From an uncultured Bacilli bacterium (GTDB taxonomy: Bacteria > Bacillota_I > Bacilli_A > RF39 > UBA660), in the NCBI GenBank assembly GCA_947594925.1, contig CANQEJ010000003.1:1-57931 (forward strand): a stretch of DNA of 57,931 nt, in the 5' to 3' direction. Position 1 is the stretch's first letter. The number at the start of each line of letters is the position of its first letter. Below, one piece after another: positions 1-57,931 of the stretch. The notes under the pieces were generated by a model. It did no database searches, was not told where the DNA came from, and was given only the letters and a program-made list of their open reading frames with translations. The translations under genes and the position numbers were made by a program.

Positions 1-69
1 ATTTTCATCAGTTCCTGGAGCTAATGTACAGCCGTCAGCGGCTTTAACGCCACCTACCATTAGTACCAT
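1..69 (-). CDS. 5' fragment (MVLMVGGVKAADGCTLAPGTDEN...) of a further copy of the repeated surface-protein family; continues past window start
   Basis: Begins with the same 29-nt box as the full copies. It lies 9 nt after, and in frame with, the TAA of the upstream copy. Confidence 0.5.
   Translation of the reverse strand, partial: MVLMVGGVKAADGCTLAPGTDEN
41..69 (-). repeat. 29-nt cassette-start box (minus-strand sense ATGGTACTAATGGTAGGTGGCGTTAAAGC)
   Basis: Identical string at 41-69, 1289-1317 and 5017-5045; truncated copy at 2553-2578. Confidence 0.9.
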
Positions 70-78
70 AGCTGCGGT

Positions 79-1317
79 TTAAAAAGTAATGAATAATCCA
101 GCAGCACTAGCAGTAACCATGCTGATTAAACTCATGAAATTATCAGAAGTTCCAGGGTTTTTAGCATCAGTAGTATTACCAGTAGGTTCTTGAGATTCTG
201 GAGCAGTAGTTTGTTCATTAGTATTTGTTTGACTACCTTCACCAACTACTTTATAACCATCTTTTGTTTCAATAGCTACTCCTGCTTTTACTAATTGTGT
301 TGATACGTCTACTGTTGCTCCGCTTTTAGCTTCTACAATAGCTACGATTTTATTTAAGTAAGAACCGCCTTCGATGATTCCTTGTAGATTAGCTATAACA
401 GCATTTTTATCTGCATTAAAGCAAGCATTGCTTAACCAAATAGCAGCATAGTCTCCAGCACTTTCTAGTGTACCGTCAACTAATGAATATTTAGCAGTAG
501 GGTTTAAAATAGCTAGAGCATATTTTGTTACTGATGCTACTCTACCTGAATTAATATTTAGTTTTGCTTTAGAAGTAGTATTGTTAGTTACAATAGTATC
601 TTCAGTAGTTGAAATTAATTCAGCACCATTTACATTTACCTCTGCATCATACATATCAACTGTTCTTTTAGTAGCAACTATTTTACCACCATTAAGATTT
701 AATACTAAACCATTTTTAGCAGTAAATGCTATATCAGAAGCAGTATATTCTCCACCAACAACATTAACAGTAGCAACATCAACACCATTAGTAGTTGCAG
801 ATGTTAAAATTGTTTTAGCAGAATATTTTCCATCTAGTGATACAATTGCCTTAGCACCTGCATCAATTACATTTTTTCCTGCAGCAGTAATTTCAGAAGC
901 AGATGTAATAGTTACGTTACCGTTAGTTCTAATTGCATTAGTTCCAGTGGAAGTTACTTTACCATTAACAATTAAGCTTCCGCCATCTTCTACTATGATA
1001 GCTTTAGTAAAGGTATAATTACCATTAAGTGTTAAAGTTGCACCATTTTTAACAGTTATATGATTTTTAAAGTCAATGCTTCCTTTATCACCTGTATTTA
1101 ATGTAACATCTTTTTCAATGTTATAAGTATTATTAACTGGTAAAGTTGTTTCAACAAGTTGATTGTAAGTACCTCCATCTGTTACAACTGAGACAAAACC
1201 AGCAGAAGCTGCACTGTATCCCTGACCATTAACTTCAGCAGCACAAGCATTTGCTTCACCTTGAGCAACTTCCAAATCACAAGTAGCTGCTTTAACGCCA
1301 CCTACCATTAGTACCAT
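79..1317 (-). CDS. Repeated beta-helix-like surface protein, copy 1 (C-terminal hydrophobic anchor)
   Basis: ORF 79..1353; ATG at 1317 gives MVLMVGGVKAATCD as in the other copies. Repetitive G-x-L-x-(L/V)-N-G / VNVVGG strands. C-terminus is ...AKNPGTSDNFMSLISMVTASAAGLFITF. No SD upstream. Confidence 0.6.
   Translation of the reverse strand: MVLMVGGVKAATCDLEVAQGEANACAAEVNGQGYSAASAGFVSVVTDGGTYNQLVETTLPVNNTYNIEKDVTLNTGDKGSIDFKNHITVKNGATLTLNGNYTFTKAIIVEDGGSLIVNGKVTSTGTNAIRTNGNVTITSASEITAAGKNVIDAGAKAIVSLDGKYSAKTILTSATTNGVDVATVNVVGGEYTASDIAFTAKNGLVLNLNGGKIVATKRTVDMYDAEVNVNGAELISTTEDTIVTNNTTSKAKLNINSGRVASVTKYALAILNPTAKYSLVDGTLESAGDYAAIWLSNACFNADKNAVIANLQGIIEGGSYLNKIVAIVEAKSGATVDVSTQLVKAGVAIETKDGYKVVGEGSQTNTNEQTTAPESQEPTGNTTDAKNPGTSDNFMSLISMVTASAAGLFITF
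85..405 (-). repeat. Conserved 3' block of cassette copy 1
   Basis: Near-identical by eye (a handful of substitutions) to 1331-1651 at a constant offset of 1246 nt. Its distal part also matches 3875-4110. Confidence 0.85.
1289..1317 (-). repeat. 29-nt cassette-start box
   Basis: Identical to 41-69 and 5017-5045. Confidence 0.9.
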
Positions 1318-2572
1318 AGCTGCATTTAAGAGTAATGAATAATCCAGCAGCACTAGCAGTAACCATGCTGATTAAACTCATGAAATTATCAGAAGTTCCA
1401 GGGTTTTTAGCATCAGCAGTATTACCAGTAGGTTCTTGAGATTCTGGAGCAGTAGTTTGTTCGTTAGTATTTGCTTGACTACCTTCACCAACTACTTTAT
1501 AGCCATCTTTTGTTTCGATAGCTACTCCTGCTTTTACTAATTGTGTTGATACGTCAATTGTTGCTCCATTTTCTGCTTCAATAGTTGCTACGATTTTATT
1601 TAAATAAGAACCGCCAGTAATAATACCTTGTAGATTAGCTATAACGGCATTTCCTTTACTATTTAAGCAAGTAGCAGTTTTTAACCAGATAGCTGCAGTT
1701 TGTTTAGGGCTCTCATAAGTTCCACCAGTTAAATTATATTTAGCATTTGCATTTCCAATTGCTAAAGCATATTTAGCATTTGATACTAATTTACTACCTT
1801 CATTAATTGTTAAGCTAGCTGTTGAAACAGTTCCATCAGCAAAGATAGCATCCATTGTATCACTAGTTAATTCAGAACCAGAAACAGTAACTTTTGCATC
1901 AGTCATTTTAACAACTTCTTTTGTAGCAGAAATTTTTCCACCATTAAGGTTTAAAATGACACCATTATCTGCCATAAACGCTATATCAGAAGCAGTATAG
2001 TCTCCACCAACAACATTTACAGTAGCAGCACCAGTAGCATTAACGATATTTTTACCAGTAAATGTACCATCTAATGAAATAACAGCATCTTTCTTAGCTT
2101 CAATAATAGCTGCTTGTGCACCTTTAACAGATGAATTAGTAATTGTTACGTTACCAGCAGCACTAATAGCAGGAGTTAATCCTAAAGATGAAACATTTAT
2201 ATCTACACCATTAAGAGTTAAACTTCCACCTTTTTGAACATCAAATAATGTTTTACTTGCAAGAGTAACTTCAGTTTTTCCATTAATAGTTAAACTAGCA
2301 CCATTTGCAACAGTAAGTACTTCATTTAATGTTAGAACACCATCACCAATAATATTGATGTTAATGTCTTTATCAAGAGTTCTTGCAGTAGTTATTTCTA
2401 ATGGATTAGCAATAACTAATTCTCCTCCATTAATTCTAGCTTCTTTCCAAGCATCTCCTGTACTATCAAAGTATTGAGTATTATTATTAACAGTAACTGT
2501 AGCTTTACAAGCACCATCTTCACCAAGTGGTAAGCTTGTGTCACAAGTAGCTGCTTTAACGCCACCTACCAT
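1292..2572 (-). CDS. Repeated beta-helix-like surface protein, copy 2 (first ATG of the box deleted; tail reads 26 nt into copy 1)
   Basis: ORF starts MVGGVKAATCD. The C-terminal block is near-identical to copy 1. It ends ...AAGLFITLKCSYGTNGRWR because the junction is 2 nt shorter than the copy 1/copy 0 junction. Confidence 0.6.
   Translation of the reverse strand: MVGGVKAATCDTSLPLGEDGACKATVTVNNNTQYFDSTGDAWKEARINGGELVIANPLEITTARTLDKDININIIGDGVLTLNEVLTVANGASLTINGKTEVTLASKTLFDVQKGGSLTLNGVDINVSSLGLTPAISAAGNVTITNSSVKGAQAAIIEAKKDAVISLDGTFTGKNIVNATGAATVNVVGGDYTASDIAFMADNGVILNLNGGKISATKEVVKMTDAKVTVSGSELTSDTMDAIFADGTVSTASLTINEGSKLVSNAKYALAIGNANAKYNLTGGTYESPKQTAAIWLKTATCLNSKGNAVIANLQGIITGGSYLNKIVATIEAENGATIDVSTQLVKAGVAIETKDGYKVVGEGSQANTNEQTTAPESQEPTGNTADAKNPGTSDNFMSLISMVTASAAGLFITLKCSYGTNGRWR
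1331..1651 (-). repeat. Conserved 3' block of cassette copy 2
   Basis: See 85-405. Confidence 0.85.
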
Positions 2573-2578
2573 TAGTAC
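2553..2578 (-). repeat. Cassette-start box, truncated (lacks the first ATG) at the edge of the HipA-like insertion
   Basis: Matches the box up to ...attagtac, then diverges at 2579. Confidence 0.85.
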
Positions 2579-2660
2579 TTTAATAACGATTTAGACGTTA
2601 TTATATAAAAAGACTTAAAAAAATGTTAAAATAATATATGAATAAAGGATATGATGTATT

Positions 2661-3854
2661 ATGAAATGTATTCTTATGAATAAAAATAAAGAAGTATTGG
2701 TCGCTGAGTATAATGAAACTTCAAAGTTTTTTGATAAGATATATGAAGTTAAGGATATTAATTATGCTCCCTATATTTTAAAAAGTTTTTATTTAAATGA
2801 TAATATTAATGATGTTTCTTTTAGAACTAATTTAAGCGAGTGGTTTAAAGGAAGGGGAATACCTTCCTGGCGTGATAAATTAGACTTATTATTACATCGA
2901 TTAAATATAACAGCACCTTATGAACTTCTAGATAAAGCTTTTGGCCTATCTTTATCTGACCAATATTGGCTAAAACCAGAAGGTAGCAATATTTCTTATG
3001 ATGATATTAATTTTTTTGATAACGATTTTGATTATTCAGAATTTATGGAAGCATCATTATCTATCAATAATAAAAGTATAACTAGTGATAAATCTTTAAA
3101 AACTCCTAATAATACAACGGATGGGATGTTAAGAAAAGCTTGGATTATTGAAAATAAAACAAGATATTTAATTAAAGGCGGATATAAAAATGATATATTA
3201 CAGCCTTTTAATGAAGTATTAGCTAGTGAGATATGTAAAAGATTAGGATTTGAACATGTCGAATATACTCTAGATACCTATAAAGATATGGTTGTATCTA
3301 AGTGTCCATGTTTTATAACTAAAAATACTGAATTTATTACTTGCTATCAAATAAGAAAAAATATGGAAAGGTATAATAATAATCAAGATTATGAAGAATA
3401 TGTAAAAGAATTAGAAAAAGAAGGTATAAAAAACGCGCGCGAAAAGTTGGAAAATATGTATATTCTAGATTTTCTTATTTTAAATGAAGATAGACATTTA
3501 AATAATTTTGGTATTATAAGAGATGTTAATACTTTAAAATGGTTAGATGTTGCTCCTATATTTGATAATGGTCAAAGTTTAAATATTCAGGATTATAGTG
3601 ATGAAGAAATTGTTATTAATAATCAGGGACGCCTTTTTTATGAAATTAAACCTTTTGATGAAATAATAAAAACAGTTAAAGATTTAAAAAGAATAAATAT
3701 ATCTAAATTGGATGGTATAGTGGTATGGTTTGATGATTTACTACATAAATATCAGTCTATTACAAATATATCTGATAGAAGAATTAATGGATTATGTCTT
3801 GTACTTAATCGGCAAATAAATAAATTAAAAGAATTAATTGATGTTGACAATTAA
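2661..3854 (+). CDS. HipA-like Ser/Thr kinase domain protein (orphan, no HipB-like partner seen)
   Basis: LNEDRHLNNFG (HipA-type D-x-H-x-x-N catalytic loop) and VAPIFDNGQSL (HipA-type aP-YD motif). N-terminal region ...SDQYWLKP... It is on the opposite strand to the surrounding cassette array. Confidence 0.6.
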   Translation: MKCILMNKNKEVLVAEYNETSKFFDKIYEVKDINYAPYILKSFYLNDNINDVSFRTNLSEWFKGRGIPSWRDKLDLLLHRLNITAPYELLDKAFGLSLSDQYWLKPEGSNISYDDINFFDNDFDYSEFMEASLSINNKSITSDKSLKTPNNTTDGMLRKAWIIENKTRYLIKGGYKNDILQPFNEVLASEICKRLGFEHVEYTLDTYKDMVVSKCPCFITKNTEFITCYQIRKNMERYNNNQDYEEYVKELEKEGIKNAREKLENMYILDFLILNEDRHLNNFGIIRDVNTLKWLDVAPIFDNGQSLNIQDYSDEEIVINNQGRLFYEIKPFDEIIKTVKDLKRINISKLDGIVVWFDDLLHKYQSITNISDRRINGLCLVLNRQINKLKELIDVDN

Positions 3855-3866
3855 TTCTTTTAATTT
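3822..3866. repeat. Perfect 18-bp inverted repeat with 9-nt loop at the right edge of the HipA-like cassette
   Basis: aaattaaaagaattaatt (3822-3839) / aattaattcttttaattt (3849-3866). It spans the stop of the HipA-like gene and the substituted tail of copy 3. Confidence 0.8.
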
Positions 3867-5051
3867 GAGATTAAGGTTTTTAGCATCAGCAGTATTACCA
3901 GTAGGTTCTTGAGATTCTGGAGCAGTAGTTTGTTCATTAGTATTTGTTTGACTACCTTCACCAACTACTTTATAACCATCTTTTGTTTCAATAGCTACTC
4001 CTGCTTTTACTAATTGTGTTGATACGTCAATAATAGCACCATTTTCTGCTTTGATTGCAGCAACAATTTCAGTTAAGTATGAACCACCACTAATGATACC
4101 TTGTAAGTTTTCAACGACAGCATCATCATCAATGCAATCTGTACTTAGTGAAATAGCAGCTTTTTGACTTGGACTTTCGTAAATTCCATCAGTTAAAGCG
4201 TATTTAGCTTCTGGATTTTGAATATCTAATGCATAACCTTTATCAGCAACTAATTTAGTACCAGCATTAATTGTTAAACTTGCTGTAGCAGCATTACCTA
4301 ATGTAGCAACAGTATTTCCTGTAGTTGAAGTTAATGTAGCATTACCAATAGTAACTTTAGCATCGTTCATTTCAACAGCTTCATTTCCTGCTTCAATGTT
4401 TCCACCTTGAATATCTAAAGTAGAACCATTATTAACTGTAAATGCTTCTGCTGTTGTAGTATAGTCACCACCAACTACAGTAACAGATGCTTTACCTGTA
4501 GTAGTAACGATACTTCTTCCTTCGAAGTCACCATCTAAAGATACATTAGCATCTTTAGCAGCTGTGATTAGTTCACCACCAACTTTGATATCTGAACCAG
4601 TAATAGTAACATTACCTTCAGTTTTAATGAAAGAACCAGCTACTGATGAGGCATTTAGTTCAACACCATTAAGTGTTAAACTACCACCTTTTTTAACGTC
4701 AAATAGAGTTGAACCAATACTAGTAGTAGCATCACTATTAATAGTTAAGCTTCCGCCTTTAGCAATAGTTAGAGCTGCACCAATTGCTAAACTTCCTTTT
4801 CCTTCAACAACGTTGATAGTTATATCTTTGTCGATAGTTCTAGCTTGGGCAATTCCAAAGTTTGTTGCAACAGTTAATTCTCCTCCATTATCTCTAGCTT
4901 CTTGCCAAGCATCATCCATATTATCGAAATATTGAGTGTTGCCATCTCTAACTACTGTAGCAGGACAAGCACCACTTGTACCTAATGCTTTATGAATATC
5001 GCAAGCAGGGTCAGCGGCTTTAACGCCACCTACCATTAGTACCATATTCAT
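3834..5051 (-). CDS. Repeated beta-helix-like surface protein, copy 3 (promoter-proximal; C-terminal anchor replaced by insertion-derived tail)
   Basis: Starts MNMVLMVGGVKAADPACD. It shares ...IDVSTQLVKAGVAIETKDGYKVVGEGSQTNTNEQTTAPESQEPTGNTADAKN, then diverges to LNLKLKELIVNIN where homology to the other copies stops (about 3874). Confidence 0.6.
   Translation of the reverse strand: MNMVLMVGGVKAADPACDIHKALGTSGACPATVVRDGNTQYFDNMDDAWQEARDNGGELTVATNFGIAQARTIDKDITINVVEGKGSLAIGAALTIAKGGSLTINSDATTSIGSTLFDVKKGGSLTLNGVELNASSVAGSFIKTEGNVTITGSDIKVGGELITAAKDANVSLDGDFEGRSIVTTTGKASVTVVGGDYTTTAEAFTVNNGSTLDIQGGNIEAGNEAVEMNDAKVTIGNATLTSTTGNTVATLGNAATASLTINAGTKLVADKGYALDIQNPEAKYALTDGIYESPSQKAAISLSTDCIDDDAVVENLQGIISGGSYLTEIVAAIKAENGAIIDVSTQLVKAGVAIETKDGYKVVGEGSQTNTNEQTTAPESQEPTGNTADAKNLNLKLKELIVNIN
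3875..4110 (-). repeat. Conserved 3' block of cassette copy 3 (truncated at 3875)
   Basis: ggtttttagcatcagcagtattaccagtaggttcttgagattctgg... matches copies 1 and 2. Homology begins abruptly at about 3875. Confidence 0.85.
5017..5045 (-). repeat. 29-nt cassette-start box
   Basis: Identical to 41-69 and 1289-1317; preceded here by an extra ATGAAT. Confidence 0.9.
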
Positions 5052-5081
5052 AATAAATTTAAGGGAAAATGGCGGAATATG

Positions 5082-5110
5082 TTGAAAAAAAAGAAAAATT
5101 TCGATATTAT
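5082..5110 (+). promoter_or_regulatory. Sigma-A-type promoter for the AMP-ligase/phosphorelay operon
   Basis: TTGAAA, 17 nt, TATTAT. Confidence 0.5.
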
Positions 5111-5163
5111 ATATGTAGAGAATAAGAAGCGGGCTATAAGATTTTGACGAAAGAGGAATTTTT

Positions 5164-6864
5164 ATGACGGAAACTAAATGGAACGAAAGATATAATAAAG
5201 AGAGGTTTCAAAATTTTAATGTCCACGAGACTTTATATAATACTTATAGAAATGCAAGCTTATTATCACCAGAAAAAATAGCAATTTATGATACAAGAAG
5301 AGAAAAAGCATATACAAACAATGAACTTTTAGCAATGATTGATAAAGCTAGTGCGGGACTTAAAGCTTTAGGAGTAAATAGTAATTCGCGTATTGGTTGT
5401 ATGATTGAAAATACGGTTGAAGAAGCTGTTACGTTATTAAGTGCTAATAAATTGGGCGCTTTGGTAAGATGTTTAGATTTTACTAAGGGAGTTGAACCAT
5501 TAAAATATAATATTGATGAGTGTGATTTTAATTTATTAGTTATTGACCATCATTATATAGAATATGAACCTTTTGTAAATACGAAAAAATTGCCGGTATT
5601 GGTTATTGGTGATAAGATGTCTCATAATTATATTAAGTATGATGAACTATATAATTATGGTAATGGGCAAGATATAGAGGCAATGCCATATGTTGATAAA
5701 AGGCCTGCTGTTATTATTAACAGTAGTGGAACTACTGGAGCGGCGAAACCTATTGTTCACTCTAATTCCACAGTTAATTCAGCAGCATTAAAATTAGCTC
5801 GTACTGATTATCCTTTAGGAAATAATAATGTTATTGAAAATATAGTTCCCCCTCATATTGGTTTAGGAATTATAACTTCGTTATATAGTGGTTTAGTAAC
5901 TGGAACCCAAGTAGCGCAGATTAAAGATTTTTATAATAGTAAATTACTTGTTGAAAATATGATTAAATTTACTAAAGAATTTAATGAATTTGCCAAGAAA
6001 CACGATTTAGGTGATGACGCTTTACTATTATTATTTTCAACCCCATTATTCTTACGTTTCTTACTAACAAATCCATCTGTAACTGATTTAACTCGTGTAG
6101 GTTGTATGATAGCAGCTGGTTCTAAATTATACAAAAATGACCAATTAGAGTTAGAAAAAATCGCCCGTGAAAAAGGATGTGATATCCCTATATGTGCGGC
6201 GTATGGAACTAATGAAAACTGTGGGGGTATAACTTATAATCACATCAATAATTATAAATATAATAGTGCAGGAATTGTAGCATATGAAACAGAAGTAAAA
6301 ATTATTGATTCTAAAACGCATGAAATAAAAGGAGTTAATGAAGAAGGTAAGATAATAACTAAAAGTGCTAGTAATTTCTTAGGATATTTTAATAAACCAG
6401 AATTAACTAAAGATGCTATTATTACCCTTCCTGATGGTAGTAAGTGGTTTGATACTAAAGATTTAGGTTATATGGACGAAGATGGTTATTTATTTGTAAC
6501 TGGTCGGGAAAAGAGAATTATTATTCGTTTTGATTTTAAGATTTCTTTAGATGCTGTAGAAGAGAAGTTAAAAAGTTTACCATTTATTGATAATGCTGCA
6601 ACTATTGTTAAAGAATCTGGAACTTCATTAGAAGAATTTGTGGCTTTTGTAATACCAAATGAGTTATTTGAAGGAGATTTAAAACAGAAGATTGTGGATA
6701 CGAAAATTGTGTCTTCTCTAGAAATGCCAAATGAATATGTTATTGTCGATGAAATTCCATTTATGACTAATGGTAAAGTTGATTATCAAAAGTTAACAGA
6801 AATGTATAAAAATGATAAAAAATTAGTTAGAGTTAAACAAGATATTAGTTCATTTGACTTTTAA
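5164..6864 (+). CDS. AMP-binding (adenylate-forming) enzyme, acyl-CoA synthetase/ligase family
   Basis: SSGTTGAAKPIVHS (A3), AAYGTNE (A5), DLGYMDEDGYLFVTGREKRIII (A7/A8), TNGKVDYQKL (A10). SD agagga. Confidence 0.85.
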   Translation: MTETKWNERYNKERFQNFNVHETLYNTYRNASLLSPEKIAIYDTRREKAYTNNELLAMIDKASAGLKALGVNSNSRIGCMIENTVEEAVTLLSANKLGALVRCLDFTKGVEPLKYNIDECDFNLLVIDHHYIEYEPFVNTKKLPVLVIGDKMSHNYIKYDELYNYGNGQDIEAMPYVDKRPAVIINSSGTTGAAKPIVHSNSTVNSAALKLARTDYPLGNNNVIENIVPPHIGLGIITSLYSGLVTGTQVAQIKDFYNSKLLVENMIKFTKEFNEFAKKHDLGDDALLLLFSTPLFLRFLLTNPSVTDLTRVGCMIAAGSKLYKNDQLELEKIAREKGCDIPICAAYGTNENCGGITYNHINNYKYNSAGIVAYETEVKIIDSKTHEIKGVNEEGKIITKSASNFLGYFNKPELTKDAIITLPDGSKWFDTKDLGYMDEDGYLFVTGREKRIIIRFDFKISLDAVEEKLKSLPFIDNAATIVKESGTSLEEFVAFVIPNELFEGDLKQKIVDTKIVSSLEMPNEYVIVDEIPFMTNGKVDYQKLTEMYKNDKKLVRVKQDISSFDF

Positions 6865-6889
6865 TTAATAAGAATATTGAGGTGTTGGT

Positions 6890-8731
6890 ATGTTGGTAGT
6901 TATTCAGTTATCTGTATTAATTACATCATTAGTATATTTATCTATAATAGCAATTTCTTTCTTTTGTAGGGAAAAAATAAATAGTGTGGATACGCGAATT
7001 TATAAAAATATTGTTATAACAAATATTATTTCTATTTGTGTTGAAATGTTTTTATATTTATTAACATTTACGATATTAGAATTTAATCCGGGTTTTGTGT
7101 TATTAGTGAGTAAGATTTTTGTTAGTTTGGTTTTACTCTGGTTTGTATTCTTAATGAAATATGCTATGGCTTTATGTTTTAAAATAAAGTTTTCTGAAGA
7201 AGAAATTAGAAAGAAGAAACATCATCTTTCTCTTCAAATTAATTTAGTTGCTTTTATCGCTTGTTTAGTAATTATTTGTTTACCACTAGAAATGGTAGGA
7301 GATAAAAGTAGTGGTTTTTATGCAAGTGGTATTGCCACGAAAGCAGCTTTTATGTTAATTATGACTACATGTGTTATTATTTTCTATAATTTAATTCGCA
7401 ATTTTAAGAAATTAAATTATCGGGAATTTACACCTTTAATTTTGCTTTTGGTTTTAGTATCTATTTCAACTGTAGTACAAATTATGTTTCCGCAATTATT
7501 GTTATTTAATCCGGTAATGTCTTTAATTACTGTTATTATGTATCATACGATTGAAAATCCTGATGTTAAGATGATTAAAGAATTAAATATTGCGAAAGAT
7601 GTGGCTTTAAAAGCTAATAATGCAAAGACAGAATTTTTAAGTAGTATGTCTCATGAAGTAAGAACACCTTTAAATGCCATTGTGGGCTTTTCAGAAAGTT
7701 TAAAAGAAGAAGATTTAAACCCTAAAGCTAAAGAAGAAGTTGATGATATTATTAGTGCTTCCGAAACTTTATTGGAAATTGTTAATGGTATTTTGGATAT
7801 ATCTAAAATTGAAGCTAATAAATTAGAGATAGTAAATAGTGAATATGATACCCAAAAGCTATTTAAAGAACTAGCTAATTTAACTAAAGTTAGAATAGGG
7901 GAAAAACCCATTGTTTTAAAGGTCAATATTGATGAAAGCCTACCAAAGGTATTATATGGCGACTACGCTCGTTTAAAACAAATTGTCTTAAATTTATTAA
8001 CTAATGCTGCTAAGTATACTGATAAAGGGGAAATTAATTTTACAGTTAATTCGGTTATAACTAAAAATGTTTGTCGTTTAATTATTTCCGTTAAAGATAC
8101 AGGGCGTGGTATTAAGAAAGAAAATATTAGTAAGCTATTTACGAAGTTTGAAAGATTAGACGAAAAGAATACTACTATTGAAGGAACTGGCTTAGGTCTT
8201 GCTATTACGAAAAAATTAGTGGAATTAATGCATGGTAATATTGTAGTTGATAGTGTTTATGGTAAGGGTTCTAAGTTTACAGTTTCTATAGACCAATTAG
8301 TTGTTAAAAAACCAACTATTACGCAAGTTGTTGAAGAAGAAAAAGTGGAAGTAAATAATTTTGCTGGTAAGAAGGTTTTAATTGTCGATGATAATGAACT
8401 TAATTTAAAAGTGGCAGCGCGTCTTTTACAACCATATAAAATGGATATTGATAAATCTAGTAGTGGTGATGATGCAATCAGTAAAATTATTGATGATAAT
8501 GTATATGATTTGATTTTATTAGATGATATGATGCCTCATAAAAGCGGAAGTGAAACTTTAGCTGAATTAAAACAAATAGAGGGCTTTAATATGCCGGTGG
8601 TTGTTTTAACAGCTAATGCAATTGAAGGTATGAAAGAACAATATCTAAAAGCGGGATTTGATGATTATTTAGCAAAACCTATTTCTAAGGAAGAATTAAA
8701 AAGAGTTTTACAAAAGTATTTAAATAAATAA
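6890..8731 (+). CDS. Hybrid sensor histidine kinase (multi-TM N-terminus, HisKA, HATPase_c, C-terminal receiver)
   Basis: H-box SHEVRTPLNAIVGF; N/G boxes LLTNAAKYT, DTGRGI, GTGLGLAITKKLV; receiver VLIVDDNELN...LILLDDMMP...LTANA...KPI. Confidence 0.9.
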   Translation: MLVVIQLSVLITSLVYLSIIAISFFCREKINSVDTRIYKNIVITNIISICVEMFLYLLTFTILEFNPGFVLLVSKIFVSLVLLWFVFLMKYAMALCFKIKFSEEEIRKKKHHLSLQINLVAFIACLVIICLPLEMVGDKSSGFYASGIATKAAFMLIMTTCVIIFYNLIRNFKKLNYREFTPLILLLVLVSISTVVQIMFPQLLLFNPVMSLITVIMYHTIENPDVKMIKELNIAKDVALKANNAKTEFLSSMSHEVRTPLNAIVGFSESLKEEDLNPKAKEEVDDIISASETLLEIVNGILDISKIEANKLEIVNSEYDTQKLFKELANLTKVRIGEKPIVLKVNIDESLPKVLYGDYARLKQIVLNLLTNAAKYTDKGEINFTVNSVITKNVCRLIISVKDTGRGIKKENISKLFTKFERLDEKNTTIEGTGLGLAITKKLVELMHGNIVVDSVYGKGSKFTVSIDQLVVKKPTITQVVEEEKVEVNNFAGKKVLIVDDNELNLKVAARLLQPYKMDIDKSSSGDDAISKIIDDNVYDLILLDDMMPHKSGSETLAELKQIEGFNMPVVVLTANAIEGMKEQYLKAGFDDYLAKPISKEELKRVLQKYLNK

Positions 8732-8780
8732 TCACTTTCAAAAATTAGTGTTATAATAGAACTAAGAGAGTAGGATATGT

Positions 8781-9551
8781 ATGAGAGATATTAAATTATT
8801 AACGGAAAATGGTGTTGATGTTAAAGCGAGCTTAGAGTTATTTGGAGAAATGGATATGTATGATGCCACTTTAAATGATTTTTTAGAGGGAGTTAATGCT
8901 AAACTTACCCGTTTAAAAAATTATAAAGATGTAGGTGATATGCCTAATTATGCAATTGAAGTTCACTCTTTAAAAAGTGATGCGCGTTATTTAGGATTTA
9001 CTACTTTAGCTCAAATGGCTTATGACCATGAACTTAAAAGTAAAGAAGGAAATAAATTCTTTGTAGTTCAAAATTATGATGCTTTAATTGAAGAGACTAA
9101 TAAGATGATAGATTTAGCTAAAAAATATTTAGAAGGCGCTGTTTTTGAAAGTAAGGATAGTACAAATTCTGATTCTAATGAGAAATCTATTTTAGTAGTT
9201 GATGACTCTGATTTAATTCAAAAGTTTATTAATAAAATATTCCATGAAGATTATAATGTTATTGTAGCAAGTGATGGCCAACAAGCTATTGATACAATTA
9301 AAAACCAAACTGGTGGAAAAATAGTAGCTATGTTATTAGATTTAAATATGCCTAAAGTAGATGGCTTTGAAGTTTTGGAATATTTTAAAGAAAATGATTT
9401 ATTTAAAAGCTTACCAGTTTCTATAATTACAGGTGATGATTCCAAAGAACGAATTGATAAAGCTTTTAAATATCCCATTGTGGATATGATAGTTAAACCT
9501 TTTAATGAAAGTAATATTAAAAGAGTAATAGAAAAAACAATAGGTAAATAA
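8781..9551 (+). CDS. Hpt domain fused to a stand-alone receiver domain (no output domain)
   Basis: Hpt motif EVHSLKSDARYLGF; receiver ILVVDDSDL...MLLDLNMPKVDG...IITGDDS...KPF. Confidence 0.8.
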   Translation: MRDIKLLTENGVDVKASLELFGEMDMYDATLNDFLEGVNAKLTRLKNYKDVGDMPNYAIEVHSLKSDARYLGFTTLAQMAYDHELKSKEGNKFFVVQNYDALIEETNKMIDLAKKYLEGAVFESKDSTNSDSNEKSILVVDDSDLIQKFINKIFHEDYNVIVASDGQQAIDTIKNQTGGKIVAMLLDLNMPKVDGFEVLEYFKENDLFKSLPVSIITGDDSKERIDKAFKYPIVDMIVKPFNESNIKRVIEKTIGK

Positions 9552-9612
9552 TTTTTACTTATTTTTTTATAATTTAAATTTTAATTTCATATGTTTATAT
9601 TAGGTGATTATA

Positions 9613-10707
9613 ATGAAGCAAAAGTATTTTGATATAATTTTGTTTTGTGCCGTAATCATGTTAGCAGCTTTTGGTTTGTTAATGATATATTCTTCTAGTT
9701 CTATTTGGGCTCAGTATAAATTTAATGACCCTTTTAAATTTATTAAAGCGCAAGGTTTATTTTTTCTAATGGGAATTGTTTTGATGGTTATTATTTCCAA
9801 AATTGATTATAATTTTTATAAGAAGAAAGCTAATTTAATTATATTAATTTGTTTTGCGCTTTTAGTGTTAGTTTTAATACCAGGGATTGGCACTGTCCGT
9901 AATGGTTCTCGTAGTTGGTTTGGGTTTGGAGGTTTAGGAATTCAACCTAGTGAGTTTGCTAAAATAGGTTTAATTATTTTTGTTTCAAAGTATTTAGCTA
10001 ATAATAAAAAAGAAATTAGAGATATAAAAAAAGGGGTATTTCCCATAATAGGGATAATTCTTTTATTTTTTGGTCTTATTATGTTAGAACCAGATTTTGG
10101 AACTGGGATGGTTATTGTTTTAACTTTAGTTTGTATTTTATTTATTTCGGGTGTTAAAGTATCTTTTTTTGTAAAGATTGGTTGTTTAGGTCTTTTAGGA
10201 ATAGTAGCTTTAATTATTATTGCTCCCTATCGGATGGCGAGAATAGTCTCTTTTTTAAATCCTTGGAGTGACCCTTTAGGAAGTGGGTTTCAAATTATTC
10301 AAAGTCTTTATGCTATTGGACCTGGTGGTCTTTTGGGCATGGGTTTTGGTAATTCAATTCAAAAGCATTTTTATCTTCCCGAGCCTCAAACAGATTTTAT
10401 TTTTTCCATTATATCAGAAGAGTTTGGTTTTTTAGGAGTATTAATTGTTTGTTTCTTTTTCTTTATTATCTTTTATCGTTCTTTAAAAATAGCTATGCAC
10501 GAAGAAGATTTATTTGCTAAGTATTTAGTGTTTGGTTTATCTTTTGGGATATTAATTCAAGCAATTTTAAATCTATGTGTTGTCGTTGGCCTTATTCCTG
10601 TTACAGGAGTAACATTGCCCTTTTTAAGCTATGGTGGCAGTAGTTTGCTTGTTAGTATGGCAAGTATAGGTATTATTTTAAATGTATCGAGAAATTGTAA
10701 AAATTAA
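9613..10707 (+). CDS. SEDS-family peptidoglycan glycosyltransferase (FtsW/RodA/SpoVE)
   Basis: About 10 TM segments; GSRSWF, QPSEFAKI, PEPQTDFIFS, LPFLSYGGSS. ATG at 9613 follows SD AGGTGA (the ORF track starts at GTG 9604). Confidence 0.9.
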   Translation: MKQKYFDIILFCAVIMLAAFGLLMIYSSSSIWAQYKFNDPFKFIKAQGLFFLMGIVLMVIISKIDYNFYKKKANLIILICFALLVLVLIPGIGTVRNGSRSWFGFGGLGIQPSEFAKIGLIIFVSKYLANNKKEIRDIKKGVFPIIGIILLFFGLIMLEPDFGTGMVIVLTLVCILFISGVKVSFFVKIGCLGLLGIVALIIIAPYRMARIVSFLNPWSDPLGSGFQIIQSLYAIGPGGLLGMGFGNSIQKHFYLPEPQTDFIFSIISEEFGFLGVLIVCFFFFIIFYRSLKIAMHEEDLFAKYLVFGLSFGILIQAILNLCVVVGLIPVTGVTLPFLSYGGSSLLVSMASIGIILNVSRNCKN

Positions 10708-10738
10708 ATTTAATACTTTACGAATTGTAAAAATCTTA

Positions 10739-10767
10739 TTGACATAAGAACAAATGTTTGATACACT
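10739..10767 (+). promoter_or_regulatory. Promoter (TTGACA, 17 nt, TACACT) whose spacer contains a LexA/Cheo-box-like site GAACAAATGTTT (10748-10759)
   Basis: Read directly. The Bacillota SOS box consensus is CGAAC-N4-GTTCG; this site matches the GAAC-N4-GTT core. Confidence 0.4.
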
Positions 10768-10797
10768 TTTTATATAATCAAATCAGGAGGGTTTTAG

Positions 10798-11688
10798 ATG
10801 AACGATACTATATTAATGCAAAAACAAACTATTGAAAATATGATTTATGAGATAAGAGGAGAACAGGTAATGCTTGATAGCGATTTAGCATTATTGTACC
10901 AAGTGGAAACAAAAAGAATTAATGAGGCGGTGAGAAGAAATCTAAAAAAATTTCCAGCCAGATTTTGTTTTAAATTAAATAAAAATGAATACCTTAATAT
11001 TTTAAGGTCGCAAAATGCGACCTTAGAATTAAAACGTGGGCAATATTCAAAATATCTGCCGCGAGTATTTACAGAACAAGGCGTAGCAATGCTTGCCACT
11101 ATTTTAAAATCTGAAGTTGCTACGAAAGTCAGTATTGCTATTATGGATACCTTTGCGATGCTGCGAAAATATATTTCTAATGATTTAATCCAGCAAAAAT
11201 ATATTAACAATTTAGTAATCAAACATGACAAAGATATTAAGCTGTTACAAGAATCTTTTAATAAACTGGAAGAAAAAAAGAAAGAAAATGAAATTTATTT
11301 TAATGGGCAAATATATGATGCCTATTCTAAAATAGTTGATATTTTAGAACAAGCCCAAGACAACTTAATTATTATTGATAACTTTGCGGATAAAACAGTT
11401 TTAGATATGATAAGAAGTTTAAAAATTAATGTGACGATAATATGTAGAAATAGAGGTTTACTAAAAGAAATAGATATAAATAAATATCAAGAACAATATC
11501 AAAATCTAAATAATGTCATTTATACTGATGATTTTCATGATAGATACATTATATTAGATAAAAGAGAAATATATCATTGTGGAACATCTCTTAATTATGC
11601 AGGTCGCAGAATTTTTTCAATTAATAAATTAGAAGATAAAGTTATTAAGGATAGTTTAATGAAACGTGTACTGGCTATTATAGAATAA
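10798..11688 (+). CDS. ORF6N (KilA-N-like DNA-binding) domain protein with an HKD-like C-terminal domain
   Basis: N-terminus IYEIRGEQVMLDSDLALLYQVETKRINEAVRRNLKKFPARFCF...FTEQGVAMLATIL is typical of ORF6N. The C-terminus has FHDRYIILDKREIYHCGTSLN, resembling PLD HxK(x)4D...GSxN with Arg in place of Lys. Confidence 0.7.
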   Translation: MNDTILMQKQTIENMIYEIRGEQVMLDSDLALLYQVETKRINEAVRRNLKKFPARFCFKLNKNEYLNILRSQNATLELKRGQYSKYLPRVFTEQGVAMLATILKSEVATKVSIAIMDTFAMLRKYISNDLIQQKYINNLVIKHDKDIKLLQESFNKLEEKKKENEIYFNGQIYDAYSKIVDILEQAQDNLIIIDNFADKTVLDMIRSLKINVTIICRNRGLLKEIDINKYQEQYQNLNNVIYTDDFHDRYIILDKREIYHCGTSLNYAGRRIFSINKLEDKVIKDSLMKRVLAIIE

Positions 11689-11724
11689 TATTAAATTATT
11701 TGAAATATAAAAATATATCTTTGG

Positions 11725-11775
11725 CAGGAAAATATAAAGCCAAAATTAACGTTATATTTTCCTACAGGAAAATAT
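11725..11775. repeat. Three copies of an AGGAAAATAT motif (two direct, one inverted) abutting the -35 of the ATPase gene
   Basis: caggaaaatat at 11725-11735 and 11765-11775. Inverted arm ttatattttcct at 11752-11763 pairs with 11726-11737. Confidence 0.6.
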
Positions 11776-11776
11776 G

Positions 11777-11805
11777 TTGATTTTCTAAAAATTTAATTAT
11801 ATAAT
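11777..11805 (+). promoter_or_regulatory. Promoter of the AAA ATPase gene
   Basis: TTGATT, 17 nt, TATAAT. Confidence 0.5.
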
Positions 11806-11822
11806 TAATTTAGGTGATAAAA

Positions 11823-13019
11823 ATGATAAAAAGAGAAACTTATTTATCTAAAATACGAGAATTTTATGATATAGATATAATTAAAATTATTACGGGAATT
11901 AGAAGATGTGGTAAGTCTACATTATTACTACAAATAATTGATGAATTAAAAGAAAATAATATTAATGATAAGCATATTATTTATATTAATTTTGAAGATG
12001 TAGAATTTTCTTTTATAAAAAATTATTTAGATTTAAATAAATATATTAAAGATAAAATTAAAGATAAAGGAAAATATTACCTTTTATTTGATGAAGTCCA
12101 AATGGTTGATGAGTGGGAACGAGCAATTAATTCATTTAAATCAACTTTAAATGTTTCAATATTTGTAACTGGTTCTAATTCTAAACTTTTATCTTCTGAG
12201 TTAGCTACGCTTTTATCAGGTAGATATGTTACTTTTAAAATTGCCCCATTTAGTTTTAAAGAAGTTGTGGAATATAAGGAAATTAAAGATAAAGGTGAAA
12301 TAGAAGAAGCATTTAATGATTACTTATTATGGGGAGGTATGCCCCAAAGGTTTGTCTTTACTACCATAGAAGGTATTCAAACTTATTTAAAAGATGTTTT
12401 TAATTCTATAGTATTAAAAGATATTATAAAAAGAAACTCTATAAAAAATGTAACATTATTTGAAAAAGTTATGGAATATTTAGCCTCTAATCTAAATCAA
12501 ACATTTTCACCAACTAATATGATGAGTGCTTTTGAAATAGAGAAAATTCCAGTTTCTTCCAAAACAATTTATGATTGTTTGAACTATGCTGAGGAAGCTT
12601 TATTAATGTCTAAAGTTTCTACTTATGATATTAGAGGCAAAAGGATACTGTCGCGTAAAGATAAATATTATTTAACAGATTTAGGATTAGGACAAATTTT
12701 AAATATAAACAAAAAAACACAGTATGGTGCTTATTTAGAAAATATTGTTTTTAATGAGCTTGTTTTTCGAGGATATAATGTAAGTGTTGGTAATAATAAT
12801 GGTCAAGAAATAGATTTTATTGCTACTAAACATAATCAAAAAGAGTATTATCAAGTTGCCTTTACTCTTTCTAATGAAGAAACAGAAGAAAGAGAATTTG
12901 GAGCCTTTGCTAATATTCAAGATAATTATCCTAAATATGTTATATCAACAGATAAATTAGATTATTCTCAAAATGGTATAATTCATAAAAATATTATAGA
13001 TTGGTTATTAGAAAAATAA
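11823..13019 (+). CDS. AAA-family ATPase (COG1373-like, AAA_14 + DUF4143-type architecture)
   Basis: Walker A GIRRCGKSTLL and Walker B YLLFDEVQ, about 400 aa. ATG 11823 follows SD AGGTGA. Confidence 0.7.
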   Translation: MIKRETYLSKIREFYDIDIIKIITGIRRCGKSTLLLQIIDELKENNINDKHIIYINFEDVEFSFIKNYLDLNKYIKDKIKDKGKYYLLFDEVQMVDEWERAINSFKSTLNVSIFVTGSNSKLLSSELATLLSGRYVTFKIAPFSFKEVVEYKEIKDKGEIEEAFNDYLLWGGMPQRFVFTTIEGIQTYLKDVFNSIVLKDIIKRNSIKNVTLFEKVMEYLASNLNQTFSPTNMMSAFEIEKIPVSSKTIYDCLNYAEEALLMSKVSTYDIRGKRILSRKDKYYLTDLGLGQILNINKKTQYGAYLENIVFNELVFRGYNVSVGNNNGQEIDFIATKHNQKEYYQVAFTLSNEETEEREFGAFANIQDNYPKYVISTDKLDYSQNGIIHKNIIDWLLEK

Positions 13020-13092
13020 ATTCATTACTAAAAAAGCTATTTTTTTAGAGTAAATAATGGTATGATATAAACTGACATTAAGGGTGGTTTAT

Positions 13093-14889
13093 ATGAAAGA
13101 TGCACTAGTAAAGAAGATAATAACTTTAAAAGATAAATTAAAAATACCAGATGATTATTTTGCTTATCAAGTTGGTTTAACTCCGCAAGAATATCATCTT
13201 TTAACTAAAAATGAAAGAGCTTTAAATACAGGAGAATTATTAAGAAGTTTTGAACTACTAGGGTTAGATAATTTATACGAGAAATATTGTACTATCGATA
13301 TGTCTGAAAATAAGTTTAAAGATATAAATTTTATTGACCCATTTTCTTTTAATTTTGGGAGTTATGTTGATTTAATTGCTCAAAAAAAGCCCAATAATTT
13401 AGCTTTATTACATATAGATTGCCTAGGTGTAGAAAGAAGATTTACTTTTAGAGATATTAGAGATTTATCAGCAATGAGCGCTAATTATTTTCAAAGTTTA
13501 GGGATTAAAAAAGGCGATAGAGTTATGCTTATTTTGCGTAATTCTTATGAGTTATGGCCTATTATTATTGGCTTACATAAACTAGGTGCTACTGTGGTAC
13601 CTTCTACCCATATGCTTAAAACTAAAGATATTGAATATCGAATTCAAGAAGCTAATATTACAAGTATTATATCTATTTATGATTATCAAGTTATTGACCA
13701 AATTGAAAAATGTTCTAATATTGATAAAATTAAAAATAAGATTTGTTTAAATGGTCGAAATCCTAATTGGTATAATTATGATTTAGAGGTTAGAAAATTT
13801 GGTTGTAATTTTAACCCCGTTTCTGTTACTAAAGATGATGCGATGATTATTTTCTTTACTTCTGGAACTACGAGTAAACCTAAAGGAGTTGTGCATAATT
13901 TTAGTTATCCTCTTGCTCATATTCCAACTGCTAAGTTTTGGCATGCTTCTAGAAAAGATGGCTTACATTATACAGTTAGTGATAGTGGCTGGGCTAAGTT
14001 TTTCTGGGGTAAGATTTATGGTGAGTGGCTTTGTGAGGCACCGATTATTGTTGATGATAATTTAGGAAAATTTAATTCCGATGATTTACTCCATAAATTA
14101 AGTAAGTATCAAGTTACTAGTTTTTGTGGACCTGCTACTACTTATCGGATGCTTTTAACAAGTGATTTAAGTAAATATGATTTATCTTCGATATCATCTT
14201 TTACAGTAGCAGGAGAAACTTTAGCAATAAGTTCGTATAATGAATTTTGTAAGCAAGTTAATAATGAAATTAGAGTAGCTTATGGGATGACGGAAGCTGC
14301 TATGTTAACAGGTAATTTTTATAATGAAAAAAATGACCCTGCTTCCATTGGTTCTTTTAATCCTTTATATGAACATCGTCTTTTAGATAATAAAGGAAAT
14401 ATTACGACCGAAGAAGGTCAATTAATAGTTAAACCAAAAACAGAAAATTTAGGAATTTTAATGGGTTATTTACAAGAGGGAAAGATTGTTTCTCCTTTAA
14501 AAGATGGTTTTTATTATACTAGTGATATTATTAATATTAATGATAATGGAAAAGCCGTATTTATCGGTCGTAATGATGATATGATTAAAACATCTGGATA
14601 TAAAGTAGCACCAGCGGAGGTGGAAGAGGTTTTAATGGAACTTCCTTCTATTAAAGAGTGTGCTGTTATTGGAACTCCAGATGCTATAAGAGGTATGGTA
14701 GTTACTGCTTTAGTTGTTTTAAATGAACAATGGGAAGAAAGTGCTGAATTAAAAGACCAAATTCAAAAATATGTAAAGATTAAAACATCTTCCTATAAGT
14801 ATCCGCGCCGCATAATTTTTACGAAAGAACTACCGAAAACAATTAGTGGAAAAATTGATAAAGGGTTAATTAAGAAGTTAAATTATTAA
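13093..14889 (+). CDS. Acyl-CoA synthetase (AMP-forming, medium-chain-like) with an N-terminal XRE-type HTH-like extension
   Basis: FFTSGTTSKPKGVVHN, VAYGMTE, YYTSDI...GRNDDMIKTSGYKVAPAEVEE, ISGKIDK. N-terminus FAYQVGLTPQEYHLLTKNERALNTGELLRSFELLGL. Confidence 0.85.
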   Translation: MKDALVKKIITLKDKLKIPDDYFAYQVGLTPQEYHLLTKNERALNTGELLRSFELLGLDNLYEKYCTIDMSENKFKDINFIDPFSFNFGSYVDLIAQKKPNNLALLHIDCLGVERRFTFRDIRDLSAMSANYFQSLGIKKGDRVMLILRNSYELWPIIIGLHKLGATVVPSTHMLKTKDIEYRIQEANITSIISIYDYQVIDQIEKCSNIDKIKNKICLNGRNPNWYNYDLEVRKFGCNFNPVSVTKDDAMIIFFTSGTTSKPKGVVHNFSYPLAHIPTAKFWHASRKDGLHYTVSDSGWAKFFWGKIYGEWLCEAPIIVDDNLGKFNSDDLLHKLSKYQVTSFCGPATTYRMLLTSDLSKYDLSSISSFTVAGETLAISSYNEFCKQVNNEIRVAYGMTEAAMLTGNFYNEKNDPASIGSFNPLYEHRLLDNKGNITTEEGQLIVKPKTENLGILMGYLQEGKIVSPLKDGFYYTSDIININDNGKAVFIGRNDDMIKTSGYKVAPAEVEEVLMELPSIKECAVIGTPDAIRGMVVTALVVLNEQWEESAELKDQIQKYVKIKTSSYKYPRRIIFTKELPKTISGKIDKGLIKKLNY

Positions 14890-14970
14890 ACTTCTTTTTT
14901 TGACATTATTTTGTGAATAAAAGTTTAAAATTATAATCATGATACTCATAGAATAATAAAGGAGGACATT

Positions 14971-17094
14971 ATGTTTGATAATTTTAACTTTGAAATAGCT
15001 AATTTATTTAAAAAGTGTGAAAAAGAAATGGCTATGTTAAAACATCCTTACGTTGGAAGTGAGCATTTAGTTTTAGCAATTCTTTCCAGTAATGATAAAC
15101 TTACAAAGACTTTAAATAGTTATGGAATAACTTATAATAATTTTAAAGAAGAACTGATTAATATTGTGGGTATGGGTAGTAAGAAAAGTGAAATAAAACT
15201 ATATACGCCTTTATTAAAAAGGGTTATTGAGGGAGCTTTAAGTGATGCTAAAGAAAATAATGGAGGTATAGTTACCATGACCCATTTATTCCTTTCTTTA
15301 TTAGAAGAATCTGAAGGTATTGCTATTCGAATTTTAATTAGCTTAGATATTAATTTAGATAAATTATATAAAGAATTACATAATACAAGTAAACAAAATA
15401 AAGAGAAGTTAACTATCTATGAAATAGGGCATATTTTAAATAAAAATGTTAATTTAAAAGAAAAGGTTGTGGGAAGAGAAAAGGAAATAACGCTTCTTTT
15501 AGAAACACTCCTGCGTAAGAATAAAAATAATCCTTTATTAGTTGGTAAAGCCGGAACTGGTAAGACTGCAATAGTAGAGGAGCTAGCCCGCCGGATTGAA
15601 ATGCAAAATGTTCCTAAAGAGCTTTTAGATAAGAAGATAATTATGTTAGAGATGTCTTCTTTAGTAGCAGGAACTAAATATCGAGGGGAGTTTGAAGAAC
15701 GTTTAAATAAAATTATTACAGAAGTAATTAATGAAGAAGATATTATTTTATTTATCGATGAAATTCATACTTTAGTTAATGCGGGTGGAGCTGAGGGTGC
15801 TATTGATGCTTCGAATATTTTAAAACCGTATCTTGCACGAGGTAAATTAAAATGTATTGGAGCTACGACAACTGAAGAATATGATAAATTTATTGCTAAA
15901 GATAAAGCTTTAGAAAGACGTTTTCAAAAGATATTTATTCAAGAACCAAATAAAGAAGATACCGAGTTTATTTTAAAAGCAATTAAAAAAGAATATGAAG
16001 AACATCACAATATCTTAATTACCAGTAAGAATATTAAAGATATTGTCTACTTAGCTAGTAAATATATTTATAATAAAAATAATCCTGATAAATGTATTGA
16101 TGTTTTAGATTCGGTGTGTGCTAAAGTTAAATTAAATAATTTAAATAAATTAAATACTTCTAAATATGAAAAAGAACTTATTAATATTGAGAAAAATAAA
16201 GAAGAGTGTATTATTAAACAAGATTATGTTAATGCTTTAAAAAATAAAACTAAAGCCGATAAGATTAAAAAAGAAATAGCTTTTAATAATAAAAATAATT
16301 GTAATAAGATTACGAAAAAAGATATATTACAAGTAATTGAAAATAAAACTAATATACCGGTTTTAGAAAATAAAACTAAAATATATAATCAATTAAAAAA
16401 AGATTTGACGGAAAATATTATTGGTCAAAAGAGAGCTATAGAACAAATTCTTAAAGATTTTAAAAACCATCAAAATAGTAGTAAACCTTTATCTTTATTA
16501 CTTTCTGGTCCGACAGGAGTTGGAAAAACTTTTACAGTGAAAACTATTGCCAAGTCTTTAAAAATTAATTTAATTAGATTAGATATGAGTGAATATAATT
16601 TAGATACTTCTGTTAATAAGTTAATTGGGGTTTCAGCTGGGTATGTAGGATATAACGATGATTATTTATTTAAACAAGTAAAAGATAATCCTTATTCTTT
16701 AATTTTACTTGATGAAATTGAAAAAGCTTCTCCTAAAGTAATTAATTTATTTTTACAAATTTTAGATGAAGGTTATATTACTACAGCTAGTAATGAACAA
16801 ATTAAATTTAGTAATACTTTAATTTTTATGACTTCTAATGCTAATGTTAAAAATACCATTGGTTTTTCTAGTTTAACTGTTGATAATAATTTTTTAAGTA
16901 AAGAGATAATAAGTAGAATAGATGATGTTATTAATTATGAAAGTATTGATAAACAAACAGCGAAGAAGTATATTAATTTAAAAAATAATAATTTAGATGA
17001 AGATAAGATATTAGAAAAATCTAATTATCAAAAGTATGGTTTTAGAGAGTTAGATAGATGTATTAAAGCATATGAAAAGGTTGCGATAAAGTAA
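14971..17094 (+). CDS. clpC: ClpC-like AAA+ unfoldase (Clp_N, two AAA modules, UVR-like middle motif, IGF loop)
   Basis: GSEHLVLAIL; LVGKAGTGKTAIVE / FIDEIHTLV; LLLSGPTGVGKT / LILLDEIEKA; NTIGFSS. At 707 aa it is shorter than typical ClpC. Confidence 0.75.
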   Translation: MFDNFNFEIANLFKKCEKEMAMLKHPYVGSEHLVLAILSSNDKLTKTLNSYGITYNNFKEELINIVGMGSKKSEIKLYTPLLKRVIEGALSDAKENNGGIVTMTHLFLSLLEESEGIAIRILISLDINLDKLYKELHNTSKQNKEKLTIYEIGHILNKNVNLKEKVVGREKEITLLLETLLRKNKNNPLLVGKAGTGKTAIVEELARRIEMQNVPKELLDKKIIMLEMSSLVAGTKYRGEFEERLNKIITEVINEEDIILFIDEIHTLVNAGGAEGAIDASNILKPYLARGKLKCIGATTTEEYDKFIAKDKALERRFQKIFIQEPNKEDTEFILKAIKKEYEEHHNILITSKNIKDIVYLASKYIYNKNNPDKCIDVLDSVCAKVKLNNLNKLNTSKYEKELINIEKNKEECIIKQDYVNALKNKTKADKIKKEIAFNNKNNCNKITKKDILQVIENKTNIPVLENKTKIYNQLKKDLTENIIGQKRAIEQILKDFKNHQNSSKPLSLLLSGPTGVGKTFTVKTIAKSLKINLIRLDMSEYNLDTSVNKLIGVSAGYVGYNDDYLFKQVKDNPYSLILLDEIEKASPKVINLFLQILDEGYITTASNEQIKFSNTLIFMTSNANVKNTIGFSSLTVDNNFLSKEIISRIDDVINYESIDKQTAKKYINLKNNNLDEDKILEKSNYQKYGFRELDRCIKAYEKVAIK

Positions 17095-17128
17095 AGCTTG
17101 TGCTATCCTAATTTTAGGAGGCTTTGGT

Positions 17129-17878
17129 ATGAATATTAAATATGATATCATCGATGGTCAAGTTCTTGCCAAAGATGAAAGAGATTATATAACTCATTTT
17201 AATTTAACTAATAATATTGATGAAATTTTAGAACTTAATAACTTAATTGAGGAAGTTCGTAAACAATTATATTCTATTACCGAATATAAAAATGTTTTTA
17301 ATAGTCCCGAAATGAAAGCTTTATTTAGTCGAGAAGATTTACTTAAGCAAGGTTTAAAAGGAATAGGATTTTTATCGGCGGCTGGTTTTGCGATATGTTA
17401 TGGATATTCTGAGTTTTGTCTAAAAACTTTTGGTGCTAATTTGGACGCCCCTATTAAAGCTTTATATAGAGAAATTCCGATTTTAATTGTGGGTGTATCA
17501 CTTATAATTATTAGTATTACTACCTATAGAATTCATTTGACCAAACGCAAGGAGAAAGAACTTTACTATAAAGTAGTGCAATATAAAGAAGAATTATTTA
17601 AAAAATATTTAAAGGAATTAGAAGAAGAGTTAGAAAACTTAGAACAAAAAGCAATAAAAGTTCAAAAAGAAAATGCTGCAGATATTTTAATAGATACAAC
17701 TAATTTAGATAAATGGCAAAAGTATTTAGATGCTTTTTCGCCTTTAATAGATAATATTTTACGTTATCAAAGATATTATAATAGAGGAGCATTAGATACT
17801 AAGTTAGCTCATGAATATAAGGATAATGAAGAAGTAATTCATTTAATTCGGGATTTTTATAAAGAAAAAAATTGTTAA
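17129..17878 (+). CDS. Hypothetical membrane protein with coiled-coil segment
   Basis: SD AGGAGG; two central hydrophobic segments; KEELFKKYLKELEEELENLEQK. No family recognised. Confidence 0.5.
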   Translation: MNIKYDIIDGQVLAKDERDYITHFNLTNNIDEILELNNLIEEVRKQLYSITEYKNVFNSPEMKALFSREDLLKQGLKGIGFLSAAGFAICYGYSEFCLKTFGANLDAPIKALYREIPILIVGVSLIIISITTYRIHLTKRKEKELYYKVVQYKEELFKKYLKELEEELENLEQKAIKVQKENAADILIDTTNLDKWQKYLDAFSPLIDNILRYQRYYNRGALDTKLAHEYKDNEEVIHLIRDFYKEKNC

Positions 17879-17885
17879 AATGCTC

Positions 17886-17914
17886 TTGCAACAGCTAAAC
17901 TTTTGTGCTATATT
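17886..17914 (+). promoter_or_regulatory. Promoter for secE-nusG
   Basis: TTGCAA, 17 nt (ending TGc), TATATT. Confidence 0.55.
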
Positions 17915-17965
17915 GTAGTTAGCACGAAAGAGTGTTTTTATTTTGAATTAAAATGAGGGAGTTAT

Positions 17966-18172
17966 ATGAGTAAGAAAGAAAAAGAACAAAAAGTAAGTAA
18001 AAGTAAACAAGGATTTTTCCATGGTATTAAAATGGAAATGAAAAAGGTTAAATGGCCTTCTTTTAAAGAAATAGTTAAGTATACTATTGCAACTATTATC
18101 GTATGTTTAATTGTTATTGCTTTTTTCCAAATATTAAATATCTTAATTTCATTAATTAAGGGGGTATTCTAA
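17966..18172 (+). CDS. secE: Preprotein translocase subunit SecE
   Basis: 68 aa; KKVKWPSFKEIVKYT followed by a single TM; immediately precedes nusG. Confidence 0.85.
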   Translation: MSKKEKEQKVSKSKQGFFHGIKMEMKKVKWPSFKEIVKYTIATIIVCLIVIAFFQILNILISLIKGVF

Positions 18173-18705
18173 TGGAAAAATTATGGTATGTTGTAAATAC
18201 TTACAGTGGCCATGAAAGTAAAGTAAAAGAAAAACTAGAAATGCGTGCAGAATCTATGGGCTTTCAAGATTACATTTTTAGAGTTATCGTACCAGAAACT
18301 ACCGAAGTTGAAATTAAAGATGGAGTAAAGAAAGAAAAAACTAAAAAAATGTTTCCCGGTTATATTTTAGTGGAAATGATTATGAGTGATGAAGCATGGT
18401 ATATTGTTCGTAATACGCCAGGTGTAACAGGGTTTATCGGTTCTTCTGGAAAAGGAGCAAAACCAACACCTTTACTTCCTCAAGAAATAGATAGAATATT
18501 AGCTAATATGGGTATGAGTAGACTTGATGATGATGTTAAATTAGATAAAGGTGATAAAGTCAGTATTATTGATGGGCCATTTAAAGGGATGGAAGGAACA
18601 ATTGATAATGTTGACTTAGAAAATAATCGTTTAAATGTTTTAATCGATTTATTTGGGCAGGAGACACCTGTTGAAGTTGAATTATTCCAAGTTAGTAAAC
18701 TATAA
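18172..18705 (+). CDS. nusG: Transcription termination/antitermination factor NusG
   Basis: WYVVNTYSGHE, MFPGYILVEM, VRNTPGVTGFIG, KOW motif GPFKGMEGTI. Confidence 0.95.
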   Translation: MEKLWYVVNTYSGHESKVKEKLEMRAESMGFQDYIFRVIVPETTEVEIKDGVKKEKTKKMFPGYILVEMIMSDEAWYIVRNTPGVTGFIGSSGKGAKPTPLLPQEIDRILANMGMSRLDDDVKLDKGDKVSIIDGPFKGMEGTIDNVDLENNRLNVLIDLFGQETPVEVELFQVSKL

Positions 18706-18728
18706 ACAGTATTTTTACTGTTTTTTTT
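18705..18728 (+). terminator. Rho-independent terminator after nusG
   Basis: aacagta / tactgtt stem followed by a T-run. Confidence 0.6.
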
Positions 18729-18786
18729 AAATTTAATTGTCATATTCTAGATTATTATGGTAAACTATATAGTAGGTGATATAGTA

Positions 18787-19359
18787 ATGAAGACAAATAC
18801 TATAAATAATAGAACAGTGGTTCTAGCTTCACTTTTATTGATGGTAGCATTTTTATTGATTGGGTTCTCTTATGCTTTTTGGTCAAGTAATTTTGAACAA
18901 ACAAAACAAAATGAAACCGATTATCAATGTTTTAATGTAACTTTTAAGGCTGGTGAGGCTGCTGTTTTTGAAAATGGCTATCCTCAAACAGATGAAGATG
19001 GCTTAAAAAATCCAGTATATACTGTATCTGTAAAAAATGAGTGTGATACATATACTAAATTTAATGTTATATATAATGTTTTAAATACATCTAGTACAGG
19101 ATTAGACCAATATATGCGTATTGGTGTAAACGGTACTGCTAAGAAATTAGATTCTCTTCCAACCGTAACTTCAACATTAGAGGGTGCCAATACAACTGCC
19201 TATGTTATTGATACAGGTGGACTAAAAAATGGTGAAACTAAAGAGTATAAAATAAATACTTGGATGGATGAAAATACTTCTGAAGAAGCTGGAGAAAATA
19301 AGAAATTTGAATATCGTATAACAATCGATACCCAAGCTGATTTTATGCCAACTGAATAA
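18787..19359 (+). CDS. Uncharacterised membrane-anchored/secreted protein (module A), paralogous to the N-terminal part of 27561..29138
   Basis: ATG 18787 lies 7 nt after AGGTGA. N-terminus MKTNTINNRTVVLASLLLMVAFLLIGFSYAFW. Shared blocks are listed in the findings. Confidence 0.7.
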   Translation: MKTNTINNRTVVLASLLLMVAFLLIGFSYAFWSSNFEQTKQNETDYQCFNVTFKAGEAAVFENGYPQTDEDGLKNPVYTVSVKNECDTYTKFNVIYNVLNTSSTGLDQYMRIGVNGTAKKLDSLPTVTSTLEGANTTAYVIDTGGLKNGETKEYKINTWMDENTSEEAGENKKFEYRITIDTQADFMPTE

Positions 19360-19379
19360 GCATTAATTAATGCTTTTTT
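19358..19379 (+). terminator. Rho-independent terminator after the inserted gene
   Basis: Palindrome aagcattaattaatgctt followed by T-run. Confidence 0.6.
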
Positions 19380-19393
19380 CTTTTGTTTTTCTC

Positions 19394-19422
19394 TTGATTA
19401 TTACAATTAGGTGTGCTAATAT
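19394..19422 (+). promoter_or_regulatory. Promoter for rplK-rplA
   Basis: TTGATT, 17 nt (ending TGc), TAATAT. Confidence 0.55.
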
Positions 19423-19456
19423 CTTAAGTGCAGTTATATATATTTATATAAGTGCC

Positions 19457-19492
19457 AAGTGGGAGGGAACGCGGATTTGCCCTATACCACTT
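19457..19492 (+). promoter_or_regulatory. Structured rplK leader, candidate L1-binding autoregulatory element
   Basis: AAGTGG...CCACTT stem encloses GGGAGGGAAC...GCCC. The position in the 5' UTR of the L11-L1 operon fits the known L1 autoregulation sites in bacilli. Confidence 0.35.
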
Positions 19493-19522
19493 TCGCGAAT
19501 TAAATACAAGGAGGTGTTTTTC

Positions 19523-20113
19523 GTGGCAAAAGAAGCCGTTAAGAAAATTAAGTTACAAATTCCTGCTGGTAAAGCGACACCTGCGCCACCAGTCGGTACA
19601 GTATTAGGACCTGCGGGAATTAATTTAGGAGAGTTCTGTACTAAATTTAATGATGCAACTAAAGATAAAATGGGTGATATTGTACCTGTAGAAATCTCTA
19701 TATATGAAGATAGGTCATTTGATTTTGTTTTAAAAACTCCACCTGCTGGTTTCTTAATCAAGAAAGCTGCTAAAATTCAAAAGGGTTCTCAAAAAGGTGC
19801 CAACCATGTTGTGGCAACAATTAGTCAAGCTGATTTAAAATCTATAGCTGAGACTAAGTTACCAGATTTAAATGCTTACGATGTTGATGCTGCTATGAAG
19901 ATTATTGAAGGTACAGCGCGTAATATGGGTGTTGCTATTGAGGGTCTTAATGATGCTGAACTTAAGGAACAAGAAAAAGAAGCAGAAGCTCATGAAGCAG
20001 AAATGGCTAAACGTGATGCTGAACTTGAAAAGATGGAACAAGAAGCAACTAGTGAACTTTCTGAAGTAGAAGTAATTACAGAAAAAGAAGAAAAAACTGA
20101 AGAAGAAAATTAA
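19523..20113 (+). CDS. rplK: 50S ribosomal protein L11 with a 55-aa acidic C-terminal extension
   Basis: GTG 19523 lies 9 nt after [23 protein letters not shown]...[13 protein letters not shown], then [24 protein letters not shown]...EKTEEEN. The ORF-track N-terminus (19370) is leader sequence. Confidence 0.9.
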
Positions 20114-20160
20114 TTTAAATAATACAAATCCGCTAATAAACCACAGTTAGGAGGGAAATA

Positions 20161-20859
20161 ATGAAAAAACATGGCAAAAAGTATGTGGAAGCTTCTAAAT
20201 CAATTGAAAAAAATAAGTTATATGATTTAAAAGAAGCGATTAAACTAGTTAAAAGTACCAGTACAACTAAATTTGATAGTACTATTGAAGTAGCTTTTAA
20301 ATTAAATGTTGATACGAAAAAAGCTGACCAACAATTAAGAGGCTCTTTAGTATTACCTCAAGGTTCTGGTAAAAGTCAAAAAGTATTAGTTATTGCCAAA
20401 GGTGAAGCTGCCCAAGCTGCTAAAGATGCTGGCGCAGATTATGTTGGTGATACTGATATGATTGAAAAAATTGAAAAAGAAAACTGGTTTGATTTTGATG
20501 TAATTGTTGCTACTCCGGAAATGATGCCTACATTAGGTAAGTTAGGACGTGTTTTAGGACCTAAAGGTTTAATGCCAAACCCTAAAACTGGAACAGTTAC
20601 AATGAATACTGCTAAGGCTGTTGAAGATATTAAAAAAGGTATGATTGAATACAAAACTGATACGTTTGGTAATGTTCATAGTATTGTTGGTAAATCATCA
20701 TTTAGTGAAGCAGCTTTAGAAGAAAATTTAGTGTATATTTATAATACAATTGTAAAAGCTAAACCACAAACAATTAAAGGAACCTATATTGAAAATATTA
20801 GTATTTCTAGCACAATGGGTCCTGGAATTAAAATTGATAAAAATTCTTTTGACAATTAA
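20161..20859 (+). CDS. rplA: 50S ribosomal protein L1
   Basis: KKYVEA...[14 protein letters not shown]...[14 protein letters not shown]...[15 protein letters not shown]. Confidence 0.95.
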
Positions 20860-20877
20860 TTATTTATCACATATAAT
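20849..20877 (+). promoter_or_regulatory. Consensus promoter for rplJ-rplL
   Basis: TTGACA, 17 nt, TATAAT; overlaps the end of rplA. Confidence 0.6.
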
Positions 20878-21000
20878 AAATTTGTAAAAACGAAGTTACC
20901 ATAGACAGTAGGGGCGTAAGCTTAATCATCCTACCGAGGAAAACTTATTTTAGACGCAGTGTTTAAATTTTTAAGCTTTCCTTGTTATGGGAAAGTTTTT
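20878..21000 (+). promoter_or_regulatory. L10 (rplJ) leader with terminator-like attenuator hairpin
   Basis: GTAGG...CCTAC pairing, then aagctttcc/gggaaagtt hairpin plus T-run (20973-21000). The position matches the known L10(L12)4 leader of Bacillota. Confidence 0.55.
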
Positions 21001-21020
21001 AAATATATAAAGGAGGATAT

Positions 21021-21515
21021 ATGGCAAGCACAGAGAAACTTAAAGTTAAAAATGACATAGTTAAAAAGATTACAGAAAGCATTAAAAATAGTGAAGCAGT
21101 TATTTTAGTAAGTTATCAAGGTTTAACTGTGGCTGATTTAAGTGAATTAAGAATTAATCTAAGAAAATCTGATAGTGAACTTCGTATCTATAAAAATACT
21201 CTTGTTAAAAGAGCATTAGATGATTTAAAAATTAATTTAGATGAATTCTTAGAAGGTCCAAATGCGATTGTGTTTGGTAAAGATTTACTTGAACCAATTA
21301 AAGAAATTGCTAAATTTGCCAAAGACCATGAAAATTTAGAAATTCGTGTTGGTATCATTAGTGGTGAAGTTGCTGATATAAATGTTATTAATGAATATGC
21401 ATCTATCCCATCTATGGAAGGCTTGCTTACTATGCTAGCTAGAGGTATGATGGAACATGTTAGCAATTTAGCTATCGGACTTAATCTATATGCCGAAAAA
21501 CTAGAAGAAAATTAG
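21021..21515 (+). CDS. rplJ: 50S ribosomal protein L10
   Basis: [21 protein letters not shown], position between rplA and rplL. Confidence 0.95.
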
Positions 21516-21529
21516 AAAGGAAGAGAAAT

Positions 21530-21898
21530 ATGGCAAAAATTGAAAACAAAGATATTATTGAAGCTTTAAAAGAAAAAACTATTCTTGAAGTTAAAGAATT
21601 AGTTGATATGATGAAAGAAGAATTTGGAGTTGACCCATCTGCTGTAGCTGTTGCTGCTGCTCCAGCTGGTGCCGCTGAAGAAGCAGGAAGCACTACTAAA
21701 ACTGTAGTTTTAAAAGATGCTGGTGCTGCTAAGATTGCTGTTATCAAAGTTATTCGTGAAATTACTGGTCTTGGCTTAGTTGAAGCTAAAGGCTTAGCTG
21801 ATAATGGTGGAAATATCAAAGAAAACGTTAGCAATGATGAAGCTAATGAAATTAAAGCTAAATTAGAAGAAGCCGGAGCTACTGTAGAATTAGCTTAG
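21530..21898 (+). CDS. rplL: 50S ribosomal protein L7/L12
   Basis: [17 protein letters not shown], Ala-rich hinge, [17 protein letters not shown]. Confidence 0.95.
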
Positions 21899-21902
21899 TA
21901 AG

Positions 21903-21930
21903 AAAAACACAAAATAATTTGTGTTTTTTT
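21903..21930 (+). terminator. Rho-independent terminator after rplL
   Basis: aaaaacacaaa / tttgtgttttt stem followed by T-run. Confidence 0.7.
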
Positions 21931-21988
21931 CTTGTAACAAATACCCTTTTTAATATATAATAATATTATTGAAGGTAGAGTGATATAA

Positions 21989-22261
21989 ATGGCAAAAAAA
22001 ATAATTTGTACAATTTTAGTTATCGCAATGATTGCTTGGCTAAGTTTAGTTTTAATTGACTTTTTAAGAGTTAAAGAAAATAAAGAACCAAAGTTTTGCA
22101 TTAAAACGGAAACTGTTAAGCACTCAAATTCGCAAAAAACAGAAATATGTACAGGTTTAGGTTATAAAGTGCAAAATTATTATGATGATGGTAAACATAC
22201 TGCTACAGAATTTGGTCCTTTCTTTATAGCTGATAGATATGCTTCTGAAAAAGGAGAATAG
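21989..22261 (+). CDS. Small membrane-anchored protein B1 (hypothetical)
   Basis: MAKKIICTILVIAMIAWLSLVLIDF anchor followed by a Cys-pair ectodomain. First gene of a tightly packed 3-gene unit. Confidence 0.55.
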   Translation: MAKKIICTILVIAMIAWLSLVLIDFLRVKENKEPKFCIKTETVKHSNSQKTEICTGLGYKVQNYYDDGKHTATEFGPFFIADRYASEKGE

Positions 22262-22262
22262 T

Positions 22263-22712
22263 ATGAAGTTGGATAAAAAGGGCTGGGGTTTAGCCATGAT
22301 GATTGTATTTATGTCTATTTTACTAGCTTTTTTACTTTTAACTGTTATTATGGTTTATAATTTTTATCGTTATAAAGACAATATTTTTGATATGCAAAAT
22401 TCTTCACAACAGGAACCACAATTTGATAATCAAGTAATTCAAAGTAATATTCGTCGTTATCGTACTTATGAAAGCCGTATTAAACAAAATGCAATTACAT
22501 ATGCTTATACATATTATGTTGATATTCAAGAAGAAGGAACAAGAATTACAGTAGAAGAGATGGTAGATAAAAATATTATGACCGATTTACTCGACCCAGA
22601 AGATGGTAGTGTATGTACTGGTTATGCTGATTTAAAAATTGAAGATGGAAAAATAATTAGTACGCCATATTTAAGTTGTGAGAACTATGAAAGTGCTGGA
22701 TATGAGGGATAG
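22263..22712 (+). CDS. Small membrane-anchored protein B2 (hypothetical), paralogue of B3
   Basis: ATG 22263 lies 8 nt after AAGGAG. MKLDKKGWGLAMMIVFMSILLAFLLL. C-terminus DGSVCTGYADLKIEDGKIISTPYLSCENYESAGY. Confidence 0.6.
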   Translation: MKLDKKGWGLAMMIVFMSILLAFLLLTVIMVYNFYRYKDNIFDMQNSSQQEPQFDNQVIQSNIRRYRTYESRIKQNAITYAYTYYVDIQEEGTRITVEEMVDKNIMTDLLDPEDGSVCTGYADLKIEDGKIISTPYLSCENYESAGYEG

Positions 22713-22714
22713 TT

Positions 22715-23089
22715 ATGAGTAGTAAAAGTTCCATGAAACAGATGCGTCGCCTTAGTATTATTTGGGGGGCGATGTTGGTGATGATTGTTGGTCTTTTGAC
22801 AACTTTTGGTATAATTTTTAATAAAAAGAATAAGTTTTATAAGGATATGGAAAAAGATTTAGAGGTAGCATGTGAAAAATATGTTGACCATAGTTTTCTA
22901 TATCCAGAAGAAGGAAAAAGCTTAAAGGTAACTTATGCTACTTTAAAAGATAATGGTTTTATTGAAAAATTGAAAGTTGATAAAGATGAGTGTGATGGCT
23001 ACGTTGTTGTGAAAAGCAATGATATTGTTTATACCTATCATGGTTATATAAAATGTCCAGAATATAAAACTAAAAATTATAAAAAATAA
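22715..23089 (+). CDS. Small membrane-anchored protein B3 (hypothetical), paralogue of B2
   Basis: SD GAGGGA; RRLSIIWGAMLVMIVGLLTTFGIIF. C-terminus DKDECDGYVVVKSNDIVYTYHGYIKCPEYKTKNY. Confidence 0.6.
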   Translation: MSSKSSMKQMRRLSIIWGAMLVMIVGLLTTFGIIFNKKNKFYKDMEKDLEVACEKYVDHSFLYPEEGKSLKVTYATLKDNGFIEKLKVDKDECDGYVVVKSNDIVYTYHGYIKCPEYKTKNYKK

Positions 23090-23092
23090 CTG

Positions 23093-23121
23093 TTGACATT
23101 AAATTGGGGTAATGGTATATT
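23093..23121 (+). promoter_or_regulatory. Promoter for rpsL-rpsG-fusA-tuf
   Basis: TTGACA, 17 nt, TATATT. Confidence 0.6.
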
Positions 23122-23140
23122 ATTAATGATTTTTAAATTG

Positions 23141-23162
23141 AGGTTCTACGTAGGTAGAACCT
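23141..23162 (+). promoter_or_regulatory. Perfect 9-bp/4-nt-loop hairpin in the rpsL 5' UTR
   Basis: aggttctac gtag gtagaacct; no T-run follows. Confidence 0.4.
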
Positions 23163-23216
23163 AGTTTAATGAAATATAGGATACACCAGGTTGTGTGTAT
23201 ATGAGAGGAGGATATT

Positions 23217-23627
23217 ATGCCAACTATTAATCAACTTGTTAAAAAAGGAAGAAAAAGTAAAACATCAAAGAGTAAATCACCTGCTTTAAATAAGGGTTTC
23301 AATAGTATGACACGTCATGAAACTGATACTAAAAGCCCTCAAAAAAGAGGAGTATGTACTCGTGTAGGAACTAGAACACCAAAGAAACCTAACTCAGCTC
23401 TTCGTAAATTTGCACGTGTTAGACTTTCAAATGGACGTGAAGTAGATACTTATATTCCAGGTGAAGGACACAATTTACAAGAACATAGCGTAGTATTAGT
23501 ACGTGGTGGTCGTGTTAAAGATTTAATCGGTGTTCGTTATCACATTGTTCGTGGTACACTTGATACTCAAGGTGTTCAAAATAGAAAACAAGGTCGTAGT
23601 AAATACGGTACAAAAAGACCAAAATAA
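23217..23627 (+). CDS. rpsL: 30S ribosomal protein S12 (variant KDLIGVRYH)
   Basis: [12 protein letters not shown]..., [29 protein letters not shown]. Confidence 0.95.
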
Positions 23628-23650
23628 TAAATAGTTAAGGAGGATAAAAT

Positions 23651-24118
23651 ATGCGTAAAAGACGTGCAATTAAAAGAGATGTCTTACCAGACCCTATATA
23701 TAATTCTAAAGTAGTTTCTAAACTTATTAATCAAATTATGCAAAAAGGTAAAAAAGGAACTGCTCAAAATATTTTATATGGAGCTTTTGATATTGTTAAA
23801 GAAAAAACTGGTAAAGACCCAATGGAAGTGTACAATCAAGCACTTGAAAATATTAAGCCAGCTCTAGAAGTTAAAACTCGTCGTGTTGGTGGTTCAAACT
23901 ATCAAGTACCAATTGAAGTAAATGATGAACGTTCCCAAACTTTAGCATTACGTTGGCTTGTTAATTATGCTAAGCTAAGAAATGGTAAAGGTATGGCTGA
24001 AAAGTTAGCAAACGAAATTATTGATGCTGCTAATGGAACAGGTGGAGCTGTTAAGAAACGTGAAGATACTCACAAGATGGCAGAAGCAAATAAAGCATTT
24101 GCTCATTATAGATGGTAG
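23651..24118 (+). CDS. rpsG: 30S ribosomal protein S7
   Basis: [16 protein letters not shown]..., [14 protein letters not shown], ends AFAHYRW. Confidence 0.95.
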
Positions 24119-24127
24119 GAGAAATAT

Positions 24128-26200
24128 ATGGCAAGAGATGTTAGTTTAGACAAATTAAGAAATATCGGTATTATGGCTCATATCGACGCCGGAAAGACAA
24201 CTTTCACTGAAAGAGTTTTATTCCATACAGGTATTACTCATAAAATTGGTGAAACACATGATGGCGAAAGTCAAATGGACTGGATGGAACAAGAAAAGGA
24301 ACGTGGTATTACTATCACTTCTGCGGCCACTACAGCCCATTGGAAAGGATATCGTTTTAATATTATCGATACTCCCGGTCACGTCGACTTTACTATTGAA
24401 GTTCAACGTTCCCTAAGAGTTCTTGATGGTTCAATCTGTTTATTAGATGCTAATGCCGGAGTAGAACCGCAATCCGAAACTGTATGGCGTCAGGCTGATG
24501 AATTTAAAGTTCCCCGTATGATTTTCTGTAATAAGATGGATAAATTAGGCGCTGACTTTAATTTATGCTTAGATTCAATTGATAAACGTTTAAACGTTGT
24601 TGCTAAACCAATTGAGTGGCCAATCGGGGCTGAAAGTGACTTTAATGGAGTTATTGATTTAGTTACGATGAAAGCTTACCATTTTGACGGTAAGGAAGAA
24701 GAAAATTATGAAGAAATCGAAATACCTGCTGATTTAAAAGATTTAGCTGCTGAAAAAAGAATTGACTTAATTGAAACTGTAGCAGAGTATGACGATGAAT
24801 TAATGGAAAAATATTTGGAAGGTAATGAAGTTAGTATTGATTTAATCAAACGTGCTATCAGAACTGGTACTCTAGCTGCTAAATTTTTCCCAGTAATGTG
24901 TGGTAGTGCTCTATCTAACATGGGAGTTAAATTAGCTTTAGATGCTGTTATTGATTATTTACCTAGTCCAACTGATGTAGAAGCTATAGAGTGTATTGAT
25001 AAAGATGGTAATGATATTTTACGTCATCCATCTGATGATGAACCTTTTACAGCAATGGCTTTTAAAATTATGACTGACCCATTTGTAGGAAGACTTTCAT
25101 TTTTCCGTGTTTACTCTGGTAAACTTACGAGTGGTTCTTATGTATTAAATTCTACAAAGAACGAAAAGGAAAGAATTGGTCGTATCTTACAAATGCATGC
25201 TAATCAAAGAAAAGAAATTAGCGAAGTATATTGTGGAGAAATTGCTGCTGCTGTTGGTTTAAAAAATACAACAACTGCTGATACTTTATGTGATGAAAAA
25301 CATTTTGCTATCATGAAAGGTATGGAATTCCCAGAACCTGTTATTGACTTAGCAATTGAACCAAAAAGTAAAAGTGACCAAGATAAGATGGCAATGGCTT
25401 TACAAAAGCTTGCTGAAGAAGACCCAACATTTAGATATAAAACTGACTTAGAAACAGGTCAAACAGTTATTTCTGGTATGGGTGAATTACACTTAGAGGT
25501 ATTAGTAAGACGTATGAAAGATGAATTCAAAGTTGAAGCTAATATTGGTAAACCACAGGTTGCTTATCGTGAAACAATTACCCAAGCTGCTGAGTGTGAA
25601 GGTAAGTATATTAAACAATCTGGTGGACGTGGACAATATGGTCATGTTTGGATTAAATTTGAACCAAATAAAGATAAAGGTTATGAATTTGTTGACCAAG
25701 TTGTTGGTGGAGTAGTTCCTCGTGAATATATTCCGGTAACTGATAAAGGATTACAAGAAGCTATGGCAGGAGGTATCCTTGCTGGTTATCCAATGGTTGA
25801 TATTAAAGCAACTTTATATGATGGTTCATATCATGATGTCGATTCATCAGAAATGGCTTTCAAAATCGCTGCAAGTCTAGCTTTAAAAGAAGCTAAGAAT
25901 AAATGTAAACCAGTTCTTCTTGAACCAATTATGAAAGTTGATGTAGTTGTTCCAGAAGAATATATGGGTAATGTTATGGGTGATTTAACTAGCCGTCGTG
26001 GACGTCCACTTGGTCAAGAATCTCGTGGTAACGCTCTACAAATTTCCGCAATGGTACCACTTTCTGAAATGTTTGGTTATGCCACTAGTTTGCGTTCTAA
26101 TACACAAGGTAGAGGTAACTTTACAATGACAAATGACCACTATGAAGAAGTGCCAAAATCTATTGCTGAAGAAATCATCAAGAAAAACAGTATAAACTAA
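24128..26200 (+). CDS. fusA: Elongation factor G
   Basis: [30 protein letters not shown], 690 aa. Confidence 0.97.
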
Positions 26201-26267
26201 AATAATCCTTGAATTTTATTCAAGTATTAGATAAAATATTAATAGACATTTAAAAGGAGGAAGAAAA

Positions 26268-27437
26268 ATGGCAAAAGAAAAATTCGACCGTTCAAAAGAA
26301 CATGTTAATATTGGTACTATTGGACACGTAGACCATGGTAAAACAACATTAACAGCTGCTATTACTAAATTATTTAGTAAAGAGTATGTTGCATATGAAA
26401 ATATCGACAAAGCACCAGAAGAAAGAGAAAGAGGTATTACTATTAATACTGCTCACGTTGAGTATGAAACTGAAAAACGTCATTATGCTCACGTAGACTG
26501 CCCAGGCCATGCTGACTATGTTAAAAACATGATTACAGGTGCAGCTCAAATGGATGGAGCTATCCTTGTTGTATCTGCAGCAGATGGACCAATGCCTCAA
26601 ACAAGAGAACATATTTTACTTTCTCGTCAAGTTGGTGTTCCTAAAATCGTTGTTTATATGAACAAATGTGACCAAGTTGATGACCCAGAATTACTAGATT
26701 TAGTAGAAATGGAAATTCGTGAATTATTAGGAGAATATGATTTTGATCCTGACTGCCCTATTATTAGAGGTTCTGCTCTAAAAGCTCTTGAAGGAGATCC
26801 TGAAGCTGAACAATCAATTCGTGATTTAATTGCTGCAGTTGATGATTATATTGATACTCCTCAAAGAGATACTGATAAACCTTTCTTAATGAGTATTGAA
26901 GACGTATTTACTATTTCAGGACGTGGTACTGTTGTTACAGGACGTGTTGAACGTGGTAGATTAAATCTTAATGATGAAGTTGAAATCGTTGGTTTAAGAG
27001 ATACTCAAAAAACTGTTGTTACAGGAATTGAAATGTTTAGAAAATCTTTAGACTATGCTGAAGCAGGAGATAATGCTGGTGCATTACTTCGTGGTATTGC
27101 TCGTGAAGATGTTGAACGTGGACAAGTTCTTGCTAAACCAGGAAGTGTTACACCTCATCATAAATTCAAAGCAAGTGTTTATGTATTATCTAAAGAAGAA
27201 GGCGGACGTCATACTCCATTCTTCTCAAATTACAGACCTCAATTCTATTTCAGAACAACTGACGTAACAGGTGTTATTGAATTACCTGAAGGCGTTGAAA
27301 TGGTTATGCCAGGTGACAATGTTGATATGACAGTTGAATTAATTGCTCCAGTAGCACTTGAAAATGGTACTAAATTCTCAATTCGTGAAGGTGGACGTAC
27401 TGTAGGTGCTGGTGTAGTATCTGAAATTATTGAATAA
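26268..27437 (+). CDS. tuf: Elongation factor Tu
   Basis: [41 protein letters not shown]. Confidence 0.97.
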
Positions 27438-27445
27438 TAAAAATT

Positions 27446-27468
27446 AAGAGCTTTCGAGCTCTTTTTTT
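27446..27468 (+). terminator. Rho-independent terminator after tuf
   Basis: aagagct ttcg agctctt followed by T7. Confidence 0.75.
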
Positions 27469-27498
27469 ATGCCTGCATGTAAACTATGAAATTCCTAC

Positions 27499-27525
27499 TT
27501 TACAACAAACCGGGGGGGGTATAAT
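27499..27525 (+). promoter_or_regulatory. Candidate promoter with a G8 homopolymer in the spacer
   Basis: TTTACA (27499-27504), 15-nt spacer ending in GGGGGGGG (27512-27519), TATAAT (27520-27525). Confidence 0.45.
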
Positions 27526-27560
27526 GGACTTAGATGTAAAGATAGGAAGGAATAAATGTA

Positions 27561-29138
27561 ATGAAGGAAAGAAAACGTAAAATAACGGTAATAACTGTAA
27601 TAGGAATAATGCTTTTTAGTTGTGTAGCTACACTTTCATATGCTTTGTGGGAAAGATTGTTTACTCAGTCAGATGAAAATAAGATAACAACATTGGATTG
27701 TTTTGATATAACATATGAAAATGAAAGTGCAGCAACAACACTAAATGGAGCAGTACCAATAAAAGAAGAAGAGGGATTAAAATTAGAACCATATAAAATA
27801 ACAATAAAAAATACCTGTGATACTAATGCAAAGTATAATGTAATATTAAATAAGAAAAAAGGAAGTAATCTAGATAATAAATTTGTAAGAACTGCTGTAG
27901 ATAAAAAAACAATATTATTGTCAGAAGCTACCCAAATAGAAACAAGAAAAATAAGTAACTATGAAGTAGATTCTTCATACATTATAGGAAGTGGCTTTAT
28001 TACAGGGCAACAAACAAAAACAATAGAGATAAGAAGTTGGATGGATTGGGAAACCCAAGCAAATGAAGGACAAAATAAAACCTTTACCTATAAAATAACA
28101 ATAGAAACAGGAGCAACAAATGAAAATCCTCCATTGGGTGATGCAATTTTAGCTAATAATGATATTAAACCAGATAGTAATTTGGATTTTACAAATAGTT
28201 TTCCAAATTCAAGTACATCATCAGAAGATATAACAAATAAAAGTGGAATATATTTAGCAATGGATGATGACGGAATAAGTTATTACTTTAGAGGAAAAGT
28301 TGATAATAACTATGTATCATTTGCTGGATACACATGGCGTATTGTTCGCATAAATGGAGATGGAACAGTAAGACTAATTTTAAACGAAAATGAAGATGGA
28401 TCAATAAAAAAAAGTTTAAACGATGAAGCTGTAGGATTACCAGAAATGGAATTTAATAACTATGGTTCTGAAAAGAGTAATAGATATAAGTTTGTAGGAT
28501 ATACATATGATAATTACTCATCTTGTACCAGTGCTGAACCATGTAAAAGCGATTATGCTGAAGGAAGTTGGAGGAATTCATCAAATGTAGGAACAAGTTC
28601 TAATATAAAGAGTGAACTAGAAGAGTGGTATAACACAAATTTAAAAGATTTTGATAATAAAATAGCATTGACGACTTTCTGTAATGATACATCATATGGA
28701 AGTGGAGCCGAAGATACAGATTCTTCTTCAATCTATTATTCGATGTATGGGCCATACAAAAGAATATACACTGTCCATAAACCTGACTTGCATTGCCCAA
28801 ATCCCACAAAAAAGGATAGTGATGAAACAAGAGACTATGGAGGAGTATATAAATTAAAAATAGGACTAATAAATGCTGATGAAATAGCAATGGCAGGCTT
28901 AGGCTTGTATGATGAAGAATCAGATAGTAATTATCTTTACCATGACTACTATTGGTGGACCATGTCGCCTAGTTATGCCTATTCTTCTTTTGCTTATGAG
29001 TACGGTGGCGCCTTGGCAGGCATCTTCGACTACCAGCCCGTTGACTTTTCTAGCGCCGTGCTCCCAGTCATCAATCTAAACTCTGATGTAACAGTAACAG
29101 GTTCTGGAACAGTAGAAGACCCATATATAGTACAATAA
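27561..29138 (+). CDS. Large secreted/membrane-anchored protein: N-terminal module A paralogue plus an uncharacterised C-terminal domain
   Basis: MKERKRKITVITVIGIMLFSCVATLSYALW. C-terminal part has YTWRIVRINGDGTVRLILNE, YWWTMSPS, AVLPVINLNSDVTVTGSGTVEDPYIV. Codons are rich in ATA/AGA/GGA, unlike the neighbours. Confidence 0.7.
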   Translation: MKERKRKITVITVIGIMLFSCVATLSYALWERLFTQSDENKITTLDCFDITYENESAATTLNGAVPIKEEEGLKLEPYKITIKNTCDTNAKYNVILNKKKGSNLDNKFVRTAVDKKTILLSEATQIETRKISNYEVDSSYIIGSGFITGQQTKTIEIRSWMDWETQANEGQNKTFTYKITIETGATNENPPLGDAILANNDIKPDSNLDFTNSFPNSSTSSEDITNKSGIYLAMDDDGISYYFRGKVDNNYVSFAGYTWRIVRINGDGTVRLILNENEDGSIKKSLNDEAVGLPEMEFNNYGSEKSNRYKFVGYTYDNYSSCTSAEPCKSDYAEGSWRNSSNVGTSSNIKSELEEWYNTNLKDFDNKIALTTFCNDTSYGSGAEDTDSSSIYYSMYGPYKRIYTVHKPDLHCPNPTKKDSDETRDYGGVYKLKIGLINADEIAMAGLGLYDEESDSNYLYHDYYWWTMSPSYAYSSFAYEYGGALAGIFDYQPVDFSSAVLPVINLNSDVTVTGSGTVEDPYIVQ

Positions 29139-29236
29139 TAAGTTATAAACGTGTAAACGTTTATATAAATAATAAAAGATAAAGAGTAAACTATAGCCTT
29201 CGTTATAAGTATTCCTTAACTCTTTATCTTTTTAAT

Positions 29237-29626
29237 TTAAAAGTTTTTTTCAGAATAACTGTGTGAATAATTGATACGTTCATCAAATTCAACATAATTT
29301 AAGTAAATCATTAATAATAAATACCAATTGCCTGTGGTTGGGTCACTTAATATTAAGTGGTCGCGGCCGGCTTCTTCAACTATACCGGTAAATATTTTAT
29401 CTTTCCACTCATTAGAATCTGGAAAAGAGAAATAAGCTTTTACTCTTTTGCCTTTGTTTAGCCTTAAAATGTTTTCGATATAACTTTGTTCCATGGGCAG
29501 GCTAGTATTTTGACTTATTGATTCTATGTTGGCTTGATAATTATTAGGAATTGGATTTTGATTTGTAGTTATGTTAGGATTTGTAGCCGTTGGAAATGTC
29601 GGATTTTGATAGAAATTTCCGTTCAT
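29237..29626 (-). CDS. gerQ: Spore coat protein GerQ-like
   Basis: N/Q/P-rich N-terminus, then SYIENILRLNKGKRVKAYFSF...EWKDKIFTGIVEEAGRDHLILSDPTTGNWYLLLMIYLNYVEFDE. Confidence 0.75.
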   Translation of the reverse strand: MNGNFYQNPTFPTATNPNITTNQNPIPNNYQANIESISQNTSLPMEQSYIENILRLNKGKRVKAYFSFPDSNEWKDKIFTGIVEEAGRDHLILSDPTTGNWYLLLMIYLNYVEFDERINYSHSYSEKNF

Positions 29627-29698
29627 TTTTAAATATCACCTCTTGATAATTTATATGCAAATAAAAAATAATATAGTATAATTATTTATGGTGATAGT

Positions 29699-30598
29699 AT
29701 GTTTTTTAACGCAAATAAGATTATTGAAATTGTTAAAGAAAAAAATCGAATACCTAGAATATTAGTTCTTATTTTTGGTACATTTTTGTTAGGACTTGCT
29801 TATAATATGTATTTAAAAACTAATAATTTAGTTACAGGTGGTGTTACTGGTCTTTCGATTATTTTGCAAAGATTACTTAATATTGATGCTAATTTCTTTA
29901 TTTATATTTTAACTTTTGGCATATTAATAGTTAGTTTTTTCACTTTAGGAACGAAGGAAACTTTGAAGAGTTCTTTGGGTGCTATTTTATATCCCTTTAT
30001 GGTTAGTATAACTTCGCCTTTATGTGATTTTCTACATGATAAGTTTATTTTGGATAGTATGTTTGTGGAAGTATTAGTAGCGAGCTTGATTTTAGGATTT
30101 GCAAGTGGCATTATTTATAAAGTAGGATATTCAACTGGTGGTAATGATACGATTGTGCAGATTATTAACAAGTATGCCAAAATTCCAATGGGAAAAGCTA
30201 TTTTTATTACTAATTTAATTATTATTTTATTAGGTGGGGCGATATTTGGAATTAATAATGTAGTTTATGCTATTATTATTGTTTATATTGAAAGTACAGT
30301 TGTTGATAAAATTCTTTTAGGTATTTCTGAAAGTAAACAGTTTTTTATTCATACCAAAGAGTTGAGTAAGGTTAGAGAGTTAATTATTGATAAGTTAAAT
30401 ACCGGGGTTACAGTTATTGAAACAACGGGAGGATTTACGCATAAGAAGAATAAGATGTTAATGTGTGTTGTTGCGACGAAAGATTATTATTTATTTAAAG
30501 AGGCAGTATTGGAAATTGACCCGGAAGCTTTCTTTGTTATTAATGATTGTTATGAAGTTTCAGGAGGAGTTAAGAGAGACCCTTTAATCTTTATCTAG
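29699..30598 (+). CDS. YitT-family membrane protein (DUF2179 C-terminal domain)
   Basis: Multi-TM N-terminus with GGVTG / STGGND, and a soluble C-terminus TVIETTGGFT...AFFVINDCYEV. Confidence 0.75.
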   Translation: MFFNANKIIEIVKEKNRIPRILVLIFGTFLLGLAYNMYLKTNNLVTGGVTGLSIILQRLLNIDANFFIYILTFGILIVSFFTLGTKETLKSSLGAILYPFMVSITSPLCDFLHDKFILDSMFVEVLVASLILGFASGIIYKVGYSTGGNDTIVQIINKYAKIPMGKAIFITNLIIILLGGAIFGINNVVYAIIIVYIESTVVDKILLGISESKQFFIHTKELSKVRELIIDKLNTGVTVIETTGGFTHKKNKMLMCVVATKDYYLFKEAVLEIDPEAFFVINDCYEVSGGVKRDPLIFI

Positions 30599-30607
30599 GA
30601 ATTCTAT

Positions 30608-30637
30608 AATTTACCATTTAATAAATGGTAAATTTTT
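30608..30637 (+). terminator. Rho-independent terminator after the yitT-like gene
   Basis: aatttaccattta / taaatggtaaatt palindrome followed by T-run. Confidence 0.6.
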
Positions 30638-30669
30638 GTTATAATGAGGATAATAAGTAGGTGGTAAAA

Positions 30670-31371
30670 GTGAAGTTCATAAAAATACAGGACTGCTATA
30701 AAGTATATAAAAATGGTGTTACTGCTACTGCAGGTTTAAATTTAGAGATTAGTAAAGGGGAATTTGTTTTTATAATTGGTGCAACTGGTTGTGGAAAATC
30801 TACTTTAATAAAGATGTTATATCGTGAAGAAAAACCCACTAAAGGTAAAGTAATTGTGGGAGGAATAGATGTTGCTAAATTACGTAATGGTAAAGTTTAT
30901 AAGTTAAGAAGAAAGTTAGGGATAGTTTTCCAAGACTTTAAACTATTACCTAAATTAACAGTTTATGAAAATGTGGCCTTTCCTTTAAATAGTATGGGAC
31001 TTAAAAAAAGTGAAGTTAAACCAAGAGTTATTAAAGCTTTAGAACTTGTTGGTTTGAAGGAAAAGATTAGAAGTTATCCCAAAGAGTTATCAGCTGGTAT
31101 GCAACAACGTGTATGTATAGCAAGAGCAATGGTTAATAGTCCTAAGCTATTAATATGTGATGAACCAACCGGAAATTTAGACCCTGAGACTTCTAAGGAA
31201 ATAATGAACGTATTAGATGGAATTAATAAAGAACTTGGTACCACTATTGTCATGGTTACTCATGATAAAGATATCGTAAATAGGATGAAGAAAAGAGTTA
31301 TTATGTTGGAAAATGGGGTCTTGATTAGTGACGAATTGAAAGGAAAGTATAAAGCACATGAAGGCGTTTAG
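30670..31371 (+). CDS. ftsE: Cell-division ABC ATPase FtsE
   Basis: GATGCGKSTLIKM, LSAGMQQRVCIARA, LLICDEPTGNLD. GTG 30670 follows the taggtgg SD (the track start is 30661). Confidence 0.9.
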   Translation: MKFIKIQDCYKVYKNGVTATAGLNLEISKGEFVFIIGATGCGKSTLIKMLYREEKPTKGKVIVGGIDVAKLRNGKVYKLRRKLGIVFQDFKLLPKLTVYENVAFPLNSMGLKKSEVKPRVIKALELVGLKEKIRSYPKELSAGMQQRVCIARAMVNSPKLLICDEPTGNLDPETSKEIMNVLDGINKELGTTIVMVTHDKDIVNRMKKRVIMLENGVLISDELKGKYKAHEGV

Positions 31372-32263
31372 GATGTTGCTTCGTAGTATAAAAGATGGTG
31401 TACGAAGTGTTTTTAGAAATTTTAGTTTAAGTACAGCTTCTATATTATGTTCTACTATAACATTAATATTAGTAGCTGTAGCAATGGTGTTATCTGCTAA
31501 TGTAGATAATTTTACAAAGAAAATTGAAGATGATATGACTATTGTTGTTTTTCTAGATTCTAAGGCAACTAAAGAAGAAGTGGAAAATATTAAAACTCAG
31601 ATTGAAAATCTTGATAATATAGATGAAGATGAAATAGTTTATAAAACTAAAGCAGAAGTTAAGATGGAAATGCAAAGTGAATCTGCTATATTTAATACCG
31701 TTATGGGAGATTGGAACGATGATACTAACCCTTTAAAAGATACTTTTCAATTAAAGGTTAAGGATATTGAACAAATTAATAAGACAGCCAAAGAAATTGA
31801 AAAGATGGATAAGGTTTCTACTGTACAATATGGTGAAGGCATAGTGGAAAAGATGGTTGGAGCCTTTAAGTGGATTGAAAGAATTGCTTATGGAACTGTT
31901 TTAGCTTTAATTTTAGTAACAATTTTCTTAATTATTAATACGATTAAGTTAACAATATTCTCAAGACAAAAAGAAATTGAAATTATGCGTCTTGTGGGTG
32001 CTAGTAATTTTGTGATTAAAACACCATTTATTGTTGAAGGTATGTTCTTAGGTTTAATTGGGTCGGTAATTCCTGTCTTAGTTGTTTTATTTGGATATAC
32101 AACTTTATATGATGTAACAAAAGGATATTTATTCTCCCCCATAATTCAATTAATTAAGCCAACGCCATTTATTTATTACACATCTGGTATTATTATTTTG
32201 ATTGCGATGATTGTTGGTATGATTGGTAGTGCTCGTGCTTCTAGAAAGTATTTAAAGGTGTAA
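31358..32263 (+). CDS. ftsX: Cell-division permease-like protein FtsX
   Basis: One TM, an extracellular domain, then three C-terminal TM segments; EIEIMRLVGASNFVI; overlaps ftsE. Confidence 0.9.
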   Translation: MKAFRMLLRSIKDGVRSVFRNFSLSTASILCSTITLILVAVAMVLSANVDNFTKKIEDDMTIVVFLDSKATKEEVENIKTQIENLDNIDEDEIVYKTKAEVKMEMQSESAIFNTVMGDWNDDTNPLKDTFQLKVKDIEQINKTAKEIEKMDKVSTVQYGEGIVEKMVGAFKWIERIAYGTVLALILVTIFLIINTIKLTIFSRQKEIEIMRLVGASNFVIKTPFIVEGMFLGLIGSVIPVLVVLFGYTTLYDVTKGYLFSPIIQLIKPTPFIYYTSGIIILIAMIVGMIGSARASRKYLKV

Positions 32264-32264
32264 G

Positions 32265-33425
32265 ATGAAAAAGATTTTAACTAGTGTGATAATTTTTACC
32301 TTAGTTGTTTCTTTTTTACTTTCTCCTAAAGTACATGCTACTACTTTAAAAGAATATGAAGATGCTGTTAATAAGTATACAAAGGAACTTCAAGAAAAAG
32401 AAGCTAAGATAGCCAAAAATGATGCCGAAGTTGCGCAGATTAAGGCAAGAATTTCTCAGATTGAAAATGAAATAGCGGCGGCTTTAAAGGAAATTGAGCA
32501 ATTAGAAATAGAGATTGATAATAGTAATAAAGAGATAGCTAAAAAAGAAGACGAAAGTAAGAAGATAATGGAATATTATCAATTATCCGAAGGCGAAAAT
32601 GCTTATTTAGAGTATGCTTTTGGCGCTCAGACGATTACTGATATGATTTATCGTGTTTCAATTGTAGAACAATTAACTGAATATAATAATCAAGTTATGC
32701 ATGAATTAGAAGAACTTATAAAAACCAATCAACAAAAGACCGAAGAACTTGCTAATAAAAATAAGGAATTAGATAAGTTAAAAGATGAACTTCAAGACCA
32801 AAAAGAAAGAATTCAAGCAGATACAGATTCGATTTTAGAAACAGTACCAACGGTTAAAGAACAAATTAGAGTTTATCAAGAACAAGTAAATTATTGGAAG
32901 AATAAAGGTTGTAAATCAAATGATATTTTAGGGGTAACTTGTGCTGTACCTCCTAAGGTTTCATCTAGTGGCTTTGCCGCTTCGGATATAATCGGTGCTA
33001 ATGGCTTTAGATTACCAATGGACCATGGTTATTTGACCCAAAATTTCTCTGGTAAAGGAGGACACATGGGTATTGATATCGGTAGTACGAATAAATCAGA
33101 ACCAATATTCCCAATTGCTAATGGCTTAGTAATTTATGTTGGAAAAGATAGTGCCGGAGCTAATGTAGTTAAAATTGTTCACAATGTTAATGGTAATTTG
33201 TTATTCTCAACATATGCCCATATGCGCGCAGTTTACTTTAAGAAAAATCAAACGGTAACTATTAATGATACTTTAGGTTTAATGGGTATGACTGGTAATG
33301 CGACGGGACCACATTTACATTTAGAGATGACGACTTGTGATTGGACTTACAATTGTACTTATGCCCAATATAAAAATCAGTTAGTTAGTCCATGGAATTA
33401 TATTCCAAATATAACAAGATGGTAA
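32265..33425 (+). CDS. Coiled-coil M23 peptidase (PcsB/EnvC-like partner of FtsEX)
   Basis: Signal peptide, long coiled coil, M23 motifs GGHMGIDIG and GPHLHLE. Confidence 0.85.
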   Translation: MKKILTSVIIFTLVVSFLLSPKVHATTLKEYEDAVNKYTKELQEKEAKIAKNDAEVAQIKARISQIENEIAAALKEIEQLEIEIDNSNKEIAKKEDESKKIMEYYQLSEGENAYLEYAFGAQTITDMIYRVSIVEQLTEYNNQVMHELEELIKTNQQKTEELANKNKELDKLKDELQDQKERIQADTDSILETVPTVKEQIRVYQEQVNYWKNKGCKSNDILGVTCAVPPKVSSSGFAASDIIGANGFRLPMDHGYLTQNFSGKGGHMGIDIGSTNKSEPIFPIANGLVIYVGKDSAGANVVKIVHNVNGNLLFSTYAHMRAVYFKKNQTVTINDTLGLMGMTGNATGPHLHLEMTTCDWTYNCTYAQYKNQLVSPWNYIPNITRW

Positions 33426-33429
33426 AATA

Positions 33430-33456
33430 AAAAAGGAAATTTTAGATTTCCTTTTT
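33430..33456. terminator. Bidirectional terminator hairpin between convergent genes
   Basis: aaaaaggaaat / atttccttttt with A/T runs on both sides. Confidence 0.7.
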
Positions 33457-35022
33457 GTATGTCTTAATTAATTGTTCTGCAACTTTTATGCCATCGATGG
33501 CTGATGTTGTAATACCGCCTGCATAGCCAGCTCCTTCCCCACAAGGATATATTCCTTTAATGTTAGCTTCAAAGTTTTCATCACGGACTATGCGAACGGG
33601 TGAAGAACTACGACTTTCTACGGCAGCAAGAATAGCATCACTTGCAAATCCTTTTATTTTAGTACCAAAATAAGGGATTGCTTCTAAAAGAGAGTTGGTA
33701 ATATAAGCAGGGAAAATATTTTGGAGATTAGCTTCTTTATAAGCACCCATAATTTCTTTTTGGAAAGGAAGAAGAGTAACGGTATTATTTTGAAAGTCTT
33801 GCCAAGAGCTTATAGGGATTTTACCATCACCAATTTTATAAGCATTTTCTTCTAAAGTTTGTTGAAATTTTAGACCATCTAAAGGGTGGGAACCAAAATC
33901 TTGAGGAGATACGGTAACAATTAGAGCACTATTAGCTTTTTGACTATCACGTTTGTAGTTACTCATCCCATTAATGGCAAGTCTTTGGGGTTCACTAGAG
34001 GCATTAACAATATAACCGCCAGGACACATACAAAAAGAGTAAACCCCGCGCTTATCTTTAGTAGTGTAGGTTAATTTATAAGGGGCAGGAGGCAAGATTT
34101 TAGCAAATTTTCCATATTGGCTTTCATTAATAAGGTCTTGATTATGCATAATTCGAACGCCAACTGCAAAAGGTTTAGCTTCCATATGTAAATTATTTTG
34201 GTATAACATTTTAAAAGTATCACGAGCAGAGTGACCAATAGCTAAAATAAGATTAGAACAGTTAATTTTTTCTTGATTATTAATTTCAATTTGTTTTAAA
34301 TGATTATCTTCAATAAGGAGATTAGTAAGTTTAGTATTATAAAGAAACTTGCCACCCATACTGATAATTTTTTTGCGCATTGTAACAATAACTTTGCGAA
34401 GAATATCTGTACCAATATGAGGTTTTTGTTCATACATTATTTCTTCAGGTGCTCCACAACTAACAAAGATTTCAAAGACTTTTTTGCCAATAAATCTTTT
34501 ATCTTTAACTAAGGTATTTAATTTACCATCCGAGAAAGTTCCGGCCCCACCTTCGCCAAATTGGACGTTACTTTCGGTATTTAAGATATTTTCTTGCCAA
34601 AATTTATGAACATCTAAAACTCGTTCTTCTATTTTTTTACCGCGTTCAATAATTAGAGGTTTATAGCCATTTTCGGCAAGGAGGTAGGCACAAAATAGAC
34701 CAGCCGGACCACTACCGACAATAATTATTTTATCTTCTAAAGGTTTTTGGCCGCAAATAGGGGGAAGATATTCTTCTTTAGGAGTTTTGTTTATAGTGGG
34801 TAAGTTGATAGTTTTTAAAATATTATCTTCATTATCCACAGTTATATCAAAGTTATAAACAAAAAATATTTGCTTTTTATTACGAGCATCGATAGATTTT
34901 TTGATAATCTTAACTTCTTTAATAGCATTTTTGGAAACATTTAAAAGTTTACTTATTTTTTTTAAACGATAATTTTCTGAATCTAGAGTAATTAAGATTT
35001 TTAATTGAGTTATTCTAATCAT
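33442..35022 (-). CDS. FAD-dependent oxidoreductase (COG2509-like)
   Basis: IIIVGSGPAGLFCAYLLAENGYKPLIIERG; C-terminus GIYPCGEGAGYAGGI. ATG 35022 overlaps the upstream stop (ATGATTAG). Confidence 0.8.
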   Translation of the reverse strand: MIRITQLKILITLDSENYRLKKISKLLNVSKNAIKEVKIIKKSIDARNKKQIFFVYNFDITVDNEDNILKTINLPTINKTPKEEYLPPICGQKPLEDKIIIVGSGPAGLFCAYLLAENGYKPLIIERGKKIEERVLDVHKFWQENILNTESNVQFGEGGAGTFSDGKLNTLVKDKRFIGKKVFEIFVSCGAPEEIMYEQKPHIGTDILRKVIVTMRKKIISMGGKFLYNTKLTNLLIEDNHLKQIEINNQEKINCSNLILAIGHSARDTFKMLYQNNLHMEAKPFAVGVRIMHNQDLINESQYGKFAKILPPAPYKLTYTTKDKRGVYSFCMCPGGYIVNASSEPQRLAINGMSNYKRDSQKANSALIVTVSPQDFGSHPLDGLKFQQTLEENAYKIGDGKIPISSWQDFQNNTVTLLPFQKEIMGAYKEANLQNIFPAYITNSLLEAIPYFGTKIKGFASDAILAAVESRSSSPVRIVRDENFEANIKGIYPCGEGAGYAGGITTSAIDGIKVAEQLIKTYKKEI

Positions 35023-36211
35023 TTTCTTTAGTGTCCTTTCCAATGGTAAGACCACTCATCCAAGCAAATCCTAAGTTGTAGCCACCGCAGTCACCATCGA
35101 CATCAATAATTTCTCCAGCAAAATATAAGTCTTTTATTTTTTTACTTTCTAGATTAGATGTTAGTTCATTTAAAGCAATACCACCACTACAAACTTGTGC
35201 TGTATCATAACTTCCTGTAGATGTAATTTTAACTTGAAAATTAGTAAGTAGTTTGGTAAATTCTTGTTTATTTACTTTAGACCAGGTAATATCATTAGGT
35301 AATTTAGCAAGTTTAAAAAATAAATTAATAAGCTTATAATTTAAAAAGCCTTCTAATATTTCTTTTAAAGTATAATTATTTAATAATTGTTCTTGTTTAT
35401 CCATAAATTCTAGAAAGTTTGAACACCAAGGAACAAAATTAATACTAACTATTTCTGTATAATTTTTTTCTAAACCTTTAGCTATTTGTCTACTTAAGTT
35501 AAAGATACAAATACCACTAAGACCTTCTTTAGTAAGTTGAATTTCTCCTTTTTCTTGTCTTTTAATTTCCCCATTTTCTAAGTGGGTAACTATAACAGAA
35601 GAACGAATTCCGTCCCAATCTTTATAAAAATTATCTTGGCCTTTTAAATAAGTTAAAGCTGGCTTAATAGGAATTATTTTATGGCCTAAATTTTGGGCTA
35701 AGGTGTAGCCATTACCATCACTTCCAGTTTTAGGATAGCTTTTTCCTCCAGTAGCAATTATGACTTTGGCTGCTTTATAAACTTTATTTTGGGTAGTGAT
35801 ATAAAATTGGTCTTTCTTTTCTATTTTAGTTACAAATTCTTCATAATATATAGGAATATTTAAGTTTTTAACTTCCGTTAAAAGTGCATTTAAAACACTC
35901 GTTGCTTGATTGGAATAAGGGTAATAATAACCATCTTTAATTTTGGGAATTATGCCAATGCTTTGAAAAAAGTCTAGAACTTTATCTTTTTGCTTTTCAT
36001 AAATATTAGTAAATTCTTTTAGATTATTACTATGATAATGGTTAATATTTTGGTCTTCGTTCCAGTAATTACAACGCCCATTACCCGTAAGAAGAAGTTT
36101 TTTACCACTTTTATTATTACGTTCTAAAATAAATACTTGATATTTTTGACGGGCGAGATTAATGGCACTAGTAAGTCCTGCCGGACCGGCTCCAATAACA
36201 CAAACGTTCAT
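35015..36211 (-). CDS. HI0933/BaiN-family flavoprotein
   Basis: VCVIGAGPAGL, TGNGRCNYWN, GGYNLGFAW. Confidence 0.8.
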   Translation of the reverse strand: MNVCVIGAGPAGLTSAINLARQKYQVFILERNNKSGKKLLLTGNGRCNYWNEDQNINHYHSNNLKEFTNIYEKQKDKVLDFFQSIGIIPKIKDGYYYPYSNQATSVLNALLTEVKNLNIPIYYEEFVTKIEKKDQFYITTQNKVYKAAKVIIATGGKSYPKTGSDGNGYTLAQNLGHKIIPIKPALTYLKGQDNFYKDWDGIRSSVIVTHLENGEIKRQEKGEIQLTKEGLSGICIFNLSRQIAKGLEKNYTEIVSINFVPWCSNFLEFMDKQEQLLNNYTLKEILEGFLNYKLINLFFKLAKLPNDITWSKVNKQEFTKLLTNFQVKITSTGSYDTAQVCSGGIALNELTSNLESKKIKDLYFAGEIIDVDGDCGGYNLGFAWMSGLTIGKDTKEND

Positions 36212-36327
36212 AAAATCACCAAATATATTATAGGGTATTAATTTGCCTTTTTCAAGGCAACGAAAAATACTAGCTTTTTTTTAAATTCATGGTATAATTG
36301 ATTTGACTTACTTAAGGAGGTGCATTT

Positions 36328-36447
36328 ATGAGAACTTATAAAAAGAATTTACCAAAAGGTGTTAAAAAGATGTTTGGTACAGTTCGTGGGGTTAAAGTTA
36401 AACTTGTTAATAAAAATTTAGATAAGAAGAAAAAAACTACTAAATAA
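36328..36447 (+). CDS. Unannotated 39-aa very basic small protein (MRTYKKNLPKGVKKMFGTVRGVKVKLVNKNLDKKKKTTK)
   Basis: AAGGAGG lies 7 nt upstream; extended -10 TGgTATAAT upstream; terminator immediately downstream. Below the ORF-track length cut-off. Confidence 0.5.
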   Translation: MRTYKKNLPKGVKKMFGTVRGVKVKLVNKNLDKKKKTTK

Positions 36448-36468
36448 TACCATTAAATGGTATTTTTT
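36447..36468 (+). terminator. Rho-independent terminator after the small basic ORF
   Basis: ataccat taa atggtat followed by T5. Confidence 0.65.
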
Positions 36469-36502
36469 GTTTTATTAAGCATAAACTTCTTTAGGTGATA
36501 CT

Positions 36503-38407
36503 ATGTTTCAAAATAATATTCATACTAGAGTTCGTTATGTTTTTTTAATAACTTTAATATTATTTATTTTTATAATTGTAAGAGTATTTTATATTCAAGT
36601 TTTTAAGTATGATGATTTAAATAAATTGGCTCAATCTTTATGGAGCCGTAATTTACCTATTACAGCTGATAGAGGGGTGATAACGGACCGTAACGGAAAG
36701 GAACTTGCTACTAATATTACTACTACTTCTTTAGTTTTAATTCCTAATCAAATTAAAGATAAAGAGGAAGTATCAACTAAATTAGCTTCTATTTTAGGAG
36801 TTAGTAAAGAAGATATGGATAAACATGTTAATAAAAAAACTTCTATTGAAAGAGTACATCCTGAGGGTAGACAATTAAATTATGAAACAGCTGAGAAAAT
36901 TGATGCTTTAAAGTATGATGGTGTTTATTTGGTTAAAGAATCAAAAAGGTATTATCCATATGGTAGTTTACTTTCGCATGTGTTAGGTTATGTAGGAATA
37001 GATAATCAAGGTTTATCGGGAATAGAATTAGAGTATGATAAGTATTTAACGGGTAGTGATGGAGCAATTAAGTATTTTAGTGATGGTAAAGGAAATAAGT
37101 TAGAATTAACAGAGGTTTATGAAAAGCCTCAGGCTGGAGTAAATATTGCTTTAACTATTGATTTGGATTTACAGCTTGCTATTGAAAGAGAATTAGATAA
37201 TGTTATGAGCAAATATAATCCCGAGCATGCTTTAATTATGGCTATGAACCCGAAGACAGGTGAGATATTAGGTATGGGTTCCCGTCCTAATTTTGACCCT
37301 AATCATTATGAGAATTATGATAATGAAACTATCAATCGTAATTTACCAATATGGATGACTTATGAACCGGGAAGTACGTTTAAGATTATTACTTTAACTG
37401 CTTCTATTGAAGAACAAACTATTAATTTATTTGAAGATGAATTTACTGATGGTGGTTCGATTACCGTTGATGGGGCGCGAATTAAGTGTTGGAAAGCGGG
37501 AGGACATGGAACTCAGACATTTTTACAAGTTGTTGAAAACTCTTGTAATCCCGGTTTTGTAGTAATGGGTCAAAAATTAGGAAAGACTAAGTTATTTGAA
37601 TATATTCATAAATTTGGCTTTGGAGAGAAAACGGGAATTGATTTAAATGGAGAATCTAGTGGTATTTTATTTAAGGAAGATAAAGTAGGACCGGTAGAAC
37701 TAGCTACAACAAGTTTTGGCCAAGGAATATCGGTAACTCCTATTCAACAGGTAAAAGCAGTGAGTGCTGCTATTAATGGTGGCTCTTTATATACGCCTTA
37801 TATTGTGGGAAGTATGTTAGAACCAGAAACTAATTCAGTTATTAAAGCTATATATCCTAATAAGGAAGCCCAGGTAATTAGTGAAGATACTTCCGCTTTA
37901 GTAAGGCATGCTTTAGAAAGTGTTGTAGCAAATGGTAGTGGACGTAATGCCTATATTGAAAACTATCGAGTAGGTGGGAAGACTGGAACAGCTCAGAAGG
38001 TGCAAGATGGGCATTATATGAGTGGTAATTATATTTTATCGTTTATTGGCTTTATGCCTGCTAATGACCCAGAGATTGTAGTTTATGTAGCAGTGGACCA
38101 CCCGCAAGGTGTAGTGCAATATGGTGGTACGGTTTCAGCTCCAATTGCTAAAAATGTTTTACAAGATGCTATTAATATTTTGGGAATAAAATCCGATAAA
38201 GAAGGGCTGCCGAAAGAATATAATTATTTAGATACAAAATATGTTATTTTACCAGATGTGACGGGGAAAACTATTAAAGAAGCCAAAGAAGCTTTAAAAG
38301 GTTTTAAAATTGAATATGCGGGTAGTGGCGAAAAGGTCGTTTATGAAACGCCAAATCCGCAAATATTTGTAAAAGAAGGCAGTACAGTCAAACTTTTATT
38401 AGGATAA
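36503..38407 (+). CDS. Class B penicillin-binding protein (PBP2B/SpoVD-like) with C-terminal PASTA domain
   Basis: STFK, SCN and KTGT motifs. PASTA: LPDVTGKTIKEAKEALKG... Confidence 0.9.
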   Translation: MFQNNIHTRVRYVFLITLILFIFIIVRVFYIQVFKYDDLNKLAQSLWSRNLPITADRGVITDRNGKELATNITTTSLVLIPNQIKDKEEVSTKLASILGVSKEDMDKHVNKKTSIERVHPEGRQLNYETAEKIDALKYDGVYLVKESKRYYPYGSLLSHVLGYVGIDNQGLSGIELEYDKYLTGSDGAIKYFSDGKGNKLELTEVYEKPQAGVNIALTIDLDLQLAIERELDNVMSKYNPEHALIMAMNPKTGEILGMGSRPNFDPNHYENYDNETINRNLPIWMTYEPGSTFKIITLTASIEEQTINLFEDEFTDGGSITVDGARIKCWKAGGHGTQTFLQVVENSCNPGFVVMGQKLGKTKLFEYIHKFGFGEKTGIDLNGESSGILFKEDKVGPVELATTSFGQGISVTPIQQVKAVSAAINGGSLYTPYIVGSMLEPETNSVIKAIYPNKEAQVISEDTSALVRHALESVVANGSGRNAYIENYRVGGKTGTAQKVQDGHYMSGNYILSFIGFMPANDPEIVVYVAVDHPQGVVQYGGTVSAPIAKNVLQDAINILGIKSDKEGLPKEYNYLDTKYVILPDVTGKTIKEAKEALKGFKIEYAGSGEKVVYETPNPQIFVKEGSTVKLLLG

Positions 38408-38496
38408 TCATGTCAAATACTGTAAACAGTTATAAAAAGAGATTTAGATGCTTATAATTTTAGTAGTATAATGGTGTAGAAAGACGAGGTGTTTTA

Positions 38497-39489
38497 ATGC
38501 TAATCTTAGCCAAATCAACAATGGCCATGATGTTAGGATTTGTGTTAGCAATTGTAACAGGAATAATCATAATACCTTGGCTTCGTAAGCTTAATGCTAA
38601 ACAAAGTGTTAGTTTAAAAATATCAAAAACACATTTAGCAAAAAATGGAACACCAACTTTAGGTGGGTTTATCTTTATAATACCGACGATTTTATCTTTA
38701 ATATTTTTGTATTTTCGAGGTAGTATTGATATAACTCATAATTTAATTATTTTAGTCTTTGTATTCTTAGCCTATGCTCTTTTAGGTTTTGTTGATGATT
38801 TTTTGAAAATTAAATATAAAAATAATAAAGGTTTAAAAATATCGACGAAGTTTTTTTGTCAATTAATTATCGCTGTTATCTTTTTCTATATATTTATGAA
38901 AAATGGTGGTAAATCCGTGATTGAAATAACTTCTTTAGGTTTAGTTATTCCTTTAGGTTGGGGCTTTGGTTTATTTATCTTATTCTTATTAGTTGGAACA
39001 TCTAATGCTGTTAATATCACCGATGGTCTAGATGGTCTAGCCGGTGGTTTATCAGCTATTGCCTTTTTAGCTTTTGGTCTTTTATCTTGGAATACAACTT
39101 GGATGCAAGGTAATCAAGAGATGGCTATTTTCTGTTTTGTTTTAGTAGGAGCTTTATTTGGTTTCTTACTTTTCAATACCCATCCTGCTAAAGTCTTTAT
39201 GGGCGATATGGGTTCTTTAGCTTTAGGAGGAGCTTTAGCAACAATCGCTATCTTAACGCGTCATGAACTTTCCTTACCCTTAATTGGCGGTGTATTTGTG
39301 ATTGAAACTCTAAGTTCAATGATTCAAATTATTTCAATTCGTAAGTTTAATAAAAAGGTCTTTAAAATGGCTCCTTTGCATCATCACTTTGAACAAATTG
39401 GTTGGAGTGAACAAGACATTGTTAAAGTGTTTTGGGTAGTAGGATTACTTTTAGCCATGGCTGCTATTACTTATGGTGTATGGATTTAG
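38497..39489 (+). CDS. mraY: Phospho-N-acetylmuramoyl-pentapeptide transferase MraY
   Basis: TPTLGG, NAVNITDGLDGLA, APLHHHFE. Confidence 0.95.
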   Translation: MLILAKSTMAMMLGFVLAIVTGIIIIPWLRKLNAKQSVSLKISKTHLAKNGTPTLGGFIFIIPTILSLIFLYFRGSIDITHNLIILVFVFLAYALLGFVDDFLKIKYKNNKGLKISTKFFCQLIIAVIFFYIFMKNGGKSVIEITSLGLVIPLGWGFGLFILFLLVGTSNAVNITDGLDGLAGGLSAIAFLAFGLLSWNTTWMQGNQEMAIFCFVLVGALFGFLLFNTHPAKVFMGDMGSLALGGALATIAILTRHELSLPLIGGVFVIETLSSMIQIISIRKFNKKVFKMAPLHHHFEQIGWSEQDIVKVFWVVGLLLAMAAITYGVWI

Positions 39490-39508
39490 AAGCTTAAGCT
39501 TCTTTTTT
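39489..39508 (+). terminator. Rho-independent terminator after mraY
   Basis: Palindrome gaagcttaagcttc followed by T6. Confidence 0.7.
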
Positions 39509-39514
39509 AGTGCA

Positions 39515-39590
39515 TAAAAAAATGAGTGTTTTAGTAGTAATGAACCAAGACACAACCAAAACCCCAAAATAGATACTACTAATAACACTC
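39515..39590 (-). ncRNA. Orphan long imperfect hairpin followed (minus-strand sense) by a T7 run; candidate small RNA 3' end or terminator
   Basis: Arms 39524-39539 and 39574-39590 (16/17 nt, one bulge) with a 34-nt loop. A7 at 39516-39522 on the + strand. There is no minus-strand gene upstream. Confidence 0.3.
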
Positions 39591-39711
39591 GAGTAGATAT
39601 TATAAACAAAGCAATTAAAAAAATAAAGAAAAAGCGTCCGTCAAAATTCGTCATTATTTTTATAATGATAAATATGTTTATTTAGTGTATAATAGTTTAA
39701 GGAGATGCAGT

Positions 39712-40773
39712 ATGAATTGGAATGTTAATGGAAATAATATCTTCTTAATGGTTATTGTAACCTTTCTTACAAGTGTAGTATTAATGCCCATTATTAAATA
39801 TGTGGCTATTCATATAAACGCTATGGATTATCCTAATGAAAGAAAAGTTCATAAAGTTCCAATGCCCAGATTAGGTGGTGTTGCGATTTTCTTATCTTTT
39901 CTCGTAGGGTATATGTTATTTGCTAATGGTTCAGTAAGGATGCTTTCTATTTTAATTGCCAGTTTTGTAATAGTTTTAATGGGAATTTTTGATGATATTA
40001 ACCCTATTAAAGCGCGTTATAAGTTAATTGTACAGATAGTAGCAGCATGTATTACTACTTTTTATGGAAATATAGTTTTAAATGATATTTCGATATTTGG
40101 TTTAAATCTAATTTTTCCTGTTCCTATTAATTATATTATTACGATTTTTGTTATTGTGGCCATTACTAATGCTTTAAATTTTATTGATGGTCTAGATGGT
40201 CTAGCTAGTGGAATATCTTGTATTTATTTTGCTACTATTGCTGTTATAGCGGGGATTTTAAATACAATGGGTGGTTTAGATGTAACTTTATCTTTAATAA
40301 TGTTTGGGGCGACGATGGGCTTTTTAGCATATAATTTTCCCCCAGCTTCGATTTTTATGGGTGATAGTGGTAGTCAATTTTTAGGTTTTATCATTGCTGT
40401 AATATCTCTTTTAGGCTTTAAAGGAACAACTATTACTTCTTTAATTGTCCCTTTATGTATTTTAGCTATTCCTATTTTTGATGTTGCTTTAGCTATTTTA
40501 AGAAGACTAATTAAAGGGGAAGGCATTATGAAAGCTGATAAAGAACATTTTCATCATCAACTTTTAAAAATGAAATTTACCCAAAGAAAAACAATTTTAA
40601 TTATTTATGCTATTAATATAATCTTCTCTATTGTTTCTATATTTTATGTTCTAGGAGATAATCAAATTGCTATTATTATTTATATCTTATTAATGATTTT
40701 ACTTTTATTCTTTGTGTTAAAAACCGATATATTATTTGACCATCATAAGAAAAATATATCTGCCAAAAAATGA
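39712..40773 (+). CDS. tagO: Glycosyltransferase family 4, undecaprenyl-phosphate GlcNAc-1-phosphate transferase (TagO/WecA-like)
   Basis: NALNFIDGLDGLA, FMGDSGSQFLG, multi-TM. ATG 39712 lies 7 nt after AAGGAG. Confidence 0.85.
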   Translation: MNWNVNGNNIFLMVIVTFLTSVVLMPIIKYVAIHINAMDYPNERKVHKVPMPRLGGVAIFLSFLVGYMLFANGSVRMLSILIASFVIVLMGIFDDINPIKARYKLIVQIVAACITTFYGNIVLNDISIFGLNLIFPVPINYIITIFVIVAITNALNFIDGLDGLASGISCIYFATIAVIAGILNTMGGLDVTLSLIMFGATMGFLAYNFPPASIFMGDSGSQFLGFIIAVISLLGFKGTTITSLIVPLCILAIPIFDVALAILRRLIKGEGIMKADKEHFHHQLLKMKFTQRKTILIIYAINIIFSIVSIFYVLGDNQIAIIIYILLMILLLFFVLKTDILFDHHKKNISAKK

Positions 40774-40781
40774 TTCTTTTC

Positions 40782-40809
40782 TTGACTGTATTAAAAATAT
40801 TTTTATAAT
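40782..40809 (+). promoter_or_regulatory. Promoter for the radical SAM gene
   Basis: TTGACT, 16 nt, TATAAT. Confidence 0.5.
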
Positions 40810-40841
40810 ATAGTTAAGAATTTTTTTATGGGGGGGAATTT

Positions 40842-41663
40842 ATGCGGAAAGTTTATTTACAAAATTTAGGCTTAATAATAACTGAAAGATGTAATTTTAA
40901 TTGTGCTATGTGTCTTAGAGGAAAAAGTACTAATGTTGATATGTCTGATGCTGTAATGGAGGCGACATTAGAAAATATTATCGGAACTTCTTGTTTAAGT
41001 ATTTGTGGTGGGGAAGTAACTTTAGCTTTAGAAAGATTAGAAAAATTATTAAATTATATTATGACTAAAAGAATTATGATAGAAAAGTTAGCCATTATTA
41101 TTAATGGAAGTGTTTATAATGAAGATTTTATTAAGTTATTAGATAGTTTTAAAAGATATTTAGAAATAGTTAATAATTATTATGAACCAGCTCTTATGAT
41201 TTCTTATGATAAATTTCATCTGCAAGAACTTAAAAGATTGGGCTTAGAAAAAAAATTTTGGGAAAATAGGCAAAAATATCAAAAGAGTGGTCATCTTTTA
41301 GGATATAAGGGACTTGATAAGAAATTATTTAATGAAGGTAATGCGATATCTTTAAATCCTCAAGAAACTATTCCTTTACGTCCGATGCCTTATATTATGT
41401 CTTATGCTGGGAATAATTTAAAAGAAGATAGAGAAAATGGACTTTTAAATATTGGGCCGATTGTTACTGTTAATACGGAAGGGATTGTTACTGAAGCTGA
41501 TAGTTCTTATCTTAATCAAAAAACTATTTATAATTATGGTAATATATTGGATAAGAGCCTTGAAGATATTTGTTTAAATCGTAATCCTTTAATAGTGCCT
41601 CCCAAAAAATATTTTAAAGAGTGTGTTAAAGCCCAGAAAAAATATCAAACTTACTTAAAATAA
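40842..41663 (+). CDS. Radical SAM protein (single CX3CX2C cluster, no SPASM cysteines)
   Basis: ERCNFNCAMCLRG and ICGGEVTL (GGE SAM-binding motif). A G7 run serves as the SD. Confidence 0.7.
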   Translation: MRKVYLQNLGLIITERCNFNCAMCLRGKSTNVDMSDAVMEATLENIIGTSCLSICGGEVTLALERLEKLLNYIMTKRIMIEKLAIIINGSVYNEDFIKLLDSFKRYLEIVNNYYEPALMISYDKFHLQELKRLGLEKKFWENRQKYQKSGHLLGYKGLDKKLFNEGNAISLNPQETIPLRPMPYIMSYAGNNLKEDRENGLLNIGPIVTVNTEGIVTEADSSYLNQKTIYNYGNILDKSLEDICLNRNPLIVPPKKYFKECVKAQKKYQTYLK

Positions 41664-41690
41664 TGATATAATCTTTTTGAGGGATTTTTT

Positions 41691-43883
41691 ATGAAACTAA
41701 AAATTGATAATAAAGTTTTAATTAAGATATTATTAAGTTTTTATGCCTTATCCGTTTTTTTAGACTTACATATTTTTTATAATTCTATTTCTACTTTAAT
41801 TAGAGCTTTATTTATTTCTTTTATGTTTATTATTGTCATAATTAATCAAGGAAATTTTAAAGAGAAAAAGAGTTTTATTATCTATGGCGTAATTATTCTT
41901 TTATATATTTTAGGTCATCATTTAAACGCTTTAAATTTTAAATCTTTCGTACCGGGTAATTTTAATTATAATTTTATAAGTGAGTGTTTATATTTTTATA
42001 AGATGATTACTAATGTTTTACTTTTTTATATTGTTTATAAGTTAAATATTCGTTATAAAGATATTAAAAATTATTTAAAAGTTATTATTTTATTTATGAG
42101 TTTAAGTATTGTTATCTCCGATTTATTAGGACTTTCTTATACTGCTTATAATTTTTATCAAACTAAAATTCCAATGTATCGTTGGTTTGGTTTAGAAACT
42201 TATGATTTTATCGCTGCTTCTTCTAAGGGATTTTTCCATATGACTAATCAAATAGTAGCTATTTTCTTATTGTATTTGCCTCTTAGTTGTTATGAAGCTT
42301 TTAAAAGTAGGAAAATCCATAATTATCTTTTAATATTATTAATTGTTTTAAGTATGTTAATGATTGGTAATCGTCTTGCTGTTTATGGTACTATTTTAGA
42401 ATTAATTGTTATATCTTTTATCTATTTTCTACTTAATATTCATAAAAGAGTGAATTTAACTTTTTATTTATTTAATGCTTTTATTGTAATAGCAATGTTT
42501 ATGATTATTCCTCACAGCCCTCTTTCAATGCGTAATATTTATTATGATGCTATTTATAATGGTAAACCTTTAGAATTTATTAATAAAAAGAATATGGGAG
42601 AAAGTTATGAAGCTTATAAAGATATTCCTGATGATTTTAGTAAAAGGTTAGAAGAAAAAGAAGTAGATAGTTTATTTTCTCTAAATGCTTATCCTTATCA
42701 ATATGATAAAAAGTTTTGGGAAGATATTTTAAAAAATGATACTACTCTTACTGGTAATGCCCGTTTTATTGAACTATCTATTGTGAAAAGAGTAAAAGAA
42801 ATTAATCATAATTATTTAGATAATTTATTTGGTCTTACTTATACTAGAATTATGAATATTTTTAATATTGAAAAAGACTTTGTTATGCAATTTTATTCAA
42901 TAGGTATATTAGGATGTTTATTATTTTTAGGCTTTTATATTATTGCTTTTATTTATATTGGTATTAAAATATTATTTGCTTTTAAAGATAAGTTTAATGA
43001 AAAAAATATTGCTTTAGCTATGGGTACTTTGGTAGTGCTTGTAGCAGCTTATTTTAGTGGTAATTTATTAAATTCGATTAGTATTATTATTCCTCTTTCT
43101 TTTATGATAAGTATTTTAATTAATGAAGTAAGAAGTAAACAGGTTAAAAAAGAGAAAGAAAGGATATTAGGATTTGATGTAAGTTGTAGTTCTAAAAGAG
43201 TAATTGTTGATAATATATTTGCTTGTAAAGACCAAAGATTATTTGTTGTTAATATTAATCCTTTAATTGTTTTAGACCATTATAAAGATGAGAAAAAGAA
43301 ACAAGCTTTTAATGAACAACTTATCCAAATACCGGATGGAGAAGGAATTGTTTTACTTTCTAAATTAAGAGGAGGACATATAAATAAAAGAATAGCAGGT
43401 ATTGATTTAATGTTAGATATTTGTAAGAAATCTTTAGAAAAGAAAGAGAAAATTTATTTATATGGAGCGAAGAAAGGTGTAGCTTTAAAAGCTCAAGAAC
43501 AATTATTAAAAAGGTTTAAAGGTCTTAATATTGTGGGCGTAATAGATGGTTATACCAAAGAGGAAGAAGTCCTTCAAGATATTAATAAGAAAAAACCAGA
43601 TATTTTATTTGTTGCTTTAGGTAGTCCTTTACAAGAAGATTTTATTTTAAAAAATAAAGATAAACTGAAAAGTGTGAAAGTGTTTGTTCCTGTTGGGGGC
43701 AGTTTTGATGTTATTAGTGGTAATTTAAAAAGAGCACCTAAGGTGTTTCAAAAATTAAAATTAGAGTGGTTATATCGGATGATTAAAGAGCCGAAACGTT
43801 TTAAAGGCTTATTCCGTTTAGTTAAATTTATTGGTTTAGGAATTATTTATCAGGAAGAGCCTTTAGAAAACCTTGAAAATTAA
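41691..43883 (+). CDS. Fusion protein: polytopic O-antigen-ligase/Wzy-like membrane domain plus WecG/TagA-family glycosyltransferase
   Basis: About 480 aa of TM segments, then ILGFDVS...INPLIVL...IPDGEGIV...YLYGAKKGV...PDILFVALGSPLQE...VGGSFDVISG...LEWLYRMIKEPKR. Confidence 0.75.
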   Translation: MKLKIDNKVLIKILLSFYALSVFLDLHIFYNSISTLIRALFISFMFIIVIINQGNFKEKKSFIIYGVIILLYILGHHLNALNFKSFVPGNFNYNFISECLYFYKMITNVLLFYIVYKLNIRYKDIKNYLKVIILFMSLSIVISDLLGLSYTAYNFYQTKIPMYRWFGLETYDFIAASSKGFFHMTNQIVAIFLLYLPLSCYEAFKSRKIHNYLLILLIVLSMLMIGNRLAVYGTILELIVISFIYFLLNIHKRVNLTFYLFNAFIVIAMFMIIPHSPLSMRNIYYDAIYNGKPLEFINKKNMGESYEAYKDIPDDFSKRLEEKEVDSLFSLNAYPYQYDKKFWEDILKNDTTLTGNARFIELSIVKRVKEINHNYLDNLFGLTYTRIMNIFNIEKDFVMQFYSIGILGCLLFLGFYIIAFIYIGIKILFAFKDKFNEKNIALAMGTLVVLVAAYFSGNLLNSISIIIPLSFMISILINEVRSKQVKKEKERILGFDVSCSSKRVIVDNIFACKDQRLFVVNINPLIVLDHYKDEKKKQAFNEQLIQIPDGEGIVLLSKLRGGHINKRIAGIDLMLDICKKSLEKKEKIYLYGAKKGVALKAQEQLLKRFKGLNIVGVIDGYTKEEEVLQDINKKKPDILFVALGSPLQEDFILKNKDKLKSVKVFVPVGGSFDVISGNLKRAPKVFQKLKLEWLYRMIKEPKRFKGLFRLVKFIGLGIIYQEEPLENLEN

Positions 43884-43929
43884 AGACTAATTTAGTATAC
43901 TTTTTAAGAAAGAAAGTAGGTTTGAGATT

Positions 43930-44742
43930 ATGGACCCCGTGTTATTTGATTTTGGTTTTATCCAAGTAAGATGGTATTCAGTCATATTACTAGCTTCCTT
44001 TATAATTGGGATGTTCTTTGTTTTTAGGGAAGGCAAAAGACTTGGCATTGATAAAGATTTCTTATTTAATTTAATGTTTTGGACCATTGTTTTTAGTTTA
44101 ATAGGAGCTCGTTTGTATTATGTGTTATTTAATTTCTCCGAGTATAGTAATAATTTAATTGAAATTGTTAAAGTATGGCATGGAGGATTAGCTATTCATG
44201 GGGGAATTATCGCAGGAGTTATTACGGTTATTGTGTATACGAAAAAATATAATGTTGATATTTTTAAAGTATTAGATATTTTGGCACCTGCTTTGCTTAT
44301 TGGACAAGCCATAGGAAGATGGGGAAATTTCTTTAATAGCGAAGCCCATGGAGCAGCTACGAGTTTACAAACTTTGCAAAATTTTCATATTCCCCAATTT
44401 ATTATTAATGGTATGAATATTAATGGTGTTTATTATCACCCTACCTTTTTATATGAATCTTTATGGTGCTTATTAGGATTTATTGTTTTACTTATTTTTA
44501 GAAGGATGAAGTATACAAAAAATGGTCAGATAGCTGCTTTATATTTAGTTTGGTATGGTATCGGACGCTTTATTATTGAAGCAACGCGGACAGATTCTTT
44601 AATGTTTGGAGGCTTTAAAGTGGCTCAGTTAGTTTCAGTTATTTTTGTAATAGCTGGGGTTATTATTTTCTTTATTAAACAAAAGAAAGGTCATTTTGAA
44701 GATTTATATAATGAAGAATTAACAGATGAAATTCATTTTTAA
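43930..44742 (+). CDS. lgt: Prolipoprotein diacylglyceryl transferase
   Basis: VRWYSVILLASF, HGG, IGRWGNFFNSEAHG, YPTFLYES. Confidence 0.95.
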   Translation: MDPVLFDFGFIQVRWYSVILLASFIIGMFFVFREGKRLGIDKDFLFNLMFWTIVFSLIGARLYYVLFNFSEYSNNLIEIVKVWHGGLAIHGGIIAGVITVIVYTKKYNVDIFKVLDILAPALLIGQAIGRWGNFFNSEAHGAATSLQTLQNFHIPQFIINGMNINGVYYHPTFLYESLWCLLGFIVLLIFRRMKYTKNGQIAALYLVWYGIGRFIIEATRTDSLMFGGFKVAQLVSVIFVIAGVIIFFIKQKKGHFEDLYNEELTDEIHF

Positions 44743-44754
44743 TGGGGCGATGGT

Positions 44755-45111
44755 ATGAACGCAATAACTTTAGCATACATTGGTGATGCTGTTTATGAGT
44801 TATATATACGTAAATATTTAGTTAGTTTAAATATTGGGAAGGTTAAAGAGTTACAAAATAAGAGTTTGGAATATATTAGTGCAAAAAGTCAAAGAAAGCA
44901 TTTAGAAAGATTAATAGCAGCTAATTTTTTAAACGAAGAAGAATTAGAAATTTATAAAAGAGGACGAAATGCTCATGGTGGCAAAAGTAAAAGTGCTGAT
45001 ATTGTTACTTATAAAATAGCCACGGGTTTAGAGTGTTTAATAGGGAGTTTATACCTTTCCCAAAACTATGAACGTTTAAAAGAAATAATGGAATTTATTG
45101 TGAGGAATTAA
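44755..45111 (+). CDS. mrnC: Mini-ribonuclease 3
   Basis: LAYIGDAVYELYIRKYL, SAKSQ, conserved synteny with rlmB. Confidence 0.85.
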   Translation: MNAITLAYIGDAVYELYIRKYLVSLNIGKVKELQNKSLEYISAKSQRKHLERLIAANFLNEEELEIYKRGRNAHGGKSKSADIVTYKIATGLECLIGSLYLSQNYERLKEIMEFIVRN

Positions 45112-45792
45112 ATGAGAGTATATGGTAAAAATGTTTTTAAAGAATTAAAAGGTGATTATCAAAAAATTAAAAGAGTTTATTTAGCTAATAATTTTAAAGA
45201 TGAAGAAATTATTAATTTTATTAAAGAAAAAAAGTTATCTTATGAAATTATGGATAGTCATAAAATGAACCAAATTAATAAAAATAATCAAGGGATTATG
45301 TTGCTTATTGATGATTATCAATATCAAGATGTTAAAACTTTTTATCAAGATAAGATTGTTATTATGTTAGACCATTTAGAAGACCCTCATAATTTAGGAG
45401 CTATTATTAGAACTTGTGAAGCTGCAGGAATAAAATCGATTATTTTACCTAAAGACCGTAGTGTTAGTATTAATGAAACCGTTTATAAAACTAGTAGTGG
45501 AGCTTTAGCTAATGTCAATATTGCTTGTGTTAATAATTTAAATAAAACAATTGCTGATTTTAAAAAAGAAGGTTTTTTCATTTATGGAACAGCAATGGGT
45601 GGAATTAATTACAAAGAGATTAGTTATGCTTCTAAAGTGGTGTTAGTTATTGGTAATGAGGGGAAAGGAATTTCGCCTTTAGTTTTAAAAAATTGTGATG
45701 AAGTAGTAGCAATTCCGATGCATGGGAAAGTAAATAGTTTAAATGCTTCTGTCGCAGCAGGAATTATCATATATGACTTAGTAAACAGGTGA
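45112..45792 (+). CDS. rlmB: SpoU/TrmH-family 23S rRNA 2'-O-methyltransferase (RlmB/YacO-like)
   Basis: LDHLEDPHNLGAIIRT, VIGNEGKGIS, SLNASVAAGIIIY. Confidence 0.85.
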   Translation: MRVYGKNVFKELKGDYQKIKRVYLANNFKDEEIINFIKEKKLSYEIMDSHKMNQINKNNQGIMLLIDDYQYQDVKTFYQDKIVIMLDHLEDPHNLGAIIRTCEAAGIKSIILPKDRSVSINETVYKTSSGALANVNIACVNNLNKTIADFKKEGFFIYGTAMGGINYKEISYASKVVLVIGNEGKGISPLVLKNCDEVVAIPMHGKVNSLNASVAAGIIIYDLVNR

Positions 45793-46412
45793 TAAGTGTG
45801 GATAACTATAATGAATATTCTGATAGTGAATTATTAAATTTAATTAAAGAACACTCCGAAGAAGCCAAAGATATTTTATATGAAAAGTATAAATATATCA
45901 TTGGCATTATTATTAAAAAGTATACCATGTCTGCGCGTATGCTTAATATGGAATATAATGATTTATACCAAGAGGCACTCTTGGGTTTTAGTGATGCTAT
46001 TAATCGTTTTGATGATACTTCTTCTTCCTTAAGAACTTTTATTACGATATGTGTAGACCGTCGTTTACAAGTTGTTTTAACAAAAGCTAGTCGTTTAAAA
46101 AATAAATTAATGAACGAATCTTTATCTTTAGAACAGGTCTATGAAGAAGATAGACAACCTTTAATGGATATTTTAAGTGATGAAAATAAGAATAATCCTT
46201 TAAATAATTTAGAAATGGCTGAAGATTATAAGATTTTATTAAAAGATATTAAAGAAAGTCTTTCTGCTAATGAACAAGAGGTTTTTTCTTTGATGTTAGA
46301 AAATTATTCTTATCAAGAAATAGCAGCGATATTAAATCGTAGTACGAAACAAATTGATAATGCTTGTCAAAGAATTAAATTAAAAATTAAAGGTATTTTA
46401 GAGTGTCGTTAG
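45789..46412 (+). CDS. sigH: Sigma-70 family factor, SigH-like by synteny
   Basis: Region 2 DLYQEALLGFSDAINRFD; region 4 EQEVFSLMLENYSYQEIAAILNRSTKQIDNA. The start codon is uncertain (GTG 45789 or 45798). Confidence 0.7.
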   Translation: MISVDNYNEYSDSELLNLIKEHSEEAKDILYEKYKYIIGIIIKKYTMSARMLNMEYNDLYQEALLGFSDAINRFDDTSSSLRTFITICVDRRLQVVLTKASRLKNKLMNESLSLEQVYEEDRQPLMDILSDENKNNPLNNLEMAEDYKILLKDIKESLSANEQEVFSLMLENYSYQEIAAILNRSTKQIDNACQRIKLKIKGILECR

Positions 46413-46420
46413 CAAAAGAA

Positions 46421-46439
46421 AAAACACTGGAAGTGTTTT
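46421..46439. terminator. Terminator hairpin between the convergent sigma and RHH genes
   Basis: aaaacact / agtgtttt; the T-rich tract is better in minus-strand sense. Confidence 0.55.
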
Positions 46440-46443
46440 GCGA

Positions 46444-46635
46444 CTATAGTTTGCTTGTCGGCTTTTCGGGCTCTTCAAGATTTTCAAGAGCATAGCGACA
46501 TGCGGAGATTACAAATTTGGAAAATGTTATATTTTTTCCCGATATTGCTACTTCAATTTTGTTGATAACATCTACCGGAAACCGCACGGTCTTATTTTCC
46601 GTTTCACTTCTTGATTCAACTAATCTAAACGCCAT
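46444..46635 (-). CDS. Small ribbon-helix-helix (Arc/CopG-like) DNA-binding protein
   Basis: 63 aa. KTVRFPVDVINKIEVAISG... fits a beta-strand/helix/helix pattern. SD aaggtgg. Confidence 0.55.
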   Translation of the reverse strand: MAFRLVESRSETENKTVRFPVDVINKIEVAISGKNITFSKFVISACRYALENLEEPEKPTSKL

Positions 46636-46687
46636 TTCAATACCACCTTACTAATTAAATTATATTACACAAAAAACTCATTGGAAA

Positions 46688-46720
46688 CATTGCAAAAATT
46701 TTGCGATTTGCAATGCAATG
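46688..46720. promoter_or_regulatory. Inverted repeat CATTGCAAA-N10-TTTGCAATG plus an extra GCAATG; candidate operator of the RHH gene
   Basis: Read directly. It abuts the putative minus-strand -35/-10 (TTTCCA, 17 nt, TATAAT). Confidence 0.4.
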
Positions 46721-46826
46721 CTATTTTTTGGTAAAATAAATTATATAAAAATTTTGATATTTAGAAATAAAAGTTGGTTTAAAATAGTAAGTTAAATGTC
46801 TAAATGAAAAAACGGGGAATAAATAT

Positions 46827-46855
46827 TTGCCATCTTTAATATTATTTGTTATAAT
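46827..46855 (+). promoter_or_regulatory. Promoter for rpsF-ssb-rpsR
   Basis: TTGCCA, 17 nt, TATAAT, followed by a roughly 65-nt leader (possible S6:S18 leader). Confidence 0.55.
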
Positions 46856-46923
46856 ACATGGCGAGTATTAATTTACTCCTTGCTTCATTTAGAAGCCGAA
46901 ATAGACCATAAGGAGGTGTAGTA

Positions 46924-47214
46924 ATGAACAAATATGAAATAATGTTTATTGTTAAAGCTACAATTGAAAGTGAACAAGTAAGTAGTACTGCTGATGCTTT
47001 TAAGAAGCTAATAACAGATATGAAATCTAAAGTTTTAGACTTTAAAGAACTTGGTCAAAAGAAATTTGCTTATCCAATAAAAAAAGAAATCAATGGTTAT
47101 TATTTTGTTATGCAAGTTGAAGCTAACCATGATGCTATTAAAGAATTTGACCGTAAAGCTTTATTAGATGAAAACATTTTAAGACATTTAATTATTAAAT
47201 TAGATGAGGAGTAG
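46924..47214 (+). CDS. rpsF: 30S ribosomal protein S6
   Basis: MNKYEIMFIV..., YPIKKEINGYY, operon with ssb and rpsR. Confidence 0.95.
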   Translation: MNKYEIMFIVKATIESEQVSSTADAFKKLITDMKSKVLDFKELGQKKFAYPIKKEINGYYFVMQVEANHDAIKEFDRKALLDENILRHLIIKLDEE

Positions 47215-47217
47215 AAT

Positions 47218-47691
47218 ATGAATAAAGTAATTTTAATCGGAAGATTAACTAAGGATCCAGAACTTAGAACTATTAGTACAGGAAGTTCAACAACAACATT
47301 TACTTTAGCTGTTAATAGAACTTTTACTAATCAAAATGGCGAAAGAGATACGGACTTTATTACTTGTGTAGCTTGGCGTCGTCAAGCCGAAAATATTGCT
47401 AAATATTGTGTAAAAGGAACACAAGTTGCATTAGAAGGTCGTATTCAAACAAGAAGTTATGATGCTCAAGATGGTACGAAAAGATATGTTACTGAAGTTG
47501 TTGCTGATAATGTAACTTTCTTAAGTCCAAAGGGTAGTGTTTCATCTAATAGTATGCCAGCTGTTGATGCCGGTATGGATAGTGGTGTAGATATGCCTGC
47601 TGCGGATATTGAAACTACAGATATAAGTGAAGATCCATTTAAAGATTTTGGAGAAGAAGTTGTTTTAAGTGAAGATGACTTACCATTTTAA
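47218..47691 (+). CDS. ssb: Single-stranded DNA-binding protein
   Basis: MNKVILIGRLTKDPELR, acidic tail ending DDLPF. Confidence 0.95.
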   Translation: MNKVILIGRLTKDPELRTISTGSSTTTFTLAVNRTFTNQNGERDTDFITCVAWRRQAENIAKYCVKGTQVALEGRIQTRSYDAQDGTKRYVTEVVADNVTFLSPKGSVSSNSMPAVDAGMDSGVDMPAADIETTDISEDPFKDFGEEVVLSEDDLPF

Positions 47692-47703
47692 GGAGGGAAA
47701 ATA

Positions 47704-47919
47704 ATGGCAGAATTTCGTCGTAAAAAGAAAAGAATATGTCAAATGTGTGCTGGTAAACCTGTTGACTATAAAGATGTGCCAATTATTACTAAATATATAA
47801 ATGAAAAAGGTAAAATTGAAAACCGTCGTCGTACAGGAGCTTGTGCTAAACATCAAAGACATATTGCTAAACAAATTAAATACGCAAGATTCATGGGATT
47901 AATTCCATATGTTAAATAG
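47704..47919 (+). CDS. rpsR: 30S ribosomal protein S18
   Basis: VDYKDV, GKIENRRRTGACAKHQRHIAKQIKYAR. Confidence 0.95.
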   Translation: MAEFRRKKKRICQMCAGKPVDYKDVPIITKYINEKGKIENRRRTGACAKHQRHIAKQIKYARFMGLIPYVK

Positions 47920-47942
47920 AAAGAGCTATCTTTCTTTTTTTT
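47919..47942 (+). terminator. Rho-independent terminator after rpsR
   Basis: gaaaga gcta tctttc followed by T8. Confidence 0.65.
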
Positions 47943-48018
47943 ACCCATTTTAGGGGATATATCTTTTTTTTAGTTTTTTTGATATAATATTTGGTGATAT
48001 ATTTAAGGAGGAACTTAT

Positions 48019-48459
48019 ATGAAAGTTATATTATTAAAAGATGTTAAAAAACAAGGCAAAAAAGATGATATTATTGATGTATCAGATGGTTATGCACAGA
48101 ACTATTTAATTAAAAATAACTTAGCTGTTCCCGTTAGTAAAACAAGTACTAATATTTTAAATAAAGAATTAAAAACCCGTCAGGAAGAAGAAGGTAAATT
48201 TATTAAAGAGTGTGAAGAAATTAAAAAAGCTTTAGAAGATAAAGAATTAGTTTTTCAAGTTAAAACAGGAAAAGAAGATAAAGTTTTTGGTAATATTTCT
48301 ACTAAGCAAATTAGTGAAAAGTTAAAAGAATTAGGATTTAAAATTGATAAAAAACAAATTAATATTGTGACCCCAATTGATTCTATTGGCACTCATAATG
48401 TAGAGATTAAATTACATAAGAAAGTTATTTTTAATGTAAAAATAGTTTTAAAAAAGTAG
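48019..48459 (+). CDS. rplI: 50S ribosomal protein L9
   Basis: MKVILLKDVKKQGKKDDIIDVSDGYAQNYL. Confidence 0.95.
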   Translation: MKVILLKDVKKQGKKDDIIDVSDGYAQNYLIKNNLAVPVSKTSTNILNKELKTRQEEEGKFIKECEEIKKALEDKELVFQVKTGKEDKVFGNISTKQISEKLKELGFKIDKKQINIVTPIDSIGTHNVEIKLHKKVIFNVKIVLKK

Positions 48460-48467
48460 GTGATTAA

Positions 48468-49817
48468 ATGGCTACAAGAAAGATGCCTCAAAATAACGAA
48501 GCAGAAATGTCTGTTTTAGGAGTAACATTTTTAAGTAAGACAGCTTTAGAAAAAGTTTGTGAAGAAATTAGTGAAGATATGTTTTTTAGTGATGCTCATA
48601 AAAAGATATTTCAAGCAATTAAGAGTTTATATAATGAAAATATTCCCGTTGATGTTACAACTTTAACTGAAGAGTTAGATAAGAAAAAACATTTAAATTC
48701 CGTAGGTGGTATCGAATATATTACCGAAATTATTGATTCTGTTGCTACGGCTGCTAATGTCGATTATTATATTAATATTGTTAGAGAAAAAGCAACTTTG
48801 CGAAGTCTTATTGATACGGCGACAGAGATTGCTACCGATGCTTATGATAATGAAGATAATATTAATGAAGTTTTAGATAATGCTGAACGAAATATTTTAA
48901 ATGTTATTAAAGCTCGTCAAACAGGTGAGTTTATTACAATTGGGGAAGCTTTAAGAAAAGCGCAAGAAAATTTGGAACGTTTAGCTAAAAATAAAAGTGA
49001 AATCACCGGTATTCCTACGGGATTTTATGATTTAGATAAAGCAACAAGTGGTCTTCATGAAGGCGAAATGATTATTATTGCTGCGCGTCCTGGTATGGGT
49101 AAAACAGCTTTTGCTTTAAATATTGCGACTAATGCGGCGTTTCATACCGATAAAGCAGTAGCTATTTTTAACTTAGAAATGCCAGCAGAACAACTAGTTA
49201 ATAGGATGATTAGTGCGATTGGGCAGATAGATTCTAAGAAGTTACAAACTGGCCAATTACAACATAATGATTGGAAAAGATATAATGAAGCGATGAGCCA
49301 GCTAGCTGATACAAATATATATATTGAAGATGATGCGGGGATTACCGCTAGTGAAATTAAAGCTAAATGTCGTCGTCTAGCTGCTTCAGAAAAAGGCTTA
49401 GGCTTAGTTATTATCGATTATTTGCAATTAATTACTTCGGGAGCGAAAAGGACAGAATCTCGTCAACAAGAAGTATCAGATATTTCCCGTTCTTTAAAGA
49501 CAATGGCAATGGAATTAAAAGTGCCGGTTGTCGCTTTAGCTCAACTTTCCCGTAATGCGGAAAAAAGAGAAAATAATCAACCAATGCTTGCGGATTTACG
49601 TGAATCTGGTTCAATTGAACAAGATGCCGATTTAGTTATGTTTATCAATCGTAAAGATTATTATAAAGAAAAAGGAGAACTTAATAAGGAAACTAATGTT
49701 CCTTGTGATATAATAATAGCGAAGCATCGTAAAGGTTCAACTGGTAAGTTTGAATTACTATTTGAACTTAACATGAGTAATTTTAGAAATTATATTGCTA
49801 ATGCAACTGAATATTAA
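48468..49817 (+). CDS. dnaB: Replicative DNA helicase DnaB/DnaC-type
   Basis: PQNNEAEMSVLG, IIAARPGMGKTAFALN, IIDYLQL, LAQLSR, SGSIEQDAD. Confidence 0.95.
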   Translation: MATRKMPQNNEAEMSVLGVTFLSKTALEKVCEEISEDMFFSDAHKKIFQAIKSLYNENIPVDVTTLTEELDKKKHLNSVGGIEYITEIIDSVATAANVDYYINIVREKATLRSLIDTATEIATDAYDNEDNINEVLDNAERNILNVIKARQTGEFITIGEALRKAQENLERLAKNKSEITGIPTGFYDLDKATSGLHEGEMIIIAARPGMGKTAFALNIATNAAFHTDKAVAIFNLEMPAEQLVNRMISAIGQIDSKKLQTGQLQHNDWKRYNEAMSQLADTNIYIEDDAGITASEIKAKCRRLAASEKGLGLVIIDYLQLITSGAKRTESRQQEVSDISRSLKTMAMELKVPVVALAQLSRNAEKRENNQPMLADLRESGSIEQDADLVMFINRKDYYKEKGELNKETNVPCDIIIAKHRKGSTGKFELLFELNMSNFRNYIANATEY

Positions 49818-49827
49818 AGGTGATTAT

Positions 49828-51327
49828 ATGAAAGTTAGAAACATTTTATTATGTACTTTGATAACGATGTTAATTACTTCTTTAGTTTTTGTTATGGGTG
49901 TTTTAGATAGAAGACCTAAGGAAGCTAAAGAAGTTTATCAAGTATATTTAGATGGTAAAAAATTGGGAGCCATTGCTAGTCAAGATGAATTATATGCTTT
50001 AATTAATAAAGAACAAAGTGATATTAAAGATACATATAATGTTGATAGTGTTTATCCTCCTATAGGGTTTAATATTACTAAAGATATAACTTATAGTAAT
50101 GATGTTGATAATGTAGAAAAAGTTTATCAAGAAATTAAGGAAGAAAAACCTTTTACTATTGAAGGGTATGTTATAACAATTAAATATAAAGATGAAAATA
50201 AAAAGCCTTTAGAGATAAAAGTTTTAGATAAAGATGTTTTTATGAAAGCTATTAATAACTTAATTACTTCTTTTATCCCCGAAGATAAGTATGAAGCTTA
50301 TTTAAATGATGAACAAGCAGAAATAGTTGATACTGGTTCTTTAATTGAAACGGTTTATTTTGAAGAAACGATTACAGTTAAAGAAGCTTTTATTGGAACT
50401 GATGAAAAAATTTATACTGATGAACAGGAATTAACAAAATATTTAATGTTTGGCGATAATAAGTCAGAAGAAAAGTATACAGTAGCCCAAGGTGATACTA
50501 TATCTACAATTGCTTTTAATCACAAACTTAATGAAGAAGAATTTTTAATTGCTAATCCGGAATTTAGTAGTGTAGATAGTTTATTATCAATAGGGCAAGA
50601 AGTTAATATTGCTTTAATTAATCCGGTTTTAAGCCTAAGTTATGAAATGCATATTGTTGAAGATACAGAAACAGATTTTGATACGGAAGTTACTTATGAT
50701 GATAATGAATATACGACTTATAATGAGGTAACACAACCAGGTGTTAAAGGGGTAAGAAGAATTACGAGAAAACAAAAATATACCAATGGAGTGGAAAACC
50801 AAGGTGGTTATATTGCTTCTTATGAAGATTTAAAAGCTCCTGTTTCGGAAAAAGTAACAAAGGGAACTAAACAACCACCATATGGTGGCGGCTATGTTAG
50901 TGGTACTTATATTGATACTGGTGCTTCTTGGGCATGGCCAACAAATTCTCCCTATATTATTACTAGTCCATATGCTTATCGTTGGGGAACATTACATGAT
51001 GGAACTGATATTTCCGGAACTGGTTTTGGTTCACCTATCTATGCTGCTTTAGATGGTACGGTAATTAATGCTGGTTATGGTGGTATGGTCGGTTCATCAG
51101 CGGGATATAATGTTGTTATAGACCATGGTAACGGCTATTACACAGTCTATGCCCATCTGTCTTCTGTAGGAGTTTCCGTAGGGCAAAAAGTAAATAGAAG
51201 ACAAAAGATTGGGGCTATGGGTCAATCTGGTACAGCAACTGGAACCCATCTTCACTTTGCGGTATTCGTTGGTGGTCCTCCTTATCAAGGTGGTCAATCG
51301 ATGAATCCAATGAGTTTGTGGCAATGA
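49828..51327 (+). CDS. Membrane-anchored LysM/G5/M23 peptidoglycan hydrolase
   Basis: LysM YTVAQGDTISTIA; G5-like TQPGVKGVRRITRKQKYTNG; M23 HDGTDISG and GTHLHF. ATG 49828 follows AAGGTGA. Confidence 0.8.
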   Translation: MKVRNILLCTLITMLITSLVFVMGVLDRRPKEAKEVYQVYLDGKKLGAIASQDELYALINKEQSDIKDTYNVDSVYPPIGFNITKDITYSNDVDNVEKVYQEIKEEKPFTIEGYVITIKYKDENKKPLEIKVLDKDVFMKAINNLITSFIPEDKYEAYLNDEQAEIVDTGSLIETVYFEETITVKEAFIGTDEKIYTDEQELTKYLMFGDNKSEEKYTVAQGDTISTIAFNHKLNEEEFLIANPEFSSVDSLLSIGQEVNIALINPVLSLSYEMHIVEDTETDFDTEVTYDDNEYTTYNEVTQPGVKGVRRITRKQKYTNGVENQGGYIASYEDLKAPVSEKVTKGTKQPPYGGGYVSGTYIDTGASWAWPTNSPYIITSPYAYRWGTLHDGTDISGTGFGSPIYAALDGTVINAGYGGMVGSSAGYNVVIDHGNGYYTVYAHLSSVGVSVGQKVNRRQKIGAMGQSGTATGTHLHFAVFVGGPPYQGGQSMNPMSLWQ

Positions 51328-52091
51328 TGAAAGTTAGTGTTTTAGCATCTGGCTCAGAGGGAAATTGTACTTATGTCGAAACTTTAAAACATAAAGTTTT
51401 AATCGATATGGGTATGAACGTTAAATACATTAAAGAAAAATTAGGAGAATTAGAAGTTGACCCGAAGGATATTGATTTAATATTAATATCCCATGTTCAT
51501 AATGACCACATCAGCGCTTTAGAAAACTTTTTAAAAAAATATCACCCTACGGTCTGTTTGAGCCAAAGTATGTTTTTAGAATTAGAAAACATTAAAGATT
51601 ATGAAAATATTATTATCTATGATGACCAAATGGTTTTTGATAGTTTAACAATAGAAGTTTTTAAAACTTCTCATGACACAAATGATTCGCGAGGTTTTGT
51701 CTTAACTAGTAGTAATTCTTCTTTAGTATATGTCACAGATACAGGTTATTTAAATCACCGTCATTTTGAACTTTTAAAAAATAAGAGTATCTATATTTTT
51801 GAAAGTAATCATGATGCCGAGATGTTAATGAACGGTAAGTATCCGCCTTGGCTTAAAAAAAGAGTAGTGGGTGACAAAGGACATTTATCTAATCGCGATA
51901 GTTCTATCTATTTATCTAAATTAGTAGGAGATAATACTAAAAAAATTATTCTTGCCCATTTAAGTAAAGAAAATAATACCGAAGAAGTAGCTCTAAATAC
52001 GATTATGGAAGTTTTTAATGAATATCAAATTCCCTTTCATAATATTGAGTGTGCTCGTCAAAGAGAAAAAACTGAGGTAGTTATTATATGA
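51324..52091 (+). CDS. MBL-fold metallo-hydrolase (YycJ/WalJ-like)
   Basis: LASGSEGNCTYVE, ISHVHNDHI, GHLSN. Confidence 0.8.
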   Translation: MMKVSVLASGSEGNCTYVETLKHKVLIDMGMNVKYIKEKLGELEVDPKDIDLILISHVHNDHISALENFLKKYHPTVCLSQSMFLELENIKDYENIIIYDDQMVFDSLTIEVFKTSHDTNDSRGFVLTSSNSSLVYVTDTGYLNHRHFELLKNKSIYIFESNHDAEMLMNGKYPPWLKKRVVGDKGHLSNRDSSIYLSKLVGDNTKKIILAHLSKENNTEEVALNTIMEVFNEYQIPFHNIECARQREKTEVVII

Positions 52092-52525
52092 TTAAGATTA
52101 TTTGCTTGGGTAAGATTAAAGAAAAATATTTACAGGATTTAATAGATGATTATCAAAAACGTATAAGTAAATATCATAAGATAGAGATAATTGAACTTAA
52201 AGAGGTTAATGATTTAGAAAAAGAAGCTTTAGATATCTTAAAAAATATTGACCCTAAAGATATGGTTATTTGTTTAGATATTATGGGGCAAAGTTATACC
52301 TCTTTAGAATTTGCTAAACTTATTGATGAAAGTTTTATTAAATATAGTAATATTACCTTTATAATTGGTAGTAGTGAGGGATTAAGTAAGAAAGTTAAAG
52401 ATAAAGCTCATAAACTTTTATCTTTTTCCAAAATGACTTTTCCTCATGGTCTTTTTAGAGGAATATTATTAGAACAAATTTATCGTAGTTTTAAAATTTT
52501 AAATAATGAAAAATATCATAAATAA
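52088..52525 (+). CDS. rlmH: 23S rRNA (pseudouridine1915-N3)-methyltransferase RlmH
   Basis: SPOUT fold, 145 aa: IICLGKIKEKYL, IGSSEGLS, FPHGLFRGILLEQIYR. Confidence 0.85.
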   Translation: MIKIICLGKIKEKYLQDLIDDYQKRISKYHKIEIIELKEVNDLEKEALDILKNIDPKDMVICLDIMGQSYTSLEFAKLIDESFIKYSNITFIIGSSEGLSKKVKDKAHKLLSFSKMTFPHGLFRGILLEQIYRSFKILNNEKYHK

Positions 52526-52546
52526 AGGAATTAATTTTCCTTTTTT
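52525..52546 (+). terminator. Rho-independent terminator after rlmH
   Basis: aaggaa ttaatt ttcctt followed by T-run. Confidence 0.6.
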
Positions 52547-52614
52547 ATATTTTTTAAAGTCCTAGATTTAAGGAAGGTAATTTGTTAAAATTAGGAGGGG
52601 AAGTGATATTAATT

Positions 52615-53277
52615 ATGATAGGTAATAGTTGGGATGATAAATTAAAAATTGTTTGGGAAAGTGATGGTTTTAAAAGATTTTTAAATATTATCAAAAAAGA
52701 ATATGATACTAAAACTATTTTTCCTCCCAAAAATTATGTTTTTGAAGCTTTAAAAAGAACTCCTTATGAAAATGTTAAAGTTGTTATAATGGGTCAAGAC
52801 CCTTATCATGGCGAACATGAGGCGCACGGACTTTCTTTTTCGGTGCAAAAAGGGATTAAGTTACCTCCATCTTTGCGAAATATTTATAAGGAATTAGAAG
52901 ATGATTTAGGGTGCAAACCAGTTTTAGATGGCGATTTAACAAAGTGGGCCAATGAAGGAGTATTACTTTTAAATGCGGTTTTAACAGTAGAAAAAGATAA
53001 ACCAGCTTCGCATCGTGGTTTGGGTTGGGAACGTTTGACGGATTATATTATTAAAGTTTTAAATGAAAAAGAAGAACCAATTGTCTTTATTCTTTGGGGA
53101 AATTTTGCCAAAGAAAAAAAGAAGTATATAACTAATCCTAAACATTTAATAATAGAATCAGCACATCCTTCTCCTTTTTCAGCTAATTATGGTTTCTTTG
53201 GTAGTCATCCTTTTTCTCAAGCTAATGAGTTTTTAAAAAAAGCGGGAATAAAACCAATAGATTGGGATTTAAATTAA
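52615..53277 (+). CDS. ung: Uracil-DNA glycosylase
   Basis: VIMGQDPYHG, HGLSFSV, LLLNAVLTV, AHPSPFSA. The start is uncertain (TTG 52582 / GTG 52603 / ATG 52615). Confidence 0.9.
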   Translation: MIGNSWDDKLKIVWESDGFKRFLNIIKKEYDTKTIFPPKNYVFEALKRTPYENVKVVIMGQDPYHGEHEAHGLSFSVQKGIKLPPSLRNIYKELEDDLGCKPVLDGDLTKWANEGVLLLNAVLTVEKDKPASHRGLGWERLTDYIIKVLNEKEEPIVFILWGNFAKEKKKYITNPKHLIIESAHPSPFSANYGFFGSHPFSQANEFLKKAGIKPIDWDLN

Positions 53278-53825
53278 AAGTTTTCTCCATTTTTTAATAA
53301 ATTATCATTTATTTCAAGAGTATTATAATACTCTTTTTTGGTGATATGATGAATTTTACCAATTAAATTTATCGGAAATTTATTTAATAAACTATTTAAA
53401 GAGGTAGCATATTTATCATAATAAGTTTTAGAAGCTTCAATTATTTCATTACTTTCTTCAAAATCTCTTAAGATATCTTTAAAACCTCTATTTTCATTTA
53501 ATTCAGGGTAATCTTCATTTAAAGTTGTAATTGTATTATAAGCTTCAGTTAGCTTGGCATCTAATTCAATATTCGAAGCTTTTTCAGCTTTAAGAGTTTC
53601 TACTTCTTTAAAAAGTTCAATATCTAAATCTATTTTCTTTTTAATTAAATGGGAAGTTCTTACCACATAGTCATATCTTTTTTTCAAATGTTCATTAATA
53701 ATTTTATCGGCTTCTTGTAATTTGATATTTAGGGTTTGTAAACGATTATAAATAGCTTTATAACAAATACCTAATATACCAACAATAATGGCAACTATTA
53801 AAATAATAACTAAGGCTTTAATCAT
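53274..53825 (-). CDS. lemA: LemA-family membrane protein
   Basis: N-terminal TM; helical domain with EDYPELNENRGFKDIL and NKFPINLIG. Confidence 0.65.
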   Translation of the reverse strand: MIKALVIILIVAIIVGILGICYKAIYNRLQTLNIKLQEADKIINEHLKKRYDYVVRTSHLIKKKIDLDIELFKEVETLKAEKASNIELDAKLTEAYNTITTLNEDYPELNENRGFKDILRDFEESNEIIEASKTYYDKYATSLNSLLNKFPINLIGKIHHITKKEYYNTLEINDNLLKNGENF

Positions 53826-53909
53826 TAAATCACTTCCAATTCTTATAAATGTATTATATCAAACATTTGCTAAAAAGGGAATTTGTTATATAATTAAATT
53901 GGTGAATAT

Positions 53910-54425
53910 ATGATAATCAAGACATTAAAAGTAGGAAGTTTAGAAACTAATTGTTATTTGCTTTTTTATGATGGGGAAGTAATTATTATCGACCCGGGTG
54001 CTGAAAGTGAAAAAATTAAAAAGGAAATTGGTAATAAAAAAGTTAAAACTATCTTAATTACCCACAATCATTTTGACCATATTGGAGCTTTAGAAGAACT
54101 GCAAAGATTTTATAATGTTAAAGTTAATGCTTATAATCTTGTGGATAATATGCAAGTTATTAACACACCGGGGCATACTAAAGACTCTAAAACATTTTAT
54201 TTTAAAAAAGAACATATAATGTTTTGTGGCGATTTTTTATTTAAAGATAGTTTTGGCAGAACTGATTTAGAAACAGGCAGTAATGCAGATATGATTAATA
54301 GTTTAAATCTAATAAGGGCATATCCTGATGATATTACTTTATATCCTGGGCATGAAGAAGTTTGTAATCTAGGGCAAGAAAAGTCAAAATTTGCTCAATA
54401 TATCGCCTATTTAAAAAAATGTTGA
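53910..54425 (+). CDS. MBL-fold metallo-hydrolase (glyoxalase II-like, short)
   Basis: ETNCYLL, ITHNHFDHIG, TPGHT, CGD, PGHE. Confidence 0.8.
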   Translation: MIIKTLKVGSLETNCYLLFYDGEVIIIDPGAESEKIKKEIGNKKVKTILITHNHFDHIGALEELQRFYNVKVNAYNLVDNMQVINTPGHTKDSKTFYFKKEHIMFCGDFLFKDSFGRTDLETGSNADMINSLNLIRAYPDDITLYPGHEEVCNLGQEKSKFAQYIAYLKKC

Positions 54426-54450
54426 CAAAAAGTTAAAAATGCGCTATTAT
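54422..54450 (+). promoter_or_regulatory. Near-consensus promoter for the secreted N/Y-rich protein
   Basis: TTGACA, 17 nt, TATTAT. Confidence 0.55.
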
Positions 54451-54482
54451 ATAGGGCATTAAAAGAAAAGAGGTTTTGTTTT

Positions 54483-55535
54483 ATGAAGAAAAATTCATTA
54501 AAACGTAAGGTTATAAGTGTTGTTACAGCTATGGGATTAATGGCAGGTGCTGCTGCTCCAGCAGTTAATGCCGCTAATGCTACAATTAAAAATGGTTACA
54601 CTTACTTTACTGGTAAATCAAGTACATATACAGATAAAAATGGCAATAAAGTTTATAATGGAAAGGGTTATATCGTTACTAAAAATGGTCAAAAGTTATA
54701 TGAACAATATGACTACTTCTTTGATATAGATGGTAATGCTGTTATATTTACTAATGACTATGTTGATACTAATGATACTATCATTGGTGAACCTTGGTAT
54801 GATGATAATAGTAATGGACATTGGATAAGTAATGATGAATTTAATTATTTTCAAAATAATGTAAATACATCTATTCCTGGTTCTCATATCAACGTTGATA
54901 TTCAAGACCGTGCTTCCTTAGAACGTTACTTAGAAGCACATGCTGCTAATTGTAAAGAAGCAAACTGTGATGCTAGATATTATTTAAATTACTTTAAAAA
55001 TGATGGTTTAGCTAATGGATATTATCCAAATTATGACTATAGTAATAATTATACTCCAAACTATAATAACAATTATAATAATGGATATAATTATGGTCAA
55101 CAAGTTCAAGCTAATCCAACTAACGAAGGAACTTTATATACTTTAATTAAGTATAAACCTAGTGGTGAAGCTGTTTATGCTTATTCTGGTATTCAAGATG
55201 TTTCTATTTATGGTTTTAGTGGTTGGTCAGTAAATAGTATCTATAATGAAAATGACTATACATTAAATTCAGTATTTTATGAAGAAGCTAATACATTTGG
55301 AAATTATTATATTCTAGATGCAGATTATGTTGCTAATACTTGTGGACTATTTATTTGGAAAACTAATATAAATGGTGAAACAAAATATTGCATCTCTGCT
55401 AGTAGATATCCAAGTGCTTATAGTTCATTTGAATACAATAGTCTATTCTCAATTGTTAATGATTTAAAACCTAATACTCAATTACCAACTTGTGAATCAT
55501 TACAAGCAAATTATGCTAGAACACTAGTTAGATAA
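54483..55535 (+). CDS. Secreted protein with Sec signal peptide and an Asn/Tyr-rich low-complexity segment
   Basis: MKKNSLKRKVISVVTAMGLMAGAAAPAVNA-ANA. Possible cell-wall-binding-type repeats (GYTYFTG..., YFFDIDGNAV). NGYYPNYDYSNNYTPNYNNNYNNGYNYG. Confidence 0.6.
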   Translation: MKKNSLKRKVISVVTAMGLMAGAAAPAVNAANATIKNGYTYFTGKSSTYTDKNGNKVYNGKGYIVTKNGQKLYEQYDYFFDIDGNAVIFTNDYVDTNDTIIGEPWYDDNSNGHWISNDEFNYFQNNVNTSIPGSHINVDIQDRASLERYLEAHAANCKEANCDARYYLNYFKNDGLANGYYPNYDYSNNYTPNYNNNYNNGYNYGQQVQANPTNEGTLYTLIKYKPSGEAVYAYSGIQDVSIYGFSGWSVNSIYNENDYTLNSVFYEEANTFGNYYILDADYVANTCGLFIWKTNINGETKYCISASRYPSAYSSFEYNSLFSIVNDLKPNTQLPTCESLQANYARTLVR

Positions 55536-55536
55536 A

Positions 55537-55560
55537 AGGTAGACAATGTCTATCTTTTTT
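55537..55560 (+). terminator. Rho-independent terminator
   Basis: ggtagaca / tgtctatc followed by T6. Confidence 0.6.
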
Positions 55561-55579
55561 CATTATAAAAGGAGTTTTT

Positions 55580-55990
55580 ATGAAAATAAAATTAACGGAA
55601 ATTATTGATGCCTTAGAAGAGGTTAATGAGGGGGATTGTCTAGATGCTTATTATAATCCTTCTACTAAGCAAATATTTTATTCAAATATTGCCGAATATG
55701 AAGATTTAAATGAAGATGAATTGGATGATTTATTTTGTAGTTCAATTCCTTTACCAACTAAGTTTGAAATAAATGAATATAGGATGATGGAAGAATTTAT
55801 TGAAACAATAGAGGATGTAAAACTTTACAATCAATTACAAATTGCTATTAATGGTAAAGGAGCCTTTAGAAGATTTAAGGATACTTGTATTAATTTTGAA
55901 ATAATTGATGATTGGTATAAATTTAGAGATGAAAAATATAAAGAATTAGCTCTAAGTTGGTGCAAAGAATATAAAATAGATTGGAAATAA
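55580..55990 (+). CDS. UPF0158-like small acidic protein
   Basis: GKGAFRRFKD motif near the C-terminus, 136 aa. The family assignment is from memory of this motif. Confidence 0.5.
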   Translation: MKIKLTEIIDALEEVNEGDCLDAYYNPSTKQIFYSNIAEYEDLNEDELDDLFCSSIPLPTKFEINEYRMMEEFIETIEDVKLYNQLQIAINGKGAFRRFKDTCINFEIIDDWYKFRDEKYKELALSWCKEYKIDWK

Positions 55991-55995
55991 TAATT

Positions 55996-56718
55996 ATGAT
56001 AAAGGTTAAATTAACTAAAAATTATACAGGCTTTGAAATAAGTGGAACATATAATGATTTTAATGAGCTATATGATGCTCTTAGGACTTTTATAGAAGGA
56101 AAAGAAAATACTACGTTTATGCAAGAGGATATGGATAACTATATCTTAGGATTTTTATATGATTTAAGACATGCATATCAAGGTGATAGACATGTTTATA
56201 CTACTAGTAATGGTTTAACAGATGAGGTGAAAGAATTTTATGGTATTAAGAAATCTGTTCAAGAAAATGTTTATTTTAGTTTTGAATATTTATTAACTGA
56301 TTTATTTGTCGATGCTTTTTTATTTAAACGTTTAGTTCAGAAAAGAAATAGAAAAATTGAATTATTTGATATTCAATATGGCATTGTGTCTTCATTTTTT
56401 GGAAAAGTTTTGCAATCATTAAAAGAAATTATTTCCGAAGCCCAATTAGAAGAAGTACAGCAATTGTTAATAGATTATAATATTAATGACAAATCTTTTT
56501 ATCATCAATGGTATAGTTTAATTGCTTTTGAATATATAAAAATGTCTAAAACTCGTCATAAAAAAGAATTAATGTCTGTTTTAGAAGCTTTAGTTAATCC
56601 TTATCAAATGCCTGAGTATAAAAAGTTTGTAAAGGATATTAATCAATTTGCTAAAGAGCAGAATTGTTTAACTTCATTTGTTCAATTAGAGGATTATCCT
56701 GAAGAAATAAAGTGGTAA
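55996..56718 (+). CDS. Hypothetical protein, co-operonic with the UPF0158-like gene
   Basis: ORF 55981..56718; ATG 55996 lies 5 nt after the upstream stop. No motif recognised. Confidence 0.5.
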   Translation: MIKVKLTKNYTGFEISGTYNDFNELYDALRTFIEGKENTTFMQEDMDNYILGFLYDLRHAYQGDRHVYTTSNGLTDEVKEFYGIKKSVQENVYFSFEYLLTDLFVDAFLFKRLVQKRNRKIELFDIQYGIVSSFFGKVLQSLKEIISEAQLEEVQQLLIDYNINDKSFYHQWYSLIAFEYIKMSKTRHKKELMSVLEALVNPYQMPEYKKFVKDINQFAKEQNCLTSFVQLEDYPEEIKW

Positions 56719-56810
56719 TTTTTTCTTTAAAATTAGATTAAATGTAAAGTAATTTGTTAATTTGTTTTTTTTGAATAAATTTAGTAAAATACTAGAGAGG
56801 AGAAAATTTT

Positions 56811-57599
56811 ATGGCTATAAAAAATATATGGGCTAATTTTAAGAAGTATCAATTTTTATTGAAACAATTAGTTTCCCGCGATTTTAAAGTAAAGTATAAA
56901 AGAAGTGTCTTAGGTGTTTTATGGAGTTTATTAAATCCGGTATTACAAATGATTGTTATGGCAATAGTTTTTTCTAATGTCTTTAAATTTAGTATGGAAG
57001 GGGTTAATTATTTAGTTTATTTATTAACTGGACTTGTTATGTTTAACTACTTTAGTGAAGCTTCTAATTTAGCAATGTCTTCGGTAGTAGGTAATTTCTC
57101 ATTAATAAATAAAGTTTATATTCCTAAATATATTTTTCCTTTGTCTAAATGTTTATTTGTAGGAATTAACTTTTTACTGACTTTAATTCCTTTATATGTC
57201 GTTATTATTGCTACAGGTACGGGCGTATGTATTCAACATTTATTTTTACCTTTTGTATTTATTTGTTTATTTTTATTTACAGTAGGTATGGGTCTTATTT
57301 TATCAACGGTATCAGTATTTTTAAGAGATATGTTTTATATTTATGGCATAATTCTAATGATTTGGACTTATCTTACACCAATAATGTATGATATTAATAT
57401 GATAACAGCGGGATTTATTAAATTATTTAAATTAAATCCATTATATCAATTTATTAATTTTGCCCGAACTATTATCTTGTATCATCATACTCCAACTTTA
57501 TTTCAATTTGGAGCTTGTGCTTTTTGTGCAGTGGTTGTATTTATAATAGGTTTAGTAGTCTTTAAGAAAAATCAAGATAAGTTTATCTATTATGTTTAG
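56811..57599 (+). CDS. tagG: ABC-2 type polysaccharide/teichoic-acid export permease (TagG/Wzm-like)
   Basis: SRDFKVKYKRSVLGVLWSLLNP, six TM segments, SD AGAGGAG. Confidence 0.85.
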   Translation: MAIKNIWANFKKYQFLLKQLVSRDFKVKYKRSVLGVLWSLLNPVLQMIVMAIVFSNVFKFSMEGVNYLVYLLTGLVMFNYFSEASNLAMSSVVGNFSLINKVYIPKYIFPLSKCLFVGINFLLTLIPLYVVIIATGTGVCIQHLFLPFVFICLFLFTVGMGLILSTVSVFLRDMFYIYGIILMIWTYLTPIMYDINMITAGFIKLFKLNPLYQFINFARTIILYHHTPTLFQFGACAFCAVVVFIIGLVVFKKNQDKFIYYV

Positions 57600-57701
57600 A
57601 GGTGAAGGTTGAAAAAAATAAATAAATTTTTGACACACAAAAAAGTGTCTTGTCAATGAAGACATTAAAATAAACTGTTCTTTGAAATAGTAAACTGTTA
57701 T

Positions 57702-57931
57702 TAGGTATTCTGCAAAGTAATGTTGTAACCTAAATTAGTTAAGTAAGAAATCATTTCTTCTGGAGTATTAGAGATTTTATTATGAGATTTAAAATTGCGA
57801 TTAAGTAATTTTTCAAATCTATCATAGTCAAATACTTCACCAGTAAGTAAAATATGATAAATTGATGTAAGTAAAAGTCTAGCGATAGCAATAATAGCTT
57901 TCTTGTGACCACGACGTCTTTTTAAAGATTC
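57702..57931 (-). mobile_element. IS110-family transposase, C-terminal part (partial; continues past window end)
   Basis: Minus-strand translation ESLKRRRGHKKAIIAIARLLLTSIYHILLTGEVFDYDRF... matches the typical IS110/IS116/IS902 C-terminal helix (KKAI-A-ARKLL--IY--L). TAA stop at 57704-57702. Confidence 0.7.

Follow-up and report, generated by a model that had tools for sequence, protein, structure and literature searches.

A head-to-tail array of 5′-truncated surface-protein genes in an uncultured Bacilli bacterium, a possible archive of silent cassettes for a sortase-linked expression gene

The left end of the 57,931-nt stretch of DNA analysed here (the window), which spans an entire contig of a draft assembly of an uncultured Bacilli bacterium, carries four copies of a surface-protein gene, all on the minus strand and arranged head-to-tail, and the question raised by this locus is whether such copies are expressed where they lie or are held as a reserve for a gene elsewhere. 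The ORF list and a string search bore out the original prediction of at least four co-oriented copies, one of them cut by the window edge (Table 1). The 29-nt string predicted to open each copy, for which the chance expectation in the window is none, was located exactly on the minus strand at 41-69, 1289-1317 and 5017-5045, while in copy 2 (2553-2581) it contains two mismatches and has lost its first ATG, which was mutated to AAA. Both predicted spacings, a 9-nt gap and a 26-nt overlap (1292-1317), were recovered; however, copies 3 and 2 are 1.29 kb apart, being split by a segment with a HipA-like gene that had gone unmentioned. The HipA_C-like ORF is preceded by a weak AGGA Shine-Dalgarno (SD) sequence, and an adjacent antitoxin ORF was not seen. 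Cassette homology resumes at 3875, and copy 3 is truncated before its NPxTS motif and is missing the sorting signal.

Table 1. Coordinates of the array and adjoining features in the window
Feature	Position	Strand	Details
Copy 0	1-77	-	Cut by contig end; 37-nt signal-peptide box (41-77) and first 40 nt of body (..VKAADGCTLAPGTDEN)
Copy 1/copy 0 junction	70-81	-	TAA stop 79-81 and 9-nt spacer 70-78 before ATG 67-69
Copy 1	79-1317	-	ORF 79-1317/1353; 412 codons, 5′-truncated; type A (beta-helix) body; MVLMVGGVKAA start, ..NPGTSDNFMSLISMVTASAAGLFITF-stop end
Copy 1 3′ homology block	79-378	-	Body end, linker, NPGTSDN sorting motif, hydrophobic segment
Copy 1 box	1287-1323	-	37 nt (GCAGCTATGGTACTAATGGTAGGTGGCGTTAAAGCAG); overlaps out-of-frame copy 2 tail (..ITLKCSYGTNGRWR-stop)
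Copy 2	1292-2581	-	5′-truncated cassette; box AAAGTACTAATGG; ORF 1292-2572, opening at MVGGVKAA (2572); 3′ block 1325-1624
Inserted segment	2582-3874		Replaces last ~95 nt of copy 3, junction and first 3 nt of copy 2 box
HipA_C-like kinase ORF	2661-3854	+	397 aa; PF07804, E 1e-8, 35.5 bits against a cutoff of 30.5
Copy 3	3834-5051	-	Array head in contig; MNMVLMVGGVKAA start; box 5017-5045; family sequence 3875-5046; C-terminus ..DAKN, then LNLKLKELIVNIN-stop
Intergenic region upstream of copy 3	5052-5163		Shared with divergent acyl-CoA-ligase-like gene starting at 5164

The contig ends exactly 77 nt past the 5′ limit of homology to the complete signal-peptide sequence, as an assembly-graph merge at k=77 would give, and the body start of copy 0 preserved there is identical to that of a full-length homologue, P0002, which has the full signal peptide. 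As a draft contig with repeats of ~300 nt may not be reliable in its cassette order across those repeats, an assembly artefact, in which repeats of dispersed paralogues or mixed strains were collapsed, has to be weighed, and it would agree with a contig that ends in a repeat, a 3′ block longer than a short read, and related contigs that all break at repeats. We regard it as very improbable, since the joins between 3′ block and truncated box span less than one read or k-mer, the few SNPs between 3′ blocks render these resolvable, and junction-specific sequences recur in independent samples (L001 and L002, L013 and L014, L005 and L006). It is cassette order alone that is uncertain, and not the head-to-tail truncated architecture.

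Comparison with homologues identified the box as the distal half of a signal peptide, MKKTLMSIVLGAAAMVLMVGGVKA-A, of which the homologues carry the whole version (MKKTLMSIVLGAAAMVLMVGGVKAA), in keeping with the original prediction. Homology to the complete signal-peptide coding sequence extends over 37 nt (41-77 and 1287-1323) rather than 29, and over these 37 nt the box is 94.6% identical to the corresponding sequence of L022. The predicted lack of SD sequences was confirmed by anti-SD duplex energies, which range from -0.8 to +2.0 kcal/mol for array copies, whereas most real ATG starts of the window lie between -6 and -15.7. Upstream of copy 3 (5052-5163) neither an SD nor similarity to the promoter/SD region of complete genes was detected, no terminator was found between the window copies, and no sortase gene was found in the window.

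Complete genes are present in related rabbit-gut genomes, where each has a promoter of the sigma-A type (TTGACA-17-TATAAT/TATACT), an AAAGGAG SD, a full signal peptide of 24 residues, a variable body, a linker, an NPxTSDN sorting signal, a hydrophobic segment, an FKKxxLx tail and a terminator. These genes adjoin, in divergent orientation, a class B sortase gene, srtB (TIGR03064, 164 bits), in four lineages (L003, L012, L017 and L022). The expression-site copy with promoter, SD and basic n-region that the original prediction looked for therefore exists beside srtB in related genomes (L003, L012 and L022), while that of the window genome itself is known from protein P0002 alone. Beta-helix relatives of ~430 aa elsewhere end in NPQTYDG or VPKTNDN and a basic tail. 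Because the window copies have lost the promoter, the ribosome-binding site and the N-terminal half of the export signal, while relatives keep complete versions beside a sortase, a silent reserve is the most likely interpretation; the cassettes are best read as encoding variable sortase-anchored surface proteins, and we give about an even chance to the array being an archive whose silent promoterless cassettes enter, by gene conversion, an expression gene linked to a sortase.

The alternative offered with the original prediction, that of ordinary tandem paralogues expressed by translational coupling, is disfavoured because products made in place would be without an export signal. In its fuller form this reading has the copies translated from one message by termination-reinitiation or an SD-independent start at the box ATG, with MVLMVGGVKA as a minimal export signal, and is in line with the absence of terminators inside the array, the open and constrained frames, the 9-nt gap and 26-nt overlap, TAATG stop-start overlaps at L001-1417 and L005-2976, and a promoter-like site (2629-2600, 11/12 match) just upstream of copy 2. 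That site is the best on the minus strand, though the promoter-like sites found number 27, against 27.5 expected from shuffling; moreover, most genes of the genome have an SD, the putative leader lacks a basic n-region and has just ~8 hydrophobic residues, the ORF opens at MVGGVKAA or TTG in copy 2 and all species-1 arrays, with even this missing in L009 and L016, junction lengths are frame-random, and the opposite-strand HipA-like gene interrupts co-transcription from the array head. As complete relatives retain all 24 residues of the signal peptide, the half that is lacking here is evidently needed, and we consider expression in place quite improbable.

The junctions also bear on a polyprotein, in which the membrane segment of the upstream copy, KK and the distal signal-peptide half would form a hairpin (stop-transfer, start-transfer and VKA-A signal-peptidase site), a single long product being cut into several sortase substrates and the frames set by slippage or recoding at junction A/T runs. 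One stop-free in-frame junction (..AAGLFIAFKKDFLVLMVGGVKAA.., L005 position 92) and A6 and T5 runs in junctions are as this reading expects, as is the copy 1/copy 0 junction of the window, which is in frame with copy 0 but for one TAA; the latter has no SD, and no charged tail follows its membrane segment. Nevertheless, junction lengths of 16, 19, 20, 20, 21 and 22 nt put the copies in random relative frames, with just one of six in frame, so that junctions behave as non-coding spacers; in addition, they share no common slippery motif or stimulatory structure, the KK loop is absent from the window junctions, and insertions of other genes are tolerated. A polyprotein is accordingly highly unlikely.

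The related sequences all derive from short-read metagenome assemblies at ~2-9x coverage. In total, 5 complete and ~21 5′-truncated non-redundant copies were counted, the latter in arrays or solitary, and the junction architecture recurs in independent assemblies (L001/L002, L005, L006 and L013). Truncated copies could be no more than a by-product of one illegitimate fusion, joining a gene tail to the mid-signal-peptide of the next gene, followed by expansion through unequal crossing-over, leaving decaying relics unused for variation. Such an origin would account for the variable 5′ truncation points in solitary copies (ILGAAAMVLM.. down to GGAKA), the damaged 3′ ends (window copy 3, L011, L009 and L013), the toxin and IS200-like genes inserted at junctions, the drift of junctions by indels, and null forms without promoter or signal peptide even at the srtB site. 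Decay is at odds, however, with the open frame of 266-464 codons kept in all ~21 truncated copies in DNA of ~29% GC, where other reading frames contain 118-150 stops, and with dN/dS values of 0.20 and 0.34 in orthologous truncated pairs, significantly below neutral (binomial p 3e-5 and 7e-7; probability of no stop codon under neutrality ~0.02), which place the truncated copies under purifying selection. Arrays have, furthermore, persisted in two or more lineages that share ~82% identity in housekeeping DNA, and we judge the by-product explanation unlikely.

The predicted closing block of ~300 nt was recovered at 92-100% identity among copies, although its last ~95 nt are lost in copy 3; the 300-nt repeats at 79-378 and 1325-1624 are 92% identical, and in alignments the last ~215-250 nt of the copies are 93-100% identical as compared to 45-85% for the bodies. 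Within a genome the 3′ block is 93-100% identical, synonymous sites included, as against ~78-80% between lineages, a pattern which indicates concerted evolution of the flanks. The predicted mosaicism held in the alignment of copy 2, the N-terminal half of which resembles copy 3 and the C-terminal half copy 1. As had been proposed, the body is probably a beta-helix, being modelled as an all-beta solenoid (pLDDT 84) with structural neighbours that are weak but all right-handed beta-helices. Type A (beta-helix) bodies bear no relation to type B bodies, the two having in common just the box, at 10/10 aa, and a final stretch of ~50 aa; both occur in arrays (L005) and at srtB-linked sites (type A in L003, type B in L012), and a type B body archived in L005 corresponds to the expressed-type gene of L012 (dN/dS 0.20). 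N-terminal cysteine pairs are conserved, and together with the sorting signal these imply an extracellular destination that is out of reach for the truncated starts.

With homology between cassette and expressed gene confined to the 29-47 nt box and 150-300 nt of 3′ block (linker and sorting signal), we infer a transfer whose direction would be from array to expressed gene and whose machinery would be RecA-type, non-reciprocal homologous recombination, copying a whole or partial cassette body. Strand invasion would most likely begin at the 3′ block, which is long, with resolution at the short 5′ box, such that the exposed type A or type B body changes while the parts for export and anchoring stay fixed. 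Box-to-box deletion may provide a second route if the expressed gene heads the array, and it may be, speculatively, that toxin or toxin-antitoxin genes at junctions guard arrays from such deletion. Should the archive reading be true, the coat of the cell surface would be swapped through recombination. Of the recombinational variation system originally predicted, the architecture and the shared flanks of unrelated bodies are present, while exchange between expression site and cassettes was not observed: the short-read metagenome assemblies (~2-9x) revealed no switching event, chimera or within-clone heterogeneity.

Several observations weigh against an archive. The 5′ homology is short (29-47 nt), and a search of 1-5400 yielded neither a recombinase nor an inverted repeat or other cis element. 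P0002 ends in the array-type tail ..LFITS-stop rather than FKKxxLx-stop, and no sortase from its 18,684-nt contig is among the sortase-search matches. Three lineages have similar 'CxLAPG..NTC' bodies at srtB-linked sites (L022, P0007 and, by analogy only, P0002), a recurrence that resembles vertical inheritance more than rapid turnover. In species 2 the srtB-substrate genes are two tandem units, some without promoter and signal peptide, a null form in which these are replaced is common, and no arrays were seen, making the picture less tidy than one site and one archive.

The complete relatives resemble SrtB substrates of the Bacillota (NPxTx-type) in their Sec signal peptide, NPxTSDN motif, hydrophobic segment, KK tail and adjoining srtB. 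The SrtB loci known so far, for example the haem-uptake isd genes, each form a single operon; we know of no archives of truncated SrtB substrates, and a literature search retrieved no paper joining sortases with silent cassettes. By analogy, the closest layouts appear to be those of Neisseria pilE/pilS and Borrelia hermsii vmp. In Mycoplasma synoviae, which like other mycoplasmas belongs to the same GTDB class (Bacilli), a single complete vlhA gene with promoter and 5′ end is accompanied by a large tandem array of 5′-truncated pseudogenes, a likeness to the one complete gene and tandem 5′-truncated archive considered here, although vlhA encodes a lipoprotein haemagglutinin in a wall-less organism, lacks sortase anchoring and has no sequence relationship to the present genes. 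The pilS copies of Neisseria are silent, lack promoter and 5′ coding region including the leader, lie in head-to-tail arrays and have conserved 3′ sequence in common with the expressed gene, into which transfer is RecA-dependent and non-reciprocal; pilE/pilS differs in that it specifies a type IV pilin of a Gram-negative organism, transfers segmental mini-cassettes and needs a G4-forming element near pilE. The vls system of B. burgdorferi likewise has contiguous promoterless cassettes with open frames and conserved bounding sequence (PMC11499132, PMC2632889), but its cassettes represent the central gene part and are ~90% identical to vlsE, whereas those described here are near-whole genes that are 45-85% identical to each other. 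In B. hermsii, silent promoterless near-full-length vmp genes carry an upstream homology sequence (UHS) of 61-62 bp, which reaches the signal-peptide region and of which 26 bp are coding, and a longer downstream one (DHS) of 214 bp, and the non-homologous Vlp and Vsp families are interchangeable at one expression site (PMC6011951), so that the UHS is matched here by the 29-47 nt box, the DHS by the 150-300 nt 3′ block and Vlp/Vsp by the type A/type B bodies. The vmp genes encode lipoproteins on linear plasmids of a diderm spirochaete, with an extragenic DHS and experimentally demonstrated switching, whereas the array described here, a candidate for switching, specifies class B sortase substrates of walled gut Bacilli, its cassettes being directly abutted and its 3′ homology residing in the coding sequence for linker and sorting signal.

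The array of minus-strand surface-protein cassettes at the left end of the window (copies 0 to 3, of which copy 0 is cut by the contig end and copy 3 is the head) most likely represents a silent archive. The 29-nt box, no occurrence of which would be expected in the window by chance, was located as an exact match at three minus-strand sites and with two mismatches at a fourth, and the claim of the original prediction that an identical box opens every copy accordingly stands for three copies and fails for copy 2, in which the first ATG is gone. The intervals between copies were as had been described, the stop codon of copy 1 (79-81) lying 9 nt from the ATG of copy 0, and the tail of copy 2 (..ITLKCSYGTNGRWR, then stop) extending 26 nt into copy 1 in a different frame. 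Alignment established that the last ~215-250 nt of the copies are 93-100% identical, synonymous positions included, whereas their bodies are only 45-85% identical, with a sharp border to the conserved 3' end. A near-identical 3' block of ~300 nt closes copies 1 and 2 but not, as had been supposed, copy 3, which is devoid of a sorting signal because homology stops at about 3875 (..DAKN). The original prediction had also passed over 1.29 kb between copies 3 and 2 (2582-3874), within which the plus-strand HipA_C-like ORF of 397 aa is situated. All four truncated copies of the window lack a promoter, a ribosome-binding site and the 5' coding end, and the reported absence of Shine-Dalgarno (SD) sequences was corroborated by anti-SD duplex energies of -0.8 to +2.0 kcal/mol, as compared to -6 to -15.7 kcal/mol for most genuine ATG starts.

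Features of the cassette array and of related loci (window coordinates unless a related locus, L, is named)
Feature	Position	Strand	Remarks
29-nt string ATGGTACTAATGGTAGGTGGCGTTAAAGC	41-69, 1289-1317, 5017-5045	minus	exact matches
29-nt string ATGGTACTAATGGTAGGTGGCGTTAAAGC, 2 mismatches destroying ATG	2553-2581	minus	string search
Copy 3 ORF	3834-5051	minus	
Copy 2 ORF	1292-2572	minus	
Copy 1 ORF	79-1317	minus	
Copy 0	cut at window left end	minus	
~300-nt 3' block, ends of copies 1 and 2	79-378 and 1325-1624		
HipA_C-like kinase ORF	2661-3854	plus	397 aa; PF07804, E 1e-8
RelB-YafQ	L001 4153-4739; L005 1011-1603		
Fic	L013 2360-3076		
AAA_14/DUF4143 ATPase	11814-13019	plus	Pfam E 4e-37 and 8e-18
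AAA_14/DUF4143 ATPase	L003 11598-12788; L005 4045-5250; L011 100-1305; L018 5682-6872		
IS200-like Y1 transposase	L011 2990-3364; L012 11045-11541 (split in two); L013 207-584		PF01797, E 7.5e-28 for L013 copy
Cassette array	L001/L002		at least 4 copies
Cassette array	L005		3 copies and end of a fourth
Null form	L016 55-185; L018 4440-4676 and 8305-8541; L020; L021		four samples

No terminator-like site was found within the array, and Rfam gave no match within 1-5400; the sole Rfam match of the window is a ribosomal protein L10 leader (RF00557, 75.7 bits; 20881-21010, plus strand) upstream of an rplJ-like ORF. A site-specific inversion switch or shufflon was rejected, as inverted repeats of at least 25 nt are absent from 1-5400. 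The promoter scan was uninformative owing to the AT-richness of the DNA, the scanned region containing 27 promoter-like sites against 27.5 expected from shuffled sequence. The best sigma-70-like match of the region (TTAACA-18-TATAAT, 11/12; 2600-2629, minus strand) is found in the interval from the HipA-like gene to copy 2, is directed into the latter and could drive transcription of copies 2 to 0, although such matches occur at chance frequency in AT-rich DNA. Three ways of supplying the cassettes with a different N-terminus were discarded. An extension from the GTG at 1353 (MLLDYSLLLNAAMVLMVGG..) has no SD and is unconserved, and the equivalent frames of other junctions contain stops; VKAATC departs from the lipobox pattern and varies among the copies; and the ATGAAT of copy 3 would fit arithmetically as a remnant start after a 36-nt in-frame deletion, but this is probably coincidence as no trace of the promoter/SD region of complete genes is detectable upstream.

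A search of 5.8 billion proteins returned just 16 close relatives, five of which (P0002, P0005, P0007, P0011 and P0016) begin MKKTLMSIV(L/F)G(A/V)(A/L)AMVLM(V/I)GG(V/A)KA-A, and because these carry the whole sequence the box was assigned to the distal half of a normal signal peptide. In agreement with the half signal peptide originally proposed, the window copies have neither the basic n-region nor the first half of the h-region, and retain only MVLMVGGVKA or MVGGVKA of a Sec signal peptide that in complete relatives comprises 24 residues with a KK n-region (signal-peptide start, MKKTLMSIVLGAA). In related loci L003, L012, L015, L017 and L022/L023 the complete gene is divergent from a sortase gene, the product of which is a class B sortase (TIGR03064, 164 bits as compared to a cutoff of 153.75; scores for complete relatives, 164 and 150 bits). 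The promoter, SD and basic n-region that had been predicted to mark an expression site are present on these sortase-linked genes, with TTGACA-17-TATAAT/TATACT, AAAGGAG and a full signal peptide (MKKTLMSIV..) in L003, L012, L015 and L022, and a terminator hairpin follows the stop of complete genes. Over 37 nt (window 41-77 and 1287-1323) the box shows 94.6% identity to the DNA that encodes the L022 signal peptide. A tblastn search with two SrtB proteins detected no sortase gene in the 57.9-kb window; the full-signal-peptide copy of the window's own genome is known as protein P0002 alone, and the sortase search gave no match attributable to its contig. The 3' block encodes a linker, an NP(G/N/D)TSDN motif and a hydrophobic segment, to which complete genes add an FKKxxL(G/S) tail before the stop, elements that jointly make up a sortase sorting signal. 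NPGTSDN and the hydrophobic segment are present in copies 1 and 2, the basic tail being absent from copy 1 and out of frame in copy 2, while copy 3 is without the entire signal.

The head-to-tail design recurs in independent assemblies (L001/L002, L005, L006 and L013/L014). In these arrays a 3' block with the terminus ..GLFIAFKK precedes (T)TGGTCCTAATGGTAGG.. (LVLMVGGVKAA), with a few bases in between, and the spacer from GCTTTC to ATGG measures 16, 19, 20, 20, 21 or 22 nt, a variability that renders the relative reading frame random. A single junction maintains the frame and has no stop, others terminate at ..NGRWR or ..FWS, and judging by this the junctions behave as unconstrained spacers. 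The in-frame case (L005 17-898; ..AAGLFIAFKKDFLVLMVGGVKAAVDYTK..) links the preceding sorting signal and the following cassette by a membrane segment, KK and a signal-like hairpin, and the neat topology of membrane segment, KK and signal peptide is what a polyprotein built from such hairpins would display; nevertheless, just one of six junctions is in frame, and a polyprotein or recoding was set aside as very improbable because junction lengths are frame-random and share no common slippery motif. In-place translation by coupling, to which the proximity of stops and starts and the TAATG overlaps of some relatives lend themselves, was likewise judged improbable, as its products would have no export signal and copy 2 and most relatives would have to begin at MVGGVKAA.

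Across non-redundant loci we counted 5 complete and ~21 truncated copies, and in solitary truncated copies the signal peptide is lost at differing points, from ILGAAAMVLM.. to GGAKA. Truncation at variable positions, damage to 3' ends and the presence of insertions would all be expected if the copies were decaying by-products of unequal crossing-over; against this, an open frame of 266-464 codons is kept in every truncated copy, the other frames of the same window DNA containing 118-150 stops, and the dN/dS of two orthologous truncated-cassette pairs is low (0.20 and 0.34), with non-synonymous changes in both pairs below neutral expectation (p 3e-5 and 7e-7) and, for one pair, a probability of ~0.02 that no stop would arise under neutrality. 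These observations indicate that the truncated copies are maintained as protein-coding sequence although they lack translation and export signals, and decay is thus considered unlikely. Were it nonetheless correct, the locus would still clearly exemplify concerted evolution and the lodging of toxin genes in repeat arrays, albeit with modest interest.

The arrays mix two unrelated bodies, a type A of ~400 aa, predicted to be a beta-helix, and a type B of ~270-340 aa (P0015 and P0016), whose similarity is confined to the box (10/10 residues) and the C-terminal ~50 residues. Both types occur at srtB-linked sites, type A in L003 and type B in L012 and L017. Sequence searches of Pfam, NCBIfam and PDB assigned neither body to a named family, and the Pmp-like repeats (GGA[ILV]/FxxN) for which a search had been suggested were not upheld, no Pmp family being among the Pfam matches even at E <= 1. 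An AF2 model of copy 1 (pLDDT 84, pTM 0.81) is all-beta over residues ~10-360, with the linker and sorting signal disordered, and its top Foldseek matches in PDB, all weak (E >= 0.03, TM <= 0.36), are without exception right-handed beta-helices, including AlgE4, phage tailspikes, the pneumococcal adhesin PfbA and tapirin. When 1.84 billion representatives were searched with a profile, 5547 relatives were retrieved, including giant multi-repeat proteins as well as proteins of ~430 aa that combine an MKNLK.. signal peptide with an NPQTYDG or VPKTNDN sorting signal, which would place the body in a broad, uncharacterised class of wall-anchored, probably beta-helical proteins.

If the array is an archive, the promoter, SD and export half of the signal peptide would exist only at the sortase-linked gene, with which the cassettes have two arms in common, a short one on the 5' side (29-47 nt) and a long one on the 3' side (150-300 nt). 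Non-reciprocal homologous recombination, invasion plausibly beginning in the long 3' arm and resolution occurring in the 5' arm, would then swap the exposed body while the export and anchoring parts are retained. We regard the architecture, missing signals, complete genes, common flanks and constraint as demonstrated, and infer the transfer itself. Hints of such transfer are that copy 0 begins ..VKAADGCTLAPGTDEN exactly as does P0002, which has a full signal peptide and a window-type 3' block, that the type B body archived in L005 is that of an expressed-type gene in L012, and that assembly graphs branch after the signal peptide. Weakening the archive interpretation is the fact that no switching event was seen, and that the comparative data are low-coverage short-read assemblies throughout. 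Also counting against it, P0002 ends with an array-type tail (..LFITS, then stop); a 1-nt variant of the copy 2/copy 1 junction would account for this, in which case the expressed gene may head an array. In addition, similar CxLAPG..NTC bodies occur at srtB-linked sites in three lineages (P0002 being counted by analogy with L022 only), a recurrence that looks like vertical inheritance.

The archive interpretation is further weakened by species 2, the species of L018, which has two tandem srtB-substrate units and a widespread null form and in which no arrays were seen. A 2445-nt duplication comprising a sortase gene and a substrate gene (L018 3218-5661 and 7084-9527, 99.76% identical, separated by an AAA_14 gene) indicates two sortase-substrate units in tandem. 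In the null form ~130 unrelated nt take the place of the promoter, SD and signal-peptide start of the sortase-linked gene, leaving ..KGGAKA-DTVV.. without a start codon. An invertible promoter was dismissed, as the ~130 nt replacing this module in L016, L018, L020 and L021 is not its reverse complement (for L016, by inspection). P0005 and P0007 had appeared to be alleles of one expression site, nucleotides 1-227 of L015 being 100% identical to L003, but this was withdrawn because of the two tandem srtB-substrate units of L018; the unit-B forms alone (P0007, the ADTVV body and the null form) remain as alleles.

In several arrays toxin-type genes are positioned exactly at cassette junctions, namely the HipA_C-like kinase of the window, RelB-YafQ and Fic. 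Toxin-antitoxin cassettes are thought to stabilise superintegrons against deletion, and by analogy the junction genes may, speculatively, do so for direct-repeat arrays. AAA_14/DUF4143 ATPase genes recur beside family genes in relatives, the window paralogue being located 7 kb from the array, and IS200-like Y1 transposase genes lie beside cassettes or at junctions in three related loci.

The relatives are rabbit-gut ('Lapin') MAGs labelled uncultured Bacilli or Clostridia; GTDB representative genomes yielded five loci only, all from rabbit-gut MAGs, and JGI metagenomes yielded none. The EF-G of the window is at most 84-85% identical to those of named relatives, which are 'Bacilli bacterium' MAGs, and its GerQ-YitT-ABC stretch (29236-31022) is 82% identical to L001 14366-16154, indicating that the organisms are related at about genus level. 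The L001 array lies ~8 kb upstream of that stretch, adjoining a DHH-family gene, where the window has its str-operon region, and the location of the array therefore differs between relatives. Exactly 77 nt separate the end of the window from the 5' limit of homology to a complete signal-peptide sequence, and L004 and L007, from one sample, have exactly 77 nt of signal-peptide sequence in common before their bodies diverge; both overlaps have the length expected of a k=77 assembly graph in which several paths converge on the box. This fits a duplicated converted cassette and, equally, strain mixtures. As such k-mer-sized overlaps signify assemblies branching at the box, cassette copy number and order are provisional, and as every related contig breaks in repeats, loci of this kind are invisible in short-read MAGs. 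Misassembly of the arrays as such is nevertheless highly unlikely, since the junction sequences recur in independent samples and the doubt is limited to cassette order.

Taken together, it is a tentative proposition, to which we would give somewhat less than an even chance, that these walled, spore-forming gut Bacilli possess true recombinational antigenic variation of sortase-anchored proteins, in which a class B sortase-linked gene is rewritten from archived 5'-truncated cassettes with two unrelated body types, with the signal-peptide half and the sorting-signal region as arms and junction toxin-antitoxin genes guarding the archive. If true, this would be the first recombinational antigenic variation for cell-wall-anchored proteins, and in a commensal rather than a pathogen. 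Full-text searches of a limited literature collection found no paper in which sortases are linked to silent cassettes, nor one reporting that Gram-positive bacteria keep a promoterless archive of wall-anchored proteins. The silent-cassette principle is established, surface variation of this type being known in spirochaetes, Neisseria, mycoplasmas, Anaplasma and Treponema; to our knowledge, these organisms are all pathogens, in which lipoproteins, pilins or outer-membrane proteins are varied. What appears to be new is the setting, i.e. class B sortase substrates, a walled spore-forming gut commensal, nearly whole-gene cassettes and junction toxin genes. A comparable archive of sortase substrates would extend the principle to the peptidoglycan-anchored Gram-positive surface and to gut commensals, where secretory IgA and phages are the likely selective agents, and the finding offers a concrete, testable locus design in which the expression gene is linked to srtB and the arms measure 37 nt on the 5' side and ~300 nt on the 3' side. 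The pilE/pilS system of Neisseria and vlhA of Mycoplasma synoviae also come close to the cassette layout. The closest known layout is that of the vmp system of Borrelia hermsii, in which promoterless silent genes are associated with an upstream homology sequence of 61-62 bp, reaching 26 bp into the coding region, and a downstream homology sequence of 214 bp, and in which a single expression site serves the non-homologous families Vlp and Vsp (PMC6011951).
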